Part shown: in pieces, positions 1 to 64,000 of the stretch | Layout of the letters: the number at the start of each line of letters is the position of its first letter | Position numbering within the stretch: position 1 is the stretch's first letter | Assembly: GCA_048270185.1 (NCBI GenBank) | Contig: JBLWTJ010000001.1 | Location: 1,152,001 to 1,216,000 of the forward strand | DNA length: 64,000 bases | From: Bacteriovoracaceae bacterium | GTDB lineage: Bacteria > Bdellovibrionota > Bacteriovoracia > Bacteriovoracales > Bacteriovoracaceae | Direction: 5' to 3' | Notes under the pieces: generated by a model | What the model was told of the DNA's origin: nothing | Databases searched by the model: none | Seen by the model: the letters and a program-made list of their open reading frames with translations, nothing else | Translations under genes and position numbers: made by a program

Positions 1-116
1 AAGAATCACCTAACTTTCTTACATATTAAAAAAATCTCATTCCCTTAAAAATAAAAAATTGTCGAAAGTGTTACAAAAAAATATTCTAGAAATAATTTAG
101 AGATGAGGATTGATAT

Positions 117-260
117 ATGAAATGGTTTTTAGCACTAGCTATTATCTTTTGTGTGAGCGTAAGTACAACTGTACAGGCCGAGAAATTAAAGAGTATTCCT
201 GTTGAAGATCAAGGTCCTGGAAAAGGTGGAAAGAATAGTGATAAGGGTGGAAAGAAGTAA
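117..260 (+). CDS. small secreted peptide (47 aa), not in ORF track
   Basis: Manual translation MKWFLALAIIFCVSVSTTVQAEKLKSIPVEDQGPGKGGKNSDKGGKK*; GAGGA RBS at 105-109; Sec signal ending VQA. Confidence 0.7.
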   Translation: MKWFLALAIIFCVSVSTTVQAEKLKSIPVEDQGPGKGGKNSDKGGKK

Positions 261-267
261 GCAAGGC

Positions 268-732
268 TTACTTTACTGATTTCGCTTTATCTAAGATCTT
301 TTCAATATCTGCGAATTCTTTGATGACTTTCTTCATTTGAAGAAGATACTTCTTAGATTGTGGACTTTGCTTGTGGATGGCATGAATATACTTATTCATC
401 TCACCTTCTAACATTCTTGCTTCAGAAACAAAGAGAGCAATTAACTTCACCTGTGCTTCAAGCACATCAACTTCTGTATTCATCTTTGCTAGATTTAAAA
501 TTTGTGTATGAGTCGCCTCCCCAACTGTCGAGTTAGGAATTGAAGGATTGCTGATTTCATCATCACTAGATGTCTCACCTAGTTTTGAGAGATCAACATT
601 CTTAATCTGCTTTGTAATTGAAAACTCAAGAACATTGCTGCAATTTTCAGCATCGGCAGAAGCCTGCACTTCATTAACTTGTGCAGCTGACGAATTCTCG
701 ATGTTTTCGTTAATTTTCTTGGCAGTACTCAA
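268..732 (-). CDS. hypothetical protein, helical C-terminus
   Basis: 154-aa ORF, TTG start with GAGG RBS, sigma28-like promoter upstream; no recognised motif. Confidence 0.7.
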   Translation of the reverse strand: MSTAKKINENIENSSAAQVNEVQASADAENCSNVLEFSITKQIKNVDLSKLGETSSDDEISNPSIPNSTVGEATHTQILNLAKMNTEVDVLEAQVKLIALFVSEARMLEGEMNKYIHAIHKQSPQSKKYLLQMKKVIKEFADIEKILDKAKSVK

Positions 733-759
733 AATATCCTCACATAAAGTCTTATTTAA

Positions 760-787
760 TTATCGACTTAATTCTAATAAAACTTTA
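760..787 (-). promoter_or_regulatory. sigma28 (FliA)-type promoter
   Basis: Minus strand TAAAGTTT-N12-GTCGATAA, about 28 nt before the 732 start. Confidence 0.7.
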
Positions 788-1013
788 ACGTGATTTTAGT
801 TAGGCTCATAATGAAATCAGGCGTTTGTCCCAACTAAATAGAGAATATTTTCTTAGTAAATTAACTACCTTTAGAAGGTATTAAAATCACATAAGGCCAT
901 TTCGTGAACTCAATTAGTTATAAATATTGGTTAGATAATAAACTAAACAAGCCTTCTCTCAAAAATATAGTTAAAATGTAAACCGCTTTTGAAAAACCGC
1001 CTATATTCTGTGT

Positions 1014-1037
1014 TTTGACACTTTAGACACTGTCAAA
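1014..1037. promoter_or_regulatory. palindromic operator-like site
   Basis: TTTGACA-N10-TGTCAAA in the divergent intergenic region; left arm is a perfect -35 hexamer. Confidence 0.3.
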
Positions 1038-1120
1038 CTTAACTCTTGACCAAGATCTTTTCCTACAGCAGAAATTTTGCTAAATTCTTCTCTAATATTT
1101 ACATTCTTGTAAGGTACGCC

Positions 1121-1786
1121 ATGAAAAAACCAATAGCCGTCATCGATTGTTCTGTTGAATCCCCTTCATATAATTGTATGAATCAAATGATTCAAAGCTT
1201 TAATCGACCTATTACCTACCACTGGGTTTCAAAATTTGGATGCCAGTCTCTCGATAAAATCGAAGAGGCAGCAGGTTATATTATCTTTGGTTCAGATAGT
1301 AATGTTTATCAAAGACTTGACTGGCAAGTGGATCTAGCAAAACGTATGAAGGCCAAAATGGAAGCCGGAATTCCTGTTCTAGGTATTTGCTTTGGTCACC
1401 AATTAATTGCTGATATCTTTGGTTCAAAAGTTGATATGGTCACAAAGAATAACGACCTCTTTGAAGGAACAAGAAAGACCACGATCTTAGAAGATAAATT
1501 TGGTTTTCAAAAAGGTGAAGAATTCGAGTTATTCATCACTCATCATTATGAAGTCAAAGATCTACCAAAAGGTTTTGTCCACCTTTCAACTTCTAACGAC
1601 TGTTTTCTTGATGGATTGGCCCATGAGAGTTTGCCTTTCTTTAGCTTTCAAGGACACCCTGAAGCCTCAATGGACTTTGTGACTAATCATATTGATCGCA
1701 AACTAACAGATATTGAGCTCTCAGCAGGATCTGCTGGAGGCCAAAAAGTTATTAAGAATTTTATCGACTACGTTGACAGTATTTAA
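1121..1786 (+). CDS. class I glutamine amidotransferase-like protein
   Basis: GICFGHQ nucleophile elbow and QGHPE His-Glu; ATG 1121 preferred over TTG 1046. Confidence 0.9.
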   Translation: MKKPIAVIDCSVESPSYNCMNQMIQSFNRPITYHWVSKFGCQSLDKIEEAAGYIIFGSDSNVYQRLDWQVDLAKRMKAKMEAGIPVLGICFGHQLIADIFGSKVDMVTKNNDLFEGTRKTTILEDKFGFQKGEEFELFITHHYEVKDLPKGFVHLSTSNDCFLDGLAHESLPFFSFQGHPEASMDFVTNHIDRKLTDIELSAGSAGGQKVIKNFIDYVDSI

Positions 1787-1789
1787 AGA

Positions 1790-2641
1790 CTAGAAAATAA
1801 GACTCTTGATAAGTTCCCTTAAATAATCAAAGTAAGGCTTACGATACTTTTCAATCTCTTTGTAGATTTCATGACGTGAGCCTTCGATAACCTTAACAGT
1901 AAAACTTGTATCAACTTCACTCAAGTAGCGCTCAATCTCTGGAACAGAAACAAGTGTATCAGCACTTCCATAGGAGATATACTTTTCAATATCATTATTA
2001 ATTGGACGAGAGAAGACTTTCTTAGCGCAAGAGACCATTTCAAGTAGTAATTTTGTATGAAGCTTCATGTGATTTAATGGATCATTCTGATACTCTTCGA
2101 TCTCGACACTACTATGAGAGAGTGTATTTACATCAACAAGCCCGCCAATTGGTACAGACATTTTAATACTAGCTAGTTTTTTAAAGATTGCACCTTTCAC
2201 TTTATTCACGACGGCCGCTAGTGGACCACCAACTCCTACTGGTGGAGCATTAACAATCATGGCACGAGGTGCGAAGTCACTCTTTACATAATTTTGAGTA
2301 AAGCCACATGTGATGAGTCCACCCATCGAGTGGCCATAGAGAATGTAATTCTCAACCTTATAATTTTCTCTTAAGTACTTGAGACAATCTTCGAGGTCCT
2401 CCATGAATTGATCAAATGGATCAATATAGGCTTTCTCTCCTCCTGATCGGCCATGCCCTCTTAGATCGTATTGAAAGACATTGATATCAAAACCAAAGAT
2501 TTCTTGCAGGTATTTATGTCGACCTAAATGCTCACCTATTCCATGAGTTCCGATGATCCAGTACTTTGCACCATGTTCGACGACTTCAGTGTATAGCTTA
2601 ACTCCGTCACGCATTGGAATGGCACGTTTAATTGACTCCAT
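1790..2641 (-). CDS. alpha/beta hydrolase, lysophospholipase/monoglyceride lipase-like
   Basis: HGIGEH, DLRGHGRS, GHSMGG, C-terminal HE. Confidence 0.9.
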   Translation of the reverse strand: MESIKRAIPMRDGVKLYTEVVEHGAKYWIIGTHGIGEHLGRHKYLQEIFGFDINVFQYDLRGHGRSGGEKAYIDPFDQFMEDLEDCLKYLRENYKVENYILYGHSMGGLITCGFTQNYVKSDFAPRAMIVNAPPVGVGGPLAAVVNKVKGAIFKKLASIKMSVPIGGLVDVNTLSHSSVEIEEYQNDPLNHMKLHTKLLLEMVSCAKKVFSRPINNDIEKYISYGSADTLVSVPEIERYLSEVDTSFTVKVIEGSRHEIYKEIEKYRKPYFDYLRELIKSLIF

Positions 2642-2703
2642 AATTTACCCTTTAAAAATATTTATTTAGCTCTTATAATTATACTTAAAATTAAGGAAAA
2701 GTA

Positions 2704-3072
2704 ATGTTTTGTCCAAAATGCTTAAATAATAGTGTACATGTAAAAGAAAAAGGCGTCATTCAGATCTTAGTGAATGGCCGTCAAAAAGATACAGGCCGTT
2801 TTCTCTATAACCTAGAGGACAAACAAAATATCACTCAACAAATCTCTGAGAAAATTCTTGAGCACTTCAAATGGATGGCCTCTTTTCAAAACCCTAAACC
2901 AGTCGAGCATCTTAATGTCATTACTCCAGATGCTGTTTGTGACAACGGCTGCGCTCTTCCTCTGGCCCAAAAATTCTCGGTTGTTGATTACTTAATTTCA
3001 ACAAAAGACCTCAAGTCCATGGCCGTTGTTCACGCTAAGGAGTGTGAGCTTGAGCTCGACTTAGAATTCTAA
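2704..3072 (+). CDS. hypothetical protein, possible Zn-binding
   Basis: N-terminal CPKC and later CDNGC; AAGGA RBS. Confidence 0.7.
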   Translation: MFCPKCLNNSVHVKEKGVIQILVNGRQKDTGRFLYNLEDKQNITQQISEKILEHFKWMASFQNPKPVEHLNVITPDAVCDNGCALPLAQKFSVVDYLISTKDLKSMAVVHAKECELELDLEF

Positions 3073-3858
3073 GTTTAAGAAGTAGCCACCATGCTTTCTC
3101 ATATTTACAACACCTGTATCTAAGATAAGATATTGTCCTTTAATTCCCATTAGAGTTCCTTCGATAATAGGATTCTTATCAAAGCCTAATGATTTAACTT
3201 TAGTAGGATATTCAATAACTGGATATTTAATTTCTGTGATCTCTTCTTCAATATCATCAAGCCCAAAGCTATCAATTATATCTGCATAGTCATCATAGAT
3301 TTGATCACGAAGCATCTCAAGATCTTCATCTGCAACTTCATTCATAAGCATCTTTCGCCAATTCGTTTTATCTGAAAAACTCTTTGCAATTTCAACTTCG
3401 ATTTCACCAGAAGTCTTACGATCGGGAACTTCTAAAATAGGAAGAGCATAACTTGCTCCTTGATCAATCCATCGAGTTGGGACTTGAGTGTGGCGTGTAA
3501 TCCCAATTTTTACGTGACTTGATACGGCCAGATAAACAAAGTGAGGAATCATACAATTCTCTTCACCCCACTCTGGTTCACGACATGTCCCTTTATGAAA
3601 ATGACAAAGCTCAGGCTTCACTATACAAGTATCACATTGAGCAAGTGTAATCATTTCCTTATACGAATAACCCTGAGAATAAGATTTCTTAATTAACTCA
3701 CCTGAATAGACTGAGTTAATCTGACCATCAAATGAAAGCTTTATCTTCTTTTCAATTAACTCATTCATATCGACAAGAGTTTCTCCCATCGGAAGTTGGT
3801 AATGGGCAAGCCCATCAACAAGAGAAGTCTTCATCTTTTTAATATTTCCACTAATCAT
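3061..3858 (-). CDS. DUF2797 family protein
   Basis: CDTCIVKPELCHFHKGTCREPEWGEENCMIPHFVYLA, KIGITR, RWIDQGA, DKTNWRKML, GIKGQYL. Confidence 0.85.
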   Translation of the reverse strand: MISGNIKKMKTSLVDGLAHYQLPMGETLVDMNELIEKKIKLSFDGQINSVYSGELIKKSYSQGYSYKEMITLAQCDTCIVKPELCHFHKGTCREPEWGEENCMIPHFVYLAVSSHVKIGITRHTQVPTRWIDQGASYALPILEVPDRKTSGEIEVEIAKSFSDKTNWRKMLMNEVADEDLEMLRDQIYDDYADIIDSFGLDDIEEEITEIKYPVIEYPTKVKSLGFDKNPIIEGTLMGIKGQYLILDTGVVNMRKHGGYFLNLEF

Positions 3859-3861
3859 TTT

Positions 3862-4539
3862 CTACTTCTCCAGAAATTTTTGTAATTTTTGAATAATAGG
3901 CATTGGAATCTCATGCCCTCCTTGAAATGAATGAAATTCATACTCATCAACTTTCTCAAGATATGTTTTTAACTTCTCACATAGGAAGAATGGAAGAACA
4001 GGATCTCCTACGCCATGGGATTGAAAAATTGGAATATGGCGAATACTTTTAAAGTGATTTGCAATATAGTCTTCATCAAAGAGCGTTGATGAAAGTAAGA
4101 ATAATCTCTCGACTAGTTCCGGCTCTTCAAGGGCCATTGATAAACTCATCATCGAACCTTGGGAAAAACCTCCCAAGTAAATATTAGATGAATTCTTTTT
4201 TATTTCCTTAACTAAATGGATAAGACGAGTTGTCATATCTTCAATTCCATCTGGTTTAGAGTGAGTGAAGAAATCTTCAATACGACCTTCTAGTTGTGCC
4301 TGTTGTAATCCCATCATATCAATTGGAAACCATGCACTTCCTCTCATCCCCATACCAATATCAACTTTTAAAGGGCCATCCACGAAGTACCAATTATACT
4401 CGTCTTTAGGATCAAGATATTGATACAGAGGAGCTAAGTCTTGAAAACTTGCGCCATATCCATGAAGAACAACGACTGACTTATCAGTGCTTCCCTCTTG
4501 GAAAAGAATATCAAAATCATTTATTCGCGTAACTCTCAT
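3862..4539 (-). CDS. phospholipase/carboxylesterase (Abhydrolase_2)
   Basis: LHGYG, AWFPID, GGFSQG, HGVGDPVLP, GGHEI. Confidence 0.9.
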   Translation of the reverse strand: MRVTRINDFDILFQEGSTDKSVVVLHGYGASFQDLAPLYQYLDPKDEYNWYFVDGPLKVDIGMGMRGSAWFPIDMMGLQQAQLEGRIEDFFTHSKPDGIEDMTTRLIHLVKEIKKNSSNIYLGGFSQGSMMSLSMALEEPELVERLFLLSSTLFDEDYIANHFKSIRHIPIFQSHGVGDPVLPFFLCEKLKTYLEKVDEYEFHSFQGGHEIPMPIIQKLQKFLEK

Positions 4540-5186
4540 TTCTTCGTCTCAACTTTTGTTTTTCGATTAGGGTAAACATGGCGACAGATTGGACACTCTA
4601 AACCAAAGCATGATCTAGCTTTACAATACTCACGGCCATAAAAAATAATTTGTAAGTGTAGCTTATTCCAAAGTTCTCTAGGAAAGAGCTTCTTGCAATC
4701 CGCTTCCGTTTGTTCAACATTCTTTCCTTTCGTCAGGCCCCATCTCTGAGCAAGACGATGAATATGAGTATCAACAGGAAATGCTGGAACATCAAAGGCC
4801 TGGGCCATAACTACTGATGCAGTCTTATGGCCTACACCAGGTAGCTCCTCTAATTCTTCAAAACTTGCTGGCACTTCGCCGCCGTGCTTATTAACTAGGA
4901 TACGGCTTAAGTCATAAATGGCCTTAGACTTTCTTGGTGATAGTCCACAAGGCTTTATGATCTCTTTTATTTCTTCTTGAGAAAGTTTCATCATATCCGC
5001 TGCATTATCAGCAAGCTTAAACAGTGCCGGCGTCACTTGGTTAACACGTTCATCTGTACACTGGGCCGATAATAAAACCGCAATTAAAAGGGTAAATTCA
5101 TTAGTATGATCAAGAGGCACAGGAGTCTCTGGATAAAGATCCTCTAAGGCCTCGACAATATAGTCAGCTCTTTCTTGTTTTAACAT
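4536..5186 (-). CDS. nth: endonuclease III
   Basis: LLSAQCTD, HhH LPGVGHKTA, VDTHIHR, C-terminal 4Fe-4S Cys cluster. Confidence 0.97.
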   Translation of the reverse strand: MLKQERADYIVEALEDLYPETPVPLDHTNEFTLLIAVLLSAQCTDERVNQVTPALFKLADNAADMMKLSQEEIKEIIKPCGLSPRKSKAIYDLSRILVNKHGGEVPASFEELEELPGVGHKTASVVMAQAFDVPAFPVDTHIHRLAQRWGLTKGKNVEQTEADCKKLFPRELWNKLHLQIIFYGREYCKARSCFGLECPICRHVYPNRKTKVETKK

Positions 5187-5272
5187 TCTATTCCTAATTC
5201 AATATTCATTTGTATTTATTTGAACCACAAAAATTTAGCAAATTATCCATGAAAATGCTAAAATAACGCATA

Positions 5273-5500
5273 ATGAGATTTATATTCATCAAATTAATTC
5301 GCTTCTATCAACTGGCAATTTCTCCATTTCTCGGCAGTAATTGTCGCTATACGCCAACATGCTCACAATATGGCATCGAAGCATTTAAAACCTTACCGCT
5401 ACACATCGCAATATGGAAGACCATAACGAGAATCCTGCGTTGTCATCCATGGGCCAAGGGCGGATATGATCCCGTGACCAAAAAGGACTGTTGTAAATGA
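5273..5500 (+). CDS. yidD: membrane protein insertion efficiency factor
   Basis: [33 protein letters not shown]. Confidence 0.95.
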
Positions 5501-6849
5501 GATTCATTACCCTACTTTTATTATTTGCAGGATTTAACACACTTGCCCAAACAAATATTGAAAACCTAAAAAAGAAATTCCTATCTAGTGGCGACACTCT
5601 TAGCTACTACTTAAAAGATCAACAAGGAAATATAAGAGCATATAATCCGGATGAGGCCCTCATTCCGGCTTCTGTCTTTAAGATTTACTCGGCTTACTAT
5701 ATTCTTAAGAAATTAGGAACTGACTTTCGCTTTAAAACAAGCCTTGCCTATAACGGTAGTATCAAAAATGGAAAGCTCATTGGAGACTTAGTTCTTGAGA
5801 CAAGCGGCGATCCTTATCTTTTAACGGCCCAGGCCCTCGACCTTGTGGAATCTCTCAGAGAGTTTGGGATCAAAGAAGTAACAGGCAACCTTATCATTGT
5901 TAATGACTTTGTCGATATCGTTCGTATAGGTAATGTAGGACTTGAAGATCAACCCTACAATCAATCAATTTCAGGGTTTAACTTAAATTTTAATCGCTTT
6001 AAATCTGTCGGCCGTACAAATCGAGAAATCTTTCCAATCCATGATGGACTTAAAACTCAAGAGAGCAAATCTTCACTGGGCCCAGGCCTAGTATTCAAGA
6101 ATAACCCAAATTCAACAATTGAAGATTGGACATACGCAAAGAAATCTCAAGACTATTATCTTGAAGTACCTCTAAGAAACTCTCTCGTCTTTAATGCAAA
6201 TTATTTTAGAAATTTTCTAAATGGATACGGAGTCAGTACAAGTGGAATTGTATTCAAAAATAAAGCACAAAGAACGAAGTTAATTAATTCAGTCTACTCG
6301 CCAAACTCACTTGATCTTGTAAAGCTTGCACTTGAATATTCAAATAATCTCTTTATTGAAACTCTTGTTTTAAAAGCTTCTGGACGAAAGAGCTTAAAAG
6401 AAGCTGCAGCATTTATGGCCAAGGATTTAAAGATTAAATATAGTGGAGAACTAGAAAACTCATCAGGCCTTAGTGTAGAATTAAAACTTAAAGCAAAGGA
6501 TATCGTTGAGTTTATCGAAACGCACGCATATAAGAAATTTGCTCACCACTACTTCATTAATCTTTTTTCAATAACTGGACATAGCGGGTCTTTATACAAG
6601 AAGTATTTAACAAAACAAGGTTTTGAAAAATATCGCTACAAAACGGGAAGTGTGGACTTCGTTTACAATATCTGTGGACGAAGCTTTGAGAAGAATCAAA
6701 AAACTTTCTGTGTGATGATTAATAATCCAAAAAAGAGAAAGCTTCTAATGGGTAAAAACTCTGTTAAAAATGAAAAACTAAGGCAAGATGCTAAGGCTTG
6801 GCGCCGTAGTATGGAACGTTTTAGTGAACTTCTTTTACAAGAACTCTAG
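5497..6849 (+). CDS. dacB: D-Ala-D-Ala carboxypeptidase/endopeptidase (PBP4, peptidase S13)
   Basis: Signal peptide; SxxK (PASVFK), GDP, SxN (SNN), SGLS, KTG. Confidence 0.9.
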
Positions 6850-7569
6850 AATTGATTGAAACTTTTTATTTGCTTTTATCAAAGGAAATAACTCTTCAAC
6901 TTGTTTAATCGTTATAGGACTATTCTTACGAGAGAGAACTCTAAACTCATGCGTTTGATCTTTCTTGTCAGAGACAATTATTTCATTCTTAAGCGCTGGC
7001 CTTTCTTTTATCATCAACTTTAAAAAAGTATCATTAACAATTGTAAGATCCGCTTTGCCACGAATAACATTTTCAATATTACCTTTTTGTGACGTTGTAT
7101 AAATTAAGTTCTTATCTTTAACATCAAATGACTTTTGGTTGAGAAAACCATAATGAAATCCACTTTTTAATAGAATTGTCTTATCTTTTAAATTTTCAAA
7201 AATACTATTTTTATCGCGTCCCTTCTTTGCAATATATAAGTCATAACCGATCGCAAATACTCTCGATACAGTATAGTCAATTTTGCGATAATCCCAACCC
7301 CAAACAGGATTTTCAAAAAAGATAATGTCATAAACACCATTCTTTAAATCTCTATACCTTCTTCGTGGAGAAGTCTCAACTAGCTTAAAATAAAAGTCAC
7401 TTTGATTCGCATTTAAGAACTCCACCAGATCAACTGTGATTCCTTTTGATATGCCATTCAAATTATTATAAAAAGGCGGAATTCGATACGCTCCAACATT
7501 CACTGTAACCTTTGCCAAAGCAGGAAGAGTGGTAAGTAAAAATAACAAAAGTAATACTTTATTCATCAT
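6835..7569 (-). CDS. periplasmic substrate-binding protein (family 3-like)
   Basis: Signal peptide, PPFY, GITVDL; overlaps the kinase stop. Confidence 0.8.
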   Translation of the reverse strand: MMNKVLLLLFLLTTLPALAKVTVNVGAYRIPPFYNNLNGISKGITVDLVEFLNANQSDFYFKLVETSPRRRYRDLKNGVYDIIFFENPVWGWDYRKIDYTVSRVFAIGYDLYIAKKGRDKNSIFENLKDKTILLKSGFHYGFLNQKSFDVKDKNLIYTTSQKGNIENVIRGKADLTIVNDTFLKLMIKERPALKNEIIVSDKKDQTHEFRVLSRKNSPITIKQVEELFPLIKANKKFQSILEFL

Positions 7570-9019
7570 TACTACTTTCTCTATTATCTAATGGAAAATG
7601 AATGGAAAATTTAGTTTGCTTAGAAGATTCATCGTAAATAATCTCTCCACCATTTTTCTTTACCATTTGGTGAGTTAAACTAAGTCCCAGTCCAGTTCCC
7701 TTATTAACGTCTTTTGTCGTAAAGAATGGGTCCATCATTCTTTCTGCTACTTCCTTTGAAATTCCATTCCCACTATCGATAACATCAATGATTTGCTTAT
7801 TATCTTTATTGTAAAAATAGATTTTAATATAGCGAACCTTTAATTTTTCGACTGCATCAATTGAGTTATTAACTAGATTTACAATAATTTGATAAAGCTG
7901 TGTTCTATTAACAAAAATTGAATAACCCTCTTCATAATAAAATGACAAAGTAATGTCCTTTTCAGTAAGTCGTCCATCACAAATTGTACGAATAATACTC
8001 TCAAGCTCCTTAATATCGACAAATATTTTTTCATCAATCAAATCGGTTCTTGATAAGGCCTTCATACTACGAATAATTTCACTAATACGTAGGGTTGCAT
8101 TATCTAACTTATCAATTAAATCTATAACCTTTCCCGAAGGCTTAACCAATTCCCTTCTCAAGCGTTTTAAATTTCCTGAAATAATAAAAAGTGGATTATT
8201 AATTTCATGAGCGATTCCAGCTGCCACTTGCCCTAAACTGGCAAGTCTCTCTGAAACTAACCCCCTCTCTTTCTGTATATAAAGCTCTTTAGACTTTTGA
8301 GCGATCCTCTCTCCTAACTTGTCATTATATTGTTTAAGCTTTTCATCTCTTAATTTAACTTCATTGGTTGCATAATTAAGGGTACTGGCAAAAATTGATA
8401 ATTCCGTTAAATAGAACTGCTCATTAATAATTGTATACTTTCCTTTTGCATTTGATTTTATAACTGAAAGAAAGTGATTTAGTGGTTTAATTAAAATGTA
8501 GTAGCAAACCAGTGAGACGATAAATAAAGTAAAGAGAAGCGTTAAACTAAACCATAAACCAAGAAAAGAGAAAGTCTTATTGATGTCTTCAACGAGTGGA
8601 CTATTAGTAAATGTAACTTTAATTAATCCAATCAACCTTCCCCTATACTCAACAGGGTAACTTTCAGTCACTTCTTTTGCTCTGAATACACCTCTTTTAT
8701 CTGATGTATCACGTTTGACGAAAGAGAGTTGATGTCCTTCTTCATCTTCAATTGAAATTGCAACAATCGACTCTGCAGAGTCTGTTAAGAAAGCATTTGA
8801 TATATTCTCAATATATTGAGTCTCTAAATTCCAAATAGGAACTTTTAAGGATTCTACAATTTGCGTGGAAACTGAAATACGATGTTTTCGATAATTAACA
8901 TCATTTTGATTTACATACTTATTAAATACAATGAATGCGAGCCCAGAGAAACATAGGCATAAAACAACACCAACAATCATTGGAATGAAATATGTAGTTC
9001 GATTCAAGGACGTCTTCAT
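7559..9019 (-). CDS. membrane sensor histidine kinase (NtrB-like)
   Basis: Two TM helices; H-box AHEINNPL, N-box NLVNNS, DSGNGI, FFTTK, GTGLGL. Confidence 0.95.
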   Translation of the reverse strand: MKTSLNRTTYFIPMIVGVVLCLCFSGLAFIVFNKYVNQNDVNYRKHRISVSTQIVESLKVPIWNLETQYIENISNAFLTDSAESIVAISIEDEEGHQLSFVKRDTSDKRGVFRAKEVTESYPVEYRGRLIGLIKVTFTNSPLVEDINKTFSFLGLWFSLTLLFTLFIVSLVCYYILIKPLNHFLSVIKSNAKGKYTIINEQFYLTELSIFASTLNYATNEVKLRDEKLKQYNDKLGERIAQKSKELYIQKERGLVSERLASLGQVAAGIAHEINNPLFIISGNLKRLRRELVKPSGKVIDLIDKLDNATLRISEIIRSMKALSRTDLIDEKIFVDIKELESIIRTICDGRLTEKDITLSFYYEEGYSIFVNRTQLYQIIVNLVNNSIDAVEKLKVRYIKIYFYNKDNKQIIDVIDSGNGISKEVAERMMDPFFTTKDVNKGTGLGLSLTHQMVKKNGGEIIYDESSKQTKFSIHFPLDNRESSNDE

Positions 9020-9079
9020 TTAGAATAAATTTACTAAGTTATTCTTAAACTTACAACATCTAAAGCAAATAAAATTTAA

Positions 9080-9673
9080 TTAAAACACTGTCGAAATCAT
9101 CCATACAGCAACAGCAAATAGTAGAAAACTAAAGAAGTATTGAGCTTTCTTTCCACCTAGAACATGGGCAAGACGATTTCCCATAAAGAACCACATTAAG
9201 TGAGCACTGGCCCCACCAAGAAAGAGCACAATTGAGTATACGTAGAGAAAAAGTCTTCCTTCTTTTAAAAATGGAGAATAAATCGAAACAGTAAAGACTA
9301 GAAACTTTGGATTTAATGCCTGGAAGATTACACCTTCAAGAAAACCTGGTCCTTTTTCTCCTTCCTCATTACTTTCAACTTTAACTTTCTTTGTACTTCG
9401 AAAGCTCATATAGGCCATATAAAGAAGATATGCCCCACCAAAAATTGGAAGATAGTGCATCACTCTTTCATATTTAAAAAGAAAGTCAGTCATTCCATAA
9501 ACACAAAGAAGTAATCCGGAAATTGTAGAGAACCAAAGTCCTAATAAGAATGGAAGAGTCTGCTTGAAATTATAATTCCCCCCCAGTCCTGCAAGAGTCA
9601 CATTGGCCGGCCCTGGTGAGTAAACAAGTGGAGCGACAATTAAAAAGAAGCTCGTAAGAATTTTATGTAACAT
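9080..9673 (-). CDS. LysE/RhtB family transporter
   Basis: SPGPAN, GGAYLLY, LNPK; hydrophobic. Confidence 0.9.
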   Translation of the reverse strand: MLHKILTSFFLIVAPLVYSPGPANVTLAGLGGNYNFKQTLPFLLGLWFSTISGLLLCVYGMTDFLFKYERVMHYLPIFGGAYLLYMAYMSFRSTKKVKVESNEEGEKGPGFLEGVIFQALNPKFLVFTVSIYSPFLKEGRLFLYVYSIVLFLGGASAHLMWFFMGNRLAHVLGGKKAQYFFSFLLFAVAVWMISTVF

Positions 9674-9684
9674 ATCTATTCCGA

Positions 9685-11721
9685 TTAGGTATCCATTGGA
9701 TCAACGTCAATCTTCGTTGAAAAGGTTGAATCGATCTTATTTTGAGTTCTAAAGATTTGCAAGATTCGATTGAGATCGCCCCCATTCTTACACATAATCG
9801 ACATACTCCAAGTGAACAGATTCGCACGTCTTTCAATCATGGCCGGAGTCGGTCCCCATACTTGAGCATCAATACTTAAAGTACTTGCAAGCTGTCTAAG
9901 TTTTGCAATTTCATTTGTTAGGTTGGAGATAATCTTATCTCGATTACGTCCTGAGACGTGAATATTGGCCATCTTGGTAAACGGAGGGAAAAGTCCAAAC
10001 TCTCTGGCATTCAACTCATAATCATAAAAGCCAGTGAAACTATGGGACCTAATAAAATCAAACATGGCATTATCTGGAAGCATTGTCTGAATCGCAACTT
10101 TTGCATGATTTGAATATCGTCCAGCTCGACCTAGAATCTGAACAATCATTTGATAAGCTTTTTCCATAGCTCTAAAGTCTGGAAAGTTAAGCATCGAATC
10201 TGTTCCTAAAATAAGAACAAGATTTACTTTCTTAAAGTTATGCCCTTTTGAAAGCATTTGCGTACCAACAAAGATATCAATATCGCCTTTATGAAAACGC
10301 TCAAGCTTATCTTCTAATTTATCAAGATTGGTAATTTCATCGCGATCAAATCTTTCAATTTTTTTTTGAGGGAAGAAATCTTGTAAGACTTCTTGTAGCC
10401 TCTCCGTTCCAAAGCCTTTTTGCAGTAAATTCATATTTCCACAGTCTGGACAAATCTCAGGGCGTGGGATTTGATAATCAGAGTGTGAGCTTGAAAGAAT
10501 ATTCTTATTCTTAAAATATCTAAGTGGAACCCCTGTATTTGGATCTTCAAATTTATAACCACAATTTCGACATTGAAGATAATTAGAGAACCCAAGACGG
10601 TTAACAAAGACTAGGACTTGCTCTTCACGATCAAGAGCCTCACTGATAAGATCAATGGACTTCTTTTCAAAAGGCCAAATTGATAATTCATCAATATTCT
10701 TCTTAGCTCCATGAGAGCGTGAATCGAGTAATTCAATATCAGGAAAACTTCCTGCAACCCTCTTTTCAAGTTTAAAGTAATTATCACTTTTAAGTTTTGA
10801 GAAAGTATAGAAATTCTCTAAGCTTGGAGTAGCACTACCAAGAACAACTGGTGCATTAAAAATTTGGGCCTTCTTTATGGCCACATCACGTCCGTTGTAA
10901 GGACAGCGATCACTTTGCTTAAATGAGCTATCGTGCTCTTCATCGACAATAACAAGACCTAAATTCTCCACAGGAAGAAAAACACTAGAACGGACCCCCA
11001 TTAGAAGAACAGGACGATCTGAAGTTTTTAAAAATTTCCAAATAGAATTCTTATGTGATGGTGAAACGGCCGAGTGATAAGGCAGAATAGGACAATCAAG
11101 ATACTTCTTAAATGTCTCCATAAACTGAGGAGTTAAATTAATTTCAGGTAAAAGAAAGAGAACACTCTTGCCCTTCTTTAAAACCTCTTTAATTAGATGA
11201 AGATAAATTAGTGTCTTCCCCGATCCTGTTACACCATGAATAAGAAAACGATCAAAGCCGTTATCAAGCCTTGCACTAATAGAATCAAAAACCGGTTTCT
11301 GCAAAGGGCTTAACTCATGTTCAAATTCTTGATTACTACCAAAATCTGTTTCAACAGCTCGAGGACGTTTTAATATTTTTGGGAGACAATCCCAGACAAG
11401 TTGTCCAAGGTTATAGTGATAATACTTTGCCATCCAATCAAAGAGTTCAAACTCTGATTTGGATAGTGCAAACTCCGAAGTAACAACTTCAACAATTGGT
11501 TTAAGCTTATACTTTGATAGCGTCTGCTCTAACTCTTCATTTGAAATTTCAAATGGAACAACAACGCCCTTGGCCTTTCTTCGGCCAAGAGGAACTTCCA
11601 CAAGAGAACCCACTGGGATCTCTTCACCTAGGGTCTTATACGTCAAAACACTAGGGTGTTTTGGGTAGTTAACGGCCACTTGGCAGTAATGTTGTGAATT
11701 AGATTTATTAACGTCATGCAT
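9685..11721 (-). CDS. priA: primosomal protein N' (replication restart helicase)
   Basis: GVTGSGKT, PEI, DEEHD, GSATPS, NRLGF, GTQMLSKGHNF, GRAGR, DVDP. Confidence 0.97.
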   Translation of the reverse strand: MHDVNKSNSQHYCQVAVNYPKHPSVLTYKTLGEEIPVGSLVEVPLGRRKAKGVVVPFEISNEELEQTLSKYKLKPIVEVVTSEFALSKSEFELFDWMAKYYHYNLGQLVWDCLPKILKRPRAVETDFGSNQEFEHELSPLQKPVFDSISARLDNGFDRFLIHGVTGSGKTLIYLHLIKEVLKKGKSVLFLLPEINLTPQFMETFKKYLDCPILPYHSAVSPSHKNSIWKFLKTSDRPVLLMGVRSSVFLPVENLGLVIVDEEHDSSFKQSDRCPYNGRDVAIKKAQIFNAPVVLGSATPSLENFYTFSKLKSDNYFKLEKRVAGSFPDIELLDSRSHGAKKNIDELSIWPFEKKSIDLISEALDREEQVLVFVNRLGFSNYLQCRNCGYKFEDPNTGVPLRYFKNKNILSSSHSDYQIPRPEICPDCGNMNLLQKGFGTERLQEVLQDFFPQKKIERFDRDEITNLDKLEDKLERFHKGDIDIFVGTQMLSKGHNFKKVNLVLILGTDSMLNFPDFRAMEKAYQMIVQILGRAGRYSNHAKVAIQTMLPDNAMFDFIRSHSFTGFYDYELNAREFGLFPPFTKMANIHVSGRNRDKIISNLTNEIAKLRQLASTLSIDAQVWGPTPAMIERRANLFTWSMSIMCKNGGDLNRILQIFRTQNKIDSTFSTKIDVDPMDT

Positions 11722-11777
11722 AAGATAAAGTATAAAAAGTAAGTGTAAAACCTACATTAAAAACATACAATAAGTAT

Positions 11778-12557
11778 ATGATTACATGGAATGTTGATCC
11801 AGAAATATTTAGGCTTGGGCCCATTGCGGTTCGTTACTACTCACTGATGTTTATTGTGGGCTTCTTCATTGGAGAGCGCTACTGTCGTGGCTACCTAATG
11901 CGAGAAAAAGGCTTCACTAAAGATCAAGTCGGCTCCCTCCTCAATTATATGATTGTCGGTTGCATTGCTGGTGCAAGATTAGGACATTGTCTTTTTTACG
12001 AGCCTGGTTACTACTTAAGTAATCCAATAGAAATTCTCTACGTATGGAAAGGTGGACTTGCCAGTCACGGTGGATTTCTTGGTGTTATTGCGGCCATCGC
12101 TCTTTATAAGAAAAGAGTTAAAGATGTTCCACTTCTTTGGCTTCTTGACCTTGTCGCAGCACCCTCTCTTATGACTGGAGGATTTATCCGACTTGGAAAT
12201 CTCATGAACTCAGAGATTTTTGGTCATCCAACAAACCTTCCTTGGGCATTTAAATTTGTTAGGGCCGATAATATTGCACGCCACCCGACTCAGCTCTATG
12301 AAGCACTTGGTTTCTTTGCAATCTCAGGGATTGTGTATTTTCTTTATTCGAAATTTCATAATAAATGGCAATCAGGACGCTTTCTTGGAATCATCTTCGT
12401 TGGTGGATTTGCTTGGCGTTTCTTTGTTGAATTCTTTAAGGAAAATCAAGTTGCCTTTGAACAAGGAATGACACTGAATATGGGACAACTTCTAAGTATC
12501 CCAATGATCATTGTTGGATTTATTCTAATTCTTTATAAGCCAGTATCTAAAAATTAA
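11778..12557 (+). CDS. lgt: prolipoprotein diacylglyceryl transferase
   Basis: GARLGH, GGLASHGG, RLGNLMNSE, HPTQLYE, GQLLS. Confidence 0.97.
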   Translation: MITWNVDPEIFRLGPIAVRYYSLMFIVGFFIGERYCRGYLMREKGFTKDQVGSLLNYMIVGCIAGARLGHCLFYEPGYYLSNPIEILYVWKGGLASHGGFLGVIAAIALYKKRVKDVPLLWLLDLVAAPSLMTGGFIRLGNLMNSEIFGHPTNLPWAFKFVRADNIARHPTQLYEALGFFAISGIVYFLYSKFHNKWQSGRFLGIIFVGGFAWRFFVEFFKENQVAFEQGMTLNMGQLLSIPMIIVGFILILYKPVSKN

Positions 12558-14667
12558 AACCAATCTCTAGCCCTGTTCCCACTTCATTATTCTCTTCAGC
12601 GTGAATATAGTGGATAAAGGGCTTTATTCTCACTTTCTCATAAAGAGTAAATAACGGATAGAATTGAGCATACGGAGCTGAGCAAGCCTTGAAGTTTGCT
12701 TGTGAAGTATCGCAATTTATTGAACCGTATTTATCCTTTGAAGAAAACATATAGCCAAGTCTTAGTCCAAAGCTAAATTGATTCTTTTCATCTGACCAAC
12801 GAAGAATTGTTCTCTCAATTCCAAAATTTGGGATAAAGACATTCTCGTCATCTTTCGATTCTTGAAAATCCATAATCGAGTTAAACATAAGACCTACAAC
12901 CCAACGCCAGCTTTTTAAGTCACGATTATCATCACCAAAACTTTTAGCATAACTAATTTCTCCCAGCGTTCCCAAATCGAGAGAAAAATAAGACTCATAA
13001 GGTATATAGAATATCGAATTCAAATAAGTTTTACTTCCGAAGTTTACAATGAGTCTCTCAGTGGTATTTAAGTTCTTTGCATAGTCGGCAATCGAATTAT
13101 GTAGCTTATTGATGATTAAGTATGGAGCATCACTTCGATCTGTCGTATCTTCCGTATGATGAAGTTCATTAAATAAGAACTTTTCTTCTTTTAATTTTCT
13201 TAAAGTATATTGCGTAATATTTTCTTCTTCGAGAAAGCCAAACTTTTCAAAGTCACCTGCATACAGCTTACTTCCCATGATTGCTTTAGATTTTTTACAA
13301 AATTCAAGATCGAGTTTTTTATTACAATTTTCAATAATCTTTGCAACAGAGATTCTAAGAATCGTTTTCAAATTGTGCTCGAGGTGATCAAGGCAGGAAT
13401 TATTAAAATCTTTCTTTTCAATAACGTTAACCACACAAGTTTCATCGTTAGTGAATTGATACTTGTACGGAAGCTTCACATTCGATTTCGCATACTTCTT
13501 CTCTATATAATTCTTAATAAAGATCTTTGAATCAGCATACCCTACTAAGAAATCAAAACGCCTAAAATCTCTTTCGAAGAAACCAAAGAAGGCATACATA
13601 GGAGAAGATGCTAAAGGAACTGAAACTGTCGAACTAAAGGAATTTGAAAAGCTTGGTGACTCATAAAACGAAAGAGTCTCACGAGATCTTGCTGTTCCAA
13701 TAAAGCTATCAAAAATATCCATTACATATTTTGATACCTCTTGCCCCTTACTTTCGAACTCAGGTGTCTCATAAAGAAGGTGCTTATCACTTGGGTCGAC
13801 AATTAATAGAAGATTATCTTTTGCCACTCTTTGGGCCGAAACTTTATTAATAATAGTTAGTGGAATATTATTAAACATCCCACCATCGATAAAGACTCTA
13901 CTTAGTAGAGATTTCTTTGGGCATGACTTTGTCTTAATATATTGATCGTAATGACAGTAATCAAGGGTCACTGGTTTAAAGGCAAGTGGGAATGCACCAG
14001 ATGCTTCAATGGCACGAAAAAGCATCGTTAGGTTTTCATTTTGATCATTTGTAAACGGTAAATAAATCTGTCTTGTGGCATTTGACTTGATTACATAGTT
14101 TTCAATGATCGGAGGAAGACCTGGCCCTCTCCCACGAATGCGAAAGATTGCTTCATTTAGCATTTGTGGAAATTTACGGCCTCCTTTATAGACTTCAATA
14201 ATCACGGGTTTTCTCTGAGTGAGAGTTAATCCAAAAATAACATCATAATCTTTTCGAAGACCTTCATTCCACAATGCTCTTGTATCTTTATACAAGGCTT
14301 GGATTGGCTCCTTTGATAAGAAGTTAATCATGGACATTTCTTTCTTATCAGCAAGACGGTCGATTCCCAATGGAACCCAAAGTCTCCAAAATAGAGATTC
14401 TTTAACTGAGAATTGATTTGATTTCACTCTCCCGGCTTCAAGTAAAGTAATAAGAGAGTTCATACTACCAGCAGAGGCTCCGGCATAAACTTGAGGTGTT
14501 CGCTTCTTTGAATAATTTAATCTTTCAACTTCAGTGAGGTAACTAAGAAAACCACCCTCATAAGATCCGAGAGAGACCCCGCCACTAACAACGACGGCAG
14601 TATTAATCTCTTTTGCAGATGTCTGAAAACAAAAAAGGAAGCCCAATAGTAGTATCAATAAATTCAT
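12547..14667 (-). CDS. secreted patatin-like phospholipase with probable C-terminal beta-barrel
   Basis: Signal peptide; GGVSLG, GASAG (catalytic Ser), DGG; amphipathic beta strands ending GLEIGFNF. Confidence 0.85.
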   Translation of the reverse strand: MNLLILLLGFLFCFQTSAKEINTAVVVSGGVSLGSYEGGFLSYLTEVERLNYSKKRTPQVYAGASAGSMNSLITLLEAGRVKSNQFSVKESLFWRLWVPLGIDRLADKKEMSMINFLSKEPIQALYKDTRALWNEGLRKDYDVIFGLTLTQRKPVIIEVYKGGRKFPQMLNEAIFRIRGRGPGLPPIIENYVIKSNATRQIYLPFTNDQNENLTMLFRAIEASGAFPLAFKPVTLDYCHYDQYIKTKSCPKKSLLSRVFIDGGMFNNIPLTIINKVSAQRVAKDNLLLIVDPSDKHLLYETPEFESKGQEVSKYVMDIFDSFIGTARSRETLSFYESPSFSNSFSSTVSVPLASSPMYAFFGFFERDFRRFDFLVGYADSKIFIKNYIEKKYAKSNVKLPYKYQFTNDETCVVNVIEKKDFNNSCLDHLEHNLKTILRISVAKIIENCNKKLDLEFCKKSKAIMGSKLYAGDFEKFGFLEEENITQYTLRKLKEEKFLFNELHHTEDTTDRSDAPYLIINKLHNSIADYAKNLNTTERLIVNFGSKTYLNSIFYIPYESYFSLDLGTLGEISYAKSFGDDNRDLKSWRWVVGLMFNSIMDFQESKDDENVFIPNFGIERTILRWSDEKNQFSFGLRLGYMFSSKDKYGSINCDTSQANFKACSAPYAQFYPLFTLYEKVRIKPFIHYIHAEENNEVGTGLEIGFNF

Positions 14668-14714
14668 ACTAGTATTGTATTTGCTTCCTCTTACATCGCC
14701 AAGTTAATAGCGAT

Positions 14715-15218
14715 TTACTTACAATATGAAAGATCTAATTCATCTAATGTTTTGTAGATATCTGAAGTTCCAAAGAATTTTCCCCACAGATCTTGTCCGG
14801 CCATGCGGTCAAGAGCGCGATCAACAAGTTTTAGATTTCTATTATAAGAACGTGAGTTAATGATTGCACCAACTAAGGCACCATCTTGTCCTTCAATGGC
14901 GTTACCATAGCAATCCATATCATTTTTTAGATAGTCGTAGATATCAACCATTCTCTCTTTACCCATGCTTTCTGCTGAGTAATATTTAAGTTGGCCATCT
15001 TCGACAATTGTTAGCTTTTCAGTAATTCGATCGATCGTCTTTTGAGAAAGCTCATCACAAATTCTCTTCTTCTGGCTTTTCTTACCATTTGCCTTAAGAT
15101 CGACAATTGATTCATTAACGGCTTTAACAAAGCAGTCTCTGAACTCCATTGAGTTAAGTTGTGCAAAGCTTGAAGTTGAAATAACGGCAAAAACCGAAGC
15201 TGTGATAATTTTTTTCAT
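14715..15218 (-). CDS. secreted hypothetical protein (4 Cys, helical)
   Basis: MKKIITASVFAVISTSSFA signal; GGGAGA RBS supports start at 15218. Confidence 0.75.
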   Translation of the reverse strand: MKKIITASVFAVISTSSFAQLNSMEFRDCFVKAVNESIVDLKANGKKSQKKRICDELSQKTIDRITEKLTIVEDGQLKYYSAESMGKERMVDIYDYLKNDMDCYGNAIEGQDGALVGAIINSRSYNRNLKLVDRALDRMAGQDLWGKFFGTSDIYKTLDELDLSYCK

Positions 15219-15314
15219 TTTAAGATTCTCCCTTTGGCTAAAAATTAGCATAAGAGGAGTTCACCAGGATGAATTGTGAAAAAAAGATTGGGTATGTCCA
15301 AGAGATGAACACAG

Positions 15315-15335
15315 AAAAAGGGGCACTAAGCCCCT
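15315..15335 (-). terminator. intrinsic terminator of the 15344-16105 gene
   Basis: AAAAGGGGC-ACTAA-GCCCCT hairpin; U-tract on minus strand. Confidence 0.65.
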
Positions 15336-15343
15336 AATTTTAC

Positions 15344-16105
15344 TTAATATACATAGTCTAAACTCTCATCACCAAATTGAATTTGACGACTAAACTTAGT
15401 AATCAATATGAAGATCTTATCTTCAAACTTAATGACAAGTCCGACTCGCCCATTACCAGAATACCAGTCACGCCCAAATAGAGTTCCAAGGTACTCAGCA
15501 CCTGAATGATTAATCCCATCAATAATCTCTCTAAATTCAACTTCTTGTTGATAAAGTGCTGAGTGAACTAATTTATGCTGATTTTCATTAAGAATTACTG
15601 GATACCAATCCCCCATATCCACTACTTTATAATCAAATGTGTGAACAATTTTATCGAATGAGAATCCATTAGAGTCCGTTAAATAAACTTCTTTATTATC
15701 AAGCTTTCTAATGAACTTAAGCTTCTTAGGTAGGGCAATATCTCTGATATCTCGTTGATCATAAAACGTACATTCAAGGGAGCGACTATCTCCTCCGTCG
15801 TAATAGTACGCCTCAGATAGATCATTTAATGGATAAGCTATCCCAAACCCACTCTCCTGTGAATCAAGGACCATTTCACCGTTAACCACCTTCCTATAGG
15901 CCGTATGCCCGTAGAAGCGAATGTGGTCACGAGTAGCAAGGATGTAAACCTTGTCTTCATCATTTGTTACGAATGTTACCTGATAGAAAAAGCCCGATAC
16001 ATCATCAGTACAGTAAAGTTTTGTCTCTGTTTGGTAATCAAATTCAGTGGCAAGTGTTTGATTAAGAGTTAGTAATAGTCCAAAAATTGAAATTAGAATT
16101 TTCAT
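15344..16105 (-). CDS. secreted hypothetical protein
   Basis: Signal peptide ending TLA; AAGGAG RBS; divergent from LysR. Confidence 0.75.
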   Translation of the reverse strand: MKILISIFGLLLTLNQTLATEFDYQTETKLYCTDDVSGFFYQVTFVTNDEDKVYILATRDHIRFYGHTAYRKVVNGEMVLDSQESGFGIAYPLNDLSEAYYYDGGDSRSLECTFYDQRDIRDIALPKKLKFIRKLDNKEVYLTDSNGFSFDKIVHTFDYKVVDMGDWYPVILNENQHKLVHSALYQQEVEFREIIDGINHSGAEYLGTLFGRDWYSGNGRVGLVIKFEDKIFILITKFSRQIQFGDESLDYVY

Positions 16106-16178
16106 CGCAAATCTCCTTGTTTAGGAGTTATTAGCAAGAAGCGACAAGATATTATAATAATATATAAATATATTTGTG

Positions 16179-16193
16179 ATATCTTTTTGATAT
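16179..16193. promoter_or_regulatory. LysR-type binding box
   Basis: ATATC-N5-GATAT containing T-N11-A between divergent genes, next to lysR. Confidence 0.45.
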
Positions 16194-16207
16194 GATATAG
16201 ATAGCTT

Positions 16208-17056
16208 ATGAATATTAACCTCAACTATATAGAAGTCTTTTGCCACCTTGGACAAAACCTAAGCTTTTCAGACACGGCCAAGGAACTAAATACTTCACAG
16301 CCGGCCATTTCAAGAAAGATAAAAATCTTAGAAGAGGAGCTAGGCTATGAACTCTTTGTGCGTTCAAATAAGACCACATCACTGACACCTAAAGGACAGG
16401 CCTTTCTCGACCAAGTTCTTCCCGGGTTTAAGACAATAAGTGGTGCCATATTTAAGAAAGAACAGAAATTAAATCTAAAAGTTGGAAGTATTTATGAAGC
16501 AGGTGAAAAGCTGTTACTGCCAATACTTGGGCAACTTAGTGATAATGAGAAAATTAATCGCTTTGATCTTCATTTCGATTCGGCCGTTAATCTTTTTGAA
16601 AAACTACAAAATGGAGAAGTGGATATTATTCTCACTCACCTCGTCCCAACTCAAAAGTCTTTCACATCATTTGAAGTCTGTAAGGATGGAACTGTCCTAA
16701 TTGGCCCAGCCAAGAATTCCTCTAAAGTGAAAAACTTAATTACTTATCGAACAATAGATGAGTACACGACTCAATTCCTTACAAAGAATTTCGGAAAAGA
16801 TTGGAGAAGTAAATTTGTTGAACGAGGCTCAGTTAATTCGCATAAGGCCATGCTGAGTCTATGTGAAAGAAGTGATTACTTCTGTGTCATTCCAAGTTCG
16901 AGTTTTATACCATCGAAGAATTTAAAGATATACAAGAAGTCTGAGAGTAGTCACGGCCTCTATATTTCCACTCGAGAAAATTATATCGAAAATATAGAGA
17001 CCAAGAATTTAATTAAAGAATTAATAAGTCAGCTTAAACGCGAACAGACCAAGTAA
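16208..17056 (+). CDS. LysR family transcriptional regulator
   Basis: SFSDTAKELNTSQPAISRKIKILEEELGYELFVR HTH; LTPKG. Confidence 0.95.
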   Translation: MNINLNYIEVFCHLGQNLSFSDTAKELNTSQPAISRKIKILEEELGYELFVRSNKTTSLTPKGQAFLDQVLPGFKTISGAIFKKEQKLNLKVGSIYEAGEKLLLPILGQLSDNEKINRFDLHFDSAVNLFEKLQNGEVDIILTHLVPTQKSFTSFEVCKDGTVLIGPAKNSSKVKNLITYRTIDEYTTQFLTKNFGKDWRSKFVERGSVNSHKAMLSLCERSDYFCVIPSSSFIPSKNLKIYKKSESSHGLYISTRENYIENIETKNLIKELISQLKREQTK

Positions 17057-18494
17057 CTTCGTCACCGCTTTCTTGGAAATCAATTCCAAGAGCATTAAGT
17101 TCATCACGAGCAGCGTCAGCTGCATCCCAGTCTTTAGCTGCACGGGCATCAGCACGTTTTGCTAGAAGTTCATTTACTTTATCAAGGGCAATCCCCTTTC
17201 TTCTTACTTGAACTTCTTTGATTTCAGATAAGAATTGCTCTGGGTCCATTGCAAATAAAGCACTCATCTTTCCATACTTTGCAATCCATTCAGAGAATGC
17301 AATTGCTGTTGGTGCAGAGTTTATATCCTTTGCTTTCTTTTCAAGATTTAAAGCATTGAATGTTTTAACTGCTTCATAGATTGCAGACATCATTTCACTT
17401 GTATTGAAGTCATCGTTACAAGCTTTTAGAATTTTAGCATCAAGACGCTTAAGATCTTCATCAAGTTTCTTATTAACTTTAGCACTATCATTTGTTTCAA
17501 AAGACGCAGCGTGCTTTGCTACTTGAAGCGCACGATAAACTCTAATTGAACCACTGAAAGCTTGGTCGATCTTCTCATCCGTTACATCAAGCATTGAACG
17601 ATAGTGAGTTGAAAGCATAATATACTTAAGAACCTCTGGGTGATACTCATCCATGAAAGCGCGAGCAGTGATGATATTGCCAAGAGACTTACTCATCTTC
17701 TCTCCACTCATATTGATGAAGTTATTATGCATCCAATAATTTACATACTTACATGAATTACATCCTACACCTTGAGCAATTTCATTTTCATGGTGTGGGA
17801 AAATTAAATCAATTCCACCACCGTGGATATCAATTGATTTACCAAGAATCGACTTAATCATCGCTGAACATTCGATATGCCAACCTGGACGGCCCTTCCC
17901 CCATGGAGAATCCCACGATGGCTCACCTGGTTTAGCAGGCTTCCAAAGTACGAAGTCCTTTGGGTCTTTCTTTCGCTCGTCAACTTCGACTCTCTCTCCA
18001 GAGTTAAGTTCGTCAAGATTGACGCCTGATAACTCTCCGTACGAATCAAGCTTTGTTGTCTCGTAGAAAACTTCCCCGTCAACAACATAGGCCATACCAT
18101 TGTCGATAATGCCTTGAACGTATTCAATAATTTGTGGAATATAATCTGTTACTTTTGGATTGTGAGTATGAGGACGAAGTCCTAGGCGTCCAAAATCTTC
18201 TTGGAAGTACTTAATATAGCGCTCAGAAATTTCAAGTGAATCAACACCTTCTTCATTTGCTTTATTAATAATCTTGTCATCAACATCTGTGTAATTGTAG
18301 ACGAAGTTTACCTCATAACCGACATGCTCCATCCAATTTCTTGCGAAGTTAAAGAAGATTGGTCCTCTAAAGTTTCCAATATGAAGCGGCCCGTAAACCG
18401 TTGGCCCACAAAGGTAGAGTTTTACTTTGCCTTCTTCTAATGGCGTAAAAGTTTCTTTCTTCTTTGTTAAAGTATTGTAAACTACTAGTGACAC
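17034..18494 (-). CDS. cysS: cysteine--tRNA ligase
   Basis: CGPTVY, HIGN, GRPGWHIECS, HGGGIDLIFPHHENE, KMSKS; GTG 18494 follows GAGGAG RBS. Confidence 0.98.
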   Translation of the reverse strand: MSLVVYNTLTKKKETFTPLEEGKVKLYLCGPTVYGPLHIGNFRGPIFFNFARNWMEHVGYEVNFVYNYTDVDDKIINKANEEGVDSLEISERYIKYFQEDFGRLGLRPHTHNPKVTDYIPQIIEYVQGIIDNGMAYVVDGEVFYETTKLDSYGELSGVNLDELNSGERVEVDERKKDPKDFVLWKPAKPGEPSWDSPWGKGRPGWHIECSAMIKSILGKSIDIHGGGIDLIFPHHENEIAQGVGCNSCKYVNYWMHNNFINMSGEKMSKSLGNIITARAFMDEYHPEVLKYIMLSTHYRSMLDVTDEKIDQAFSGSIRVYRALQVAKHAASFETNDSAKVNKKLDEDLKRLDAKILKACNDDFNTSEMMSAIYEAVKTFNALNLEKKAKDINSAPTAIAFSEWIAKYGKMSALFAMDPEQFLSEIKEVQVRRKGIALDKVNELLAKRADARAAKDWDAADAARDELNALGIDFQESGDEVTWSVRV

Positions 18495-18548
18495 TATCAA
18501 CTCCTCTATTTTTATGCAGATAGAATAACCGAAAAAGGGAAAACTGTC

Positions 18549-19883
18549 ATGAATAACAATAATTTCGACATCATCATCAAAAACGGCACTCTACACTCAT
18601 CACAAAAAAGCTGGCAAGAAGATATCGGAATAAGAGAGGGGAAGATAGTAAAATTAGCTAAATTTAGCGAAGATGATCTAAAGAATGCCTCACGAGTCAT
18701 TGACGCACAGGGACTCGATATCCTGCCAGGGCTTATCGACTCTCAAGTTCACTTTCGCGAGCCAGGGCTCACTCACAAGGAAGATATCGCCCACGGCTCA
18801 AAAGCGGCCGTTCTTGGTGGAATATGCACCTTCTTTGAGATGCCAAATACAAAACCTGCCACAACAACGGTCGAGGCAACTCAAGTCAAAGTCGATATCG
18901 CCCGCGAGACTTCATATGCCAACTTCGGCTTCTTTATTGGAGCTAGTGGGAAAAATCTCGACGAACTTGTGAAGTCACAAGACATGGTTGGCTGCTCTGG
19001 AGTTAAGATCTTCCTTGGAAGCTCAACAGGGGATCTCCTTCTTTATGATACAGACAAATTAGTTGAGATCTTTAAAACTCTTGATTGCCATATTTCAGTT
19101 CACAGCGAAAGTGAGGAAAGACTCCACGCCAATGTGGCGATTCGCGATAATGCCAACGGAGATGTTCACGCTCATTACAAGTGGCGTGATGCTCAGACAG
19201 CTTTAGAGTCAACTAAGATGATTATCGAAGTTGCAAAGAAAGCGGGTCGCAAAGTTCATATCCTTCACTTAACAACAAAAGATGAAATTGAATTTTTAAA
19301 AGATCAAAAAGAGCATTGTACAATTGAGGTGACACCTCAACACCTGACTCTCTTTGCTCCAGATATCTATGACAAGATCGGAACTCTTGCTCAAATGAAT
19401 CCACCAATACGCACCAAAGACCACACCGATGGACTTTGGGAGGGCTTAAAGAATGGTGTGATTGATGTCTTTGGCAGTGATCACGCCCCTCACACTCTTG
19501 AAGAGAAGGCACAACCCTACCCGGCTTCTCCTTCTGGAATGCCAGGAGTGCAAACAATGCTGCCAGTAATGCTAACTCACGTTGAAGCAGGTCGTATTAC
19601 TCTTGCTGATATCGTGACATATCTAGCAGAAAATCCTGCCAAGCTTTTCAAGCTTAACAAGGGCTTTATTAAAGAAGGAATGGACGGCGATCTGACAATC
19701 CTTGATATGAAGAAGCGCTTTACGATCAAAAACGAAGATCAAGCATCCAAAGTTGGTTGGAGTCCATTTGATGGAATGGAAGTTCAAGGAACACCTACTT
19801 ATACAATTGTTAGCGGACAAGTTGCCATGGAGCATGGAGAGGCCATCAAAGTTCAGGCCCAGCCGATTGTAAGGACAAAGTAA
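18549..19883 (+). CDS. pyrC: dihydroorotase (multifunctional-complex type cyclic amidohydrolase)
   Basis: PGLIDSQVHFREPG, EMPNT, NPPIR, SDHAPH, NPAK. Confidence 0.85.
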   Translation: MNNNNFDIIIKNGTLHSSQKSWQEDIGIREGKIVKLAKFSEDDLKNASRVIDAQGLDILPGLIDSQVHFREPGLTHKEDIAHGSKAAVLGGICTFFEMPNTKPATTTVEATQVKVDIARETSYANFGFFIGASGKNLDELVKSQDMVGCSGVKIFLGSSTGDLLLYDTDKLVEIFKTLDCHISVHSESEERLHANVAIRDNANGDVHAHYKWRDAQTALESTKMIIEVAKKAGRKVHILHLTTKDEIEFLKDQKEHCTIEVTPQHLTLFAPDIYDKIGTLAQMNPPIRTKDHTDGLWEGLKNGVIDVFGSDHAPHTLEEKAQPYPASPSGMPGVQTMLPVMLTHVEAGRITLADIVTYLAENPAKLFKLNKGFIKEGMDGDLTILDMKKRFTIKNEDQASKVGWSPFDGMEVQGTPTYTIVSGQVAMEHGEAIKVQAQPIVRTK

Positions 19884-19970
19884 GCGATAACCAAATCTTA
19901 ACAATTAAGAACTACTCAATTCATTACGAAGTTTGTCATAATAGGATATTATTTAAAGTATAGGTATGTA

Positions 19971-20387
19971 ATGAAGAAGAATATCCTCTTTCTATGCACA
20001 GGAAACTCCTGTCGCTCTCAAATGGCCGAAGGCTGGGGCAAGGCCCTAAAAGGCGACAAGTATAACTTCTACTCTGCTGGCACAAAGAAGCATGGGCTTA
20101 ATCTCAATGCCGTAAAGGTTATGCAAGAAGCTGGTGTTGATATTTCAAATCACGAATCAAATACAACAGACGAGATTGAAGCAAAGATGGATATTGTGAT
20201 CACAGTTTGTAGTGACGCCAATGAGAATTGTCCATACTTTCCAGGTGGTAAGATCATCCATATTGGCTTTGATGACCCTCCTCGCCTAACAAAAGATTTC
20301 ACAAATGAAGAAGATATCTTACAAGTCTATCGCCGTGTGAGAGATGAAATAAAAGAGATGATAATTAATTTAGAAGAGAGAATATAA
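19971..20387 (+). CDS. arsC: arsenate reductase (LMW-PTP/thioredoxin type)
   Basis: CTGNSCRSQMAE P-loop, TVC...CP, DDP; adjacent acr3. Confidence 0.93.
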   Translation: MKKNILFLCTGNSCRSQMAEGWGKALKGDKYNFYSAGTKKHGLNLNAVKVMQEAGVDISNHESNTTDEIEAKMDIVITVCSDANENCPYFPGGKIIHIGFDDPPRLTKDFTNEEDILQVYRRVRDEIKEMIINLEERI

Positions 20388-20388
20388 G

Positions 20389-21399
20389 ATGGGATTTTTT
20401 GAACGTTATTTAAGCGTATGGGTTGCTGCATGTATTATCGCAGGAATAATCCTTGGAAAATTTTTGGGTAGCTCTATCACAGTCCTAAGTGACATGAATA
20501 TAGCAACAGTTAATATTCCTGTGGCGATTTTGGTGTGGCTTATGATCTTTCCTATGATGGTCCAAATTGATTTTAGCTCCATTGCTGACGTTGGAAAGAA
20601 TCCAAAAGGACTAAGCCTTACTATCATTATCAATTGGCTCATTAAGCCTTTTACGATGGCCTTCTTTGCTTGGCTCTTCTTCTCTAAACTCTACGCGGCC
20701 TATCTTAGTCCAGAGCTTGCCCAAGAATATATTGCAGGGGCCATTCTTCTAGGTGCTGCTCCTTGTACGGCCATGGTCTTTGTCTGGTCATATCTTACTA
20801 AGGGTGATCCAGAGTACACACTTGTTCAAGTAGCCATCAACGACTTAATCCTTCTTGTGGCCTTCATCCCTATTGTGCAATTTCTATTAGGTGTAACGAG
20901 TATCTCAATTCCTTACGATACTTTAATAAGCTCCGTTGTAATCTTTGTGGTCATCCCACTTGCAGCAGGATTCATTGCTAATAAAGTCTTGATAAAGAAA
21001 TTTGGTCTGCGTTGGTTTCAAGAAGTTTTTATGGCGCGCTTAAAGCCAATTTCTATTATCGCACTTTTAACAACTCTTGTTCTTCTCTTTGCTTTTCAAG
21101 GAGAGAAGATTCTGGCCAACCCACTCCACATTATCCTCATCGCAATTCCTCTAACAATTCAGACATACTTTATTTTCTTTGTAAGCTGGGCGGTTGGTCG
21201 CAAGATGTGCTTACCGCACAATATTCTCTCACCAGGATCAATGATTGGAGCTAGTAATTTCTTTGAGCTTGCGGTTGCTGTTGCCATCGCCCTCTTTGGC
21301 CTTAACTCAGGAGCGGCCCTAACAACTGTTGTTGGTGTTCTAATTGAAGTACCGGTGATGCTAAGTCTTGTTAAGATTGCAAATAAATGGAGATACTAA
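20389..21399 (+). CDS. acr3: ACR3 family arsenite efflux transporter
   Basis: FERYLSVWV, NWLIKPF, APCTAMVFVWS, SNFFELAVA, GVLIEVPVML. Confidence 0.96.
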   Translation: MGFFERYLSVWVAACIIAGIILGKFLGSSITVLSDMNIATVNIPVAILVWLMIFPMMVQIDFSSIADVGKNPKGLSLTIIINWLIKPFTMAFFAWLFFSKLYAAYLSPELAQEYIAGAILLGAAPCTAMVFVWSYLTKGDPEYTLVQVAINDLILLVAFIPIVQFLLGVTSISIPYDTLISSVVIFVVIPLAAGFIANKVLIKKFGLRWFQEVFMARLKPISIIALLTTLVLLFAFQGEKILANPLHIILIAIPLTIQTYFIFFVSWAVGRKMCLPHNILSPGSMIGASNFFELAVAVAIALFGLNSGAALTTVVGVLIEVPVMLSLVKIANKWRY

Positions 21400-21968
21400 A
21401 TAGAGAGAAGAGATTTTATTTCTTTTCTTACTTGATTAAGATAAAGATCTAGATCTTCAAAGTTAGAAGTATTAATAACGATACTTTCGCAATCTATCTC
21501 TAGTTTTTCTATCTTACCTTTTAAGAGAGAATCTTTAAATTCGTCTAAATTTAAATGGTCTTGATGCCCAGGATGTCTTTTTCCAGATAAGGCCCTTGTT
21601 TTAAAACGTTCAAATAAGACTGTTCCATCACATTCACAATAGATAGTTAACACTCTAGCTTTGTACTTTGAAATAATGTCACTTAATACTGGAGTATCAA
21701 ATTGGTTTGAGAAGTTACTTTCCACTATTAAGCTTTTTGATGCCTTTAGTTGTGTTTCAATAAATGAATAAAGAATTGGATAACTTGCCTTGCCAAGCTC
21801 TTTTGACCAAGCTCGATCCTTAACACCTAAACTGTCAAAGAGACTTTCTTTGATCTTATCTTTACTGATTAAAGGTAAACAAAATTCTTCGGCCAATTTC
21901 TTTGAAAGAATCGTTTTCCCAGTACACGGCAATCCAGAAATAATAATTAGAGATACAGGTTTCATCAT
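21396..21968 (-). CDS. AAA_33-like P-loop kinase
   Basis: GLPCTGKT Walker A, KDKIKESLFD, RHPGH. Confidence 0.85.
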   Translation of the reverse strand: MMKPVSLIIISGLPCTGKTILSKKLAEEFCLPLISKDKIKESLFDSLGVKDRAWSKELGKASYPILYSFIETQLKASKSLIVESNFSNQFDTPVLSDIISKYKARVLTIYCECDGTVLFERFKTRALSGKRHPGHQDHLNLDEFKDSLLKGKIEKLEIDCESIVINTSNFEDLDLYLNQVRKEIKSLLSI

Positions 21969-22801
21969 TAATTTTCAAAAAGCTTGGTAATTCCTACTAG
22001 CTTTCCATCTTCGTAGTAATTGCAAGTCTTCATACCAAACTTTGTGACAAAGTGAATGAATGTATTATCGACGATTCGAATAACGAATGAACCATCTTCA
22101 CCATTTAAGATATTGCGGTTGCCACCAGTCCCGCGAGAGTGAGAATAGTTCTTTCCATTTTCATCATATAAGAGAATTTCAGATTGCCCATCAGTTCCCT
22201 TGCCATCATCAGCGGCAAAGTAGTCGACATTTAAAACAAGACGATGGCGCTGGCCTTTGTATTTACCTTCAAAAAAATTAATCTGTCCCGAGTAAGACCC
22301 ATTAATTTTTTGCAGCTCCTTTGCATCATTAATCACTTTTGATTTTGCTAAGAAGACCGTTGGTTCAGTTATGGCCGGAATGGGAGAAAACCTCACTCGC
22401 TCGTAAGTCTTTTCTTCTGCTTTACTCATTCCAGATTCATTACGAGGCATCCCCCATCTTGAATCACTATTTCGATCTGTATTTTCTTTTGGTGCTAGTT
22501 TTTCTTTGATTGAGTTTCTGGTAATAAAGTCACTTGGATCTTTCATGATCTCTTTCACTTCATCTTTTTCGACTTTGATCTTCTCAAGACCTAAGGCCGC
22601 AAGAAAGAGCGTAAAAGCTTGCGCAAGTGCTTCATCTCCGGCCTTATCAATGACAGGGATCTCTTTGATCACTTCGACTTTCTTTTCTTTGATGACTTCA
22701 ACTTCTTTTATTTGAATTTCGGGATTTGAAACTTGAGATTTTCCAATAAAAAAACCAACTAAAGAGCTGGTAATAACTGCGATTACAAATGAGTATTTCA
22801 A
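21968..22801 (-). CDS. hypothetical protein, N-terminal membrane anchor
   Basis: 277-aa ORF with hydrophobic N-terminus, KEVEVIKEKKVEVIKE stalk, beta-rich C-terminus. Confidence 0.7.
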   Translation of the reverse strand: MKYSFVIAVITSSLVGFFIGKSQVSNPEIQIKEVEVIKEKKVEVIKEIPVIDKAGDEALAQAFTLFLAALGLEKIKVEKDEVKEIMKDPSDFITRNSIKEKLAPKENTDRNSDSRWGMPRNESGMSKAEEKTYERVRFSPIPAITEPTVFLAKSKVINDAKELQKINGSYSGQINFFEGKYKGQRHRLVLNVDYFAADDGKGTDGQSEILLYDENGKNYSHSRGTGGNRNILNGEDGSFVIRIVDNTFIHFVTKFGMKTCNYYEDGKLVGITKLFEN

Positions 22802-22817
22802 ATTATTCTTCCTTAAG

Positions 22818-23027
22818 TTAATTTAAAATATGGAGTGTTTCCTCTGTTCCATAAGTACAGTTCTCACAAGTCACCTCTTCATGGATGTAGAGGTTATCGT
22901 GGTCGGCCAAATGAGTCACAGTGAACTTAGCACCGCATTTTGGGCAACATTCAATCTGCTTCTTGACGTCGTCAATTTCGCCAAAATAACGCACGAAATT
23001 TTCAACTTTTACGGATCTTTCCTTCAT
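22818..23027 (-). CDS. small zinc-ribbon protein
   Basis: CPKC...CENC; GAGGAG RBS. Confidence 0.7.
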   Translation of the reverse strand: MKERSVKVENFVRYFGEIDDVKKQIECCPKCGAKFTVTHLADHDNLYIHEEVTCENCTYGTEETLHILN

Positions 23028-23259
23028 ATCAAGCTCCTCGTCATCTTCTATTTTACCGTAAATAAAGACTTTTCGCTTATTAAAAAGTACTTATTTCACT
23101 AAAATCAGTAACTTATGTTCATTAAATAATCCCTAGAACCTTATAATTACTACGGAGTGCGTTTGCCAAAAGTCCTTAGACACGTTAAAACGTGCTATTA
23201 TTAATAAAACGTAAGGTTGGACCACACCTACCTCTGCATAAGGAACAAAAGGACACACT

Positions 23260-24198
23260 ATGAAAAACATCGAAGCGCTAAGAAATAGCAGCGAAGATAT
23301 CCTAAATTGCCAAATCAAAGATGAAACAGGACTAAACGATTTTCAAAAAACAGCAAATGATGTTCATATTGCTATCCCAAAAGTTGGGATTGAAAGATTC
23401 CGTATTCCTCTAAACTTCGAACACCGAGACGGAACTGTTCGCTCGACTGATGCACAAGCATCAATGTTCGTCTTCCTTGAAGCTCACAAGACAGGTGCGA
23501 ATATGTCTCGCTTCTGTAACATCCTTCAAGCAGAAGGCCTTGAGAAGAATGTTAACAACCAATTCTTCGCAACAGTACTAAGAAGATACCGTACAGATCT
23601 TCGTGACTACGATACTGAGCCACTAATCCCACAAGCTCACCTAACACTAGACTTTAACTACCCAGTTAAACAACAGTCTCTTAAGTCAGGAAACTGGGGA
23701 TGGCAGTATTACAAAGTTTCAATGGAAGGTATTGAAGGACGCGATGGTATTCCACTAATCAACTTAACACTTGAGTATGAATACTCTTCAACTTGTCCAT
23801 GTTCTCTTTCAATGTCGAAACAATATGAAGAACAATACAGAAACGGTGAGACAACAGAAGGAAGTGGTATTGCTTCTGCCCACTCTCAAAGATCTGTCGC
23901 AACGATCAAAGTTACTTACAAGGCAGAGTCTAACTTCCACCTTGAAGATCTTGTTGATCTAATGAGAATTGCTCTTCCAACTGAGACTCAATCTCTTGTT
24001 AAGAGACTAGACGAGCAAGCGTTTGCCATCCTAAACGGTGACAACCCAATGTTCGTTGAGCACTCGACAAGACGTATCTCAGAAGTTCTAAACTCAGCTA
24101 AGGAGATCCTTGACTGGGAAGCTAAGGTTGAGCACTTAGAGAGTCTTCACAGCCACAATGCTGTGGGATATATCCGTAAAGAAAGACCACAAGTTTAG
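23260..24198 (+). CDS. folE2: GTP cyclohydrolase I type 2 (FolE2)
   Basis: GANMSR, YSSTCPCS, HSQRS, VKRLDEQ, FVE, ESLHSHNA. Confidence 0.95.
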   Translation: MKNIEALRNSSEDILNCQIKDETGLNDFQKTANDVHIAIPKVGIERFRIPLNFEHRDGTVRSTDAQASMFVFLEAHKTGANMSRFCNILQAEGLEKNVNNQFFATVLRRYRTDLRDYDTEPLIPQAHLTLDFNYPVKQQSLKSGNWGWQYYKVSMEGIEGRDGIPLINLTLEYEYSSTCPCSLSMSKQYEEQYRNGETTEGSGIASAHSQRSVATIKVTYKAESNFHLEDLVDLMRIALPTETQSLVKRLDEQAFAILNGDNPMFVEHSTRRISEVLNSAKEILDWEAKVEHLESLHSHNAVGYIRKERPQV

Positions 24199-24220
24199 AC
24201 TTAACAAATAAAATACTTTT

Positions 24221-24250
24221 AAGGCCCCAGAATCTGGGGCCTTTTTTTTT
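24221..24250 (+). terminator. intrinsic terminator after folE2
   Basis: AAGGCCCCAG-AAT-CTGGGGCCTT followed by T-run. Confidence 0.9.
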
Positions 24251-24270
24251 ACTTTTTTTAAATTTCTGTA

Positions 24271-24299
24271 TTGACAACTGAGGGTGAAATCCTTATTCT
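24271..24299 (+). promoter_or_regulatory. sigma70 promoter of tRNA-Val
   Basis: TTGACA-N17-TATTCT, about 20 nt upstream of the tRNA. Confidence 0.8.
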
Positions 24300-24318
24300 A
24301 ACTCCACTTCAAATCGGA

Positions 24319-24394
<76 letters not shown>

Positions 24395-24427
24395 CTTTTT
24401 TTGTGGTACATTCAAAAGAAAAAATCG

Positions 24428-24452
24428 GAACTCAAAAGAGTTCTTTTTTTTT
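24428..24452 (+). terminator. intrinsic terminator after tRNA-Val
   Basis: GAACTC-AAAA-GAGTTC followed by 9 T. Confidence 0.8.
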
Positions 24453-24544
24453 GCCTTTTTTCTTCTCTTAACATTCAATTTCATAAAACTAGCATGCCTC
24501 TTTGCATGCTTAAACGATTCTATGTTCCACTCTGCACGAAACGC

Positions 24545-24598
24545 TGACATAATTCCTGCCATGACAGCACAAAGTGACAAGTTTACTGCCATTGTCTG
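24545..24598 (+). promoter_or_regulatory. operator-like array upstream of cassette 1
   Basis: TGACA-N7-TGCCA twice (24545-24561, 24575-24591, 30-bp period) then TGTCTG at 24593. Confidence 0.5.
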
Positions 24599-24729
24599 AG
24601 AAAAATAAAAAATACTTTGCGATTTTTCGACAGATTTAATCGATAAAAATATAACCTCCACATCAAAACAACTTAATAAAAAACAAGGCTTCAAACAAAC
24701 TGTGAGAGTCTAATAAACCGGAGGAATTT

Positions 24730-25230
24730 ATGAAAAAAATTATCGCACTTGCTGCCGCACTACTAAGCGTTTCATCTTTTGCACTTGATGCATCTGATTC
24801 ATGGTCAACAATCAAAGCTGAAGTAGCTGCTGATTACGATCTATCTTTTACTGGAACAACTGTATTTGTTGGACGTCCAGTTAGCGCATTTGACGTTTGT
24901 CTTGATGGTGATCAATTCGTTACAACTAGAGAATTCCCAATTTACGAAATCGTATTTGTTGGTAGAAATCACTCAGAAGCTGACGAAGATGGTTATGCTT
25001 CAGTAATCGTTGGATACGAAATCCTTTCTTTCCCAACTACTTATACTTCATACAAAGAAGTATGTAAGAACGATGACAAAAACTGTAAGAGAGTTGCTTA
25101 CACTGTTAACCAAGATCTTGTTAAGAACGTTTCTGTAAAAGAAGTTGTTAGAAGAAATGTTGGTAAGAACGATCGTACAATCGAGAGAACACTATTTAAG
25201 AAATCTTTCGAAATCCCAGCTTGTAACTAA
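24730..25230 (+). CDS. secreted 4-Cys beta-rich protein, cassette 1 subunit A1 (unknown family)
   Basis: GGAGG RBS; signal MKKIIALAAALLSVSSFA; WSTI, FDVC, C-x6-C, IPACN; paralogue of 26116, 26929 and 28403 genes. Confidence 0.9.
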   Translation: MKKIIALAAALLSVSSFALDASDSWSTIKAEVAADYDLSFTGTTVFVGRPVSAFDVCLDGDQFVTTREFPIYEIVFVGRNHSEADEDGYASVIVGYEILSFPTTYTSYKEVCKNDDKNCKRVAYTVNQDLVKNVSVKEVVRRNVGKNDRTIERTLFKKSFEIPACN

Positions 25231-25238
25231 TAAATACA

Positions 25239-25274
25239 ATAGCTTAAGCGTTATCCCTAAGGCGCTTAAGCTAT
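25239..25274 (+). other. conserved stem-loop after A1 (TATCCCTAAG loop)
   Basis: ATAGCTTAAGCG-TTATCCCTAAGG-CGCTTAAGCTAT; homologous hairpin at 27444-27473. Confidence 0.7.
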
Positions 25275-25286
25275 ATATTTTATAGC

Positions 25287-26114
25287 ATGACTAGATTCAC
25301 GAACCTATTCATGCTATTTCAACAGCTTATGATAAAAGAAAACTCACCAAATACGGCCCTACAAAAAATGGGACTTATCGAGCAAGTCAGCTATGACCTG
25401 GATAAGAAGTTGCGCGAGTTTAAGAATGTAAAAATTGGAGTTAGGCTAATTTCGGAAAAGTCAGGAGTTAGTGAGAGAACGATCTATCGCCTACTGGCCA
25501 AAGAAAACAAACCAACTTATCAAACTCTTTATAAACTCTATCGAATTATTTTCAATACAAGCAATGAATCACTACTTCTAACCCTTGTCCCAGATGTTAT
25601 TCGTGAAGAGATTAAAAAGTGTAATCCAAATGTCATCTCCCAACAAATTCAATACCACGAAGAAGTTGAAGCACAGATGGCCTATGATCGCACTTTTGCA
25701 GAAATTTACATTATGGCAGCATGTGCACCGATAACAACAGAGCTTATTCAGTACCGCTACGGTATGAGTGGAATGTTAACTGTTGAGAAGATGCTGGAAA
25801 TGAAGACCCTTGCCCAGACAAAATCTGGTACTTATATCCTTGGTGAAAACCAAGCTAATTTTAGTGCTAAAACACTAAAGCGATTAGGTCTTTCTCTAAC
25901 AGAGAAATACTGTAAACCACAGAACGCAGAAAGCTTTGGTGAGAATATCATCTCATTCTTTGCTGATGGATTAAGTGAAGAAGCCTATGACAAATGGCTT
26001 GAAATTGATGCAAGAGCATTTCAAGAAAAAGTTGCTATTGCTAACTTAGAAAAATCAAAAGGAACAAAGAGAGCTTTTACTTTTAATGTAACAGACTCTT
26101 TAAGTGAGAAATAA
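25287..26114 (+). CDS. HTH transcriptional regulator, TIGR02147/DUF4423-like (B1)
   Basis: XRE-type HTH VRLISEKSGVSERTIYRL..ENKPTYQTL; C-terminal GLSEEAYDKWLEID..AFTF; paralogue of 27588-28385; true start may be slightly downstream. Confidence 0.75.
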   Translation: MTRFTNLFMLFQQLMIKENSPNTALQKMGLIEQVSYDLDKKLREFKNVKIGVRLISEKSGVSERTIYRLLAKENKPTYQTLYKLYRIIFNTSNESLLLTLVPDVIREEIKKCNPNVISQQIQYHEEVEAQMAYDRTFAEIYIMAACAPITTELIQYRYGMSGMLTVEKMLEMKTLAQTKSGTYILGENQANFSAKTLKRLGLSLTEKYCKPQNAESFGENIISFFADGLSEEAYDKWLEIDARAFQEKVAIANLEKSKGTKRAFTFNVTDSLSEK

Positions 26115-26115
26115 G

Positions 26116-26670
26116 ATGAAATTATTACTACTACTTCTATTATCAATATCAATCTTTGCAACAGGAGGAGTTGGTGGTACTTCAGGTGGCCCAAAACCGA
26201 AGAAAGATGATTTTGAAAAAATTGGACCAAAGACACCTTGGAGTGAAATCCAAGATATCGCAAAGATTAATAAAGAAGTTAAAATCGCTCATACAGCGAT
26301 CTTCGTTAGTCGTCCACTAAATGTCTTTGATGTATGTGTTGATGGTGACGAGTTTAGATCTGTAGCAAAAGTTCCAAAATACAAGAGAATGCTTGTTGGT
26401 AAAACTCATTTCGGAACTGATGAAGATGGCTACAAAGACGTTAAAATTGGAAATGAGTTTCTACGCTTCCCTATTAACTACACTAAGTATGAAACAAAGT
26501 GTGAGAATGACAATAGAAGATGCCGTCGCGTTAAAGTTGAAGTTAACCGTGAAACGATTAAAGAACTAGAGATTAAAAAAGTTAAGACTTATAAGCCAAA
26601 TAGTGACAATCCTAGAGAAGTCGTTCTCGATAAGAAGAGAAAGGATTACGTTATCCCATACTGTAATTAA
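26116..26670 (+). CDS. secreted 4-Cys paralogue with Gly-rich leader (C1)
   Basis: ATG 1 nt after B1 stop; signal MKLLLLLLLSISIFA then TGGVGGTSGG; WSEI, FDVC, C-x6-C, IPYCN. Confidence 0.88.
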   Translation: MKLLLLLLLSISIFATGGVGGTSGGPKPKKDDFEKIGPKTPWSEIQDIAKINKEVKIAHTAIFVSRPLNVFDVCVDGDEFRSVAKVPKYKRMLVGKTHFGTDEDGYKDVKIGNEFLRFPINYTKYETKCENDNRRCRRVKVEVNRETIKELEIKKVKTYKPNSDNPREVVLDKKRKDYVIPYCN

Positions 26671-26696
26671 GAATTAGATTTCATATAAAATACTTT

Positions 26697-26723
26697 AGGC
26701 CACTCGAAAGAGTGGCCTTTTTT
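26697..26723 (+). terminator. intrinsic terminator closing cassette 1
   Basis: AGGCCACTC-GAAA-GAGTGGCCT followed by T-run. Confidence 0.9.
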
Positions 26724-26753
26724 GACTTAAACTCCATGAAATTTACTGTATTT

Positions 26754-26800
26754 TGTCCATTTGTCATATTTGACCGATCAAACTTGGACAATGTCTGGCA
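26754..26800 (+). promoter_or_regulatory. operator-like array upstream of cassette 2
   Basis: Cluster of TGTC/GACA half-sites including GACAATGTC; TGTCTG starts 137 nt before the ATG, as in cassette 1. Confidence 0.45.
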
Positions 26801-26928
26801 AAAAACAAGTTCATCTCCACAAAAATTGTCACATTATTTTCGAGGCCATAATTTCTCCCCATAGCAAAAACTGAATAACAAATTTGTTTTAAAAACAAAT
26901 CATATCAACAAACAATTCGGAGGAATTT

Positions 26929-27423
26929 ATGAAAAAAATTATCGCTCTTGCAGCTGCAATCCTAAGTGTATCAACTTTCGCAATCGACGCTTCTGACTCA
27001 TGGTCAACAATCAGAGAAGAAGTTAAGGCTAGCCACAACCTAGTAATGTCTTCTGGATACACAGTATTTATGGGTACTACAAGAACTACTGCTTTCAACG
27101 TATGTGTAAACGGTGAAAACTTCAATACAACTACTGAATTCCCAATCTACGAATACGTAAGAGTTGGTGGTGGTAAAGATGGTGACAACTTCAAAAAAGT
27201 TATCGTTGGTTACGAAATCCTTTCTTTCCCAATCGTACGTGAAGTTACTAAGACAATTTGTTACGGTAAGAACGACAACAGATGTAAAACTGTAACTGAA
27301 ATCGAAGAGCAATCAACTGTAAAAGATATCACAATCTCTAAAATCGTAAGACGTGGTGGAGACCGTGATGACAAGCTAGTTAAGCTTTTCACAAAATCAT
27401 ACGTAATCCCAGCTTGTAACTAA
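26929..27423 (+). CDS. secreted 4-Cys beta-rich protein, cassette 2 subunit A2
   Basis: Same RBS context CGGAGGAATTTATGAAAAAAATTATCGC as A1; DASDSWSTI, FNVC, C-x7-C, IPACN. Confidence 0.9.
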   Translation: MKKIIALAAAILSVSTFAIDASDSWSTIREEVKASHNLVMSSGYTVFMGTTRTTAFNVCVNGENFNTTTEFPIYEYVRVGGGKDGDNFKKVIVGYEILSFPIVREVTKTICYGKNDNRCKTVTEIEEQSTVKDITISKIVRRGGDRDDKLVKLFTKSYVIPACN

Positions 27424-27443
27424 GATACTCGCTCGGATCACTT

Positions 27444-27473
27444 GTAAGCGTCTTATCCCTAAGAGGCGCTTAC
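27444..27473 (+). other. conserved stem-loop after A2 (TATCCCTAAG loop)
   Basis: GTAAGCGTCTTATCCCTAAGAGGCGCTTAC; homologous to 25239-25274. Confidence 0.7.
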
Positions 27474-27490
27474 TTTACCGATATAACAAT

Positions 27491-27525
27491 GGCCAAGGAT
27501 TCCCTACCTTGGCCTTTGTAATTTT
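27491..27525 (+). terminator. terminator-like hairpin between A2 and B2
   Basis: GGCCAAGG-ATTCCCTA-CCTTGGCC followed by TTTGTAATTTTT. Confidence 0.6.
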
Positions 27526-27587
27526 TACTACTTACATGAATTAACCCCTTAAAAATGATAATATTGGCCAAATTGAGATGAGGCATA

Positions 27588-28385
27588 ATGAGAGAAGAGA
27601 TTTCTAATACAATCAGTGACTTAGATACTGCCAGGCCAGTTGGTCTTAAGGCACAGGTTGCTAATGATATTAGAGAGCATCTGGCTCAATTTCGAAATGA
27701 ATCAATTGGATTAAGAAAGCTCGCTGAAAAATCAGGAATCCATCAAAGAACTCTTAAGCGTCTAATCGCTCAAGAAAACCGTCCTGGTTATCAAACGTTA
27801 GTTCGTCTCTATACCTGCCTAGTCGAATCATCAAATGGTGGTTTACTTCTAAAGAATCTTCCTGAAAAAGTCGCAAACGAAATACAAAAGAAATCTCCAA
27901 TATCAACTGAAGGTAGTCTTAAGTATAGTGAAGAGGCCAATTCAGAAATGTTCTACGACAAGGTCTTTTCAGAAATCTATTGCCTAGCTTCAATGTCTCC
28001 TATTACAAGTGAATATATTCAATACCGTTATGGGATGAGTGGAGTTGAAACAGCAGATAAGATGCATGATCTTGGAGTCTTAAAACTTACAAAGAATAAA
28101 TCATATACGACGGGTGATATTCAAATTGAATTCTCTCCAAAGCTTGTCAAAAGACTAGGACTTAACCTCGTGGAGAAATATTCAAAAACTGAAGATGTCG
28201 ATTTAGCAGAAAAGAACTTAATTGCTTTCTATGCTGAAGGACTAAGCCCAGAAGGTTACAGAGAATGGCTTAAGATTGACCAACAGGCATTCTACAAAAA
28301 GATCGAAGTAACAAAAAAAGAAGGCATGTTAGGAAATATTAAAACATTTACTTTCATGGCCACAGACACAATGAAAAAAGACTAA
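27588..28385 (+). CDS. HTH transcriptional regulator, TIGR02147/DUF4423-like (B2)
   Basis: LRKLAEKSGIHQRTLKRL..ENRPGYQTL HTH; shares IQYRYGMSG, KRLGL and GLS.E.Y..WL.ID with B1. Confidence 0.75.
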   Translation: MREEISNTISDLDTARPVGLKAQVANDIREHLAQFRNESIGLRKLAEKSGIHQRTLKRLIAQENRPGYQTLVRLYTCLVESSNGGLLLKNLPEKVANEIQKKSPISTEGSLKYSEEANSEMFYDKVFSEIYCLASMSPITSEYIQYRYGMSGVETADKMHDLGVLKLTKNKSYTTGDIQIEFSPKLVKRLGLNLVEKYSKTEDVDLAEKNLIAFYAEGLSPEGYREWLKIDQQAFYKKIEVTKKEGMLGNIKTFTFMATDTMKKD

Positions 28386-28402
28386 GAGAAAAAGGATATA
28401 AA

Positions 28403-29002
28403 ATGAAATTATTAATTAAAATTCTTATTCTTTCTCTTTCATTAAATGTCTTTGCAGGAACAGGTGGGATTAGCTCGCTATTTGGTTTCGGAGATAAAGA
28501 TGGAAAAGGAAAGAATGGAAGAGTAGATGCTGGTACAGGCGGTATCGTTGGCGGTGTCGATGAGCTAAAAGATCTTCAGCATAAAGACTGGAGTACAATT
28601 AGAGAAGCCGTTAAACAAGACTACAAGCTTGACCTTCAGGGGGATATTGCTTTTGTTGGGAAAATTGTCTCAGTTTTTGATGTTTGTATCAATAATGATA
28701 AAGTTCAAACAATCTCAAAACATCCAGTATATAAGCGAGTACGCTTAGCTGGAAACAGAGATAATGATCGTTATAAAGATGTTGTGATCGGACATAAGAG
28801 ATTGTCTTTCCCACTAACGAGAGAAGTAAAAAAACAAATTTGTTTTGGAAAGAGAGATAATAATTGTCGCGAGTACACTGAAGTTGAAAACTTTTCGCAG
28901 ACAAAGAAAATCACTCTACGTGTCGAGAAAAAGCATAGTAGAGAAAATATCGAATATAAGGATGTTTTCACAAAGCCTTATGACGTACCTTACTGCCAAT
29001 AA
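28403..29002 (+). CDS. secreted 4-Cys paralogue with Gly-rich leader (C2)
   Basis: Signal ending VFA, AGTGGI twice, WSTI, FDVC, C-x7-C, VPYCQ. Confidence 0.88.
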   Translation: MKLLIKILILSLSLNVFAGTGGISSLFGFGDKDGKGKNGRVDAGTGGIVGGVDELKDLQHKDWSTIREAVKQDYKLDLQGDIAFVGKIVSVFDVCINNDKVQTISKHPVYKRVRLAGNRDNDRYKDVVIGHKRLSFPLTREVKKQICFGKRDNNCREYTEVENFSQTKKITLRVEKKHSRENIEYKDVFTKPYDVPYCQ

Positions 29003-29021
29003 TCAAAAATAAGTGAAAGAC

Positions 29022-32000
29022 CTAGGCTTCTACGCCTAGGTCTCTTTCATTACTCTTTATTTCTAATTTAATTGAATTACTTGAAATTTTGAAACGAACA
29101 CCATGTTCGAAGCGCCCCTTAACATTATCTCTTAAAAGATCCTTTGTTAGCTCTTCTTCACATCTTAGAGTTCCACTTGCAGTGATACCTATTGAACGAT
29201 TTGGATTTGTATAGATTTTAACAAAATCAATTTTAGAAAGGACAAACGGCAATGATTCGATATAAGACTTGATTCCATCAAAATGGCGGCCTTTAACAAT
29301 CGTCTCTATTGTTGAGTCATCAAGGAATAAACTGGCATCAAATTCAATTTTCGAAAGAGCTACCTCGAGAGTATCTTTCATACTTCTTAAACTTTGTTTC
29401 GCTTCGCGATTTAGTTGTAGTTCCTTTTCCTTTTTCTTTCCTTTAAGGCTTCTTGACTGCTCTCTTAATAGCTCTAGAGATTCAATAATAGTCTTTGACT
29501 TCACTGTCTCTTGGTGAATATTAAGATTTAAACTTTCACACTCTGAGCGCAAGTCACGAATTTCTAAAGAAATTCCTTCTAATAGCTTACGACTATTACG
29601 ATTGGTATCATGGGCATCCTCAAGACTAGCAATAAGCTCATCTTTCTTCAGAAGAAGCTCTCCCTTTACTTTCACCGCTTCATCAATACTTTCTTTTAAA
29701 GTTATTCTCTCTTGAGTTGATTTATCTAATTTTTCTTCGAGATCATCAACTAGAGCTGATGCCTTATTTACTTCATTACGACGGGCCTTATATTCTTTTT
29801 CAACAATGGCCTTTTCATCAAGTTCAATCTTTAAAAGTTCTAGTTTCTCACTATGTAGTTGGTTTACTTGTGCCAGCTCAGAGTTACTTCTTTCAATTTC
29901 TTTACCTAGATGAATAATTTCACCTTTAGCATTTCTCGTATCTTGTTCAAGCTTTTTAATTTCTTCACTCAATTGAACTTTTCTAACGAGATTGGACTCG
30001 AGATTATCTTCTATTTCATTAATCTCAGCCTCAAGATTCGCCATTGAAGATCTAAGTTTATAACAGCTATTTTCTATTTTTGTTAACTCTTCATTACTAA
30101 CAATATTCTTATTCTGAAGCTCCTTACTCTTAATTAGTAACTCGGCTTTCTTATTTGTAAGCTCTGTATGCTTTTGATTCTGAGTTTCGATTGTAAAGAC
30201 GATATTTTCAATACTCTTTTCTGAATCGTTTATAAGACTATTAAGTACTTCTAATTCTGTTTGTATAAGTTTGTGTTGATCTTCATTTTCAGAAACTTTT
30301 AAATTCAGGGCTACAATACGATCATCAAGATTCTTCTTAGATAGAAGTCTAGCATCATATTTCTTATTCTTATTTGATACTTCTGAACGAATCCCCTCTA
30401 ATTGGTCTTCAAGGTTTGAAGCAATTTTAGCTTTCTTAGAAATAAGCTTATCAAGTCTCTTATTATTATTTTCAAGAGATGCCAGTTCAACTTCTTTCTT
30501 TGTAATACCATCTTTTAAAGTTACGATAATATTTTCAGATTCTTCAATTACTTCTAAGTTCTTAGCATGAAGTTGTGTATTTTTATTGATCTCATTATTT
30601 AACTGATCAATTTTACTCTCATACATTGAAATCTTATCTTCAATCGTTTCTAGCTTTGCGATAGTCGAATTAAGCTTGTCGCATAATTTATCGGCAATTG
30701 AAGAAAGACGATTATTTTCAGTCGCCAACTCCTCAACGGCAATTGCTTTTGCTTCAATTCGATTATTACCTATCTCAATTCGCCCCTTCAGGCTTCCAAG
30801 AGTTAAAAGTAATTCATTATTTGTATTATTTAATTTTTGTTCATCTTCTGATAATAGGCCTTGAAGAACATCTTGAGCTTCAACCTCTTCCAGTAATGCT
30901 TCTTTTGCTCTTGTCGATTTCTCCACCTTTAAGTTTAATAGATCGATACTCTTTCTAAGTCCTGAAATCGTAGTTTCAAGAGATAGCTTTTGAGTAGTAA
31001 GACGATTCTTTTCAAGCTCTAGGTTAATGATAGACTCACGAGCTTCAACCTCACTACCCTTTAACTCATTTAAAAGATGACGATGGTCGATCATTTCATT
31101 TGTAGCATTCTTAATCTGTTCTTCAAGACTTAGAATTTTCTTTTTGCGATTTGCATTATTAAATAGAGCTTTTGATTCTTTTGCCTTCAGCTCTTTAAGA
31201 CTCAAGTTAACTCTTTCAAATTCTTTATTTAACTCAGCAACACGATTATCTAATCTTATGCTTTCCGAAAGAACAGCTTCATATTCTTTCTTTGACTTCT
31301 TATAGTCACGATCAACTTGATCAATCTCGATAAGAGAAGATCCTTCTCTCGTTCTTAGTTCATCAAGCTTCTGCTTAGTTTCAACAATTGCCTTCTGAGT
31401 TTCAACAATCTTATCTTGGTATTTTTTGGTTTCATTAGCTAGAATCTTTAGATCTTCTACTAACTCTACTCTTTTCTTCTCTTTCTTCGTTAAATCTCTT
31501 TCTAAATCTTTTAAAGTTTCAAGTTCAACCTTCTCTGTTGTTTTAGTTGAACTCATCTCTGTCTCTATTGATTTAATTTCCGAATTTAGACGAGTAATTG
31601 ATTGTTGAATCTTTTCTTGGTTCGAATTGATCTCTCTAATATTTTCAATTCTAATAACGATTTCTTTTTCAGCTTCAAGCTTTTGCTCCATCAGGTTTGC
31701 TTGCTCAAGCCTTCCCTCTTCAAGCTTTGTTAATGCCTGCTCTCTATTGACCTTGAGTTTTTCACTCTTATCAAGTAAGTGTGAAACTTCCTTATTTAGC
31801 TTGATTCTTTCACCATCGAGAATTTCAATCGATTTATCACACTTGAGAATTTCTTCATTATCAAGTTTAATTTGTGCTTCAAATTTCTTAATTCTCTTCT
31901 TCGTTTCTTCTATTTGAGATTTAAGTCCACTATGAACATCTGTATTGCTAACACGATTACCACTTAGAACGTCAGTTTTACTCTTAAGAGTACTCTCTTG

Positions 32001-32447
32001 TCCTTTTAGGCTTGCGAGTTCTAATTGAATCTTATTTATTTCATCAAGTTTAGATGAATGATTTTCAGATAGTGATTCTACTTTTTCTTTTAGCGAGTTA
32101 ATTTGTGAAATGACTATTTTCTTTTGCTCAGTTAATTCGACAAGACTCTCTTCTTGGGCCTTGTTAAGTGATTTGATTTTTTGAATTCTTTGTTCAAGGA
32201 TTTCCTTATCCGCAACTTCATCAGTTAACGCTGATTGAATTCTCTTTAACTCATTTTCACTTTTAGACAGTTTAATTTTTTGTAATTCAATACTTCTCTT
32301 AAGCTCACCATTACTTTTAACAAGACCATTAAGATCTCTTGTCGATTGCTCTAGGGCCTTATCGTTTGCTTCTTGTAATTTAAGTATTTCTTCCTGAGAG
32401 ACAGGTTCATTAATAGTCTTTTTACTTCGTAATTTAAATAGATTCAT
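29022..32447 (-). CDS. very long coiled-coil protein (~1140 aa) with small C-terminal globular domain
   Basis: Continuous heptad-like E/K/L/I composition, no Walker motifs or TM; ATG 32447 after GAGG RBS (ORF open from 32477). Confidence 0.85.
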   Translation of the reverse strand: MNLFKLRSKKTINEPVSQEEILKLQEANDKALEQSTRDLNGLVKSNGELKRSIELQKIKLSKSENELKRIQSALTDEVADKEILEQRIQKIKSLNKAQEESLVELTEQKKIVISQINSLKEKVESLSENHSSKLDEINKIQLELASLKGQESTLKSKTDVLSGNRVSNTDVHSGLKSQIEETKKRIKKFEAQIKLDNEEILKCDKSIEILDGERIKLNKEVSHLLDKSEKLKVNREQALTKLEEGRLEQANLMEQKLEAEKEIVIRIENIREINSNQEKIQQSITRLNSEIKSIETEMSSTKTTEKVELETLKDLERDLTKKEKKRVELVEDLKILANETKKYQDKIVETQKAIVETKQKLDELRTREGSSLIEIDQVDRDYKKSKKEYEAVLSESIRLDNRVAELNKEFERVNLSLKELKAKESKALFNNANRKKKILSLEEQIKNATNEMIDHRHLLNELKGSEVEARESIINLELEKNRLTTQKLSLETTISGLRKSIDLLNLKVEKSTRAKEALLEEVEAQDVLQGLLSEDEQKLNNTNNELLLTLGSLKGRIEIGNNRIEAKAIAVEELATENNRLSSIADKLCDKLNSTIAKLETIEDKISMYESKIDQLNNEINKNTQLHAKNLEVIEESENIIVTLKDGITKKEVELASLENNNKRLDKLISKKAKIASNLEDQLEGIRSEVSNKNKKYDARLLSKKNLDDRIVALNLKVSENEDQHKLIQTELEVLNSLINDSEKSIENIVFTIETQNQKHTELTNKKAELLIKSKELQNKNIVSNEELTKIENSCYKLRSSMANLEAEINEIEDNLESNLVRKVQLSEEIKKLEQDTRNAKGEIIHLGKEIERSNSELAQVNQLHSEKLELLKIELDEKAIVEKEYKARRNEVNKASALVDDLEEKLDKSTQERITLKESIDEAVKVKGELLLKKDELIASLEDAHDTNRNSRKLLEGISLEIRDLRSECESLNLNIHQETVKSKTIIESLELLREQSRSLKGKKKEKELQLNREAKQSLRSMKDTLEVALSKIEFDASLFLDDSTIETIVKGRHFDGIKSYIESLPFVLSKIDFVKIYTNPNRSIGITASGTLRCEEELTKDLLRDNVKGRFEHGVRFKISSNSIKLEIKSNERDLGVEA

Positions 32448-32618
32448 ATGGTTCCTCGCTACACTATATTTTCTCACTAAAGCCCTTTAAAATAAGCAGG
32501 TGGCAAGATTTGCATTGGCGCAGCGCTAAGTTATTTTAGGCCATGTGATATCAATGGATTTGGACGATTAACCGAGCAAACTACTTTGCTTTAAACTCTT
32601 GTCTTCGCTTTCTTAAGC

Positions 32619-33425
32619 GTGCATATTAGCTACATGATTTTTTTAATATATATGGCCGTTGGCGCTTTTGTTGGAACACTCTCGGGACTCTTTGGAATTG
32701 GAGGCGGTATTGTCATTGTTCCAACTCTTCTTTATATCTTTCAAGAACAGGGATTTAACCCTAAAGTGACTATGTTCATGGCACTTGGAACTTCACTTGC
32801 AACCATTGCAATAACGGCCGGAGCATCAACTCTACGCCATTACAATATGGGTAATTTACTTGATGAAGTGACAAAGAAACTACTACCTGGTCTCTTTCTT
32901 GGAATCATAGGTGGCGGTTTACTAACAAAAGCAGTTGAAGCTTCGACTCTTGAGATTGTCTTTATTTGTTATCTCTACTTAATTTCTCTAAAAATGATCT
33001 TCTATAAGTCCAAGGTTGAAGAACCTAAAAAGACATCTCCCCTGCTGTTTTCAATTACTGGTTTTCTCATTGGATTTAAATCATCAATTCTTGGCATTGG
33101 TGGTGGAACAATTAGTGTTCCCTTTATGACTTGGCGTGGTTATCAAATGAAGAACGCTGTGGCAGTCTCTGCTTCGCTAGGGGTGCCAATTTCGTTAATC
33201 GGAAGTAGCTTCTACATATATAATGGCCTTGAGAAAGCGACACCGCAGTACTCTCTTGGGTATATCTACCTACCGGCATTCTTTGGAATCTGCATTGCTA
33301 GCTTCTTCTTTACAAAGCTTGGAGCAAAGATATCAACAGTCGCTAATCAAGCGCTGCTTAAGAAATTCTTTGCCTTGATGTTAATTGGAATTGCAGTTAA
33401 GAAAAGCCTGGTTTATTTCAACTAA
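32619..33425 (+). CDS. TauE/SafE (TSUP) family transporter
   Basis: GLFGIGGGIVIVP, GTSLA, LGIGGGTISVP; start may be ATG 32634. Confidence 0.93.
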   Translation: MHISYMIFLIYMAVGAFVGTLSGLFGIGGGIVIVPTLLYIFQEQGFNPKVTMFMALGTSLATIAITAGASTLRHYNMGNLLDEVTKKLLPGLFLGIIGGGLLTKAVEASTLEIVFICYLYLISLKMIFYKSKVEEPKKTSPLLFSITGFLIGFKSSILGIGGGTISVPFMTWRGYQMKNAVAVSASLGVPISLIGSSFYIYNGLEKATPQYSLGYIYLPAFFGICIASFFFTKLGAKISTVANQALLKKFFALMLIGIAVKKSLVYFN

Positions 33426-33883
33426 ACGTTCAAAGCTTTATTAATAACTTGTTTCAAACTAATAAAAGATTCAGTTGATTGAATTTCTTTGATGATTTGT
33501 ATTTTACCGATAAGAAAGTCATGGAAGTGATTAATATCTTTCACAATAATCTTAACAATGAGACCAAAATCCCCGGTAGTATAATAGGCCTCAACAACTT
33601 CATCAATTTTCTCTAATTTCTCAATGACCTTATGGATATCACGAGCGTTCACTAAGTGAAGTCCAAGTAGGACCACTACACCATGGCCTAATTTTGAGTA
33701 ATCGACTTTAACACTACTACCAATAATAATGCCGGCCTCTTTCAGTTTTTCAACTCTTTGATGGATAGTTCCTCCGGAGACCCCTATTTTACGGGCCATT
33801 TCGAGGAAGGGCATACGGGCATCTTCTTCCATTAATTTAATAATTCTCTTATCAGTACTATCAATTTCGTATTTTTCGGCCAT
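33422..33883 (-). CDS. asnC: Lrp/AsnC family regulator
   Basis: DARMPFLEMARKIGVSGGTIHQRVEKLKEAGII, VVEAYYTTG, IQSTESFISL; divergent from asnB. Confidence 0.9.
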   Translation of the reverse strand: MAEKYEIDSTDKRIIKLMEEDARMPFLEMARKIGVSGGTIHQRVEKLKEAGIIIGSSVKVDYSKLGHGVVVLLGLHLVNARDIHKVIEKLEKIDEVVEAYYTTGDFGLIVKIIVKDINHFHDFLIGKIQIIKEIQSTESFISLKQVINKALNV

Positions 33884-34011
33884 TTATAACTCCAATAATA
33901 CGATATTATCATAAAAAACATCAGTTTATTAAATAATCATCAAAATGAACACTAAAGTATTGAGAAATTGTTAAAAAATGTCGATTATTACTTACGATAT
34001 GGAGGTTTTCG

Positions 34012-35592
34012 ATGTGCGGATTTAGTGTATTTACAGGAAAAGTTGAAAAAGAAGAATTTACAGAGAAATTTGATCTCATCTCTCACCGAGGGCCAGATCA
34101 AAGAGCAATTCATGAACTAGCTCATGGGTTAATGGGATTTCATCGTCTTGCCATTATGGACTTAAGCGAAGCTGGTTCACAGCCGTTTATTTCTAAGGCC
34201 AAGACACATCTTGTTTGTAATGGAGAAATCTACAATCACCGCACACTTAGAACTGACTATATCGAAAGATATGATTTTAAATCAGATTCAGATTGTGAAG
34301 TCATTATTCCAATCTTTGAAGAATATGGAATTGAAAAACTTCTTAGAAGCCTTGATGGTGAATTCGCCTTTGTTATTGAACAAGATGGTAAATTCTATGC
34401 TGGCCGTGATCCAATCGGTATTCGCCCACTCTTCTATGGAAAATCACTTACAGATGGAAAGGTTGCCTTTGCGAGTGAAGTAAAAGCACTACAAGGACTA
34501 TGTGAAGATATAAAACCATTTCCTCCAGGACACTACTATGAAGATGGTGAGATTAAGTCATACTTTGATGTTAGAGAAATTAAAACACGTAAAGAAGAAG
34601 ACTTAGAAGTTATCTATAAAGGTATTCACGACCACTTAGTGGAAGGAGTAAGAAAGCGTCTCGATGCTGATGCACCAGTTGGATTCTTACTATCAGGAGG
34701 ACTTGATTCTTCACTTGTTTGCGCTATCGCAGCAAAGCTTAGTGATCGTCCAATTAAAACATTTGCCGTTGGAATTGATACAAATCCAATTGATTTAAAG
34801 TATGCACGCATTGTTGCTGACTTTCTAGGAAGTGAGCACCACGAAGTTATCTTTACCAAAGAAGAGGCCTTTGAGCATTTAGATGAGCTTGTTCACAAGC
34901 TTGAAACATGGGATATCACGACGATTAGAGCATCAATGGGTATGTCTCTTGTGTGCAAGTACATCCGAGAGAAAACTGATGTGAAGGTTGTTCTAACTGG
35001 TGAAGTAAGTGATGAACTCTTTGGCTATAAGTATACTGATTTTGCACCAAGTGCACTAGAATTCCAAAAAGAAGCTCAAAAACGTGTTCATGAATTATAT
35101 GTTTACGATGTTCTTAGAGCTGATCGCTCAATTAGTTCACACTCTCTTGAGGCCCGCGTTCCTTTTAGCGATAAGTCTTTTATTGAATATGTCATGGGAA
35201 TTGCTCCTGAGCAAAAAATGAACTGGTCAGGAGAAGGAAAGTATCTTCTAAGAAAAGCATTTGATCATAGCGACTATCTTCCTGATGAAATCCTATGGCG
35301 CGAAAAAGCGGCTTTTTCAGATGCTGTAGGACATGACATGGTTGACTGGTTAAAGGCTCTAGCAGAAGAGAAGTACAGCGATTCTGAGCTTGCTGATGCA
35401 GCTTTAAAATACCCAGTAGGAACTCCTTTTACAAAAGAATCTTTAATGTATCGTGACCTTTTTGAGAGTCATTTTGCAGGTCTTGTTGATTTAATTCCAG
35501 ATTTTTGGATGCCTAATAAAGAATGGGAAAATTGTCAGGTTGATGACCCTTCGGCCCGCGTTCTTCCAAATTACGGTGATTCAGGAAAATAG
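34012..35592 (+). CDS. asnB: asparagine synthetase B (glutamine-hydrolysing)
   Basis: N-terminal MCG, HRGPD, NGEIYN, LSGGLDSS, LEARVPF. Confidence 0.96.
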   Translation: MCGFSVFTGKVEKEEFTEKFDLISHRGPDQRAIHELAHGLMGFHRLAIMDLSEAGSQPFISKAKTHLVCNGEIYNHRTLRTDYIERYDFKSDSDCEVIIPIFEEYGIEKLLRSLDGEFAFVIEQDGKFYAGRDPIGIRPLFYGKSLTDGKVAFASEVKALQGLCEDIKPFPPGHYYEDGEIKSYFDVREIKTRKEEDLEVIYKGIHDHLVEGVRKRLDADAPVGFLLSGGLDSSLVCAIAAKLSDRPIKTFAVGIDTNPIDLKYARIVADFLGSEHHEVIFTKEEAFEHLDELVHKLETWDITTIRASMGMSLVCKYIREKTDVKVVLTGEVSDELFGYKYTDFAPSALEFQKEAQKRVHELYVYDVLRADRSISSHSLEARVPFSDKSFIEYVMGIAPEQKMNWSGEGKYLLRKAFDHSDYLPDEILWREKAAFSDAVGHDMVDWLKALAEEKYSDSELADAALKYPVGTPFTKESLMYRDLFESHFAGLVDLIPDFWMPNKEWENCQVDDPSARVLPNYGDSGK

Positions 35593-35649
35593 TCTGTTCC
35601 GGCTCCTGCCTCCCGCAGACATACCGTACATTTTGTACATAAAAAAGCA

Positions 35650-35676
35650 AAAGCCCCTCAATTGAGGGGCCTTTTT
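35650..35676. terminator. bidirectional terminator between asnB and lon
   Basis: Palindrome GCCCCTCAATTGAGGGGC flanked by A-run and T-run. Confidence 0.85.
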
Positions 35677-35712
35677 AACAAGTATTAATTAATTTTACAG
35701 GAGGAAAGCAGC

Positions 35713-38121
35713 CTAGTTAGCTACTTCCATCCCTTTCCCAGAGTCAATTACTTTTAAACCTACATGTTGCATGAACTTCTCTGGCTCAGATAGATTTAGA
35801 GCTAGTTTTAGTACATCTTCAACATGAGTTACAGGATGAACTGAAAGTCCTTGTTTGATTTCCGGTGGGATCTCAAGTAGGTCTTTTCTATTCTTCTCAG
35901 GAATAATAACAGTTGTTACTCCTGCCTGTTTTGCTGCAAGCATTTTTTCCTTTAGGCCACCAATTGGAAGAACACGTCCTCTAATTGTTACCTCTCCAGT
36001 CATTGCGACATCTTGTCTTACAGGGATTCCCGAAATCGCCGAAGTGATTGCAGTTACCATTGTAATACCAGCAGATGGTCCATCTTTTGGAGTTGCACCT
36101 TCTGGTGCGTGGATATGAATATCATGCTTATCAAACCATTCTGCATCAACACCTAAGCGTCCTGCAATTGAACGTACATAGCTCATTGCCGCTTTTGCTG
36201 ATTCAGTCATTACTTCACCAAGCTTACCAGTGATTTGAATACCACCTTTACCTGGAACAGCAATCACTTCGATATGAAGAAGACATCCACCAACTGAAGT
36301 ATAAGCTAGACCATTTACTAAACCTACTTCTGGCTGCTCTTCAATCACATTGTCATCAAATTTAACAGGCCCTAGATATTTCTGAACTTGTTTTGAAGTG
36401 ATTGAGAACTTCTTCCCTTTCTCGATATCTCTCGTTACAACATCAGTTGCAATCTTTCTTGCAATTGTGTTGAATTGTCTTTCAAGCCCACGAACACCTG
36501 ACTCTTTTGTATAACCACGAACAACTTCCATGATTGTATTGTCAGAGATTGCATATTCATAATCTTTAAGACCGTTATCTTTCCAAGCACGTGGTGCAAG
36601 GTATTTCTTAGCAATTTGAGTTTTTTCGATTGGAGTGTAACCTGCAAGGTTAATGATCTCCATTCTATCTCTTAGAGGACCTGGAATTTGTCCTAGGTCA
36701 TTTGCTGTCATAACGAACATAACTTTTGATAGATCGTATTCTACTTCAATGTAGTGATCTCCAAAGTTCTTATTCTGAGCTGGGTCTAGTACTTCTAGCA
36801 TTGCTGAAGCAGGATCCCCTCTCATATCAGAAGTCATTTTATCAATTTCATCTAGTAAGATAACTGGGTTTGAAGTCCCTGCTTTCTTAACAGCATTGAT
36901 AATTTTCCCTGGCATCGCACCAACATATGTACGACGGTGACCACGGATTTCTGATTCATCGCGAACACCACCAAGAGAAACTCTTTCAAATTTTCTTCCT
37001 AGTGATTCAGCTAGAGACTGACAAATCGACGTTTTACCAACACCTGGAGGCCCAGCAAGACAAAGGATTGTTCCCTTACCATCTGTTCCAACAAGACTTC
37101 TTACCGCAAGATACTCAAGAATTCTTTCTTTAACATCTTTCATTCCGAAGTGGTGATCGTCTAGTACTGCTCTTGCATGTTCAACGTCATTATTATCTTC
37201 TGTATACTCTCCCCATGGAAGAGAAAGCATCCAATCAATATAGTTTCTAACAACCGCTGATTCAGCAGACATTGGAGACATTGATTTAAGCTTTTTAATT
37301 TCTTTTGTAACTTTCTTAACGGCCTCTTCTGGCATTACTTTCTTAGCAAGACGCTCTTCCATTTCTTGAACTTCAGATTTTTCATCTTTTTGCCCAAGTT
37401 CTTTTTGGATAGCATTCATTTGCTCGTTTAAGTAGTACTCTTTCTGAGACTTTTCCATTTGAGATTTTACGCGAGTTCTAATTCTTCTCTCAACGTTAAT
37501 AATCTCGATTTCACCTTGCATTTTCTCAAGAAGAAGTTGAAGTCTCTTCTCAATATCCACAGCTTCAAGGATCTCTTGTTTTTCAGGGATCTTCATTGAA
37601 AGGTGGGCAACGATGATATCAGCTAATCTTGAAGGATCAGTGATTGATGAAATACTCATAAGTAATTCTGGTGGAATTCTCTTATTAAGTTTCACATATT
37701 GTTCAAATACATTCTTAATTGATCTAACTGTTGCTTCGATTTTAACTTGCTCAGGTACTTCTGGCACACATTTAGTAACGTCGGCCCAATAACCTTCACT
37801 CTTTGATTCGAACTCTTCAATTGTTGCTCTATACTTCCCTTCGATAAGTACTTTAACAGTATTATCTGGAAGACGTAGCATTTGAATAATATTTACAACA
37901 GTTCCAATATTGTAAACATCTTCACGATCAGGGTTTAAGATGCTTGCATCCTTTTGTGTTACTAGAAAGAGCTCATTACCATTTTTTGATGCTTCTTCAA
38001 GAGCGTTGATAGACTTCTCTCTTCCAACAAATAGTGGTACCACCATGTGTGGAAAAATAATCATGTCTCTTAACGGAAGTAATGGTAAGCTTTTCGACTC
38101 ATTAGACTTCTTGTCTGACAT
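35713..38121 (-). CDS. lon: ATP-dependent protease La
   Basis: LPLLPLRD, GPPGVGKTS, DEIDK, PKDGPSAG, IGGLKEK; ATG 38121 after GGAGG. Confidence 0.98.
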   Translation of the reverse strand: MSDKKSNESKSLPLLPLRDMIIFPHMVVPLFVGREKSINALEEASKNGNELFLVTQKDASILNPDREDVYNIGTVVNIIQMLRLPDNTVKVLIEGKYRATIEEFESKSEGYWADVTKCVPEVPEQVKIEATVRSIKNVFEQYVKLNKRIPPELLMSISSITDPSRLADIIVAHLSMKIPEKQEILEAVDIEKRLQLLLEKMQGEIEIINVERRIRTRVKSQMEKSQKEYYLNEQMNAIQKELGQKDEKSEVQEMEERLAKKVMPEEAVKKVTKEIKKLKSMSPMSAESAVVRNYIDWMLSLPWGEYTEDNNDVEHARAVLDDHHFGMKDVKERILEYLAVRSLVGTDGKGTILCLAGPPGVGKTSICQSLAESLGRKFERVSLGGVRDESEIRGHRRTYVGAMPGKIINAVKKAGTSNPVILLDEIDKMTSDMRGDPASAMLEVLDPAQNKNFGDHYIEVEYDLSKVMFVMTANDLGQIPGPLRDRMEIINLAGYTPIEKTQIAKKYLAPRAWKDNGLKDYEYAISDNTIMEVVRGYTKESGVRGLERQFNTIARKIATDVVTRDIEKGKKFSITSKQVQKYLGPVKFDDNVIEEQPEVGLVNGLAYTSVGGCLLHIEVIAVPGKGGIQITGKLGEVMTESAKAAMSYVRSIAGRLGVDAEWFDKHDIHIHAPEGATPKDGPSAGITMVTAITSAISGIPVRQDVAMTGEVTIRGRVLPIGGLKEKMLAAKQAGVTTVIIPEKNRKDLLEIPPEIKQGLSVHPVTHVEDVLKLALNLSEPEKFMQHVGLKVIDSGKGMEVAN

Positions 38122-38417
38122 AGCACCTCCTGCACTATTAATACTTGTCATTTAATTCTGGGAAAAGGAGAAGAGTTATGTAGACCTCATGTCTAAATCT
38201 TAACCTTTTATAAATTGTATCAATGATGGCCATAGATTTGGGGATTTTTTTTGCAGGAATCTTATGCCCCTAAATAAATTCACAGTGCAAAAACCTATAT
38301 TTTTAAGGGCTTAACATACCTGAGTGATGAACACAGTTTAGCTAAAAAAATCTGACATTTATAAATGGTCTCAAAATGCACTTTGTAAAAATTAATTGAA
38401 ATGAAAATTTTCTTGAT

Positions 38418-38445
38418 AAAAAAAAGGCCAGACATAAGTCTGGCC
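38418..38445 (-). terminator. intrinsic terminator of the DUF3373-like gene
   Basis: A-run then GGCCAGAC-ATAA-GTCTGGCC; near-identical to 42477-42504. Confidence 0.85.
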
Positions 38446-38475
38446 CATTATGGAGTAAGTTGTATTTAAAACTTC

Positions 38476-39798
38476 TTAGAAGTTTGTAATTAGTCTTGCG
38501 TAACCACCGTTAACTTTCTTCTCAACGTCTGCTCCAGCACCTAGAACTCCGTTAGAGTAAAGCTTATCGCGAGTTTGCATCATATAACCTAGAATAAGTC
38601 TCATATCGCTATTCATATCATATGAAGTAAAAAGGTGGTGACCAGTTGAAGCTGGAGTTGAGTAGAACCCCATTGCATCAACATCTGCTAGACCAATTTG
38701 GAATGCATAGTCGTCAGCTTTTAAGAACTCATATCCAACTTTTAGTTTTCCAAGAGTGTATCTTGCATCAACCATAATTACGTTACCGCTATTCTTTCCA
38801 TCTGTTCCATTAGTGAAAACACCAACATCAGATTGACCAAGGCCAGATAAAGCAATCTTACCTCTTGAATCAACAGTTGATCTCTTGAAAGTAAATCCAA
38901 GATCAAGTCCTGTATTAGCGACACCGTTTAGCTCTAAGTAAGCAACGAAGGCACTGTAGTCAAAGTTTAGATTAGAGATTGTTTGACCATTCGTAGGATT
39001 TACGAAGTCTAAGTAGAAATCATTAAATCCAACATACTGACCAATAAAATTTAGTCGATTTGTCCAACCAAGGTTTAGCTTTTCATAGTCAATCATTCCT
39101 GAGTACATTTGCTCAGTTGAACCTACTTTAAGTCCACCAGTTCCTAGGTATCGACTATCAATTGCTGTTCCAGCATTATTAACTTGATCTAGTGGAGTAT
39201 AAATAGCTCTTAAAGCTAGAGTTCCACCTAGAGCTTTTACACCGTAAGTAAGGGCCATACCATCAAGTTCAGCACCATATGCCAATTGAGGATAAGTTCC
39301 AGAACGAGCAGTCCCCTTTTGTAGGTGATATGAAGGTCCTTCAATTGTAGGAAGACGTCCAATAGTGAATGTTAGAGCATTACTTACTTTGTAATTGATA
39401 AATGCTCTTTCAACATACATCTCAGCACCAGACTTATCACGCCCAGCTGAACCAGAAGCCGTAACAGTTGAAGGTAGAGAGCTTGATCTTGTTGTGAAAT
39501 CATTGAAGTATTTAGACATCGCAAGACGTCCGTAAAAATCTAACTTATCACTTCTCTTTGAGTGCATATCAAATCTTGCCCATAGTGAGTATTGATCTTC
39601 ACTATAGTTTTGATTTTGAGTTGTATTTTCTACATCAAAGTAATCATAGCGAGCTTCTAACTCACCAGAGAATGTCCATGTATTTAAATCTCTTGATAGT
39701 TCTAGATCTTCCACTCTATCTTCAAGACTTGCACCGTAAGCTGTTGTTGAAAGTACTGCAAGTGCAATAATTGTTTTTTTCATAGTATTCATTTTCAT
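38476..39798 (-). CDS. outer-membrane beta-barrel, DUF3373-like
   Basis: Signal peptide, LEDRVEDLE coil, YGRLAMSKYF, YVERAFINY, IGRLPTIEGP, terminal Phe; ATG 39798 after AAGGAG. Confidence 0.75.
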   Translation of the reverse strand: MKMNTMKKTIIALAVLSTTAYGASLEDRVEDLELSRDLNTWTFSGELEARYDYFDVENTTQNQNYSEDQYSLWARFDMHSKRSDKLDFYGRLAMSKYFNDFTTRSSSLPSTVTASGSAGRDKSGAEMYVERAFINYKVSNALTFTIGRLPTIEGPSYHLQKGTARSGTYPQLAYGAELDGMALTYGVKALGGTLALRAIYTPLDQVNNAGTAIDSRYLGTGGLKVGSTEQMYSGMIDYEKLNLGWTNRLNFIGQYVGFNDFYLDFVNPTNGQTISNLNFDYSAFVAYLELNGVANTGLDLGFTFKRSTVDSRGKIALSGLGQSDVGVFTNGTDGKNSGNVIMVDARYTLGKLKVGYEFLKADDYAFQIGLADVDAMGFYSTPASTGHHLFTSYDMNSDMRLILGYMMQTRDKLYSNGVLGAGADVEKKVNGGYARLITNF

Positions 39799-39817
39799 TT
39801 TTTTCTCCTTAATTGAA

Positions 39818-40078
39818 TTAACCACCAATTGACGATGAAGCATCTTTACACTGAAGCGTACATCCATTACCAACATCTACCGTTGCACCAGAACAAGTCT
39901 TAAACTTGATAACATTTCCAGAACGACCAGGTGTGGCCATCCCTTCTGCATCTGCTTTTGATTTTTTACATTGTTTTACAACAGCATTAATGAAGTCATC
40001 CTTTGCACCAGCAAATGCAACAGGTGACAATAGTGAAATTCCTAATAGAAAAGGAATAATCCTTGTCATTCTCATCAT
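39818..40078 (-). CDS. small secreted 4-Cys protein
   Basis: Signal ending AFA, strong GGAGG RBS, 19 nt from the barrel gene; no CxxCH. Confidence 0.8.
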   Translation of the reverse strand: MMRMTRIIPFLLGISLLSPVAFAGAKDDFINAVVKQCKKSKADAEGMATPGRSGNVIKFKTCSGATVDVGNGCTLQCKDASSSIGG

Positions 40079-40238
40079 CTTCCTCCTTGAACGAGAATTG
40101 TTTATCCTAAACGAATGATTAATTCTTATCGAAAATGAAGAAAAAAGATAGAGGGTATCTAAAGATTTCCTAAAGAAAATCTATATAAATCCCTCTTTTT
40201 ACTGAAAATTAAACTAAATTTACTGTAAACGAATAGTT

Positions 40239-42332
40239 TTAAGATGCCTTTTTCTCAATTTCCTTCTTAGGCATCTCAAGAACCTGGCCCATTTTTGGCC
40301 CTGATGGTTTTTGCTTATTCCTCACGCTCACACCACCAATAATTTCATCTTGGAGTGTATCGAGAACGCTTTGAAGGTTTTGAGTTTCACGATTTAACTG
40401 CTCTGCATACTTAAGAGTCTTTGTTGCAATCTCAGTATTATCTTGAGCAACTTCTTGAAGTTGATTCATAGCACTTGAGATATTTGAAACACCTGACTCT
40501 TGCTCTGTTGTTGCCGAAGATATTTCATGCGACATGGCCGAAACATTTTTTACTCCTTCAACAATCTCACTAAGAGCGTCACTACATTCACTTGAAATTT
40601 TAATCCCTTCTTCGATCTTGATCTTAGATTGATCAATCATCGATTGAACAGATTCTTTATTTTCTTTTACGATTTTTTCAACATATGTCACTGATTGAGT
40701 AAGGATTGCATTGATTTCCTCAGAAGCCTTACCAGACATAGTTGCAAGGTTTCCTACTTCTTCTGCTACGACAGCAAAGCCTTTACCGTGCTCTCCAGCT
40801 CTTGCGGCTTCAACAGATGCGTTAAAAGAGAGAAGTTTTGTTTGGAAAACAATATCATTGATAACTTGAGTCTTATCATTAATTTCATTAATCAGATTTA
40901 CAATTTCAGAAATTTTCTGACTTCCTTCATTTGTCGTCATTAACACTTGCTCATTAGCTTCTTGAATATTCTTCATAGAAGAAACAACATCATTTACTTT
41001 ATTCTTTCCAGACATGGCAACATCTTCATTAGAGCGTGAGACATCAACTGATTGTGCAGCATTTTCTGCATTCATCTTCACCATACTTGATAGTTCATCT
41101 AGCGTTGAAGCCGTCTCATGAATAGCCTGCGCTTGAGTTGAAGATAAATCATTCACTCGGTGAGAAACACCATTTAACTCTTCGACAAATTTTAAAGTTG
41201 ATTTTGCTGAACCTTCCAAGCGAGAAACAACATCAGTTAGCTGAGAATATAATTTTTTAACCGTTACAAAAGATATCGCGCAACAGAAGATTAAAACAGC
41301 AGCTAGCGTTGCATAAAAGAGGTTTTGAAGACTAATAATTTCACCATAGGCTTGCTTCTCAGTCATACCAATAATTAATTTCCACCCCATCGCTTCGAGA
41401 AATTTCTTATTTTTAATTTTTCCAAATGAATAAAGGTAAGGAACTTCCTTATGTCCTAGAATATGACCATGAATAGAAGTTGTTAATTCTTCTTTATCAA
41501 ATTCCTTATTACCTTTTGTAAATATTTGTTTCTTCAAATTATATTCTTTGAAATCATGAAGTGGTTTTGTTTTACTCTCATAAGATTTATCATAAGAGCT
41601 AATTACTAAACCAGAGTCAGTAACTAAATGAATTTCAGAAGAGGACATACCGTTCTTATTTAGTACCTCATAAAGATTTTGCATCTCTTTTTCAAACCAA
41701 CGGCTTCCAACAAATGCACCTAGTACAGCTATAGGATCACCATACTCATCTTCGATCAAAGTCGAAAAGTATTGTCCCATTTTATCCGTTCCATAAACAC
41801 TTGAAAGTAACTTACTGTGTTCAACTTCACCAACATAGGCTCCAAAAATTTTCTTATCATAATTTTCAACATACTTACCTTTTGAAGTTTGTTGAAACCA
41901 TGTATCATTTTTAAAGTTATGTGATTTTACAAAGCTATTGTTTAATTTCTTTCCTGCACCATCAATCTCAGAGTGAGCGATAAGCTTTCCATCAAGTCCC
42001 ACTAGGAAAATCATGTCTGTATCAGGATATAGAGTGACGAGCTCATTTAATAAGAATGTCGATGCCTCAACATTCTTTTCTTTTAAATCTTTATTGCGAG
42101 CAAATGACTGAATATTATTATACTTAGTATAAAATAGCTCTGATACCGCATTTGTTAGATTGTTGTAATAAAGAACAAAACCATCTCTCTTGCTAGCTTT
42201 CTGATCCTCTATCCCCTTTTGAAAAGGAATAAAAACCGCCGTCGTTATAAAGAGTACCATTCCAATAGAAATGAAATATAGCTTCTCTTTTAGACCGATA
42301 GAAAACTTTGAAAGGAATTTTGGTTTGTTCAT
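40239..42332 (-). CDS. methyl-accepting chemotaxis protein
   Basis: Two TM with large periplasmic domain; [30 protein letters not shown]. Confidence 0.96.
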
Positions 42333-42367
42333 CGATAAATCTCCAAATTTAATCTGATTTGAACAAT

Positions 42368-42395
42368 TGATCGGAGTAGTACTAAATAAACTTTA
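42368..42395 (-). promoter_or_regulatory. sigma28 (FliA)-type promoter of the MCP
   Basis: TAAAGTTT-N12-TCCGATCA on the minus strand. Confidence 0.7.
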
Positions 42396-42476
42396 GGATT
42401 TCTTTAGCTAAGATAAGCAAATAGCTAAAAACTCGAAATACTTTCTATTGCTTAACTGTATTTTATTGAGATGAAT

Positions 42477-42504
42477 AAAAAAGGCCAGACATATAAGTCT
42501 GGCC
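42477..42504 (-). terminator. intrinsic terminator of clpX
   Basis: A-run then GGCCAGAC-ATATAA-GTCTGGCC. Confidence 0.85.
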
Positions 42505-42530
42505 AATTTATTTAGAAATTTATTTAAGTA

Positions 42531-43838
42531 TTAAGCTGATTCGATATCTTTCTTAGCTTCCAGAGAAGTTCCACCAATTGCTTTATGCTCTTTACGTGGT
42601 CCCTCTTCAACTCTTGGAGACTCTGTTCCTTTAATTGAAGCTTCAGTGATAATAACTTTATTAGCTTTATCATTTGCTGGAACATCATACATTACTTCAA
42701 GCATTGTCTGCTCGATAATTGCGCGAAGTCCACGGGCCCCAGTCTTTCTAGTCAGTGCAGTTTGTGCAATGGCCTTAAGAGCAGACTCTTCAAACTCAAG
42801 CTCAATACCATCGAACTCAAAAAGCTTTTGATATTGTTTTGTAATCGCATTCTTTGGTTCAGTTAGAATTGAAACAAGCGCTGCTTCATCTAGCTCTTCA
42901 AGAAGTGCATTTACAGGAAGACGTCCAATAAACTCTGGAATTAGACCAAACTTAGTTAAGTCTTCTGCTTCGATACCACCAAGCTTTTGAATTACTGATT
43001 CTTCAGCTTCTTCAGTCTTAGTGACAAGTCCCATTGGTCTCTTCGTCATACGTTTTTCGATAATTTTATCAAGTCCTACGAAAGCTCCTGCAACAACGAA
43101 AAGGATATTCTTAGTATTTACTTGAATAAACTCTTGTTGCGGATGCTTACGTCCGCCCTTAGGAGGAACAGAAGCGACAGTACCTTCAACGAGTTTTAGA
43201 AGTGCCTGTTGAACACCTTCACCAGAAACATCTCTTGTAATTGACGGGTTCTCAGATTTACGTGCAATCTTATCAATCTCGTCAATATAAACGATACCAC
43301 GCTCAGCTCTTTCAACATCGTAGTCACATGCTTGAAGAAGATTAAGAATAATATTCTCAACATCTTCCCCTACGTAACCAGCTTCAGTAAGTGATGTAGC
43401 ATCAGCAATTGCGAAAGGAACGTTTAGAAACTTCGCAAGAGATTGAGCGATAAGAGTCTTCCCAGAACCTGTTGGTCCAGCAAGAAGAATATTTGATTTT
43501 GCTAATTCAACAGCATCATCTTTTCTCTTTGTATCACCGTGAGCAATTCTCTTGTAGTGATTATGAACAGCAACCGAGATAATTTTCTTTGCTCTGTCTT
43601 GACCAATTACATACTGATCGAGGTGAAGCTTAATCTCGTGTGGCTTTGGAACATTATCAAGAGCCGCTTTTGAGACTGATTTAACTGTGTCTTCATAAAT
43701 AATTTCATTACACAGCTCAATACACTCATCACAAATGTAGACGCCTGGCCCTGCAATCAACTTCTTAACTTCTTTTTGAGACTTTCCACAGAAGTTACAA
43801 GAGAGTGCACTATTGTATGATCCGTCTTTTTTAGTCAT
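42531..43838 (-). CDS. clpX: ATP-dependent Clp protease ATP-binding subunit
   Basis: [13 protein letters not shown] Zn finger, [39 protein letters not shown]. Confidence 0.98.
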
Positions 43839-43878
43839 TAATTATCCTTTCGTTTTCGATCTAAAAATCAATTATATA

Positions 43879-44490
43879 TTACTTCTTATTAGATTCAATT
43901 ACACCATCAATAATACCTAGTTCAATTGCTGCCTGTGGTGATAAATAGTTGTCACGATCAGTCGCCTGTACGATTTTTTCCATCGTCATGTCTACACTAG
44001 AGTGCTTAATGTAGATACCATTAAGTTGATCTTTTAGTGTTTGTATTTCATTTGCTTGAATCTGAATATCAGAACACTGACCTTGCGCTCCACCTAGTGG
44101 TTGGTGAATCATAATACGTGAGTGTGGGAGACTATAACGGTGCCCCTTCTCTCCAGCAGTAAGAAGAAGAGATCCCATTGATGCAGCAAGACCAACACAG
44201 TATGTATAAACTGGGCAAGAAACGTGTTGCATAATATCGTAAATACCAAGGCCAGCGTAAACGCTTCCCCCTGGTGAATTGATATAAAAGTGGATTGGAT
44301 CCTCTGGGTTACTCTGCTCTAAGAACATCATCTGAGCAATAAGTAGGTTGGCAACAGTGTCATTTACCTGTGTCCCTAGGAATACGATTCGATCAAGAAG
44401 TAGTCTTGAATAAATGTCGTATTGTCTCTCCCCTCTTGCTGTTTGTTCAATAACAATTGGGTTAGGAATATGTGCCTTTGGATCTGTCAT
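43879..44490 (-). CDS. clpP: ATP-dependent Clp protease proteolytic subunit
   Basis: [29 protein letters not shown]. Confidence 0.98.
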
Positions 44491-44745
44491 TTTTTCTCCC
44501 TAGAAATGATTTTGGACTCTTTTCCAATTAATTTGTCTATTGCATTCAACATTTCGGTGAGATGAGAGATTTTCTTTAGATAAAAGTTTGTAAGGAATTG
44601 AAAAGATTTATGGACTAAGCAATTGAAATTATTTACCAAATATTTAATTGAAATATCGTTTTTAACATCACTAGTCTTGCACATCTCCTAGTTAAGTTGT
44701 TTAATTTTAGCGCTATTAAAACCTACAAAAAGACAGGAGTATTAA

Positions 44746-45348
44746 ATGAGTGAATCAAATTACCCAACGACATTAGTTTCTCAACCAGCGCCAGAATTCA
44801 AAGGTAATGCTGTTGTTAACGGTGAAATCAAAGAAATTTCACTTTCAGATTTTAAAGGAAAATGGAAAGTTTTATTCTTCTACCCACTAGATTTCACATT
44901 TGTATGTCCTACAGAGATCACTGCATTTTCAGATAAGATTCAACTTTTTAAAGACCTTAACTGTGAAATTATCGCTTGTTCTGTTGACTCAGCTTTCTCT
45001 CACCTAGCTTGGACGAAGCAACCAAGAAATGCGGGTGGACTTGGTGAAATTAACTTCCCAATTCTTGAAGACCTAACTAAAGAAGTTGCAAGATCTTACG
45101 GTGCTCTTATGCCAGCAGGTGATGTTGCATTTAGAGCAACTTATATTATCGATGACAATAATATCGTTCAACACGCTTCAATCAACAACCTATCAGTTGG
45201 TCGTAGTGTTGAAGAAGTTGCAAGACTTGTTGATGGTTACCAATATACAGCTAAGCACGGAGAAGTTTGTCCGGCCGGTTGGACTAAAGGTGCAGATACA
45301 ATGAAACCAGATCCAACAGGATCACAAGAATACTTCAATAAGCTATAA
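44746..45348 (+). CDS. ahpC: 2-Cys peroxiredoxin (AhpC/TSA)
   Basis: FFYPLDFTFVCPTE and GEVCPAGW. Confidence 0.95.
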   Translation: MSESNYPTTLVSQPAPEFKGNAVVNGEIKEISLSDFKGKWKVLFFYPLDFTFVCPTEITAFSDKIQLFKDLNCEIIACSVDSAFSHLAWTKQPRNAGGLGEINFPILEDLTKEVARSYGALMPAGDVAFRATYIIDDNNIVQHASINNLSVGRSVEEVARLVDGYQYTAKHGEVCPAGWTKGADTMKPDPTGSQEYFNKL

Positions 45349-45360
45349 TTGATTGTATAT

Positions 45361-45389
45361 GAAGGCCCTCAGAAGTGAGGGCCTTTCTT
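45361..45389. terminator. terminator after peroxiredoxin
   Basis: GAAGGCCCTC-AGAAGT-GAGGGCCTTTCTT. Confidence 0.75.
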
Positions 45390-46123
45390 TAATAGTAAAA
45401 ACCTAAGCCAAATCCGAATCGATTAATTCTTAACTCACGACTCCCATTACTTAAGACATTTCTCTTCGCAAAAAAATGATACCAAGTATTCTCGCTATAC
45501 TTTTGTTCATAGTGAAGATGATAGCGCTGACCACTGAGACCTAATTGGTTTATTAGAGATTGTGAGGCACTTAATTTTAGAACAAATGGAGTGACAAGCT
45601 TTTGAGCAAAACAAAGCCCTAGAGTCGCATATGTAATTCGCTCACGACTAAGCTCGATTTCATTGCTTAGAATAGCACTTGGAGCGCTATATAGATTGAA
45701 AGACTCATAATCTAGCCCGCCAAAAAATCCCGTAACATTTCGATAAGTATATGACTTATGTAGATATAAACTACCAGCGAATTCTGGATCGAGTTTCATA
45801 TTATTAGAGAAGGTACTTCCTCCTGCATCCTCAAAATCAGAAGAAACCATATATGAAATACTCCCAATGGCCACAACTGCAGTTTTTTCAAATGAATCGG
45901 GAAAATAAGAAATCCCTGCATTAAGAGTCATCGGTGAGTTAGTTTCAGTGCTTGTTTTTGTATTGGCATCTTTATCAGTTACGATTCCCAAAGAAGCAGC
46001 TGTTTGAATAAAGTAATTTGAATTACTTCCTGAATTCTTTAAGAAGTAGTCTAAGTTCTTTCCATAGACTTGATTCATATTAAGACTGATTAATGTAAGT
46101 AGGATTGACCTGAGTATCTTCAC
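45389..46123 (-). CDS. hypothetical outer-membrane beta-barrel protein
   Basis: Signal-like N-terminus, alternating beta pattern, ends FGFGLGFYY. Confidence 0.65.
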   Translation of the reverse strand: MKILRSILLTLISLNMNQVYGKNLDYFLKNSGSNSNYFIQTAASLGIVTDKDANTKTSTETNSPMTLNAGISYFPDSFEKTAVVAIGSISYMVSSDFEDAGGSTFSNNMKLDPEFAGSLYLHKSYTYRNVTGFFGGLDYESFNLYSAPSAILSNEIELSRERITYATLGLCFAQKLVTPFVLKLSASQSLINQLGLSGQRYHLHYEQKYSENTWYHFFAKRNVLSNGSRELRINRFGFGLGFYY

Positions 46124-46238
46124 ATGCCCATAGTAACAAAAATTATCTCTAAAATAGAGAGCGGTAAATTCATCTCATAAACAGATGCGCTTTAACGTAT
46201 TTTGAGATATTCTTTTAGTATTTTACACAGGAGAAAAA

Positions 46239-46850
46239 ATGGAATTCTTTGAACAGATCATGCTCTATATTAATACTCACGTGCACGTAGCGCCTTATAT
46301 AATTTTTGGACTTCTACTCTTGGCCGGATTTAATATCCCTGTTTCTGAAGATCTAATGCTTTTTACATCGGCTATTTTAGCGGCAAAGAACCCTGAATAC
46401 CTCTACCCGCTTTTTTTCGCAGTCTTCCTTGGAGCCTATCTTTCTGACCTTATCTGCTATGGATTCATTGGACGTTATTTAGGCCCTAAGATTTTTGGTA
46501 TCAAGTTCTTTGCTTCCATGGTTACACCTGAGCGCCTAGATACGGTTAATCAATTCTTTAAAAAGTACGGAGTGTTCACTTTAATCTTTGGTCGATTTGT
46601 CCCATTTGGCTTTAGAAATGCACTCTTCCTTTCTGCAGGTCTTGGGAAAATGAATGCCTGGCGCTTTGCTATCAGTGACCTCGTTGCGGCCACAATCTCA
46701 TGCGTTGTCTACTTTACGATCTATTACAAGTACGGCGAGGTTGCCATTGAGTATATTAAAAAGAGCAATTATGTTATTGGTGCAGTCGCTGCTGTCGTAA
46801 TTACAATTGCCATCATCAAGAAACTCAAAAAAGAAAAGGTAACTAGCTAA
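46239..46850 (+). CDS. DedA family membrane protein
   Basis: IPVSEDL, GAYLSD, FFKKYG, GRFVP..R. Confidence 0.93.
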   Translation: MEFFEQIMLYINTHVHVAPYIIFGLLLLAGFNIPVSEDLMLFTSAILAAKNPEYLYPLFFAVFLGAYLSDLICYGFIGRYLGPKIFGIKFFASMVTPERLDTVNQFFKKYGVFTLIFGRFVPFGFRNALFLSAGLGKMNAWRFAISDLVAATISCVVYFTIYYKYGEVAIEYIKKSNYVIGAVAAVVITIAIIKKLKKEKVTS

Positions 46851-46942
46851 AATCACATAAGCTAGAAAAAATTACAAGGCCCGGCGATTCCAGTTTACAG
46901 CGCGGGCCTCTTACTCCATAATCCGATTCATTCACAAAAGAT

Positions 46943-47296
46943 GTGAAAATAAATGAACAGATTACACTTACGGAGTATAACCAAATGCTTAATTCATTCA
47001 CACAAGATAAAATCGTAAACTTCAACACTTTCAAGGCCCTTAAGTCTCAAAGATGTGAGAGTGCCGTGGCACGTGATTATTTTTCGAAGTTGGATTTTTC
47101 TGCACTCATTAATGAAACTAATACTCTAGTAGCTGAAATCAATAATGAAAATTCTATTGGTAATGACCTTCTAGTGAAAGTTGATCAACTAACTGCTGAG
47201 TTCAAAAGCCGTATTCTTGATAATGAATCTCCAATTGATAAGTATCTTTTGGCGACAATCAAAGATTTAAAATACTCGATTAAAGCAAAGCTTTAA
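46943..47296 (+). CDS. hypothetical protein
   Basis: 117-aa ORF filling the intergenic gap, followed by a terminator. Confidence 0.55.
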   Translation: MKINEQITLTEYNQMLNSFTQDKIVNFNTFKALKSQRCESAVARDYFSKLDFSALINETNTLVAEINNENSIGNDLLVKVDQLTAEFKSRILDNESPIDKYLLATIKDLKYSIKAKL

Positions 47297-47330
47297 GCTT
47301 TGTTCGTTAATATCCTTCTCTTTAATATAT

Positions 47331-47359
47331 TAGGCCAGTCATTGACTGGCCTTTTATTT
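47331..47359. terminator. terminator between convergent genes
   Basis: AGGCCAGTC-ATT-GACTGGCCT followed by T-rich tail. Confidence 0.75.
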
Positions 47360-47923
47360 CTACAATGATTCTAATGATTGATAGTCATGTAATACTTTAG
47401 CGCGAAGAAGTGGTAGCTTCATTTCAGAGTCATAGCCTAAGAGTGCCGCCGTCTTTCTTAGATGAACTATATTCCCATTCTTCTTAGATGAATTTTCAAA
47501 TTGCGTTAGTAGATAGATCATATTCTTTGAGAATGTTTGCACATAAGATCTAATTAAGGCCATATTACCAGAGCTAACGTGAGAGAAACTTGCACCAATT
47601 GAAGGCAAAAGAATTTTTTCAACTTCAGAAAGACCTTCAAAAGAACGAACAATATCCACTTCACAGCGAATGACTTCAATTTCAAATGCACTATGATCAA
47701 TACTAATTAATTTTTGAGAACTAATTTTTGAAAACTCAGGGTACTGTATAAGTGAAACCATCGTATGGAAGCGTGTTGCCGTTGGCACACGCCCCATATC
47801 AGTAATTAACATTCCACCTTCAGAGATATTTGAACAACGCCCTTTCAGAACAAAATCATCGCAAAGATAGAGCATTTCTTGGTTTACTGGTGCTCTTAAA
47901 TATTGGCGATTTGCTCTCGACAC
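47360..47923 (-). CDS. PilZ domain protein (c-di-GMP receptor)
   Basis: RxxxR (RQYLR) and D/NxSxxG (NISEGG). Confidence 0.85.
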   Translation of the reverse strand: MSRANRQYLRAPVNQEMLYLCDDFVLKGRCSNISEGGMLITDMGRVPTATRFHTMVSLIQYPEFSKISSQKLISIDHSAFEIEVIRCEVDIVRSFEGLSEVEKILLPSIGASFSHVSSGNMALIRSYVQTFSKNMIYLLTQFENSSKKNGNIVHLRKTAALLGYDSEMKLPLLRAKVLHDYQSLESL

Positions 47924-47934
47924 TAGTCAATTCC

Positions 47935-49260
47935 CTAAAGTAATTTCGACGCTGTTTCAGAAAGCGCAGAACGCTCACCAACAGTCAGTCTTGCGTGAGA
48001 AATAATATCTTCAGTCTTAAGTCTTTCAACAACATAGCTTAAACCGTTGTTGATTTCATCAAGATAAGGGCTATCAATCTGCTGAGGATCACCAGTTAGG
48101 ATAATCTTCGTCCCCTCTCCAGCACGAGTAACAATTGTTTTTACTTCGTGTGGTGATAAGTTTTGAGCCTCATCAACGATTAGGTACTGGCCAGGAATCG
48201 AGCGACCACGAATATAAGTAAGTGGCTCAATATGAAGAAGTCCATGATCCATCAGATCAACGTATGAAGATGAAGTACCTGCTCTTCTTTGATCGAATAG
48301 GAAGTCCATATTATCAAAGATCGGTTGCATCCAAGGACCTAATTTATCATTAACGTCACCAGGTAAATAACCAAGGTCTTTCCCCATTGGTTGAATTGGA
48401 CGAGAAACGAGTAGTCTTGAATACTTTTCTTGATTAATTGTCATCTCAAGTCCAGCAGCAATAGCAAGAAGAGTCTTACCTGTACCGGCCTTACCAACAA
48501 GTGATACTAGTTTGATATCATCATTTAAAAGAGCATCCAGAGCAAATTGTTGTTCCATATTCTTTGGATAGATTCCCCAAACACCTTCTCTCATTGGAAT
48601 AAGTGGAACGATACCTAATTTAGATTTAGAGAAACGTCCAAGAAGTCTTCTGCGATCATTTCCTTCTTCGTGAACAACTAGGTATTCATTTGGAAAAATC
48701 TCTAGCTCTTCCCAATTCTCTAATTGTAGGAAGCGATTCTTTTCGTACTCTTCTAATTTATCTTTTGGAAGCGGAAGGAAGCGATAGCCTGAGTAAATTT
48801 CATCAAGCTTAATATCCTTCATTCCATAATCTTCAGCATTAATTCCTAAGATATCCGATTTGATTCTTAAGTTAATATCTTTTGTGATTAGAATAACATC
48901 TTCACCCTGTTCCTTTAGGAAGATTGCAGATGCTAGGATTAGGTTATCATTGATTGTTAAATCAATTGTATCGTTTTGATTCTCAACAACTTTATCAACA
49001 GAGATGATTAGTGTTCCACCATTATCTAGTTCAACACCATCCATGAGTGAGCCCTTCTTACGAAGGTCATCAATGATTCTAGAAAAGTAACGAGCATTAC
49101 GTCCATTCTCATTCTGGTCTTTCTTAAATCTGTCGACTTCCTCCACAACAACGAGTGGAATGAAAACATCATTAGGGCCGAATTTGTTAATTGCGTTGGG
49201 ATCAAATAGTAATACGTTAGTATCAAGAACAAAGGTTTTTCTAGTCAAAATGCCCTCCAT
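47935..49260 (-). CDS. phoH: PIN-PhoH (PhoH2-like) protein
   Basis: PIN VLDTNVLL...TKDINLR; GKAGTGKT, LGYLPG, YIRGRS, DEAQN, GDPQQID. Confidence 0.93.
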   Translation of the reverse strand: MEGILTRKTFVLDTNVLLFDPNAINKFGPNDVFIPLVVVEEVDRFKKDQNENGRNARYFSRIIDDLRKKGSLMDGVELDNGGTLIISVDKVVENQNDTIDLTINDNLILASAIFLKEQGEDVILITKDINLRIKSDILGINAEDYGMKDIKLDEIYSGYRFLPLPKDKLEEYEKNRFLQLENWEELEIFPNEYLVVHEEGNDRRRLLGRFSKSKLGIVPLIPMREGVWGIYPKNMEQQFALDALLNDDIKLVSLVGKAGTGKTLLAIAAGLEMTINQEKYSRLLVSRPIQPMGKDLGYLPGDVNDKLGPWMQPIFDNMDFLFDQRRAGTSSSYVDLMDHGLLHIEPLTYIRGRSIPGQYLIVDEAQNLSPHEVKTIVTRAGEGTKIILTGDPQQIDSPYLDEINNGLSYVVERLKTEDIISHARLTVGERSALSETASKLL

Positions 49261-49361
49261 GACATTTGGGTATAAGGAGGAATCCTCTTTATTAAATTTT
49301 AAGTGATGGTAAAAAGAACTGTCAAAGGAAAACGGGTATTTGCGGGTGCGTCAATTGGCCT

Positions 49362-50495
49362 TTAAAATATATCCATTGATGTATCAAACAAAGAAATGAA
49401 AACAAAGAGACGATCTCCTTTTGTTTCCTTGTAACCAGAACCGATCTCAACGTTGTTATAGCCGAGAGTTACAGTCATTGGCCAAAGTCTTATTTCAGCG
49501 CCGTAATTGAGATAACCTTCGCCAATCCCAGCAAAGAAGCCAAAGAATGGAATATTCACCTGAGCACCAAAGTGAATCATGCGCCCAATGTCTAACTCTT
49601 GATTAAGTGGCTTTATATCAAGGGCCAGAGAGTAATCAAATGCCTTCCAATCTTGTTTAACTGCAAATCCAGAGTTTATGGCCATTGGTATACTTGGAAT
49701 ATCATTGTCACCGTACTCTTTTTCAAAAGTAGTATCTCCAATATCTAAGATGGCCAAAGATGCGGTAAATTCAGTATTCCCCCAACCATTGGCATACTCA
49801 ACACCAATGTCATGACCTACTCCAGCACCTTTTGAATAACCAAAGATATCTTTAATTTCTGAAATAGAGCCAAAGCCAGCTTCCACTTTACTTAAAATAT
49901 TTGTCGAGAATAAATCAAACTTATCCTTAGTTCCCTCACGATTGATATATTTAAAAGAGTAACCAACCGATAATCTCTTACCTTTCATAATTTTTTGATA
50001 TTTCTTAGTGCGCCCACCACCAATTAAATTGAATGCAAAGCCTGTTATAAATCCACGATCATACGAGTAATCCACATCAAAAGCAGGATTAACACGATTT
50101 TTTAAAACGACATTGGCACGATTCTTAGTAAAATAAGAGAATGAAAAGTGATGAGCTTTTAAAGTCGAATAGTTTGAAAGCTCTAAGTATAGAGGATAAC
50201 CAAGAAGCCTATCAGCAATAGCGTCAGCTTCAGAGGGAAGATTTTCAAAACGATCCATATCATCAATGGCATTAGGTCCAGCGAGAGTTACATTTATTGG
50301 AGAAAGATCTATATCGTAGTTGGCCCCAAGACTTGCTGGATTATAGAAAATAGTAAAACTATCTTGATTCGCAAGTCCCATCCAAGCATTTCCCATCAAG
50401 CGTGCCCGTGGACTTTGACCTAAATTAAATTTTTCAAAAGCATAAGAATTAATGCTTAATGAAAATATAAATAGGATTAGAATCAACTTCTTCAA
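49362..50495 (-). CDS. outer-membrane beta-barrel (TraF/FadL-like N-terminus)
   Basis: Signal peptide; SPRARLMGNA...FYNPASLG motif; beta pattern; terminal Phe. Confidence 0.65.
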   Translation of the reverse strand: MKKLILILFIFSLSINSYAFEKFNLGQSPRARLMGNAWMGLANQDSFTIFYNPASLGANYDIDLSPINVTLAGPNAIDDMDRFENLPSEADAIADRLLGYPLYLELSNYSTLKAHHFSFSYFTKNRANVVLKNRVNPAFDVDYSYDRGFITGFAFNLIGGGRTKKYQKIMKGKRLSVGYSFKYINREGTKDKFDLFSTNILSKVEAGFGSISEIKDIFGYSKGAGVGHDIGVEYANGWGNTEFTASLAILDIGDTTFEKEYGDNDIPSIPMAINSGFAVKQDWKAFDYSLALDIKPLNQELDIGRMIHFGAQVNIPFFGFFAGIGEGYLNYGAEIRLWPMTVTLGYNNVEIGSGYKETKGDRLFVFISLFDTSMDIF

Positions 50496-50498
50496 TTT

Positions 50499-51491
50499 CT
50501 ACCTTGAGTGAGACGTTTCAAAAACGGCCGCTATATAGTAACCAATTTGTACTTCAATTCCAGTAAAGTCTGTTACACATTGAGTTTTGTTCTTTACTGT
50601 TAGAAGTGTATTCGAGTAGCCCTTCACGTCGATAACATTGGTTTTAAAGTCATCGCGAGCAGTTGTAATATTTGTTAAAAGAGTTGAAAGATCGATATCA
50701 GTAATATCACCAAGAGAGAGGTTTTCAAGAATATCTAGAAGAATATTCATCTCCGTAACTAGCATACAAGCTCTTTCTAAGTTGAGACTATTATCTACAT
50801 TTGTTAGAGCAGGACTTCCATCATCACCGTCTGTCGTACAAGCGCCAGTGTTTCCTGTTCCAAGAAATGCCGAGAGATCACCATCACCAAATGTTGCATA
50901 TTTAAAAAAACAACTATTTGTTCCTGCCCCATCTCCTTTAATCCCAGCTAAAGTATTCCCGTAGAGATAAGCACTCATCCCAAGTCGAGTAAAGAGCATA
51001 TACATTAAGAATGAATCAATATCTGCTGCGTAGTAATCACCAAAGACACTTTTTCTAAGTGATGCTGAAGGATCATTTGTGATCGGTCCTGTTCCACCAG
51101 AGTAGATCAAGGTATCAACGGCTTTTTGCATATAGAAGAAGCTTAGGTCATCGACATCTGTCATGGCCTCGGCCATTTGAAATGTCGAAAGTGCACTAAC
51201 AAAATCATTAGCGGCAGTTGTAATTTTTGTAATATCATTTGCAAAGAAATTGACAACAGAGAAGCCTGCTTTACATCCATAAGCAGAGGCAAGAAGCTTG
51301 TAGTAGTCGGCGTCTCCGACTTGCTCCCCCATAGCGAGCATAGCACTTAAGGCCTTGTCGCAATCACCTGCAGTCAGGTAATCTTCCACTGAAAGGTATT
51401 CTCGTTGGATTTCGAGTTCCTTGTCGACACCACAACTGGTGAAACCAAGTAGAATTAAGAGATAAGTGCTGAAAACAAGTAGTCTATTCAC
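50499..51491 (-). CDS. lipoprotein, helical/TPR-like
   Basis: Lipobox FTSC; several Cys; 3 nt from the barrel gene. Confidence 0.75.
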   Translation of the reverse strand: MNRLLVFSTYLLILLGFTSCGVDKELEIQREYLSVEDYLTAGDCDKALSAMLAMGEQVGDADYYKLLASAYGCKAGFSVVNFFANDITKITTAANDFVSALSTFQMAEAMTDVDDLSFFYMQKAVDTLIYSGGTGPITNDPSASLRKSVFGDYYAADIDSFLMYMLFTRLGMSAYLYGNTLAGIKGDGAGTNSCFFKYATFGDGDLSAFLGTGNTGACTTDGDDGSPALTNVDNSLNLERACMLVTEMNILLDILENLSLGDITDIDLSTLLTNITTARDDFKTNVIDVKGYSNTLLTVKNKTQCVTDFTGIEVQIGYYIAAVFETSHSR

Positions 51492-51557
51492 AGCTTAATT
51501 ATCTCTTAACTTAGTCTTTAATTGATAGTGGGAACGAGATTCCGTGGCCTTTTGGCC

Positions 51558-52784
51558 TTATTCCTGAGTTAAAACCTCAGCAATTTTTGTCATGGCCTCT
51601 CTGAAGTCTTCCTTTGGAAGAACAAGTGAAAGTCGCGCACAATTTGGTACCCCAAAATCACCACTTGGAACCATGGCAACACCCTGCTCTTCAAGTATCT
51701 TCTCACAGATTTCAACCGAGTAATCGGCCTGATCAGATTCAGATTTCTTATAATTCTCAATAATTGGCGTGCTTGAGAAATCAATTAAGAAATAGAAAGC
51801 TGAAGTCACCTGGTACCAGCACTTTTCTAGGTTGTATTCACGAAGAACTTCTCTGATAATGAGTGCGTTTTCTCGAAGGTGTTTCTTTACCGGAGCTAAA
51901 TACTCATCTATTTGATTTAAGTTGTATCTTAGAAGAGCTCTTTGAATCAGTGAACAAGATCCAGAAGCTGTGTGCCCTTGAATTTTTTTAATTGCCGTGA
52001 TGACATCTTCATTAGCAATACAATAACCAAGTCTTAAACCAGTAGCCGCTAAGCTTTTTGAAATACCATCAACGATAATTGTACGCCCTAGTAATTCACG
52101 ATCATATTGATAGAAGAACGTAGGTCTTGGATCATAGTAATTTAGTTCATAGTAGATTTCATCTGAGACAATATATGCATTTTCATATGGCTTTACGATC
52201 TCAGCAAATTTCTTCATCCAATTTTCATCATAGAAAATTCCTGATGGATTGTTTGGACTATTTAAAACAATTGCTTTTGTCTTATCACTTAATAATTCTT
52301 TTAATTTTTCAAGATCTGGCTCAAATGCGTTAAAAACTGATGCTTCAACAACTTTAATAGTTGCTCCGTTAAGAGAAACCATTTGTGGATATGAAATCCA
52401 GTATGGAGCAAAGAGAATAACTTCATCACCTGGGTTTAAAATAGCAGAGAAGATATTTGAAAGAACGTGTTTTCCACCGTTACCGACAGTTACACCAAAA
52501 TTTAGATCGTGATCTTCAAAACTAATCTCACGAGACATTTCAATATATTCTTCTAGTTTTTTAAGAAGTTCTCCATCCCCTGCGACAGGGCTGTACTGAA
52601 AACTTTTTAGAAAGTCTAACTCTCCACGAATCGCTTCGACTAATTCTCTTGGAGGACGATAAGGAAGTTGGCCTGCCGTTAAGTTATAAACCTTCTTCCC
52701 TTCAGCCGCCATTGCCACGGCCTTCGCATTTAGTTTTAGAGTTATACTTTCGTTAATTTCTTGGGAACGTTTTGAAACATTCAT
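51558..52784 (-). CDS. PLP-dependent aminotransferase class I/II (aspartate aminotransferase-like)
   Basis: GNGGK, APYWISY, NSPNNPSG, SDEIY, SKSLAATGLRLGY. Confidence 0.93.
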   Translation of the reverse strand: MNVSKRSQEINESITLKLNAKAVAMAAEGKKVYNLTAGQLPYRPPRELVEAIRGELDFLKSFQYSPVAGDGELLKKLEEYIEMSREISFEDHDLNFGVTVGNGGKHVLSNIFSAILNPGDEVILFAPYWISYPQMVSLNGATIKVVEASVFNAFEPDLEKLKELLSDKTKAIVLNSPNNPSGIFYDENWMKKFAEIVKPYENAYIVSDEIYYELNYYDPRPTFFYQYDRELLGRTIIVDGISKSLAATGLRLGYCIANEDVITAIKKIQGHTASGSCSLIQRALLRYNLNQIDEYLAPVKKHLRENALIIREVLREYNLEKCWYQVTSAFYFLIDFSSTPIIENYKKSESDQADYSVEICEKILEEQGVAMVPSGDFGVPNCARLSLVLPKEDFREAMTKIAEVLTQE

Positions 52785-53264
52785 TTAGATATTTCCTTTT
52801 TTTACGATCCATTCGTAAATAGTGTCGGGAACAAATTCTTTAATAACTTTTCCGTGTTTATGTATTTCTTTAACGAGTGAACTTGAAACGTAGTAATTAT
52901 CTCTCTCAGTAATAAAGAAGACCGTTTCTATTTCAGGATAAAGTCTCTTATTCATTGAGGCCATTTGAAATTCTGCTTCAAAATCACCCGTAGGCCTAAG
53001 GCCTCTGATAATAGAGTTAATATCGTTATTCTTAGCATAGTCAACAATTAGGCCTTCCCATTTATCTGCTTTAATTCTCGGTTCATTTGCAAAAGTTTCC
53101 TTAAGCATTTGAACACGATCTTCAGCAGAAAAGAGCGGTTTCTTATTTCGATTATGGGCCACTAAAATAATGATCTCATCAAAAACACTTAAAGCTCTCA
53201 TTAAGATATCTTTGTGACCATTCGTAAAAGGATCAAACGTCCCTGGATAAATTGCTCTTTTCAT
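52785..53264 (-). CDS. coaD: phosphopantetheine adenylyltransferase
   Basis: YPGTFDPFTNGH, IRGLR, SSSLVKE. Confidence 0.97.
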   Translation of the reverse strand: MKRAIYPGTFDPFTNGHKDILMRALSVFDEIIILVAHNRNKKPLFSAEDRVQMLKETFANEPRIKADKWEGLIVDYAKNNDINSIIRGLRPTGDFEAEFQMASMNKRLYPEIETVFFITERDNYYVSSSLVKEIHKHGKVIKEFVPDTIYEWIVKKGNI

Positions 53265-53316
53265 AGAGTACCTAATTCCCTGTAATTAACTTATGATAAT
53301 TTTATACGACACTAAG

Positions 53317-53892
53317 TTACAATGCAATTTTTGCGAGGTAACTTGTTCCCTGTTTATAGACTTTTGAATAACTAAGAGACAGACTTTTTAAGTCATTTTC
53401 GACGATCCCTTTTTGGCGATCTGACTCAACCCAGATTTCTCCTGAAAAGTTGATTTCCTTAAGTATTTTAAGACATTCTAAGTAGACAGTTTTTAGCTCA
53501 TATGGTGGATCAATAAATAGAAAGATTTCATCAAATTCACTTTCATCGAATGCATTAGCTAGACTCTTCACATATTGTTGTGCTTTTTGTTTCACAATCG
53601 AAATTGAAGAGATATCAAGCTTCTTCTCAAGCCCTGCCTTATTCTTTTTTATTACATTAATAACTTTAGGATGATCTTCAACAAGGACCGCTTTCTTAGC
53701 TCCACGAGAAATCGCTTCAAATGCCATGGCACCACTGCCTGCAAAGAGGTCGATGAAGAGACAGTTGGTTAAGTCCTGATGAGCATCAAAGAATTTACGT
53801 CTAAGCATGACACTTGTTGGACGTGTGATTGATTCAGGGGGAACAAAAAGGGCATGCCCTTTAGCATGCCCACCTAAAATATTTATGGCCAT
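53317..53892 (-). CDS. rsmD: 16S rRNA m2G966 methyltransferase
   Basis: ILGG.AKG, TRPT, DLFAGSGA..EAISRGA, DPPY; directly upstream of coaD. Confidence 0.9.
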   Translation of the reverse strand: MAINILGGHAKGHALFVPPESITRPTSVMLRRKFFDAHQDLTNCLFIDLFAGSGAMAFEAISRGAKKAVLVEDHPKVINVIKKNKAGLEKKLDISSISIVKQKAQQYVKSLANAFDESEFDEIFLFIDPPYELKTVYLECLKILKEINFSGEIWVESDRQKGIVENDLKSLSLSYSKVYKQGTSYLAKIAL

Positions 53893-53900
53893 TTAAAACC

Positions 53901-54800
53901 TTATGCTACGTTTGATTTCTTATCACTGTGTGATGATGGAAGTGGGATATTTAAATTCACTCCACCTTCAATGAGCGCCTTACAGCCCTCTTCATCAATT
54001 GTGATATCTACACCATTCATCGAGAGTTGGAAACATCCATCAACAACGCTTAGAGTTGCTTGCGACCCAGCAATAGTTAACTCGACGTTAAAATTCATAT
54101 TACCCGCTGCACTAAAAGCAATATCTCCAGCATGAGTTGTTGGTGTACTTGGTACCTTAGCTGGTTGGCTTGGTACTTCTCTTGTCATGGCAACAACATT
54201 TTCATGATGGTCTGCAACTTCGTCTTCAACATCAAATTCTTCTTTGAAGCCAAGTTCTACTTCTGTTTGTTGAGTTGCATCAATTTCTTCTAAATCTTTC
54301 ATGATTGCATCAATTTCAGATTCATCAAAGCCTTCAGCAACTGCTTGTTCAAGACTTGGTCCCATTGCCTCTTCAAGGTCAGCTTGGGCCACAAGCTCTT
54401 CTGAGACGACCGGCTCTTCAATTGTTTCAGCAACAACATCTTGTGCTTCTTCGAATTCTGCAACTGGCTCTTCAGCAGGAGCTGGTGCAGGTGTATCTGC
54501 TGCAAGTATTGCACTTAATTCATCTAGTGGATTAACTTCTTCAGGAGTAGTCTGTGCTACAACTTCTTCTGGCTCAGTTTCAATTTCAACTTCGGCCACG
54601 ACTTCTTCGAGAACATCTTCCTCAGGTGCCGCTTGTGCAACAGGCTGTGCCTCTTCAATCTCTTGTGCAGCACTATCAACTTGTGTCGACAGCTCTTTAT
54701 CAAGATTGGCAAATTCGGCCATGATATCGTCTAATTCATTTTCCGAAAAACCTTGTTCTACACTTTTTGCTGCTGCATCTTGAGGATTATTTCCACTCAT
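53901..54800 (-). CDS. highly acidic, largely disordered protein with repeated helical motifs
   Basis: E/A/P/V-rich; GFSENELDDIM and GFDESEIDAIM; small beta C-domain; ATG 54800 has GGAG RBS and an upstream sigma28 site. Confidence 0.8.
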   Translation of the reverse strand: MSGNNPQDAAAKSVEQGFSENELDDIMAEFANLDKELSTQVDSAAQEIEEAQPVAQAAPEEDVLEEVVAEVEIETEPEEVVAQTTPEEVNPLDELSAILAADTPAPAPAEEPVAEFEEAQDVVAETIEEPVVSEELVAQADLEEAMGPSLEQAVAEGFDESEIDAIMKDLEEIDATQQTEVELGFKEEFDVEDEVADHHENVVAMTREVPSQPAKVPSTPTTHAGDIAFSAAGNMNFNVELTIAGSQATLSVVDGCFQLSMNGVDITIDEEGCKALIEGGVNLNIPLPSSHSDKKSNVA

Positions 54801-54835
54801 ATAAACTCCATCTATTGATTGTTTATCAGTCTTAC

Positions 54836-54862
54836 TTTTCGACCAAGATGACAGAAACTTTA
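54836..54862 (-). promoter_or_regulatory. sigma28 (FliA)-type promoter
   Basis: TAAAGTTT-N11-GTCGAAAA on the minus strand. Confidence 0.65.
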
Positions 54863-55070
54863 AGAAATTAGACAATTAATAATTTCAGATAGTTATAATT
54901 ATTTTTCCAAGAATTTCTATTTTAAATCGTGGACAAGATGAGCGGCCATCGTTATATTTTACTACCGAATTAAAGACGCAACACACGACTTTCCTTACAC
55001 AGTTTAGATTGTTAACCATCTTAAAAAAGTTAGGGATTGTTGTACTGAATACAACGGAACGACAACACAA

Positions 55071-57917
55071 GTGAAGAACGAATCATTTTCAGCTAAGAAC
55101 TGGCTGTTAAAAAGTGCTCCATACTCAAATACTGAGACGCAAGAAGCTCAAGCTTCTGAGTCATTAGTTGCGCAAACTTGTGTCAGTCAATCAAGTGCTC
55201 CACTGGCCATCGATTCTTTTCAAACAAGTCAATTTACAGTATCTGATCATATTCTTCCGAAGTGGCGTGGTGAAAGCCTTCTCACGAAAGGAAGTGTTAA
55301 GTTTAAGAAAATCATTTTTGAATTATTTGATGAAGCCAAGACTCAAGTTAAATCTTTCAAATCAAGAAATAAAAGCCTTAAACAATCTCTTTTCCAAGAG
55401 TTCATTGAATATACTAGGCACAATGAGATTCACCCAGAGGGTGTGACAGACTTCAATCAATTCTGGAGTCAACTCGATGATAAGAGTGCTCCTAGTTATG
55501 AATGTATCAATAACTTTCTAAAAGTTTATTGCCTGCGTTCAATTAGTATTTATATTTTAAAGATTCGCTTCATTAGTCAGCTAAGCTCATACTATTCTAA
55601 GACATTAACTCGCAATGAAATCTTAAACCCTAACTCGACTCTGAGTAAGATCTTTAAGGTTTCAAGCTCTCGTCAACTGTCTTCAACGGCCCTTGAGTCA
55701 AACGTCTATAGTTGGTTTCGACCAAATGAAAACTTTGGTGACAATGTTATTGAGCTTAGCTCTATTCTTAGAGATCTTAACTCGATCGAATTCTTTAAAG
55801 TTTTAAACCACGAAATTCCTAATCAATTAAATGTCGTTCTCTTTCACAATGAAAGTGATAAATATTCTCACGCCTTCAGTAATCGTAACTTTGGATTAAT
55901 GGTAAATAACCTTCTTATAAACTTTCCAAAGTGGATCGAGAATCATGGTGGATACTTTAATTTTAAAGAAGATCCACAATGTGTAAGTACCCTCTTCACT
56001 GGTAACTTTCTTACATCATTAACAATCTCTCACTGGATTGCTCAAGAGAATAACTCTGATGAAGCTTGGCAGGAAATAATCTGTCCTGAGTTCAGAGGAG
56101 ATAACTACCTAAATGGTCAGTACCTAAAGATCTTCCAAGAAATACAATTTATGACTTTCTTGGTTTCTCTTGCACCAAAGCAAGGAAAAGATCCAATCGA
56201 TCTTATCGTTTCACTTTTTAAGCAGAAGTCTAATAAGTCAAAAATTTCAGCAAGTGGCCAATTTGCGCTTCTGGACTCGACAGAGGTTCAACAAAGTATC
56301 TACGATCGTATACTTGTGAACTTAGTTAATATTCCAAAGAAGAACCCGCATCACTATCTGATTACAAATATCATGCAAAATGGTGCCCACTTATCAAATA
56401 GTGGTTATATGTACGTCTTCTCAAATCAGAAGCTATTTGTTCCTTCTCATGCAGCGAAGAACGAAGCACTATTAAAGCAGTATAAGTTACGTATGCGCTT
56501 CAATCTTGAAGGGCTTAAAGGTAAGGGAGAAATCCCACGCTATATGTATATTTTCTCAAAACGTATTGTTGAAAATAAACTCGATATTTTTGGAAATCCT
56601 GATGTTAACTCAACTCTTCTTAAAGAGTCTTGTCTATCAGTTAATATGAATGGGGATCTTACTCACTTTTCAAAGTTTGATTTCTTCGTAGAAGAGATTG
56701 ATAAATTATTCGCTAATCAGAAATCAATTGATGCTCCACTTTTTTCAAATGAAACGAAGTGTGGTCTATCATTTGACTTTCACCAAGATGCAATCCTAAA
56801 CGGAAAACTTCATAGCAATAATAACGACAGTGACAAGATCACTCACCCACAATACTTTAGAAATCTAACTAAGAGTTGTATTCCATTTGATCAATTCTTC
56901 AGTGTTGAATCATTATCAAATTACCGTGAAGAAGATCATTACGACCTACTAGGATTTAATTTAAACCCGAAAGAAAGATATCCGTACCTGCTCATCGTCG
57001 ACTTTACAAATGAGAATAATATCTCATTAGAGCTGACTACGATTGACTCTTTAAAAGCTAAGATCGAAGAATATGGTAATGCATACTTTCAGTATTTTGG
57101 ACTTCTACCTAAGGTTTCAAATCTAAATATTAACTTATTTAGAGAGTTCTTTAAGACAACAATCGGAAAGCAAATTACACAGCTGACTTTCAACGGTGGA
57201 CTTAAGAAAACAAAAGCAAAACTAAATGCTATGCTAATTCCTAAGTTCCTAGAAAAGACTGAATATCTTCCAAGTCATCATATTGAATCTCTTCAAGAGA
57301 TCACTCTTTCAAAAGAGTCGATTCAACAAGTTGACTTTAATAGCTATAACTTTGTTCTTTCTAAGAAGATCGATACCATTAAACTACTATCAAGAAAGTA
57401 CCCATGGCATACAAGCTGTATTCTTTCGCACCTTAAAATTCTCATTGGAAATTTCAAGGATCAAATCGACAGTGGAAAAATGCAAGCAAGCTATGACTTC
57501 ACTTCTCCTGCACTTATTGGGAAGATTGTTGCACTTAACAAGACGGCCATCTATCCAAGTAATAATGATATCTATTTAGAGAATCTTATTAGTGAAAGAA
57601 ATGATATTCACTTACCGCTAACAAGTGCAATCCTTGATAAGTCAGAGCACACTAATAGTTTAAAGCTAGTATCTAATAACAAGGATATCTTAAAGCTACA
57701 CGGTGACATGCAATTACTACAATTCATTCAATTCATTCTTACAAATGCTTGTGGAACACCTATTTCAACAATTCTTCAATCCCTTGAAGTTCCATCGGCC
57801 CTAGACCTTAATAAGTTACTTAGTGAAAGAGATCAGACTGCTCAAAGTGTAAATGAAACATTTGAGCTAATAAACTCGACGCTAAATAATATCATTATTG
57901 GTCAAATAAATAATTAG
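55071..57917 (+). CDS. large protein resembling a degenerate type IIG/Eco57I-like N6 DNA methyltransferase with TRD
   Basis: Remnant motif I TLFTGNFL, motif IV position YDRILVNLVN, LSNSGYMYVF...YMYIFSK strands, TRD-like LNAMLIPKF; catalytic residues absent. Confidence 0.5.
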   Translation: MKNESFSAKNWLLKSAPYSNTETQEAQASESLVAQTCVSQSSAPLAIDSFQTSQFTVSDHILPKWRGESLLTKGSVKFKKIIFELFDEAKTQVKSFKSRNKSLKQSLFQEFIEYTRHNEIHPEGVTDFNQFWSQLDDKSAPSYECINNFLKVYCLRSISIYILKIRFISQLSSYYSKTLTRNEILNPNSTLSKIFKVSSSRQLSSTALESNVYSWFRPNENFGDNVIELSSILRDLNSIEFFKVLNHEIPNQLNVVLFHNESDKYSHAFSNRNFGLMVNNLLINFPKWIENHGGYFNFKEDPQCVSTLFTGNFLTSLTISHWIAQENNSDEAWQEIICPEFRGDNYLNGQYLKIFQEIQFMTFLVSLAPKQGKDPIDLIVSLFKQKSNKSKISASGQFALLDSTEVQQSIYDRILVNLVNIPKKNPHHYLITNIMQNGAHLSNSGYMYVFSNQKLFVPSHAAKNEALLKQYKLRMRFNLEGLKGKGEIPRYMYIFSKRIVENKLDIFGNPDVNSTLLKESCLSVNMNGDLTHFSKFDFFVEEIDKLFANQKSIDAPLFSNETKCGLSFDFHQDAILNGKLHSNNNDSDKITHPQYFRNLTKSCIPFDQFFSVESLSNYREEDHYDLLGFNLNPKERYPYLLIVDFTNENNISLELTTIDSLKAKIEEYGNAYFQYFGLLPKVSNLNINLFREFFKTTIGKQITQLTFNGGLKKTKAKLNAMLIPKFLEKTEYLPSHHIESLQEITLSKESIQQVDFNSYNFVLSKKIDTIKLLSRKYPWHTSCILSHLKILIGNFKDQIDSGKMQASYDFTSPALIGKIVALNKTAIYPSNNDIYLENLISERNDIHLPLTSAILDKSEHTNSLKLVSNNKDILKLHGDMQLLQFIQFILTNACGTPISTILQSLEVPSALDLNKLLSERDQTAQSVNETFELINSTLNNIIIGQINN

Positions 57918-57932
57918 TGATATTATATACTT

Positions 57933-59561
57933 ATGCAGATTAAGGTCGACGATACTCATTGGAGTATTTACCGTTATTTTAAAAATAAGGCCAGCTCTCT
58001 CGAAGGAGAAGCATCTGCATCACTAAAGAAGTATCAATGTGATCAACAGCGCTATGCTCGCCGTCGCTTTCAGTCTTCAACTATTAATCAGCTTTATCAA
58101 TCCATTGACTCTTCAGATATCATTTATCTGGGTGACTTCCATACCTTTGATCAAAGCACGAGAAACCTTGAGAGAATTATTCGCATTTTGGCAAAGAATG
58201 AATATCAATTTGCCATCGGTGTTGAGTTCATTCATACCCACCACCAACTTTTTATAAATGCCTTTTTAAATGGCTCCATTACAGAATTAGAATTTCTTGA
58301 GTCTATCAACTATAAGAATTCTTGGCGTTTTCCATGGACCTTCTACAAGATCTTCTTCGAACTTGCTCGCAAGCACAGTATTTCTATCATTGCCTTAAAT
58401 ACGAAAGGTAGTTTAGAAAAGCGAGACCATAATGCGGCCAAGACTATTACTCGCTACAATAAAGAAAACCCAGACCAGAAGCTTCTCATTCTCTTTGGAG
58501 AGCTTCATATTGTTCCCAATAAGCTACCTCAACGTGTATTTGACCTATCTGATAAGAGTGTGGTTCAAACTATTATCCACCAAAATACCGATGAAGTTTA
58601 CTGGAAACTCGTTAAGGAAAATCAACTTAAGGCCGACCAAATTGTAAAATACAATATGAGGGAATTTGTTCTCATCAACTCTCCCCCATGGCTTAAGTAC
58701 GAATCTCAGATTTACTGGTATGAGCACTTAGCTGATGATCCAGACTTTGATATTCACGAGTATATAATTGAAACAGGAACACTTAAGTTTTCGGATAATA
58801 TCTTCGATAATTTTGCATATTTCTGCCATGAGATTACAAATACACTTGGGCTTGAAATTCCGATTTCGGAAGTTGAAGACTTTAGACTTTACGACCAGCA
58901 AAATTTAAAAAGAGTAAAGCAGGCCATTTCCAAGACAAAGTCTAAGAAGGCCATCACTTTCTATAATAAACTTATTGAACACGGAAAGACTTTTAAACTT
59001 CCTGGTAAGAAGTCATATTATTGTTCAAGTTATTCAATCAATCGAGTCTCATACTTAGCTGGAATTCACGTCTATCAAGCCAAGCTTAGGCTACCAGAGA
59101 GTGAGGTTGTCACTCTTTTTAATAAGCGAGACCGAACAAATCTCTTTGTCTATCTAGTTCATAATTATATTAGTGCTTACTTCTGCTCAAAGCTCTTTAA
59201 TCCGTATCGAAAATGCAATATGTACAAAGACTTTGGCTATATGGCCCGTCGAAATAAAACAGTTAAAAAGATCGATAAGAGTGTCTTTGAAGCCTGTCTT
59301 AAGCTTTGTAATAAGAAGGTGGTCATAAACAATGAGTTAAAAGGACTATCGCTATATCAACTTCATAAAGCGGCCAGAAAAGTCTCTCATATGTTTGCAG
59401 ATATTATCTTTGACTATTTCTTTGCGGCCAAAAGAGATGATTACGAAGACGTCATTAAACTAGTACTTAACGATGACTTCTCAAATGAGAATTACTTGAA
59501 GCTGCTTTCTCTTATTGGAAATACTGTCGATATTAAAAAACTTAAGAAACGTGAATTCTAA
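57933..59561 (+). CDS. ChaN/EreA-like (Tiki superfamily) domain protein with C-terminal extension
   Basis: IIYLGDFHT, GVEF, IIALN, RD..AA, ILFGELHI; no signal peptide. Confidence 0.7.
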   Translation: MQIKVDDTHWSIYRYFKNKASSLEGEASASLKKYQCDQQRYARRRFQSSTINQLYQSIDSSDIIYLGDFHTFDQSTRNLERIIRILAKNEYQFAIGVEFIHTHHQLFINAFLNGSITELEFLESINYKNSWRFPWTFYKIFFELARKHSISIIALNTKGSLEKRDHNAAKTITRYNKENPDQKLLILFGELHIVPNKLPQRVFDLSDKSVVQTIIHQNTDEVYWKLVKENQLKADQIVKYNMREFVLINSPPWLKYESQIYWYEHLADDPDFDIHEYIIETGTLKFSDNIFDNFAYFCHEITNTLGLEIPISEVEDFRLYDQQNLKRVKQAISKTKSKKAITFYNKLIEHGKTFKLPGKKSYYCSSYSINRVSYLAGIHVYQAKLRLPESEVVTLFNKRDRTNLFVYLVHNYISAYFCSKLFNPYRKCNMYKDFGYMARRNKTVKKIDKSVFEACLKLCNKKVVINNELKGLSLYQLHKAARKVSHMFADIIFDYFFAAKRDDYEDVIKLVLNDDFSNENYLKLLSLIGNTVDIKKLKKREF

Positions 59562-61052
59562 TTACATTAGTCTTTGCATGATTTCGCGCTTAGTTCCACG
59601 CTCAATACGTGTTACTTTCTTTTCCGCTTGAGCTTGATCTGCAATTTCTTTAGAATTCTCTTCGATAACTGGCTTCGTTGTAATTTCTTTCGTCTTAAAG
59701 ATTAACTTATATTTACGCCCAACTGGTCTTAAATCATCATCATAGAGATTTGCAAGTTCAAGACGTCCGTTAATATCTTTAAGAAGCTCTCTTACGATTT
59801 GAACTGAAGTTTCTAGTTCAACTCCACTCTTGTTCTCACCATGTGAAGAAATACTTAGATAGTAGATGGCACCAAGAGTCTTTCCTTGGATTTCAATTTC
59901 ACGCTTATCTTCTGAAGCATCCTTAGAATTCTTAGCTGCATCTAATAGAATATTATATTGGATTTGTTCAATTGTTTCTCTTTCACCAAGGATTTCTCTT
60001 TCTTGGGCATTGATTTTAAATTCAATTCCCTCTGCTTTAAATTGATCTTGTACTTTACAAGCAATAAAACGATTGATTGAAGAGATTTCACAGCTTTTAA
60101 CTTGAGGAATAGCTGTTTCACTATCAGTATTCTTTGCTGTTTCGCTCATTGACCATAGTTCATCTGCAACTTCTTTTGCATCATTATCATTATTTGATAG
60201 AACCATACCAAAAGTTTTATTTTCATTAGCTGAAATCGTTGCCTTTCTCTTCTCTCTTGTGAAGCTTTGCTTCTGTACTGAATAAAGTTTAGAACAATGT
60301 TTCATCTCATTAAGTTCAAGAGCATTAATAATTACACTTTCTATTTCATCAAAACTCTCATCATTATTGGCCATAAGAAGACTTAAAGCTTCATCTTCAA
60401 GATCAGCGCGACGACGTGAAACAATTCGACGATGAAACATTTCCCACATAAGAGTAAGAACAAAGATCACCCCAGTCAGGGCCAGAGCAACTTTAATATT
60501 AGTAAGTGCTTTTGAAATCGACTCAACGTGATTTTCCATTAGAATTGTTCCCGCATCTAATGAATCTTCAAATTGAGAGAATTTCTCATCCATATTATTT
60601 GTAAAATTCTTATCAGTTACTGAAAAACCCTTCCCTGTACTTCTAAGACTTTCATGAAACCAGTGAACATTTGAGCTAACAGTATTAAATTTTTTGATGA
60701 TTGCAGCTGAAAATTTCCCATACTCATTCATGAGATCTGAGACTTGTGCGTAACACTCACCTGTTTGTGAAGTAAAATTACTATCTAAGTATGTTGAGTT
60801 CATATCAGCAGCTACTGCCGCCGTATAAGTTTGCTGAACACGAGTTGAACAAATTTGAATTCCGTTTTGGATGGATGAAAGTTGCTGATACTTTCCTGAA
60901 ACGCCACTTAACAGATAGGCAATGACTAAAATTGAGACAGAAGAGAGGCCTAGAATTGATGCTCTCGCCTTTGAAAATTTATGTTGAACTGGTTTACTCA
61001 TCCATAAGTCCTTAAAATTACGTAATTCATTTACTGCAGAGGGTTTACCCAC
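59562..61052 (-). CDS. membrane sensor-like protein with degenerate HATPase domain (pseudo-histidine kinase)
   Basis: Two TM plus periplasmic helical domain; IEQIQYNILLDAAKN, LSISSHG, IVRELLKDINGRLEL; no H-box or G-boxes. Confidence 0.6.
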   Translation of the reverse strand: MGKPSAVNELRNFKDLWMSKPVQHKFSKARASILGLSSVSILVIAYLLSGVSGKYQQLSSIQNGIQICSTRVQQTYTAAVAADMNSTYLDSNFTSQTGECYAQVSDLMNEYGKFSAAIIKKFNTVSSNVHWFHESLRSTGKGFSVTDKNFTNNMDEKFSQFEDSLDAGTILMENHVESISKALTNIKVALALTGVIFVLTLMWEMFHRRIVSRRRADLEDEALSLLMANNDESFDEIESVIINALELNEMKHCSKLYSVQKQSFTREKRKATISANENKTFGMVLSNNDNDAKEVADELWSMSETAKNTDSETAIPQVKSCEISSINRFIACKVQDQFKAEGIEFKINAQEREILGERETIEQIQYNILLDAAKNSKDASEDKREIEIQGKTLGAIYYLSISSHGENKSGVELETSVQIVRELLKDINGRLELANLYDDDLRPVGRKYKLIFKTKEITTKPVIEENSKEIADQAQAEKKVTRIERGTKREIMQRLM

Positions 61053-61178
61053 TATCTAATTCTACCTATTCATCCGCACAGATGAAAGACCAGACAAATT
61101 TTACCAGTTTAAAGTGAAATTTTTGTCCCTAACGAACTAAAGTGCTACACTATTAAGTGTCTAATTTGATGGAGAATT

Positions 61179-61961
61179 ATGCTCAGTTATTCAGCAGTTC
61201 TATTAACACTTATTCTTCACCTTCTAGTCTTAGCACTAGGGCCAGACAGAGGTGCATCTAAAGAGATCGCCACTCAAGAACCCATAAAGCTAAAATTTAA
61301 GCAGATCAAAGTTAGAAAAGTCGGCCAAAAAAATCAACCGGATACTGATAATCTCATGGGCCAGCTCGCTTATGGCCAACAAGACCTTAAACGAGTTGAT
61401 CAACAAGTTTCTCAAAAGTCTTCTTCCCTATCAAAGAAGAAGGAAAAAGAAATTGTTGAAGATGCTCGCAAACAATCAGTGACAAGAAATCAGTATATGC
61501 AAAAGAAGATCTCAAAAGAGAGCTTTGCACAAAAGAACTGGACTAATGAATTATCTCACGTGCAAGATGCTTCCGTTAGCTTTCTTCCCCCAAAAGGAAT
61601 CACTCCAGATCAACTTAATGAATTTGAGAAGGTCTTCTATGCTTTTTATAAGCGTGTGGCCATTCAATATATTAACTCGGTTCAAATCTCAGTTAGAAAT
61701 CGAGTCAATGAAAGGCCATACGTTCAAAACACTTTAATGGCCGCAGAAGCTCAAGAATTAAAGGCCGTCATCCGCTATGATGAATTAGGAAATGCTGAAA
61801 TTGTTAAGATTCTAAGCTCATCAAAAAATGATGATATTCATAAAATATTTGAGGATGCTCTAGGAAAGATGGATAAGATCCCAAATATCGTCAAAGACTT
61901 AAAAGATGAAGATGGTAAGTACTATGCAATCTTCTCTCTCTCAATAAATACACGCCGCTAA
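61179..61961 (+). CDS. TonB-like energy transducer (TonB C-terminal domain)
   Basis: N-terminal TM with T-x3-H, charged linker, YDELGNAEIVKILSSSKNDDIHK C-domain pattern. Confidence 0.65.
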   Translation: MLSYSAVLLTLILHLLVLALGPDRGASKEIATQEPIKLKFKQIKVRKVGQKNQPDTDNLMGQLAYGQQDLKRVDQQVSQKSSSLSKKKEKEIVEDARKQSVTRNQYMQKKISKESFAQKNWTNELSHVQDASVSFLPPKGITPDQLNEFEKVFYAFYKRVAIQYINSVQISVRNRVNERPYVQNTLMAAEAQELKAVIRYDELGNAEIVKILSSSKNDDIHKIFEDALGKMDKIPNIVKDLKDEDGKYYAIFSLSINTRR

Positions 61962-62351
61962 GATTAGCGTTGCAACAACTGCCAATTGAATTTTTCGAGG
62001 AATTCCAAAAAGAATAAAGACAAGGAAATCTCTAAAGGCCAAGGCATATTTTTGTTTTTTTACAATTGGACGACTTTCTAATTCATCATTAATCTCAGGA
62101 ACAATTTCCTTTAACTCACTCTCAAGATTCTTTGCTATTTCTGCATTGGCAGCAAAGCTGTCAAAGTACTGTTTGAAATTATCTTTTCGTAAATCGAATT
62201 GATTAAGAGTTTTTCGACAATCTAAACACTCTTGGATATGAGAGTAATTCTTCGCAAAATCTGTACTTTCGAGATAAGTCATCTGCTTAGCAAAGAAGCA
62301 CTTATTGAGCTTATTCGAATTAGTTAACTGTTGTTCCATTACTATATTCAC
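61941..62351 (-). CDS. ZAS-type zinc-finger anti-sigma factor-like protein
   Basis: HIQECLDC (HxxxCxxC), C-terminal hydrophobic segments, overlaps ECF-like gene; start may be ATG 62339. Confidence 0.65.
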   Translation of the reverse strand: MNIVMEQQLTNSNKLNKCFFAKQMTYLESTDFAKNYSHIQECLDCRKTLNQFDLRKDNFKQYFDSFAANAEIAKNLESELKEIVPEINDELESRPIVKKQKYALAFRDFLVFILFGIPRKIQLAVVATLILAACIY

Positions 62352-62730
62352 TAGGTACTTGGTTGATAAATTGTTGGTCTAAAAAGGCCATTACTTCTTG
62401 CTCAGAAATATTTAAGGTAAGAGAAATATTGCTAATACTCTCCCCTTTAATTTCGTAGAGATAGACACTTGCTCGCTGATCAAGCTTATGTGTACTGTCC
62501 TTTTTAAGATGTTCATAGCGACGTTTTGCAAGTGCAATAAGTTTCACTAAGAATTGTTTCTCGTAATATTCATTATCAATTTGATAAAGGCATTTCTCAT
62601 CTTTTTGTGCCATTCCTGTGGCCACATCGATAATAAGTTGCATTGCCTGTAATTGGTCTTCGATCAAGTAATTGGCAACTTGATAAAAATGATCGACTAA
62701 TTTTCTGATGACGTCTTTTTTTACTAACAC
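62320..62730 (-). CDS. degenerate ECF sigma factor-like protein
   Basis: Region 2-like FYQVANYLIEDQLQAMQLIIDV; region 4-like QRASVYLYEIKGESISNISLTLNISEQEV; only 136 aa. Confidence 0.55.
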   Translation of the reverse strand: MLVKKDVIRKLVDHFYQVANYLIEDQLQAMQLIIDVATGMAQKDEKCLYQIDNEYYEKQFLVKLIALAKRRYEHLKKDSTHKLDQRASVYLYEIKGESISNISLTLNISEQEVMAFLDQQFINQVPSEYSNGTTVN

Positions 62731-62791
62731 ATAATAATTTTAACAAGGTTTGGAAATTTTGCCACTGCGATTTTAAATACTTAAGTGAAAT

Positions 62792-62819
62792 TAAAGTATA
62801 TTCAATATTTTACCGATAA
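62792..62819 (+). promoter_or_regulatory. sigma28 (FliA)-type promoter
   Basis: TAAAGTAT-N12-ACCGATAA, 33 nt before ATG 62853. Confidence 0.65.
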
Positions 62820-62852
62820 ATTAGTGAGGAAATGTAAGATAAAGAGGATTAC

Positions 62853-63653
62853 ATGAAGAAATTATTAACGATTACTTTACTACTATCTCTGTTTAGTTGT
62901 GTTCAACCAACGAACCAAAGAGCAAATTTTAACTCTTCAGGGTCTAACTCTGGTTCAGGCTGGGGAAATAATGGAAACACAGGCGGAGGTTGGGGCACTG
63001 GAAATGGTGACGGCTCTTCAACGGGAGGAGAAGAAACCTCTGATGGTGATGGATACGGTGATGGTAACGAAGGTGGAGTTGCCGACGGAAACCAAACAAC
63101 TGACTACTACACAATTGAAGGCATCTCAATTCACGGTACTGAAGGTAGAACAGTGAATGGGCCACTATGGTCAACAACAATGCTTGGTGAAGGTGATCAA
63201 TCAATCATGTATTCAAATACGCGATTCAATATTCGCGTTCGTCCTCGTTCAGCTCCTCCAAGAGGAGAATCTGATTCAGCGGGAGAGACATGTCAATACG
63301 TGGCCAACCCATATAAGAAATTAAAAATAAAGCTATGCCTAAGAAAAGCGGGCTCTAGTTGTGATTACACAAAGACTGTTACTTTTGGAGATATTGCTGT
63401 TGATCAAGTATCAAAAGTTAAGGAATTTACAAATTTACCAGTTACAAATGAACCACTTATTCTTGATATTTTAAGTGTTCAATGGGATTACGCTTGTCAA
63501 AATTATCTTGATCAAGGCTATAGCAGTGATGATCCTGTCATTGATGGCTACTGCCCAATGGGAAATATCTGGCGTACAAGTTGTGCGGCCTTTGATATTC
63601 AGTTTTCTACTGATATCACTAAAGACTTCCCTCCAACTGCACCAAGAATCTAA
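62853..63653 (+). CDS. lipoprotein with Gly/Asn/Asp-rich tether and Cys-rich beta domain
   Basis: Lipobox LFSC; low-complexity GSGWGNNGNTGGGWG linker; six Cys in the C-domain. Confidence 0.85.
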   Translation: MKKLLTITLLLSLFSCVQPTNQRANFNSSGSNSGSGWGNNGNTGGGWGTGNGDGSSTGGEETSDGDGYGDGNEGGVADGNQTTDYYTIEGISIHGTEGRTVNGPLWSTTMLGEGDQSIMYSNTRFNIRVRPRSAPPRGESDSAGETCQYVANPYKKLKIKLCLRKAGSSCDYTKTVTFGDIAVDQVSKVKEFTNLPVTNEPLILDILSVQWDYACQNYLDQGYSSDDPVIDGYCPMGNIWRTSCAAFDIQFSTDITKDFPPTAPRI

Positions 63654-64000
63654 TTATTTAAATAACTCAAGTGCGAGGTTTCTTTTCATAGCAGAAGAAA
63701 CCTCCACCATGAGACCTGGACAAGTCACATTAACTTCCGAAACTCGACCACCTAAAATATCAAAAGCAACCAGATCAACACCATCAGCAAGTAAAACTTG
63801 GCAGATTTCTTCACATTCTTTTCGAACGGTATCATCTAATTCCACTGCATGATATTTGGCACCTTGTGCAATGTTGGCAAGATACTCACCTTTATTTGGA
63901 ACCTTTAGAATTGTCCCAAGCTCTTTTGCTTGATAGAAAATTGCGCGAATTTCACCGTCATAAACAGACTGATCGAACTCTTGAACAACAACGGGCCCTT
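63654..64000 (-). CDS. gshB: glutathione synthetase-like ATP-grasp protein, 3' part (runs off window)
   Basis: Manual translation from 63998: GPVVVQEFDQSVYDGEIR...YLANIAQGA...VAFDILGGRVSEVNVTCPG, matching the GshB C-terminal pattern. Confidence 0.75.
   Translation of the reverse strand, partial: GPVVVQEFDQSVYDGEIRAIFYQAKELGTILKVPNKGEYLANIAQGAKYHAVELDDTVRKECEEICQVLLADGVDLVAFDILGGRVSEVNVTCPGLMVEVSSAMKRNLALELFK

Follow-up and report, generated by a model that had tools for sequence, protein, structure and literature searches.

Tandem cassettes of a putative local regulator and exported four-cysteine proteins in Bdellovibrionota

Organisation of the two cassettes

The window analysed here is a 64,000-nucleotide stretch of a Bacteriovoracaceae genome (GCA_048270185.1, contig JBLWTJ010000001.1, positions 1,152,001 to 1,216,000). 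Downstream of a tRNA-Val gene it carries two tandem A–hairpin–B–C cassettes, with all six genes on the forward strand (Table 1). That the same three-gene unit occurs twice after the tRNA gene had been proposed in a preliminary description of this DNA, and was borne out by gene calls giving A1-B1-C1 followed by A2-B2-C2. The tRNA gene serves as a landmark upstream of the cassettes. An alternative B1 start on record at 25311 gives a 267-aa form, and the open reading frame lister began C1 at a GTG at 26104 (188 aa). As described earlier, C follows B closely, C1 beginning 1 nt past the B1 stop and C2 17 nt past that of B2, and an identical 14-nt element, CGGAGGAATTTATG, taken to be a strong ribosome-binding site, precedes both A1 and A2. 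A family scan of the flanking open reading frames identified an SBF transporter, an AAA kinase, FolE2, a coiled-coil protein and TauE; the cassette flanks scanned contained no gene for secretion or assembly, be it for an usher, a secretin or a CsgG-like protein.

Table 1. Features of the tandem cassettes (window coordinates).
Feature	Position	Strand	Description
tRNA-Val (TAC)	24319..24394	+	ARAGORN; Rfam tRNA, 65 bits; upstream landmark
GACA half-sites	24561-24568 and 24574-24581		A1 promoter
GCCATTGTC	24588..24596	.	A1 promoter; GACAWTGTC palindrome with one mismatch
A1	24730..25230	+	exported 4-Cys protein, 166 aa
Hairpin after A1	25239..25274	+	14-bp stem with weak T tail; may be a leaky terminator or a 3' stabiliser
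B1	25287..26114	+	cytoplasmic XRE-type HTH and probable winged-helix protein, 275 aa
C1	26116..26670	+	exported 4-Cys paralogue, Gly-rich N-terminal tail, 184 aa from ATG
Terminator-like hairpin	26697..26718	+	followed by TTTTTT; ends cassette 1
GACAATGTC	26787..26795	.	palindrome 134-142 nt upstream of A2 ATG; candidate operator
A2	26929..27423	+	exported 4-Cys protein, 164 aa
Hairpin after A2	27444..27473	+	11-bp stem
Second hairpin after A2	27491..27514	+	terminator-like, then TTTGTAATTTTT
B2	27588..28385	+	B1 paralogue, 265 aa
C2	28403..29002	+	exported 4-Cys paralogue, long Gly-rich tail, 199 aa
Bidirectional hairpin	29018..29043	.	terminator-like; between C2 and convergent 1151-aa gene

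The region is rich in potential terminators, with 16 terminator-like sites between 24200 and 29200 compared with 2.7 +/- 1.9 in shuffled sequences. The hairpin previously noted immediately 3' of A was found after both A1 and A2, the element TCCCTAAG in the loop and inner stem of the A2 hairpin being common to that of A1. Strong stem-loops followed A in all nine A-B spacers folded, and true T-tail terminators occur at three loci. As B1 starts only 12–36 nt past the A1 hairpin, expression of B1-C1 needs either read-through or a promoter inside A1.

The exported paralogues and the regulator

A1 and A2 share 55% identity, and A and C proteins 34–38%. In their alignment 29 columns are invariant, among them four cysteines (C57, C112, C119 and C165 in A1 numbering) that are kept in 30/30 aligned homologues, and all four proteins carry the motifs listed in the preliminary description: WS(T/E)I, F(D/N)VC, P.Y, L(S/R)FP, the close Cys pair and a terminal P(A/Y)C(N/Q). 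Each begins with a signal-like segment ending in FA; in A1 the predicted signal peptide spans residues 1–18, leaving a mature part of 148 aa with a pI of 4.9, compared with 9.4 for mature C1. The two groups are oppositely charged (pI 9.3–9.4 for C versus 4.9–7.8 for A). Conservation in the family is highest at the C terminus, which ends in LFTKxYxIPxC.

The AlphaFold model of A1 (pLDDT 87.3) is an open β structure with four long C-terminal strands. Searches of Pfam and NCBIfam gave no match for A or C, and the fold search with this confident model, one of the checks proposed at the outset, returned no relative in the PDB; nor was there similarity to a known hydrolase, inhibitor or binding fold. 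No internal repeats were present in the alignments, and Pfam and Foldseek revealed neither a repeat architecture nor a pilin-like fold. These results support A and C as an undescribed exported, Cys-stabilised, β-rich family. The Fib_succ_major domain (PF09603) gave no match to A or C at E <= 1; two long Fib_succ_major proteins match the A/C profile at positions 80–133 only, in five stretches each.

C differs from A in a Gly-rich N-terminal tail, which in C1 reads TGGVGGTSGG.... An N-terminal 10-residue window with at least five Gly was found in 18/18 distinct A/C proteins encoded directly downstream of B and in 0/31 other A/C proteins. Tailed copies do not form one clade in a tree of the core domain, where well-supported branches force at least three changes, so the tail follows gene position rather than core ancestry. 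In the same tree, A groups as sister to C from its own locus at L044 (support 100/99) and L058 (98/98). Because C has an A-like core and yet is always Gly-tailed and basic, it may be a low-copy form with a function of its own.

The regulator B is cytoplasmic; its N terminus is an XRE-type HTH, and a winged helix probably occupies its centre. B1 and B2 share 44% identity over 245 aa (E 3e-77), and both match Pfam HTH_3 below its cut-off of 23 bits (17.8 and 20.6 bits; E 5e-4 and 3e-3). In the AlphaFold model (pLDDT 76) the N-terminal part matches XRE HTH domains (Foldseek probability 0.93–1.00; 1.00 for SinR, 3qq6), and residues ~122–210 of the predicted model match winged helices by fold.

The earlier assignment of B to the TIGR02147/DUF4423 type did not hold. 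Neither TIGR02147 (curated cut-off 50 bits) nor PF14394 (cut-off 30 bits) matched B1 or B2 at E <= 1, whereas true members in the same genome do reach these models: a six-frame TIGR02147 search at E <= 10 recovered two loci other than B, with 78.9 and 67.9 bits, and the two true members scored 41.1 and 112.8 bits for DUF4423. Similarity between B and these profiles was confined to the N-terminal HTH in both hhalign and hmmsearch, the profile-profile comparison aligning 50 HTH columns at a probability of 2.6%. Among language-model neighbours of B, a DUF4423 cluster appears at rank 9 (score 0.92). B forms its own large family, the nearest Atlas clusters being labelled 'hypothetical' with 926, 62 and 64 members.

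Linkage, promoter repeats and predicted expression

Across Bdellovibrionota, an A/C-superfamily gene adjoins B (within +/-1.5 kb) in 29/30 B-family loci, arranged as A-B-C, A-B or B-C. The check for synteny thus came out in favour of the cassette, the A-B-C order recurring in 7/7 strong loci from four genera. C is absent from the A-B loci of Bdellovibrionaceae, and A from several B-C loci of Halobacteriovoraceae, so that an obligate A plus C pair is not general. All five A/C-superfamily open reading frames of the window's own genome lie beside three of its four B-family genes; 9 nt past the fourth B lies the gene for an exported protein of 141 aa, which contains a GGGGW segment. Some A-like genes elsewhere are solo, far from any B, and genomes carry one to seven A/C copies. 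Of 301 Bdellovibrionota genomes, 72 have the B family and 67 the A/C family, largely in the same three taxonomic families, and named A/C members all belong to Bdellovibrionales, Halobacteriovoraceae or Bacteriovorax; the cassette is restricted to this predatory phylum. Between genomes of the same genus, C1, A2 and C2 diverge fast (49–61% identity), compared with 89–90% for A1.

Inverted repeats built on GACA/TGTC mark the promoters of the A genes. In 112 kb of loci the palindrome GACAWTGTC was observed 14 times (0.67 expected); 11 of these sites lie 31–147 nt upstream of an A-type start, accounting for 9/10 A-B-C loci. Its count in the whole own genome, 20, is at chance level (controls 12–29). 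In the window, A1 has the palindrome with one mismatch, and one A-B-C locus (L044) also lacks a perfect copy; the same A1 block (CTGCCRTTGTC) recurs in the A1 promoter of a same-genus relative. In Bdellovibrionaceae, the A-B loci have the repeat GGACA-N10-TGTCC twice in tandem upstream of A. Genome-wide counts of this motif in three Bdellovibrionaceae genomes were just 4, 3 and 2, two of these in each being the A-promoter pair, which is therefore essentially unique to that promoter. Since tandem repeat and palindrome share a half-site, the half-site has been kept across two distant families whose B proteins are 36–38% identical. B is most likely the protein that binds these repeats, judging from their co-occurrence, and another factor could use them.

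The high-expression codons ascribed to the A genes were quantified with a self-consistent codon-adaptation index. Among 3014 open reading frames A1 ranks 5 and A2 ranks 6, amid ribosomal proteins, and these ranks also hold with the locus excluded from training; C1 and C2 rank 305 and 703, and B1 and B2 1123 and 844. Seven of the 20 other top-ranked frames scanned encode ribosomal proteins, and others include trigger factor, EF-Ts, NDK, OmpA-family and OMP-barrel proteins, AhpC and ATP synthase alpha. The output of A1 and A2 is thus predicted, from codon usage, to be far above that of B and C.

Published data are available for Bd1645 and Bd1644, the orthologues of an A/B pair in Bdellovibrio bacteriovorus HD100. 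RNA-seq read counts for Bd1645 were 0 (attack phase) and 6 (growth phase), and both genes were flagged as not expressed (PMC3627812, supplement file 2). The Bd1645 protein was detected by five unique peptides with a flat profile (log2FC -0.15, FDR 0.62 at 4 h; PMC12546842, supplement files 3 and 5), and Bd1644 is absent from the same proteomics table. Because HD100 Bd1645 is weakly and evenly expressed, high A abundance may be specific to Halobacteriovoraceae or to unsampled conditions.

Interpretation and comparison with known systems

New here are the linkage in 29/30 loci, the codon ranks of the A genes, the tail rule (18/18 versus 0/31) and the GACA/TGTC promoter repeats. The reading we prefer, to which we give about an even chance as a whole, is that of a self-contained cassette with a local regulator, an abundant exported protein and a low-copy tailed relative. 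B would be the dedicated regulator of the adjoining exported-protein genes, binding the GACA/TGTC inverted repeats ~100–150 nt upstream of A; the direction of its control over its neighbours we infer. A would be exported by Sec and fixed in its β-rich fold by two disulfides, probably one joining first and last Cys and one within the close pair. A strong Shine-Dalgarno sequence and ribosomal-protein-like codon adaptation would give A a very large output in this organism, presumably as a bulk protein of the periplasm, the cell surface or the extracellular space. The A transcript would mostly end, or be stabilised, at the hairpin past A, and B and C, probably translationally coupled, would be made at a much lower level by read-through or from a weak promoter of their own, leaving A in large excess over C. 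C might, for instance, be a variant of A that is tethered or that acts as an anchor or initiator.

A reading along the lines of the preliminary description goes further, casting A as the bulk subunit and C as the low-copy nucleator or anchor of a surface or extracellular polymer (fibre or matrix), with the ratio set by partial termination and the two cassettes providing antigenic or functional variants. The large predicted A-C expression gap, the hairpin between A and C, and the tail and opposite charge that set C off are consistent with such a scheme; so are the open β model of A, without a solved relative, and the concerted evolution of A and C cores within loci, as expected of mutually fitting parts. 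However, A-B loci lack C and B-C loci lack A, the flanks scanned hold no usher, secretin, CsgG-like or other assembly genes, and neither repeat architecture nor pilin-like fold was found; a two-subunit complex or fibre finds no direct support, and we consider it unlikely. Equally doubtful is the broader version, in which A is the bulk building block and Gly-tailed C the low-copy anchor or initiator of a hitherto undescribed assembly, in the envelope or outside the cell, that only predatory Bdellovibrionota would have, made from a fold without a solved relative and switched by B through GACA/TGTC operators; if it were true, the assembly would be among the most abundant cell products in Halobacteriovorax.

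Alternatively, A and C could be independent, non-assembling soluble exported proteins (prey-directed, binding or protective in the periplasm), with paralogues diversifying by target and B switching them on conditionally. Ribosomal-protein-level codon adaptation would be unusual in an accessory effector, the strict tail rule of the B-coupled copy is left without explanation, and the fold searches gave no hydrolase, inhibitor or binding fold; we therefore think this improbable, despite the variable copy number and architectures with solo genes, the fast divergence of C1, A2 and C2 beside the slower A1, the confinement of the family to a predatory phylum and the low basal expression in HD100, which fits conditional induction.

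In PlcR-PapR of Firmicutes, an XRE-HTH regulator is followed directly by the gene for its exported product. The B-C order resembles this and ComR-ComS, and a signalling role, in which processing of the exported product encoded after B would release a fragment, such as the conserved LFTKxYxIPxC end, that feeds back on B in an RRNPP-like manner, could draw on that order, on putative translational coupling and on ComR among the weak Foldseek matches of B (5juf, E 0.2, TM 0.21), but is very improbable, as C is a folded domain of 17–20 kDa (184–199 aa) with a confidently modelled paralogue rather than a short propeptide, the region of B past the HTH matches winged helices and gave no TPR Pfam match, no peptide importer was found in the flank scan, and the hosts are Gram-negative.

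Comparison with curli returns to the logic of the preliminary description, since in CsgA, CsgB and CsgD, too, an HTH regulator goes with two paralogues, an abundant exported one and one of low copy. A and C, however, have no Curlin repeat match and no internal repeats, A is modelled as a Cys-stabilised globular β fold, CsgE/F/G-like genes were not found near the cassette, and the regulator gene sits between those of the two paralogues; with no Pfam family for A/C and unrelated flanking genes, A and C were rejected as curli subunits. For chaperone-usher systems, FimA was a weak match to A (Foldseek E 2.0, TM 0.18–0.19), and no usher or chaperone family was present among the flanking frames scanned; the lack of a fold match is not decisive against membership of the pilins.

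B retains several likenesses to TIGR02147 (Fsuc_second)/DUF4423 proteins: a length of ~250–275 aa, occurrence in Bdellovibrionota, an N-terminal XRE-like HTH (the B-family HMM aligns to residues 9–69 of a same-genome DUF4423 protein, E 1.8e-4), and a central winged-helix-like region, one true member having weak TrmB/MarR matches. The regulator also resembles XRE-HTH and winged-helix local regulators (MarR, ArsR and IclR types; Kfla_6221, PDB 4g6q) in its predicted DNA-binding folds, in being encoded beside its presumed target and in the palindromic or tandem inverted-repeat sites of the target promoter, and differs from them in apparently combining both kinds of DNA-binding domain in a single chain.

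Gene order and surroundings of the cassettes

The two cassettes of the window, A1-B1-C1 and A2-B2-C2, in which A and C are paralogous exported four-Cys proteins and B is an HTH regulator, belong to a well-supported, phylum-restricted module in which exported, Cys-stabilised proteins of unrecognised fold are tied to their own dedicated DNA-binding protein of two domains. Equally well supported are the module's strongly asymmetric expression signals and its position-specific, Gly-tailed paralogue. The preliminary description holds for the 14-nt CGGAGGAATTTATG, identical ahead of A1 and of A2, and for the spacing of 1 nt and 17 nt between B and C; an Rfam search of positions 24000-29300 (E <= 1) found no credible match besides the tRNA.

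Features of the two cassettes, with codon-adaptation ranks among 3014 ORFs
Feature	Position	Strand	Length (aa)	Codon rank	Remark
tRNA-Val	24319-24394				upstream of all six cassette genes
GACAWTGTC ahead of A1	24588-24596				one mismatch
A1	24730-25230	+	166	5	
Hairpin after A1	25239-25274				
B1	25287-26114	+	275	1123	
C1	26116-26670	+	184	305	
Terminator-like hairpin	26697-26718				ends cassette 1
GACAWTGTC ahead of A2	26787-26795				perfect
A2	26929-27423	+	164	6	
Hairpin after A2	27444-27473				
Second hairpin after A2	27491-27514				
B2	27588-28385	+	265	844	
C2	28403-29002	+	199	703	
Terminator-like hairpin	29018-29043				ends cassette 2

Recurrence of the A-B-C order, proposed earlier as a check on the unit, was found in 7/7 strong loci from four genera, and a gene of the A/C superfamily (the wider set of A/C relatives) adjoins B in 29 of the 30 best B loci of the phylum. 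The arrangement is A-B-C in close relatives, A-B in Bdellovibrionaceae and B-C in several other Halobacteriovoraceae. All five A/C-superfamily ORFs of the window's own genome flank three of its four B-family ORFs; the converse linkage is not strict, as solo A-like genes occur. The flanks, whose products are unrelated housekeeping proteins, are kept within the genus only, and in other genera the A-B-C unit lies in different surroundings, which bears on a possible insertion island at the tRNA.

Several neighbouring or related loci deserve mention. Nine nt downstream of the fourth B gene (G000:C4:130788-131984, in the window's genome) begins a 141-aa exported protein with a GGGGWSDD segment and no terminal Cys, which may be a very divergent C-type protein. 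In a third, divergent pair (G000:C3:56496-57788; L039:671-2736), the gene of a 244-aa B-like protein is convergent with that of a 164-aa A-like protein ending LYTIPKCL; at its start the former is overlapped by the gene of a 257-aa exported protein that has no Pfam family. Between the tRNA-Val side and A1, relatives of the same genus have a third A-type gene, A0 (L025:4703-5197 in genome G011, likewise L031, L045 and L046); it corresponds in place to window positions ~24400-24730, is absent from the window's genome, is closest to A2 (60% identity) and has its own GACAATGTC palindrome. Beside cassette 2, positions 29022-32477 (minus strand) encode a coiled-coil-looking protein of 1151 aa, without a Pfam family, that is 42-43% identical in same-genus relatives, compared with 70-96% for neighbouring genes.

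The exported proteins and the B family

A1 and A2 are 55% identical and A and C 34-38%; upon alignment, the motifs singled out in the preliminary description and the four Cys proved invariant across all four A/C proteins. Pfam and NCBIfam offer no credible match to any of them, and near-identical proteins, whose source names give the genus Halobacteriovorax, are annotated 'hypothetical' throughout. Searching its own genome, A1 recovered these four copies alone, and with a four-sequence profile 15/61 related genomes proved to have the family (9/12 in the same genus, 14/36 in the same family outside the window's genome, 0/24 outside the family). A 30-sequence profile, run against 1.84 billion representatives, retrieved 208 clusters at E <= 1e-3, of which 46 reach E <= 1e-10. 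Almost all are exported proteins of 130-200 aa that carry the motif SW..I N-terminally and LFTKxYxIPxC at the C-terminal end; the named distant members come from MAGs of Bdellovibrionales, Halobacteriovoraceae and Bacteriovorax. With a 65-sequence profile, the superfamily was detected in 67 of 301 Bdellovibrionota genomes at 1-7 copies each (by family: f1 33/67, f9 19/35, f14 5/34, f28 4/6).

When 50 cluster proteins were scanned against Pfam, 46 had no family at E <= 0.01, two gave weak sub-threshold matches, and the remaining two were long Fib_succ_major proteins that match part of the profile only. The latter (P0038 and P0063, ~1000 aa with 5-6 Fib_succ_major domains) match profile positions 80-133 once per domain, with whole-protein E values of 7e-16 and 4e-10 against the A/C profile, which could come from a short motif in common or from composition. 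Kinship of A/C with Fib_succ_major was rejected because the match is partial only.

Of the Cys, the superfamily as a whole keeps just the first and the last without exception, which suggests a first-to-last disulfide, to which the present subfamily would add the close pair. The AlphaFold model of A1 is confident (pLDDT 87.3, pTM 0.69) and predicts a single short helix besides several short strands and four long ones at the C-terminal end. A Foldseek comparison of this model with the PDB brought up no counterpart (best E 0.42, TM <= 0.19), and a search of the ESM Atlas with A1 gave no usable match. The mature A proteins are acidic to neutral (pI 4.9 for A1, 7.8 for A2) and the mature C proteins basic (9.4 for C1, 9.3 for C2).

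A Gly-rich segment directly after the signal peptide is present in 18/18 distinct A/C proteins encoded immediately downstream of B, and in 0/31 other A/C copies. Its consensus is G-x-G-G-(I/V)-(S/A)-G-G, with five of these Gly invariant in 19 sequences. Because the tailed copies are polyphyletic in a core-domain tree, and sister to the same-locus A in two loci, the cores appear to have been homogenised or re-duplicated, with the tail staying at the B-coupled position.

B1 and B2 are 44% identical (E 3e-77), and their Pfam HTH_3 matches are sub-threshold only. The earlier assignment of B to the TIGR02147/DUF4423 regulators had to be abandoned: B falls short of the curated models and was not recovered at E <= 10 in a genome search, and two true members lie elsewhere in the same genome (78.9 and 67.9 bits). 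Aligned by hhalign with these two proteins, the B family matches through the HTH alone (probability 2.6%), and what a B-family HMM aligns is likewise confined to the N-terminal HTH. A PDB sequence search with B1 returned 0 matches at E <= 10. The AlphaFold model of B (pLDDT 76) predicts two DNA-binding-like parts, one of which Foldseek matches as an XRE-type HTH (probabilities as high as 1.00 for SinR, cI and C.Esp1396I-type domains); its language-model neighbours are large Bdellovibrionota clusters without a name, apart from a DUF4423 cluster that comes at rank 9. Since B fails the defining tests of TIGR02147 and keeps a similar architecture, we treat it as a separate family of TIGR02147-like architecture. 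Its homologues extend to Bdellovibrio bacteriovorus (36-38% identity), and 72/301 Bdellovibrionota genomes have members of the family, as many as 6 per genome (f1 51/67, f9 12/35, f28 5/6). Elsewhere in the window's genome (L035:1492-2971; G000:C1:192826-194305), a true TIGR02147/DUF4423 gene lies divergently beside the gene of an exported protein of 165 aa, unassigned to any family, with ...SNCY at its end; the pairing of a regulator with a small exported protein may extend to TIGR02147/DUF4423.

Expression signals and a candidate operator

A self-consistent codon-adaptation index over the 3014 ORFs of the genome was adopted because the EF-Tu model TIGR00485, intended as seed for a reference set of highly expressed genes, detected nothing at E <= 1e-50; the assembly is 95.9% complete and probably lacks the tuf region. 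The other top-ranked genes, checked by Pfam, encode ribosomal proteins, trigger factor, EF-Ts, OmpA-like and OMP proteins and similar products, so that the index follows translational selection; the ranks of A1 and A2 were unchanged when the locus was left out of index training. As their codon adaptation matches that of ribosomal proteins, A is probably among the main products that Halobacteriovorax makes and exports. A look for public RNA runs covering positions 24400-29100 of the window brought up none.

A stem-loop follows A in 9/9 A-B spacers, with proper T tails in three. B1 starts 12-36 nt past the A1 hairpin, and B1-C1 thus needs either read-through or an origin within A1; at every locus the B and C genes either overlap or all but touch, implying coupled translation. 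The A1 and A2 hairpins have a common central sequence, TCCCTAAG, and TAAGCG/CGCTTA stems, though the proteins are just 55% identical, and the same likeness is seen in the A1-B1 and A2-B2 spacers of the relative L025; their role may be sequence-specific, beyond termination. A CA-rich box, CATCAAA(A)CAA(A)C, is common to the A-gene leaders of Halobacteriovoraceae and Bdellovibrionaceae (window ~24650-24670 in the A1 leader; just before the Shine-Dalgarno in Bdellovibrionaceae L051-L056), and could be a transcript-start mark or a translation enhancer.

A palindrome, GACAWTGTC, precedes the A genes of Halobacteriovoraceae and is joined 25-40 nt farther upstream by extra TGACA/TGTCA half-sites. The 112 kb of B loci contain 14 copies of it where 0.67 would be expected, and 11 of the 14 sites, covering 9/10 A-B-C loci, are 31-147 nt before an A-type ORF start; genome-wide, its 20 occurrences (12-29 for controls) are at chance frequency. 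The Bdellovibrionaceae A promoter has two tandem GGACA-N10-TGTCC repeats, clear in 8/10 loci and degenerate in L052 and L059; three complete genomes hold 4, 3 and 2 occurrences in all, the tandem pair supplying two each time. Since the half-site persists next to B orthologues in two distant families, B is the obvious candidate for the protein that binds it.

Orthologues in Bdellovibrio HD100 and possible functions

The HD100 orthologues are Bd1645 (A-like; Q6MMI4, CAE79520.1) and Bd1644 (B-like), neither of which is mentioned in the text of the literature searched by gene names and accessions. In the RNA-seq table of PMC3627812 (file 2), both are flagged as not expressed; attack-phase reads for Bd1645 number 0 and growth-phase reads 6. 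In the TMT proteomics tables of PMC12546842 (files 3 and 5), Bd1645 is represented by 5 unique peptides; its profile is flat (3.25-3.90), with no significant change at 4 h, and Bd1644 is absent. The available supplements of PMC10627809 contain no Bdellovibrio orthologue, and one table there is apparently of Leptospira (A0A2H1X-series accessions, LipL21, LenA). As far as these supplementary tables go, the HD100 data show that the A-like protein is real and argue against constitutively high expression in Bdellovibrio.

In the mechanism that we favour, and to which we give an even chance, B would control the A promoter by acting at the GACA/TGTC repeats, A would be the bulk exported protein, and C a low-copy variant produced together with B. 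A structural or assembly role for A and C, as first proposed, seems to us rather unlikely; a complex prediction for the mature parts of A1 and C1 (own alignments) gave ipSAE values of 0.01 and 0.00, which weigh neither way on binding. That the two are independent soluble effectors or binding proteins is just as doubtful, and a signalling pair is very improbable.

Bdellovibrio-like predators are studied as 'living antibiotics', and much of their exported proteome is uncharacterised. The module is confined to this predator phylum and conserved across distant families. A concrete, testable regulatory circuit is on offer, comprising a candidate regulator, a candidate operator with half-sites kept across families and a defined target, and the Gly-rich tail on the regulator-coupled copy is a simple structural rule open to mutagenesis. 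If A is a structural or prey-interaction component, it would be a new part in the predator's envelope biology; should it be no more than an accessory protein induced under certain conditions, a new family and fold would be the main point of interest. A belongs to no described family and no solved fold. Because A/C and B are absent from Pfam and NCBIfam, their records read 'hypothetical', the literature searched is silent on them and A has no relative of solved fold, we place the module outside the known kinds of system.

Follow-up and report, generated by a model that had tools for sequence, protein, structure and literature searches.

Two tandem copies of a three-gene cassette, A-B-C, lie on the + strand of the sequence of a Bacteriovoracaceae bacterium, a marine predator (24730-29002 of the window, by which we mean the whole 64-kb stretch of DNA analysed), and it is confirmed that the A and C proteins of a cassette match each other more closely than chance allows. 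The cognate excess lies mainly in two loop regions, tip 1 and tip 2, in most of the lineages compared. Regarding its origin, the reading that we prefer, and to which we give an even chance, is that A and C sequences may have been exchanged episodically and long ago, the result being maintained by selection for matched tips.

Two tandem cassettes and their products

All six open reading frames and all motifs quoted in the first-pass annotation are present as described. The parts of the locus are the following:

24319..24394, + strand: tRNA-Val (ARAGORN), context 5' of cassette 1
24730..25230, + strand: A1, predicted exported 4-Cys protein of 166 aa (ORF and alignment)
24955..25020, + strand: A1 tip 1, residues 76-97, hairpin loop with DEDGY, matching C1 in length and sequence
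25045..25110, + strand: A1 tip 2, residues 106-127, C-x6-C loop
25239..25274, + strand: putative terminator- or attenuator-like hairpin of 14 pairs in the A1/B1 gap
25287..26114, + strand: B1, 275 aa, without signal peptide, putative N-terminal XRE/Cro-like HTH
26104..26670, + strand: C1, predicted exported 4-Cys paralogue, signal peptide followed by a Gly-rich leader
26392..26457, + strand: C1 tip 1
26482..26547, + strand: C1 tip 2, C-x6-C
26697..26718, + strand: terminator-like hairpin and T run, 3' of C1
26929..27423, + strand: A2, 164 aa, A-type signal peptide and cassette-2 core
27160..27216, + strand: A2 tip 1, GDNF, three residues shorter than in A1
27241..27309, + strand: A2 tip 2, REV..., C-x7-C
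27491..27514, + strand: hairpin in the A2/B2 gap
27588..28385, + strand: B2, 265 aa, 44% identity to B1
28403..29002, + strand: C2, 199 aa, long Gly-rich leader and cassette-2 core
28742..28798, + strand: C2 tip 1, NDRY, same length as A2 tip 1
28823..28891, + strand: C2 tip 2, REV..., C-x7-C
29018..29043, no strand assigned: two-way terminator-like hairpin between C2 and a convergent 1151-aa ORF

For C1, the more likely start is the ATG at 26116, giving MKLLLL.... In each cassette, A has its own hairpin downstream, and B and C abut or overlap; palindromes were noted in the A/B gap as well.

Judging by their sequences, A and C are paralogous exported proteins with four Cys, export being predicted; the N-terminus of A1 reads as a plain Sec-type signal peptide (MKKIIALAAALLSVSSFA). 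The alignment of A1, C1, A2 and C2 contains 28 invariant columns, including a W and the four Cys, and the highest full-length similarity among the four is that of A1 with A2 (55%). The predicted model of A1 (pLDDT 87.3) is beta-rich, with 12 strands and one helix, and its strand order suggests that the sheet may carry both tips at one end. The model has no match in the PDB at E <= 0.001 with Foldseek (best 0.41) and 0 matches at Z >= 5 among 48161 chains with VIA-align (best Z 3.6, 40 residues aligned), which does not imply that the fold is novel; nothing usable was found in the ESM Atlas. With Pfam-A, NCBIfam and PADLOC profiles, 0 families were at or near the curated cut-off for the four proteins, and the A/C-like domain reached a Pfam cut-off in 0/32 of the distant relatives scanned (76 found). 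Source names were carried by 13 of 31 clusters, all 13 being named as hypothetical or uncharacterised proteins. Since the libraries searched hold no curated description and the named clusters are all of this kind, any function would be new.

Regarding B, it looks like an XRE-type DNA-binding protein. The Pfam HTH_3 profile matches residues 42-84 with 17.8 bits in B1 and 20.6 bits in B2, and the B1 model (pLDDT 69.8) has blocks above 90 at residues 31-70. With Foldseek, the N-terminal part of B1 gives local probabilities of 0.96-1.0 to the DNA-binding domains of SinR, lambda cI, 434 Cro and C.Esp1396I, at E values of 0.04-0.3, with a TMt of 0.71 to SinR-N; a PDB sequence search with B1 gave 0 hits at E <= 1. 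The likeness of B to the XRE and Cro/cI regulators consists of weak HTH_3 matches and local N-terminal fold matches, whereas B differs from them by scores under the gathering cut-off of 23 and by a C-terminal part of about 190 residues to which no family is assigned.

Match of A and C within cassettes

The proteins of cassette 1 share RPV/RPL..FDVC.DGD.F, DEDGY and C-x6-C (CKNDDKNC, CENDNRRC), and those of cassette 2 share WSTIRE.VK, LSFP..REV.K.IC and C-x7-C (CYGKNDNRC, CFGKRDNNC); FDVC is present in C2 too. The ends are role-specific, A having its signal peptide and IPACN, and C its Gly-rich leader and PYC. In all six two-cassette genomes, the A of the same cassette is a closer match to each C than the C of the other cassette is, and cognate A-C identity (0.37-0.51) is above non-cognate identity (0.27-0.36); as both are compared inside the same genome, composition is controlled. 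Fully informative quartet columns number 9 by role, 4 by cassette and 0 cross in the window, where three length differences also sort by cassette, and 49, 51 and 5, respectively, when summed over the six two-cassette genomes, which are non-independent.

When lineages are permuted, the cognate pairing gives the top row- and column-corrected identity (1/40320 permutations for the mature domain and 4/40320 for the core, whose boundaries, like those of the tips, were set after the site patterns had been inspected). It is still the optimum after the removal of any one lineage (1/5040) and when only the five non-sister lineages are used (1/120). Farther away, in the distant cassette L057, the mature parts of A and C share 73% identity along 71 aa (E 6e-39) with different leaders, and in L065 and L066, which form one distant lineage, the protein 5' of B has no similarity to C (E >= 0.13).

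Loop lengths follow the same rule. The spacing between Y72 and G95 takes the values 17, 19, 22, 23 and 24 among lineages and agrees between A and C in 8/8, the sole exception being G004_A2 (20 vs 19), and the Cys loop has seven residues in both proteins of cassette 2 and eight in both of G129. Altogether, A and C agree in four separate changes in the length of tip 1 and in 2/3 of those in the Cys loop, and invariant W, Y, G and Cys residues fix the position of these indels. That loops are matched within and different between cassettes suggests, at the level of sequence, cassette-specific 'types'.

The two cassettes do not contribute equally to this picture. DxDGY/W, YT.Y and C-x6-C recur in the A as well as the C proteins of relatives with a single cassette; the motifs of cassette 1 are, from these comparisons, mostly ancestral and retained, and the shared derived states are the cassette 2 motifs only. 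The reading of the cassette 1 motifs as covariation of A1 with C1 is not supported. Exclusive states amount to six for A2-C2 and to 0-1 for all other pairings; with 0 such states, no sister relationship and its motifs in single-cassette A and C, A1-C1 is ruled out as a derived pair.

This ancestry of the cassette 1 motifs speaks for a reading in which nothing special has taken place, that of a plain cassette duplication combined with coincidence, motifs kept from the ancestor, misalignment or long-branch effects. Such an explanation also accommodates an N-part tree in which no topology is rejected and role trees that are borderline rejected over the whole mature domain of nine genomes (p 0.09, 0.05, 0.04). 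We nevertheless hold it to be highly improbable, given the excess of cassette over cross columns, the cognate identities in every two-cassette genome, the permutations and the invariant residues that anchor the indels, and given that long-branch attraction would unite the fast-evolving C1 and C2 and not the slow A2 with C2.

Trees, nucleotide traces and the origin of the match

Core trees placing A1 with A2 and C1 with C2, the outcome named beforehand as contrary to covariation, were not obtained. In the core, A2 and C2 form a clade with A0 (an A copy found 3 kb from A2 in relatives) at 100/100, and three groupings are rejected by AU tests, namely all-A (p 0.0097), A0+A1+A2 (p 0.0017) and C1+C2 (p 0.0068). 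Duplication of A-B-C with A1 resembling A2 and C1 resembling C2 throughout is thus contradicted, as the first-pass annotation had proposed. The same clade is recovered over the whole mature domain (99/99 and, in a second tree, 100/99), and the role tree, in which every A is set apart from every C, is rejected for eight cassette lineages together (33 rows; dlnL 93.1, p-AU 0.0056). A and C are sisters in the single cassettes G042 (100/99) and G129 (87/94), and because these are unrelated the pattern is recurrent; in 5/8 lineages, A and C are not sisters.

When both tips are removed, leaving 58 columns, the cassette-2 clade is not recovered, yet not rejected (p 0.37), which places most of the signal in the regions on which selection would operate. 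In G042, A and C are still sisters without the loops (99/95), their similarity extending over most of the mature domain. The mature ends alone group A2 with C2 (90/93), so that the earlier statement on the sorting of termini by role is true of the signal peptide or leader and of the last few residues, whereas the mature ends do not clearly follow it. A clean mosaic with two break points was ruled out on this grouping and on the interleaving of role and cassette columns, which show no clear break points and do not form two clean blocks.

Under the preferred reading, the products of each cassette would be A, which is exported, B, an HTH protein of the cytoplasm, and C, which is exported and has a Gly-rich leader, A and C being two versions of one beta-rich domain in which four Cys are invariant. 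The cassette 'type' would reside in two regions at hairpin tips, namely tip 1, around DEDGY or GDRY, and tip 2, in the Cys-closed loop. All or some of the mature part would occasionally have been copied between A and C across B in a non-reciprocal manner (i.e., by gene conversion), while role-specific sequence would have persisted in the signal peptide or leader and at the extreme C-terminus. Selection would then keep the tips alike because A and C must fit the same partner, for which the candidates are A and C mutually or a common ligand. The exchange in cassette 2 would predate the split of the six sampled species, cassette 1 being mostly of the ancestral type. Regarding mutual binding, a complex prediction for A1 (20-166) and C1 (20-188) gave 0.00 vs a mark of 0.32; obtained for one pair, with a 20-row alignment per chain and without controls, it weighs neither way.

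The covariation of A and C claimed in the first-pass annotation recurs in other lineages, but the conversion offered there as one of its causes has left no nucleotide trace. Synonymous identity between A and C is not raised, codon identity at identical residues being 0.42-0.62 in cassettes vs a background of 0.48-0.50. The only hint of a younger A-C tract, a weak one, is in G042 (19/28 identical codons, 81% nucleotide identity). Since A-C conversion has no such trace, it is not separable from selection-driven co-evolution.

Selection alone, with no exchange of DNA between A and C and with each tip change favoured likewise in the partner (as in a pseudo-symmetric pair or with one ligand), has to be weighed in this light. 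It would explain why synonymous sites are saturated despite identical peptides, as in tip 1 of G005, where 14 identical residues include one identical codon, with codon identity at background. Moreover, a Ser common to A2 and C2 of G009 is encoded by AGT in one of these genes and by TCT in its partner, which fits parallel change better than copying. The recurrence of the cognate excess in the same two loops in most lineages and the disappearance of the cassette-2 clade without them also speak in its favour. However, indels equal in size and position (four in tip 1, 2/3 in the Cys loop) are hard to obtain from mutations that arise independently, the two partners show identical instead of complementary changes, the likeness in G042 extends well beyond the loops, and conversion among A copies is active in relatives. 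We consider selection alone unlikely, although it deserves to be kept in view.

Gene conversion among A copies demonstrably operates in relatives. Indeed, when A0 is compared with A2 of the same genome, identities reach 99.8, 95.4, 94.9 and 86.7%, and the grouping of all A0 into one clade is rejected (p-AU 3e-56). In two genomes, A1 also shares with A0/A2 a 5' tract of 107-114 nt at 94-98% identity. At the peptide level, A1 and A2 of the window each carry DASDSWSTI, and the corresponding two copies in relatives each carry SANDSWDTI. In the window, the signal-peptide codons of A1 and A2 show many synonymous differences, indicating that this likeness is kept by selection and not by recent copying. 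A search of the literature found nothing on gene conversion in Halobacteriovorax, and the two papers listed for this genus together with secreted paralogues (PMC12724312, PMC11323537) are, in the portions available, not about the A/C family.

These 5' ends, homogenised over about 110 nt, bring in a further history of birth and death, in which A2 and C2 (likewise the pairs of G042, G129 and L057) would be true sister duplicates and the role-specific ends would have been gained later by same-role exchange, from A1 to A2 and from C1 to C2. The grouping of A2 with C2 over the whole mature domain, and by the mature ends alone, is as expected from it, and so is the tree of B, in which B2 is a deep and separate lineage on a long branch and B1 falls with the B of single cassettes (99/99), implying that cassette 2 is old and not a fresh copy. 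We judge this history improbable, as the synonymous differences between the signal peptides of A1 and A2 and the very unequal lengths of the C1 and C2 leaders count against it, and its need for recombination equals that of the preferred model. As it predicts nearly the same trees as that model, the present data do not separate both.

Possible role and comparison with known systems

It is possible, though doubtful as a whole, that predatory Bdellovibrionota possess in A-B-C a two-protein module for recognition that has so far gone undescribed. A would be the free form and C the form tethered by a Gly linker of one beta-domain, and the same two exposed tips would set a specificity type matched by exchange and selection. 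Tandem cassettes would then provide two types per cell (e.g., for different prey-envelope ligands or partner proteins), each cassette being controlled by its B. If the tips are specificity determinants, the locus offers a natural experiment, with two types per genome and at least five across relatives, and could reveal what the exported proteins of a predator recognise.

Duplicated pairs of small secreted partners that co-evolve as cognates are known among the mycobacterial EsxA/EsxB-like WXG100 proteins. The likeness lies in adjacent, small, related exported proteins, in a duplicated locus and in a partner that resembles its locus mate. In contrast, the model of A1 is beta-rich with one helix and is not the helical hairpin of WXG proteins, and A and C differ from these pairs by Sec-type signal peptides, four Cys and a regulator gene between them, the pairing of A with C being putative.

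Concerted evolution by gene conversion is known for tufA/tufB of enterobacteria and for the pilE/pilS and opa genes of Neisseria. Here too, paralogues of the same unit are closer than their counterparts elsewhere, as mosaics with distinct ends, a grouping that is found for cassette 2 (99-100), G042 and G129 and is absent from 5/8 lineages. The differences are that direct nucleotide evidence comes from relatives and concerns only A copies (A0/A2 and their 5' ends), the A-C pair having no visible nucleotide tract, that A-C exchange would link genes of different roles across a regulator gene, and that it would leave type-specific tips that are stable across species splits. If selection alone were true, the cassettes would provide an unusually clean example of identical, and not complementary, parallel change, indels included; if the tips are specificity determinants, they would clearly illustrate how genes with unlike roles can be kept similar over part of their length and distinct at their ends.

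Tandem cassettes and their products

The ORF check places six ORFs in two tandem cassettes (24730-29002, forward strand), A1-B1-C1 and A2-B2-C2, in which A and C are predicted exported paralogues and B looks like an XRE-type HTH protein. The cassettes are preceded by a tRNA-Val and by a folE2-type gene for GTP cyclohydrolase (Pfam GCHY-1, E 1e-64).

24730-25230, forward: A1, cassette 1
25239-25274: strong hairpin of 14 pairs without a clear T run, between A1 and B1
25287-26114, forward: B1, cassette 1
26104-26670, forward: C1, cassette 1
26161-26190 and 28457-28555: Gly-rich motif G-x-G-G-x-x-G-G, directly after the signal peptide of C
26697-26718: hairpin with a T run, after C1
26929-27423, forward: A2, cassette 2
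27491-27514: strong hairpin of 8 pairs, between A2 and B2
27588-28385, forward: B2, cassette 2
28403-29002, forward: C2, cassette 2
29018-29043: hairpin after C2
29022-32477, reverse: convergent 1151-aa ORF, 3' of cassette 2

For C1, the ATG at 26116 is the more likely start. The hairpin positions suggest that A may carry its own downstream stop or attenuation signal, with B and C forming one unit; the A1-B1 hairpin may act in attenuation or be a palindrome to which a protein binds. Regarding the 1151-aa ORF, it has no Pfam match and, judged by eye, a coiled-coil-like appearance. Beside C2 in five two-cassette relatives, a long convergent ORF, truncated at the edge of the fetched region and compared by position only, occupies the equivalent place.

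A1, C1, A2 and C2, the sole four copies in the window's genome, are paralogues with 28 columns invariant in their alignment, among them those of W25 and four Cys. A2, C1 and C2 are 55%, 37% and 34% identical to A1, respectively, and B1 and B2 are 44% identical to each other (E 3e-77). A appears to begin with a plain Sec-type signal peptide and C with a signal peptide that runs into a Gly-rich stretch; export with disulfide bonding would be compatible with the four invariant Cys. Neither A nor C matches a family in Pfam, NCBIfam or PADLOC. A profile search of 1.84 billion representatives returned 76 proteins at E <= 0.001, mostly of 134-201 aa (listed lengths span 81 to 1421 aa), and none of the 32 scanned had a Pfam match at cut-off for the A/C domain. 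Where a source names the cluster (13 of the 31 listed), the proteins are termed hypothetical or uncharacterised and attributed to Halobacteriovorax, Bacteriovorax or Bacteriovoracaceae.

For A1, the predicted model is of high confidence (pLDDT 87.3, pTM 0.69) and rich in beta strands, with a single helix. Two hairpin loops stand out: tip 1 joins strands 69-76 and 89-97, and the Cys loop of tip 2 is the turn joining strands 104-113 and 117-127. From the strand order of the model, both tips should lie at one end of the sheet. For B (model pLDDT 69.8), HTH_3 matches are weak and under the Pfam cut-off, and its N-terminal part locally matches Cro/cI/SinR-type DNA-binding domains with probability 0.96-1.0 but E 0.04-0.3.

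Likeness of A and C by cassette

Homologues were found in 11/41 related genomes (E <= 0.001) and in 20/238 genomes of the order (E <= 1e-5), the A ORFs of relatives being trimmed to the conserved MKK start. Including that of the window, six genomes of the genus carry both cassettes at the same site, four of these with an additional A-type copy upstream (A0); a single A-B-C cassette is present in seven genomes (G005, G006, G015, G128, G042, G043 and G100) and in G129. Weak, distant relatives of the A/C domain also occur elsewhere in related genomes, at G001:C3:142149-142610, G002:C1:5855-6265, G005:C13:33760-34125 and G021:C2:330185-330628 (E 1e-6 to 7e-4), and about 50 others appear in the representative search (mostly 134-191 aa, E 1e-10 to 1e-3). 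The A/C superfamily extends beyond the cassettes.

The first-pass annotation had reported that the A and C cores covary within each cassette while their termini sort by role, that is, A with A and C with C. All the motifs it listed are present in the four proteins, and the cassette-wise covariation is borne out by identities, trees, permutations and spacings, and extends to relatives. Among fully informative columns, the window's quartet supports role at 9, cassette at 4 and the remaining (cross) pairing at 0, with three length differences tracking cassette; summed over the six two-cassette genomes, which share a genus and are not independent, the columns are 49, 51 and 5. Role and cassette columns are interleaved and do not form two clean blocks. 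Within each of these genomes, the mature domains of cognate A-C pairs show identities of 0.37-0.51 vs 0.27-0.36 for non-cognate pairs, and both C1 and C2 resemble the A of their own cassette more closely than they resemble each other (C1-C2 identity 0.26-0.35). Composition is ruled out as an explanation since both cassettes sit in the same genome.

Because A and C of single-cassette relatives both have the cassette 1 features DxDG(Y/W), YT.Y and C-x6-C, the likeness of A1 and C1 is mostly a retained ancestral state; they have no exclusive shared states and are not sisters in trees. A2 and C2 have in common derived features (a shorter tip 1, REV and C-x7-C) and 6 exclusive states, vs 0-1 for all other pairings. 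In trees of nine genomes (34 rows, whole mature domain), A0, A2 and C2 form a clade (support 99/99), and grouping by role costs 19-24 lnL units (p-AU: all A 0.09, A0+A1+A2 0.05, C1+C2 0.04). The core (A1 residues 67-157, limits chosen after site patterns were seen) recovers the cassette-2 clade at 100/100 and rejects the role groupings (p-AU 0.0097, 0.0017 and 0.0068); the N-terminal mature part places all A together at 86/86 and rejects no grouping. Among the B proteins, B1 joins those of the single-cassette genomes G005, G006 and G129 in the tree (99/99), and the B2 branch is long (1.48). Cassette 2 is thus no recent duplicate of cassette 1 but a lineage that is old or evolves rapidly.

Sorting of the termini by role holds at the start, in the signal peptide or leader, and in the final residues (the residue before the final Cys is A or Y by role in 6/6 genomes). 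It is limited to these parts because cassette 2 is still grouped, at 90/93, by a tree of the mature ends alone (43 columns). That a duplication was followed by capture of role-specific ends is, in our judgement, distinctly improbable. With both tip regions removed (58 columns), the cassette-2 clade is neither recovered nor rejected (p 0.37).

Across eight cassette lineages (34 rows, near-duplicates G008 and G011 omitted), A pairs with C as its sister in cassette 2 (100/100), G042 (100/99) and G129 (87/94), and not in cassette 1, G005/G006, G015/G128, G043 and G100. The constrained A|C tree (LG+G4, 33 rows, G004_A0, identical to A2, dropped too) is 93.1 lnL units worse (p-AU 0.0056), and by site likelihoods this role tree is preferred at A1 residues 22-31, 62-71 and 140-166 only. 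We also permuted one A-C pair per lineage after removing row and column means, a design in which a single A/C split before the lineages diverged should leave no cognate excess. The cognate arrangement scores highest, being matched by 1/40320 permutations for the mature domain, 4/40320 for the core and 31/40320 for the N part, by 1/5040 with any single lineage dropped, and by 1/120 for the five lineages with non-sister A and C only.

This excess is concentrated in two regions. At tip 1 (A1 residues 76-97) it is positive in 8/8 lineages (+0.06 to +0.49), and at tip 2 (Cys loop and next strand, residues 106-127) it is strong in cassette 2, G015 and G129; in G042 it covers most of the domain. Spacings between invariant residues behave likewise: from Y72 to G95, cassette 1 has a spacing of 22, cassette 2 one of 19, G005/G006, G043, G100 and G129 one of 23, G015/G128 one of 24 and G042 one of 17, with A and C equal in 8/8 lineages and G004_A2 (20 vs 19) as the sole exception. 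The Cys loop is of length 6 in most lineages, 7 in both proteins of cassette 2, 8 in both of G129, and 7 vs 6 in G042. C-terminal spacing showed no A-C match in the anchor-spacing comparison.

Nucleotide traces and the origin of the match

From the covariation, the first-pass annotation had drawn co-evolution or within-cassette gene conversion, implying cassette-specific pairing or specificity types. This interpretation is supported in part: the covariation stands, the codon-level comparison found no nucleotide trace of A-C exchange, and the pairing is putative. Identical residues use the same codon at 0.42-0.62 within cassettes vs a background of 0.48-0.50. At the cassette-2 tips, A2 and C2 are unlike at most synonymous sites, and in G009 a Ser common to both is encoded by AGT in one and by TCT in the other. 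At tip 1 of G005 (around NDGDRDGYT), only 1 of 14 identical residues has an identical codon; this value below the ~0.48 background may reflect chance or avoidance of nucleotide identity between direct repeats.

3714-4214, reverse, L039 (G005 locus): A
2239-2799, reverse, L039: C

A younger tract is hinted at only in the N part of G042 (19/28 identical codons, 81% nucleotide identity). Since synonymous sites and codons differ, the peptides common to A and C have probably long been held by selection.

Gene conversion does operate at the locus, among the A copies of relatives. A0, lying between folE2 and A1, is a copy of A2:

2203-2697, L034: A0
6466-7005, reverse, L036: A0
1861-2397, L037: A0
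6595-7242, reverse, L038: A0

A0 and A2 are identical in DNA at 99.8% (G004), 95.4% (G008), 94.9% (G009) and 86.7% (G011), the tree test rejects a clade uniting the A0 copies (p-AU 3e-56), and A0 clusters with its own genome's A2 in 3/4 relatives, which shows either ongoing concerted evolution or repeated duplication. Moreover, the 5' end of A1 matches A0/A2 over about 110 nt at 94-98% identity in G008 and G009. In the window, A1 and A2 agree over 28 bases at the ribosome-binding site and start, and the signal-peptide codons beyond differ at many synonymous sites.

We prefer, at roughly an even chance, a reading in which sequence would rarely have been exchanged between A and C, and matched tips would then have been kept by selection, because matched indels and identical, not complementary, changes arise more easily by copying than by independent mutation. 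The same consideration weighs against co-evolution by selection alone, which we regard as unlikely.

Distant cassettes and wider significance

Distant B homologues (33-40% identity) are encoded on metagenome contigs and in other Bdellovibrionota assemblies, where the next gene codes for an exported protein with a similar Gly-rich leader. The G-x-G-G-x-x-G-G motif lies downstream of the B match in L057 (2271-2666), L055, L056, L058 and L062-L067, and is thus retained even where B is only 33-40% identical and the mature domain unlike; it may serve for tethering, processing or sorting. L057, from a distant member of Bdellovibrionota, holds a full cassette:

1007-1303, L057: A
1429-2301, L057: B
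2271-2666, L057: C

Its A and C have short, four-Cys mature domains of about 75 aa that are 73% identical over 71 aa (E 6e-39; 81% in DNA over 161 nt), with quite unlike leaders and tails. In L065 (1074-1475) and L066 (954-1487), BLASTP detects no similarity between the exported Cys-rich protein encoded 5' of B and the protein in the C position (E >= 0.13), so an unrelated protein can occupy the slot upstream of B. Upstream of B in L052, L056, L062, L064 and L067, no A-type ORF of the searched size was seen. Given these loci against the matched L057, A-C matching is common but not universal. Immediately 5' of the distant B homologue in L064, an ORF at 755-1564 has an N-terminus that we take to resemble a type IV pilin (GFTIIE).

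Processes of this kind, in which neighbouring paralogues evolve partly in concert, are known. Here such a process appears to act between two genes of unlike role that flank a putative regulator, yielding stable matched types, in an undescribed family of exported proteins of bacterial predators.
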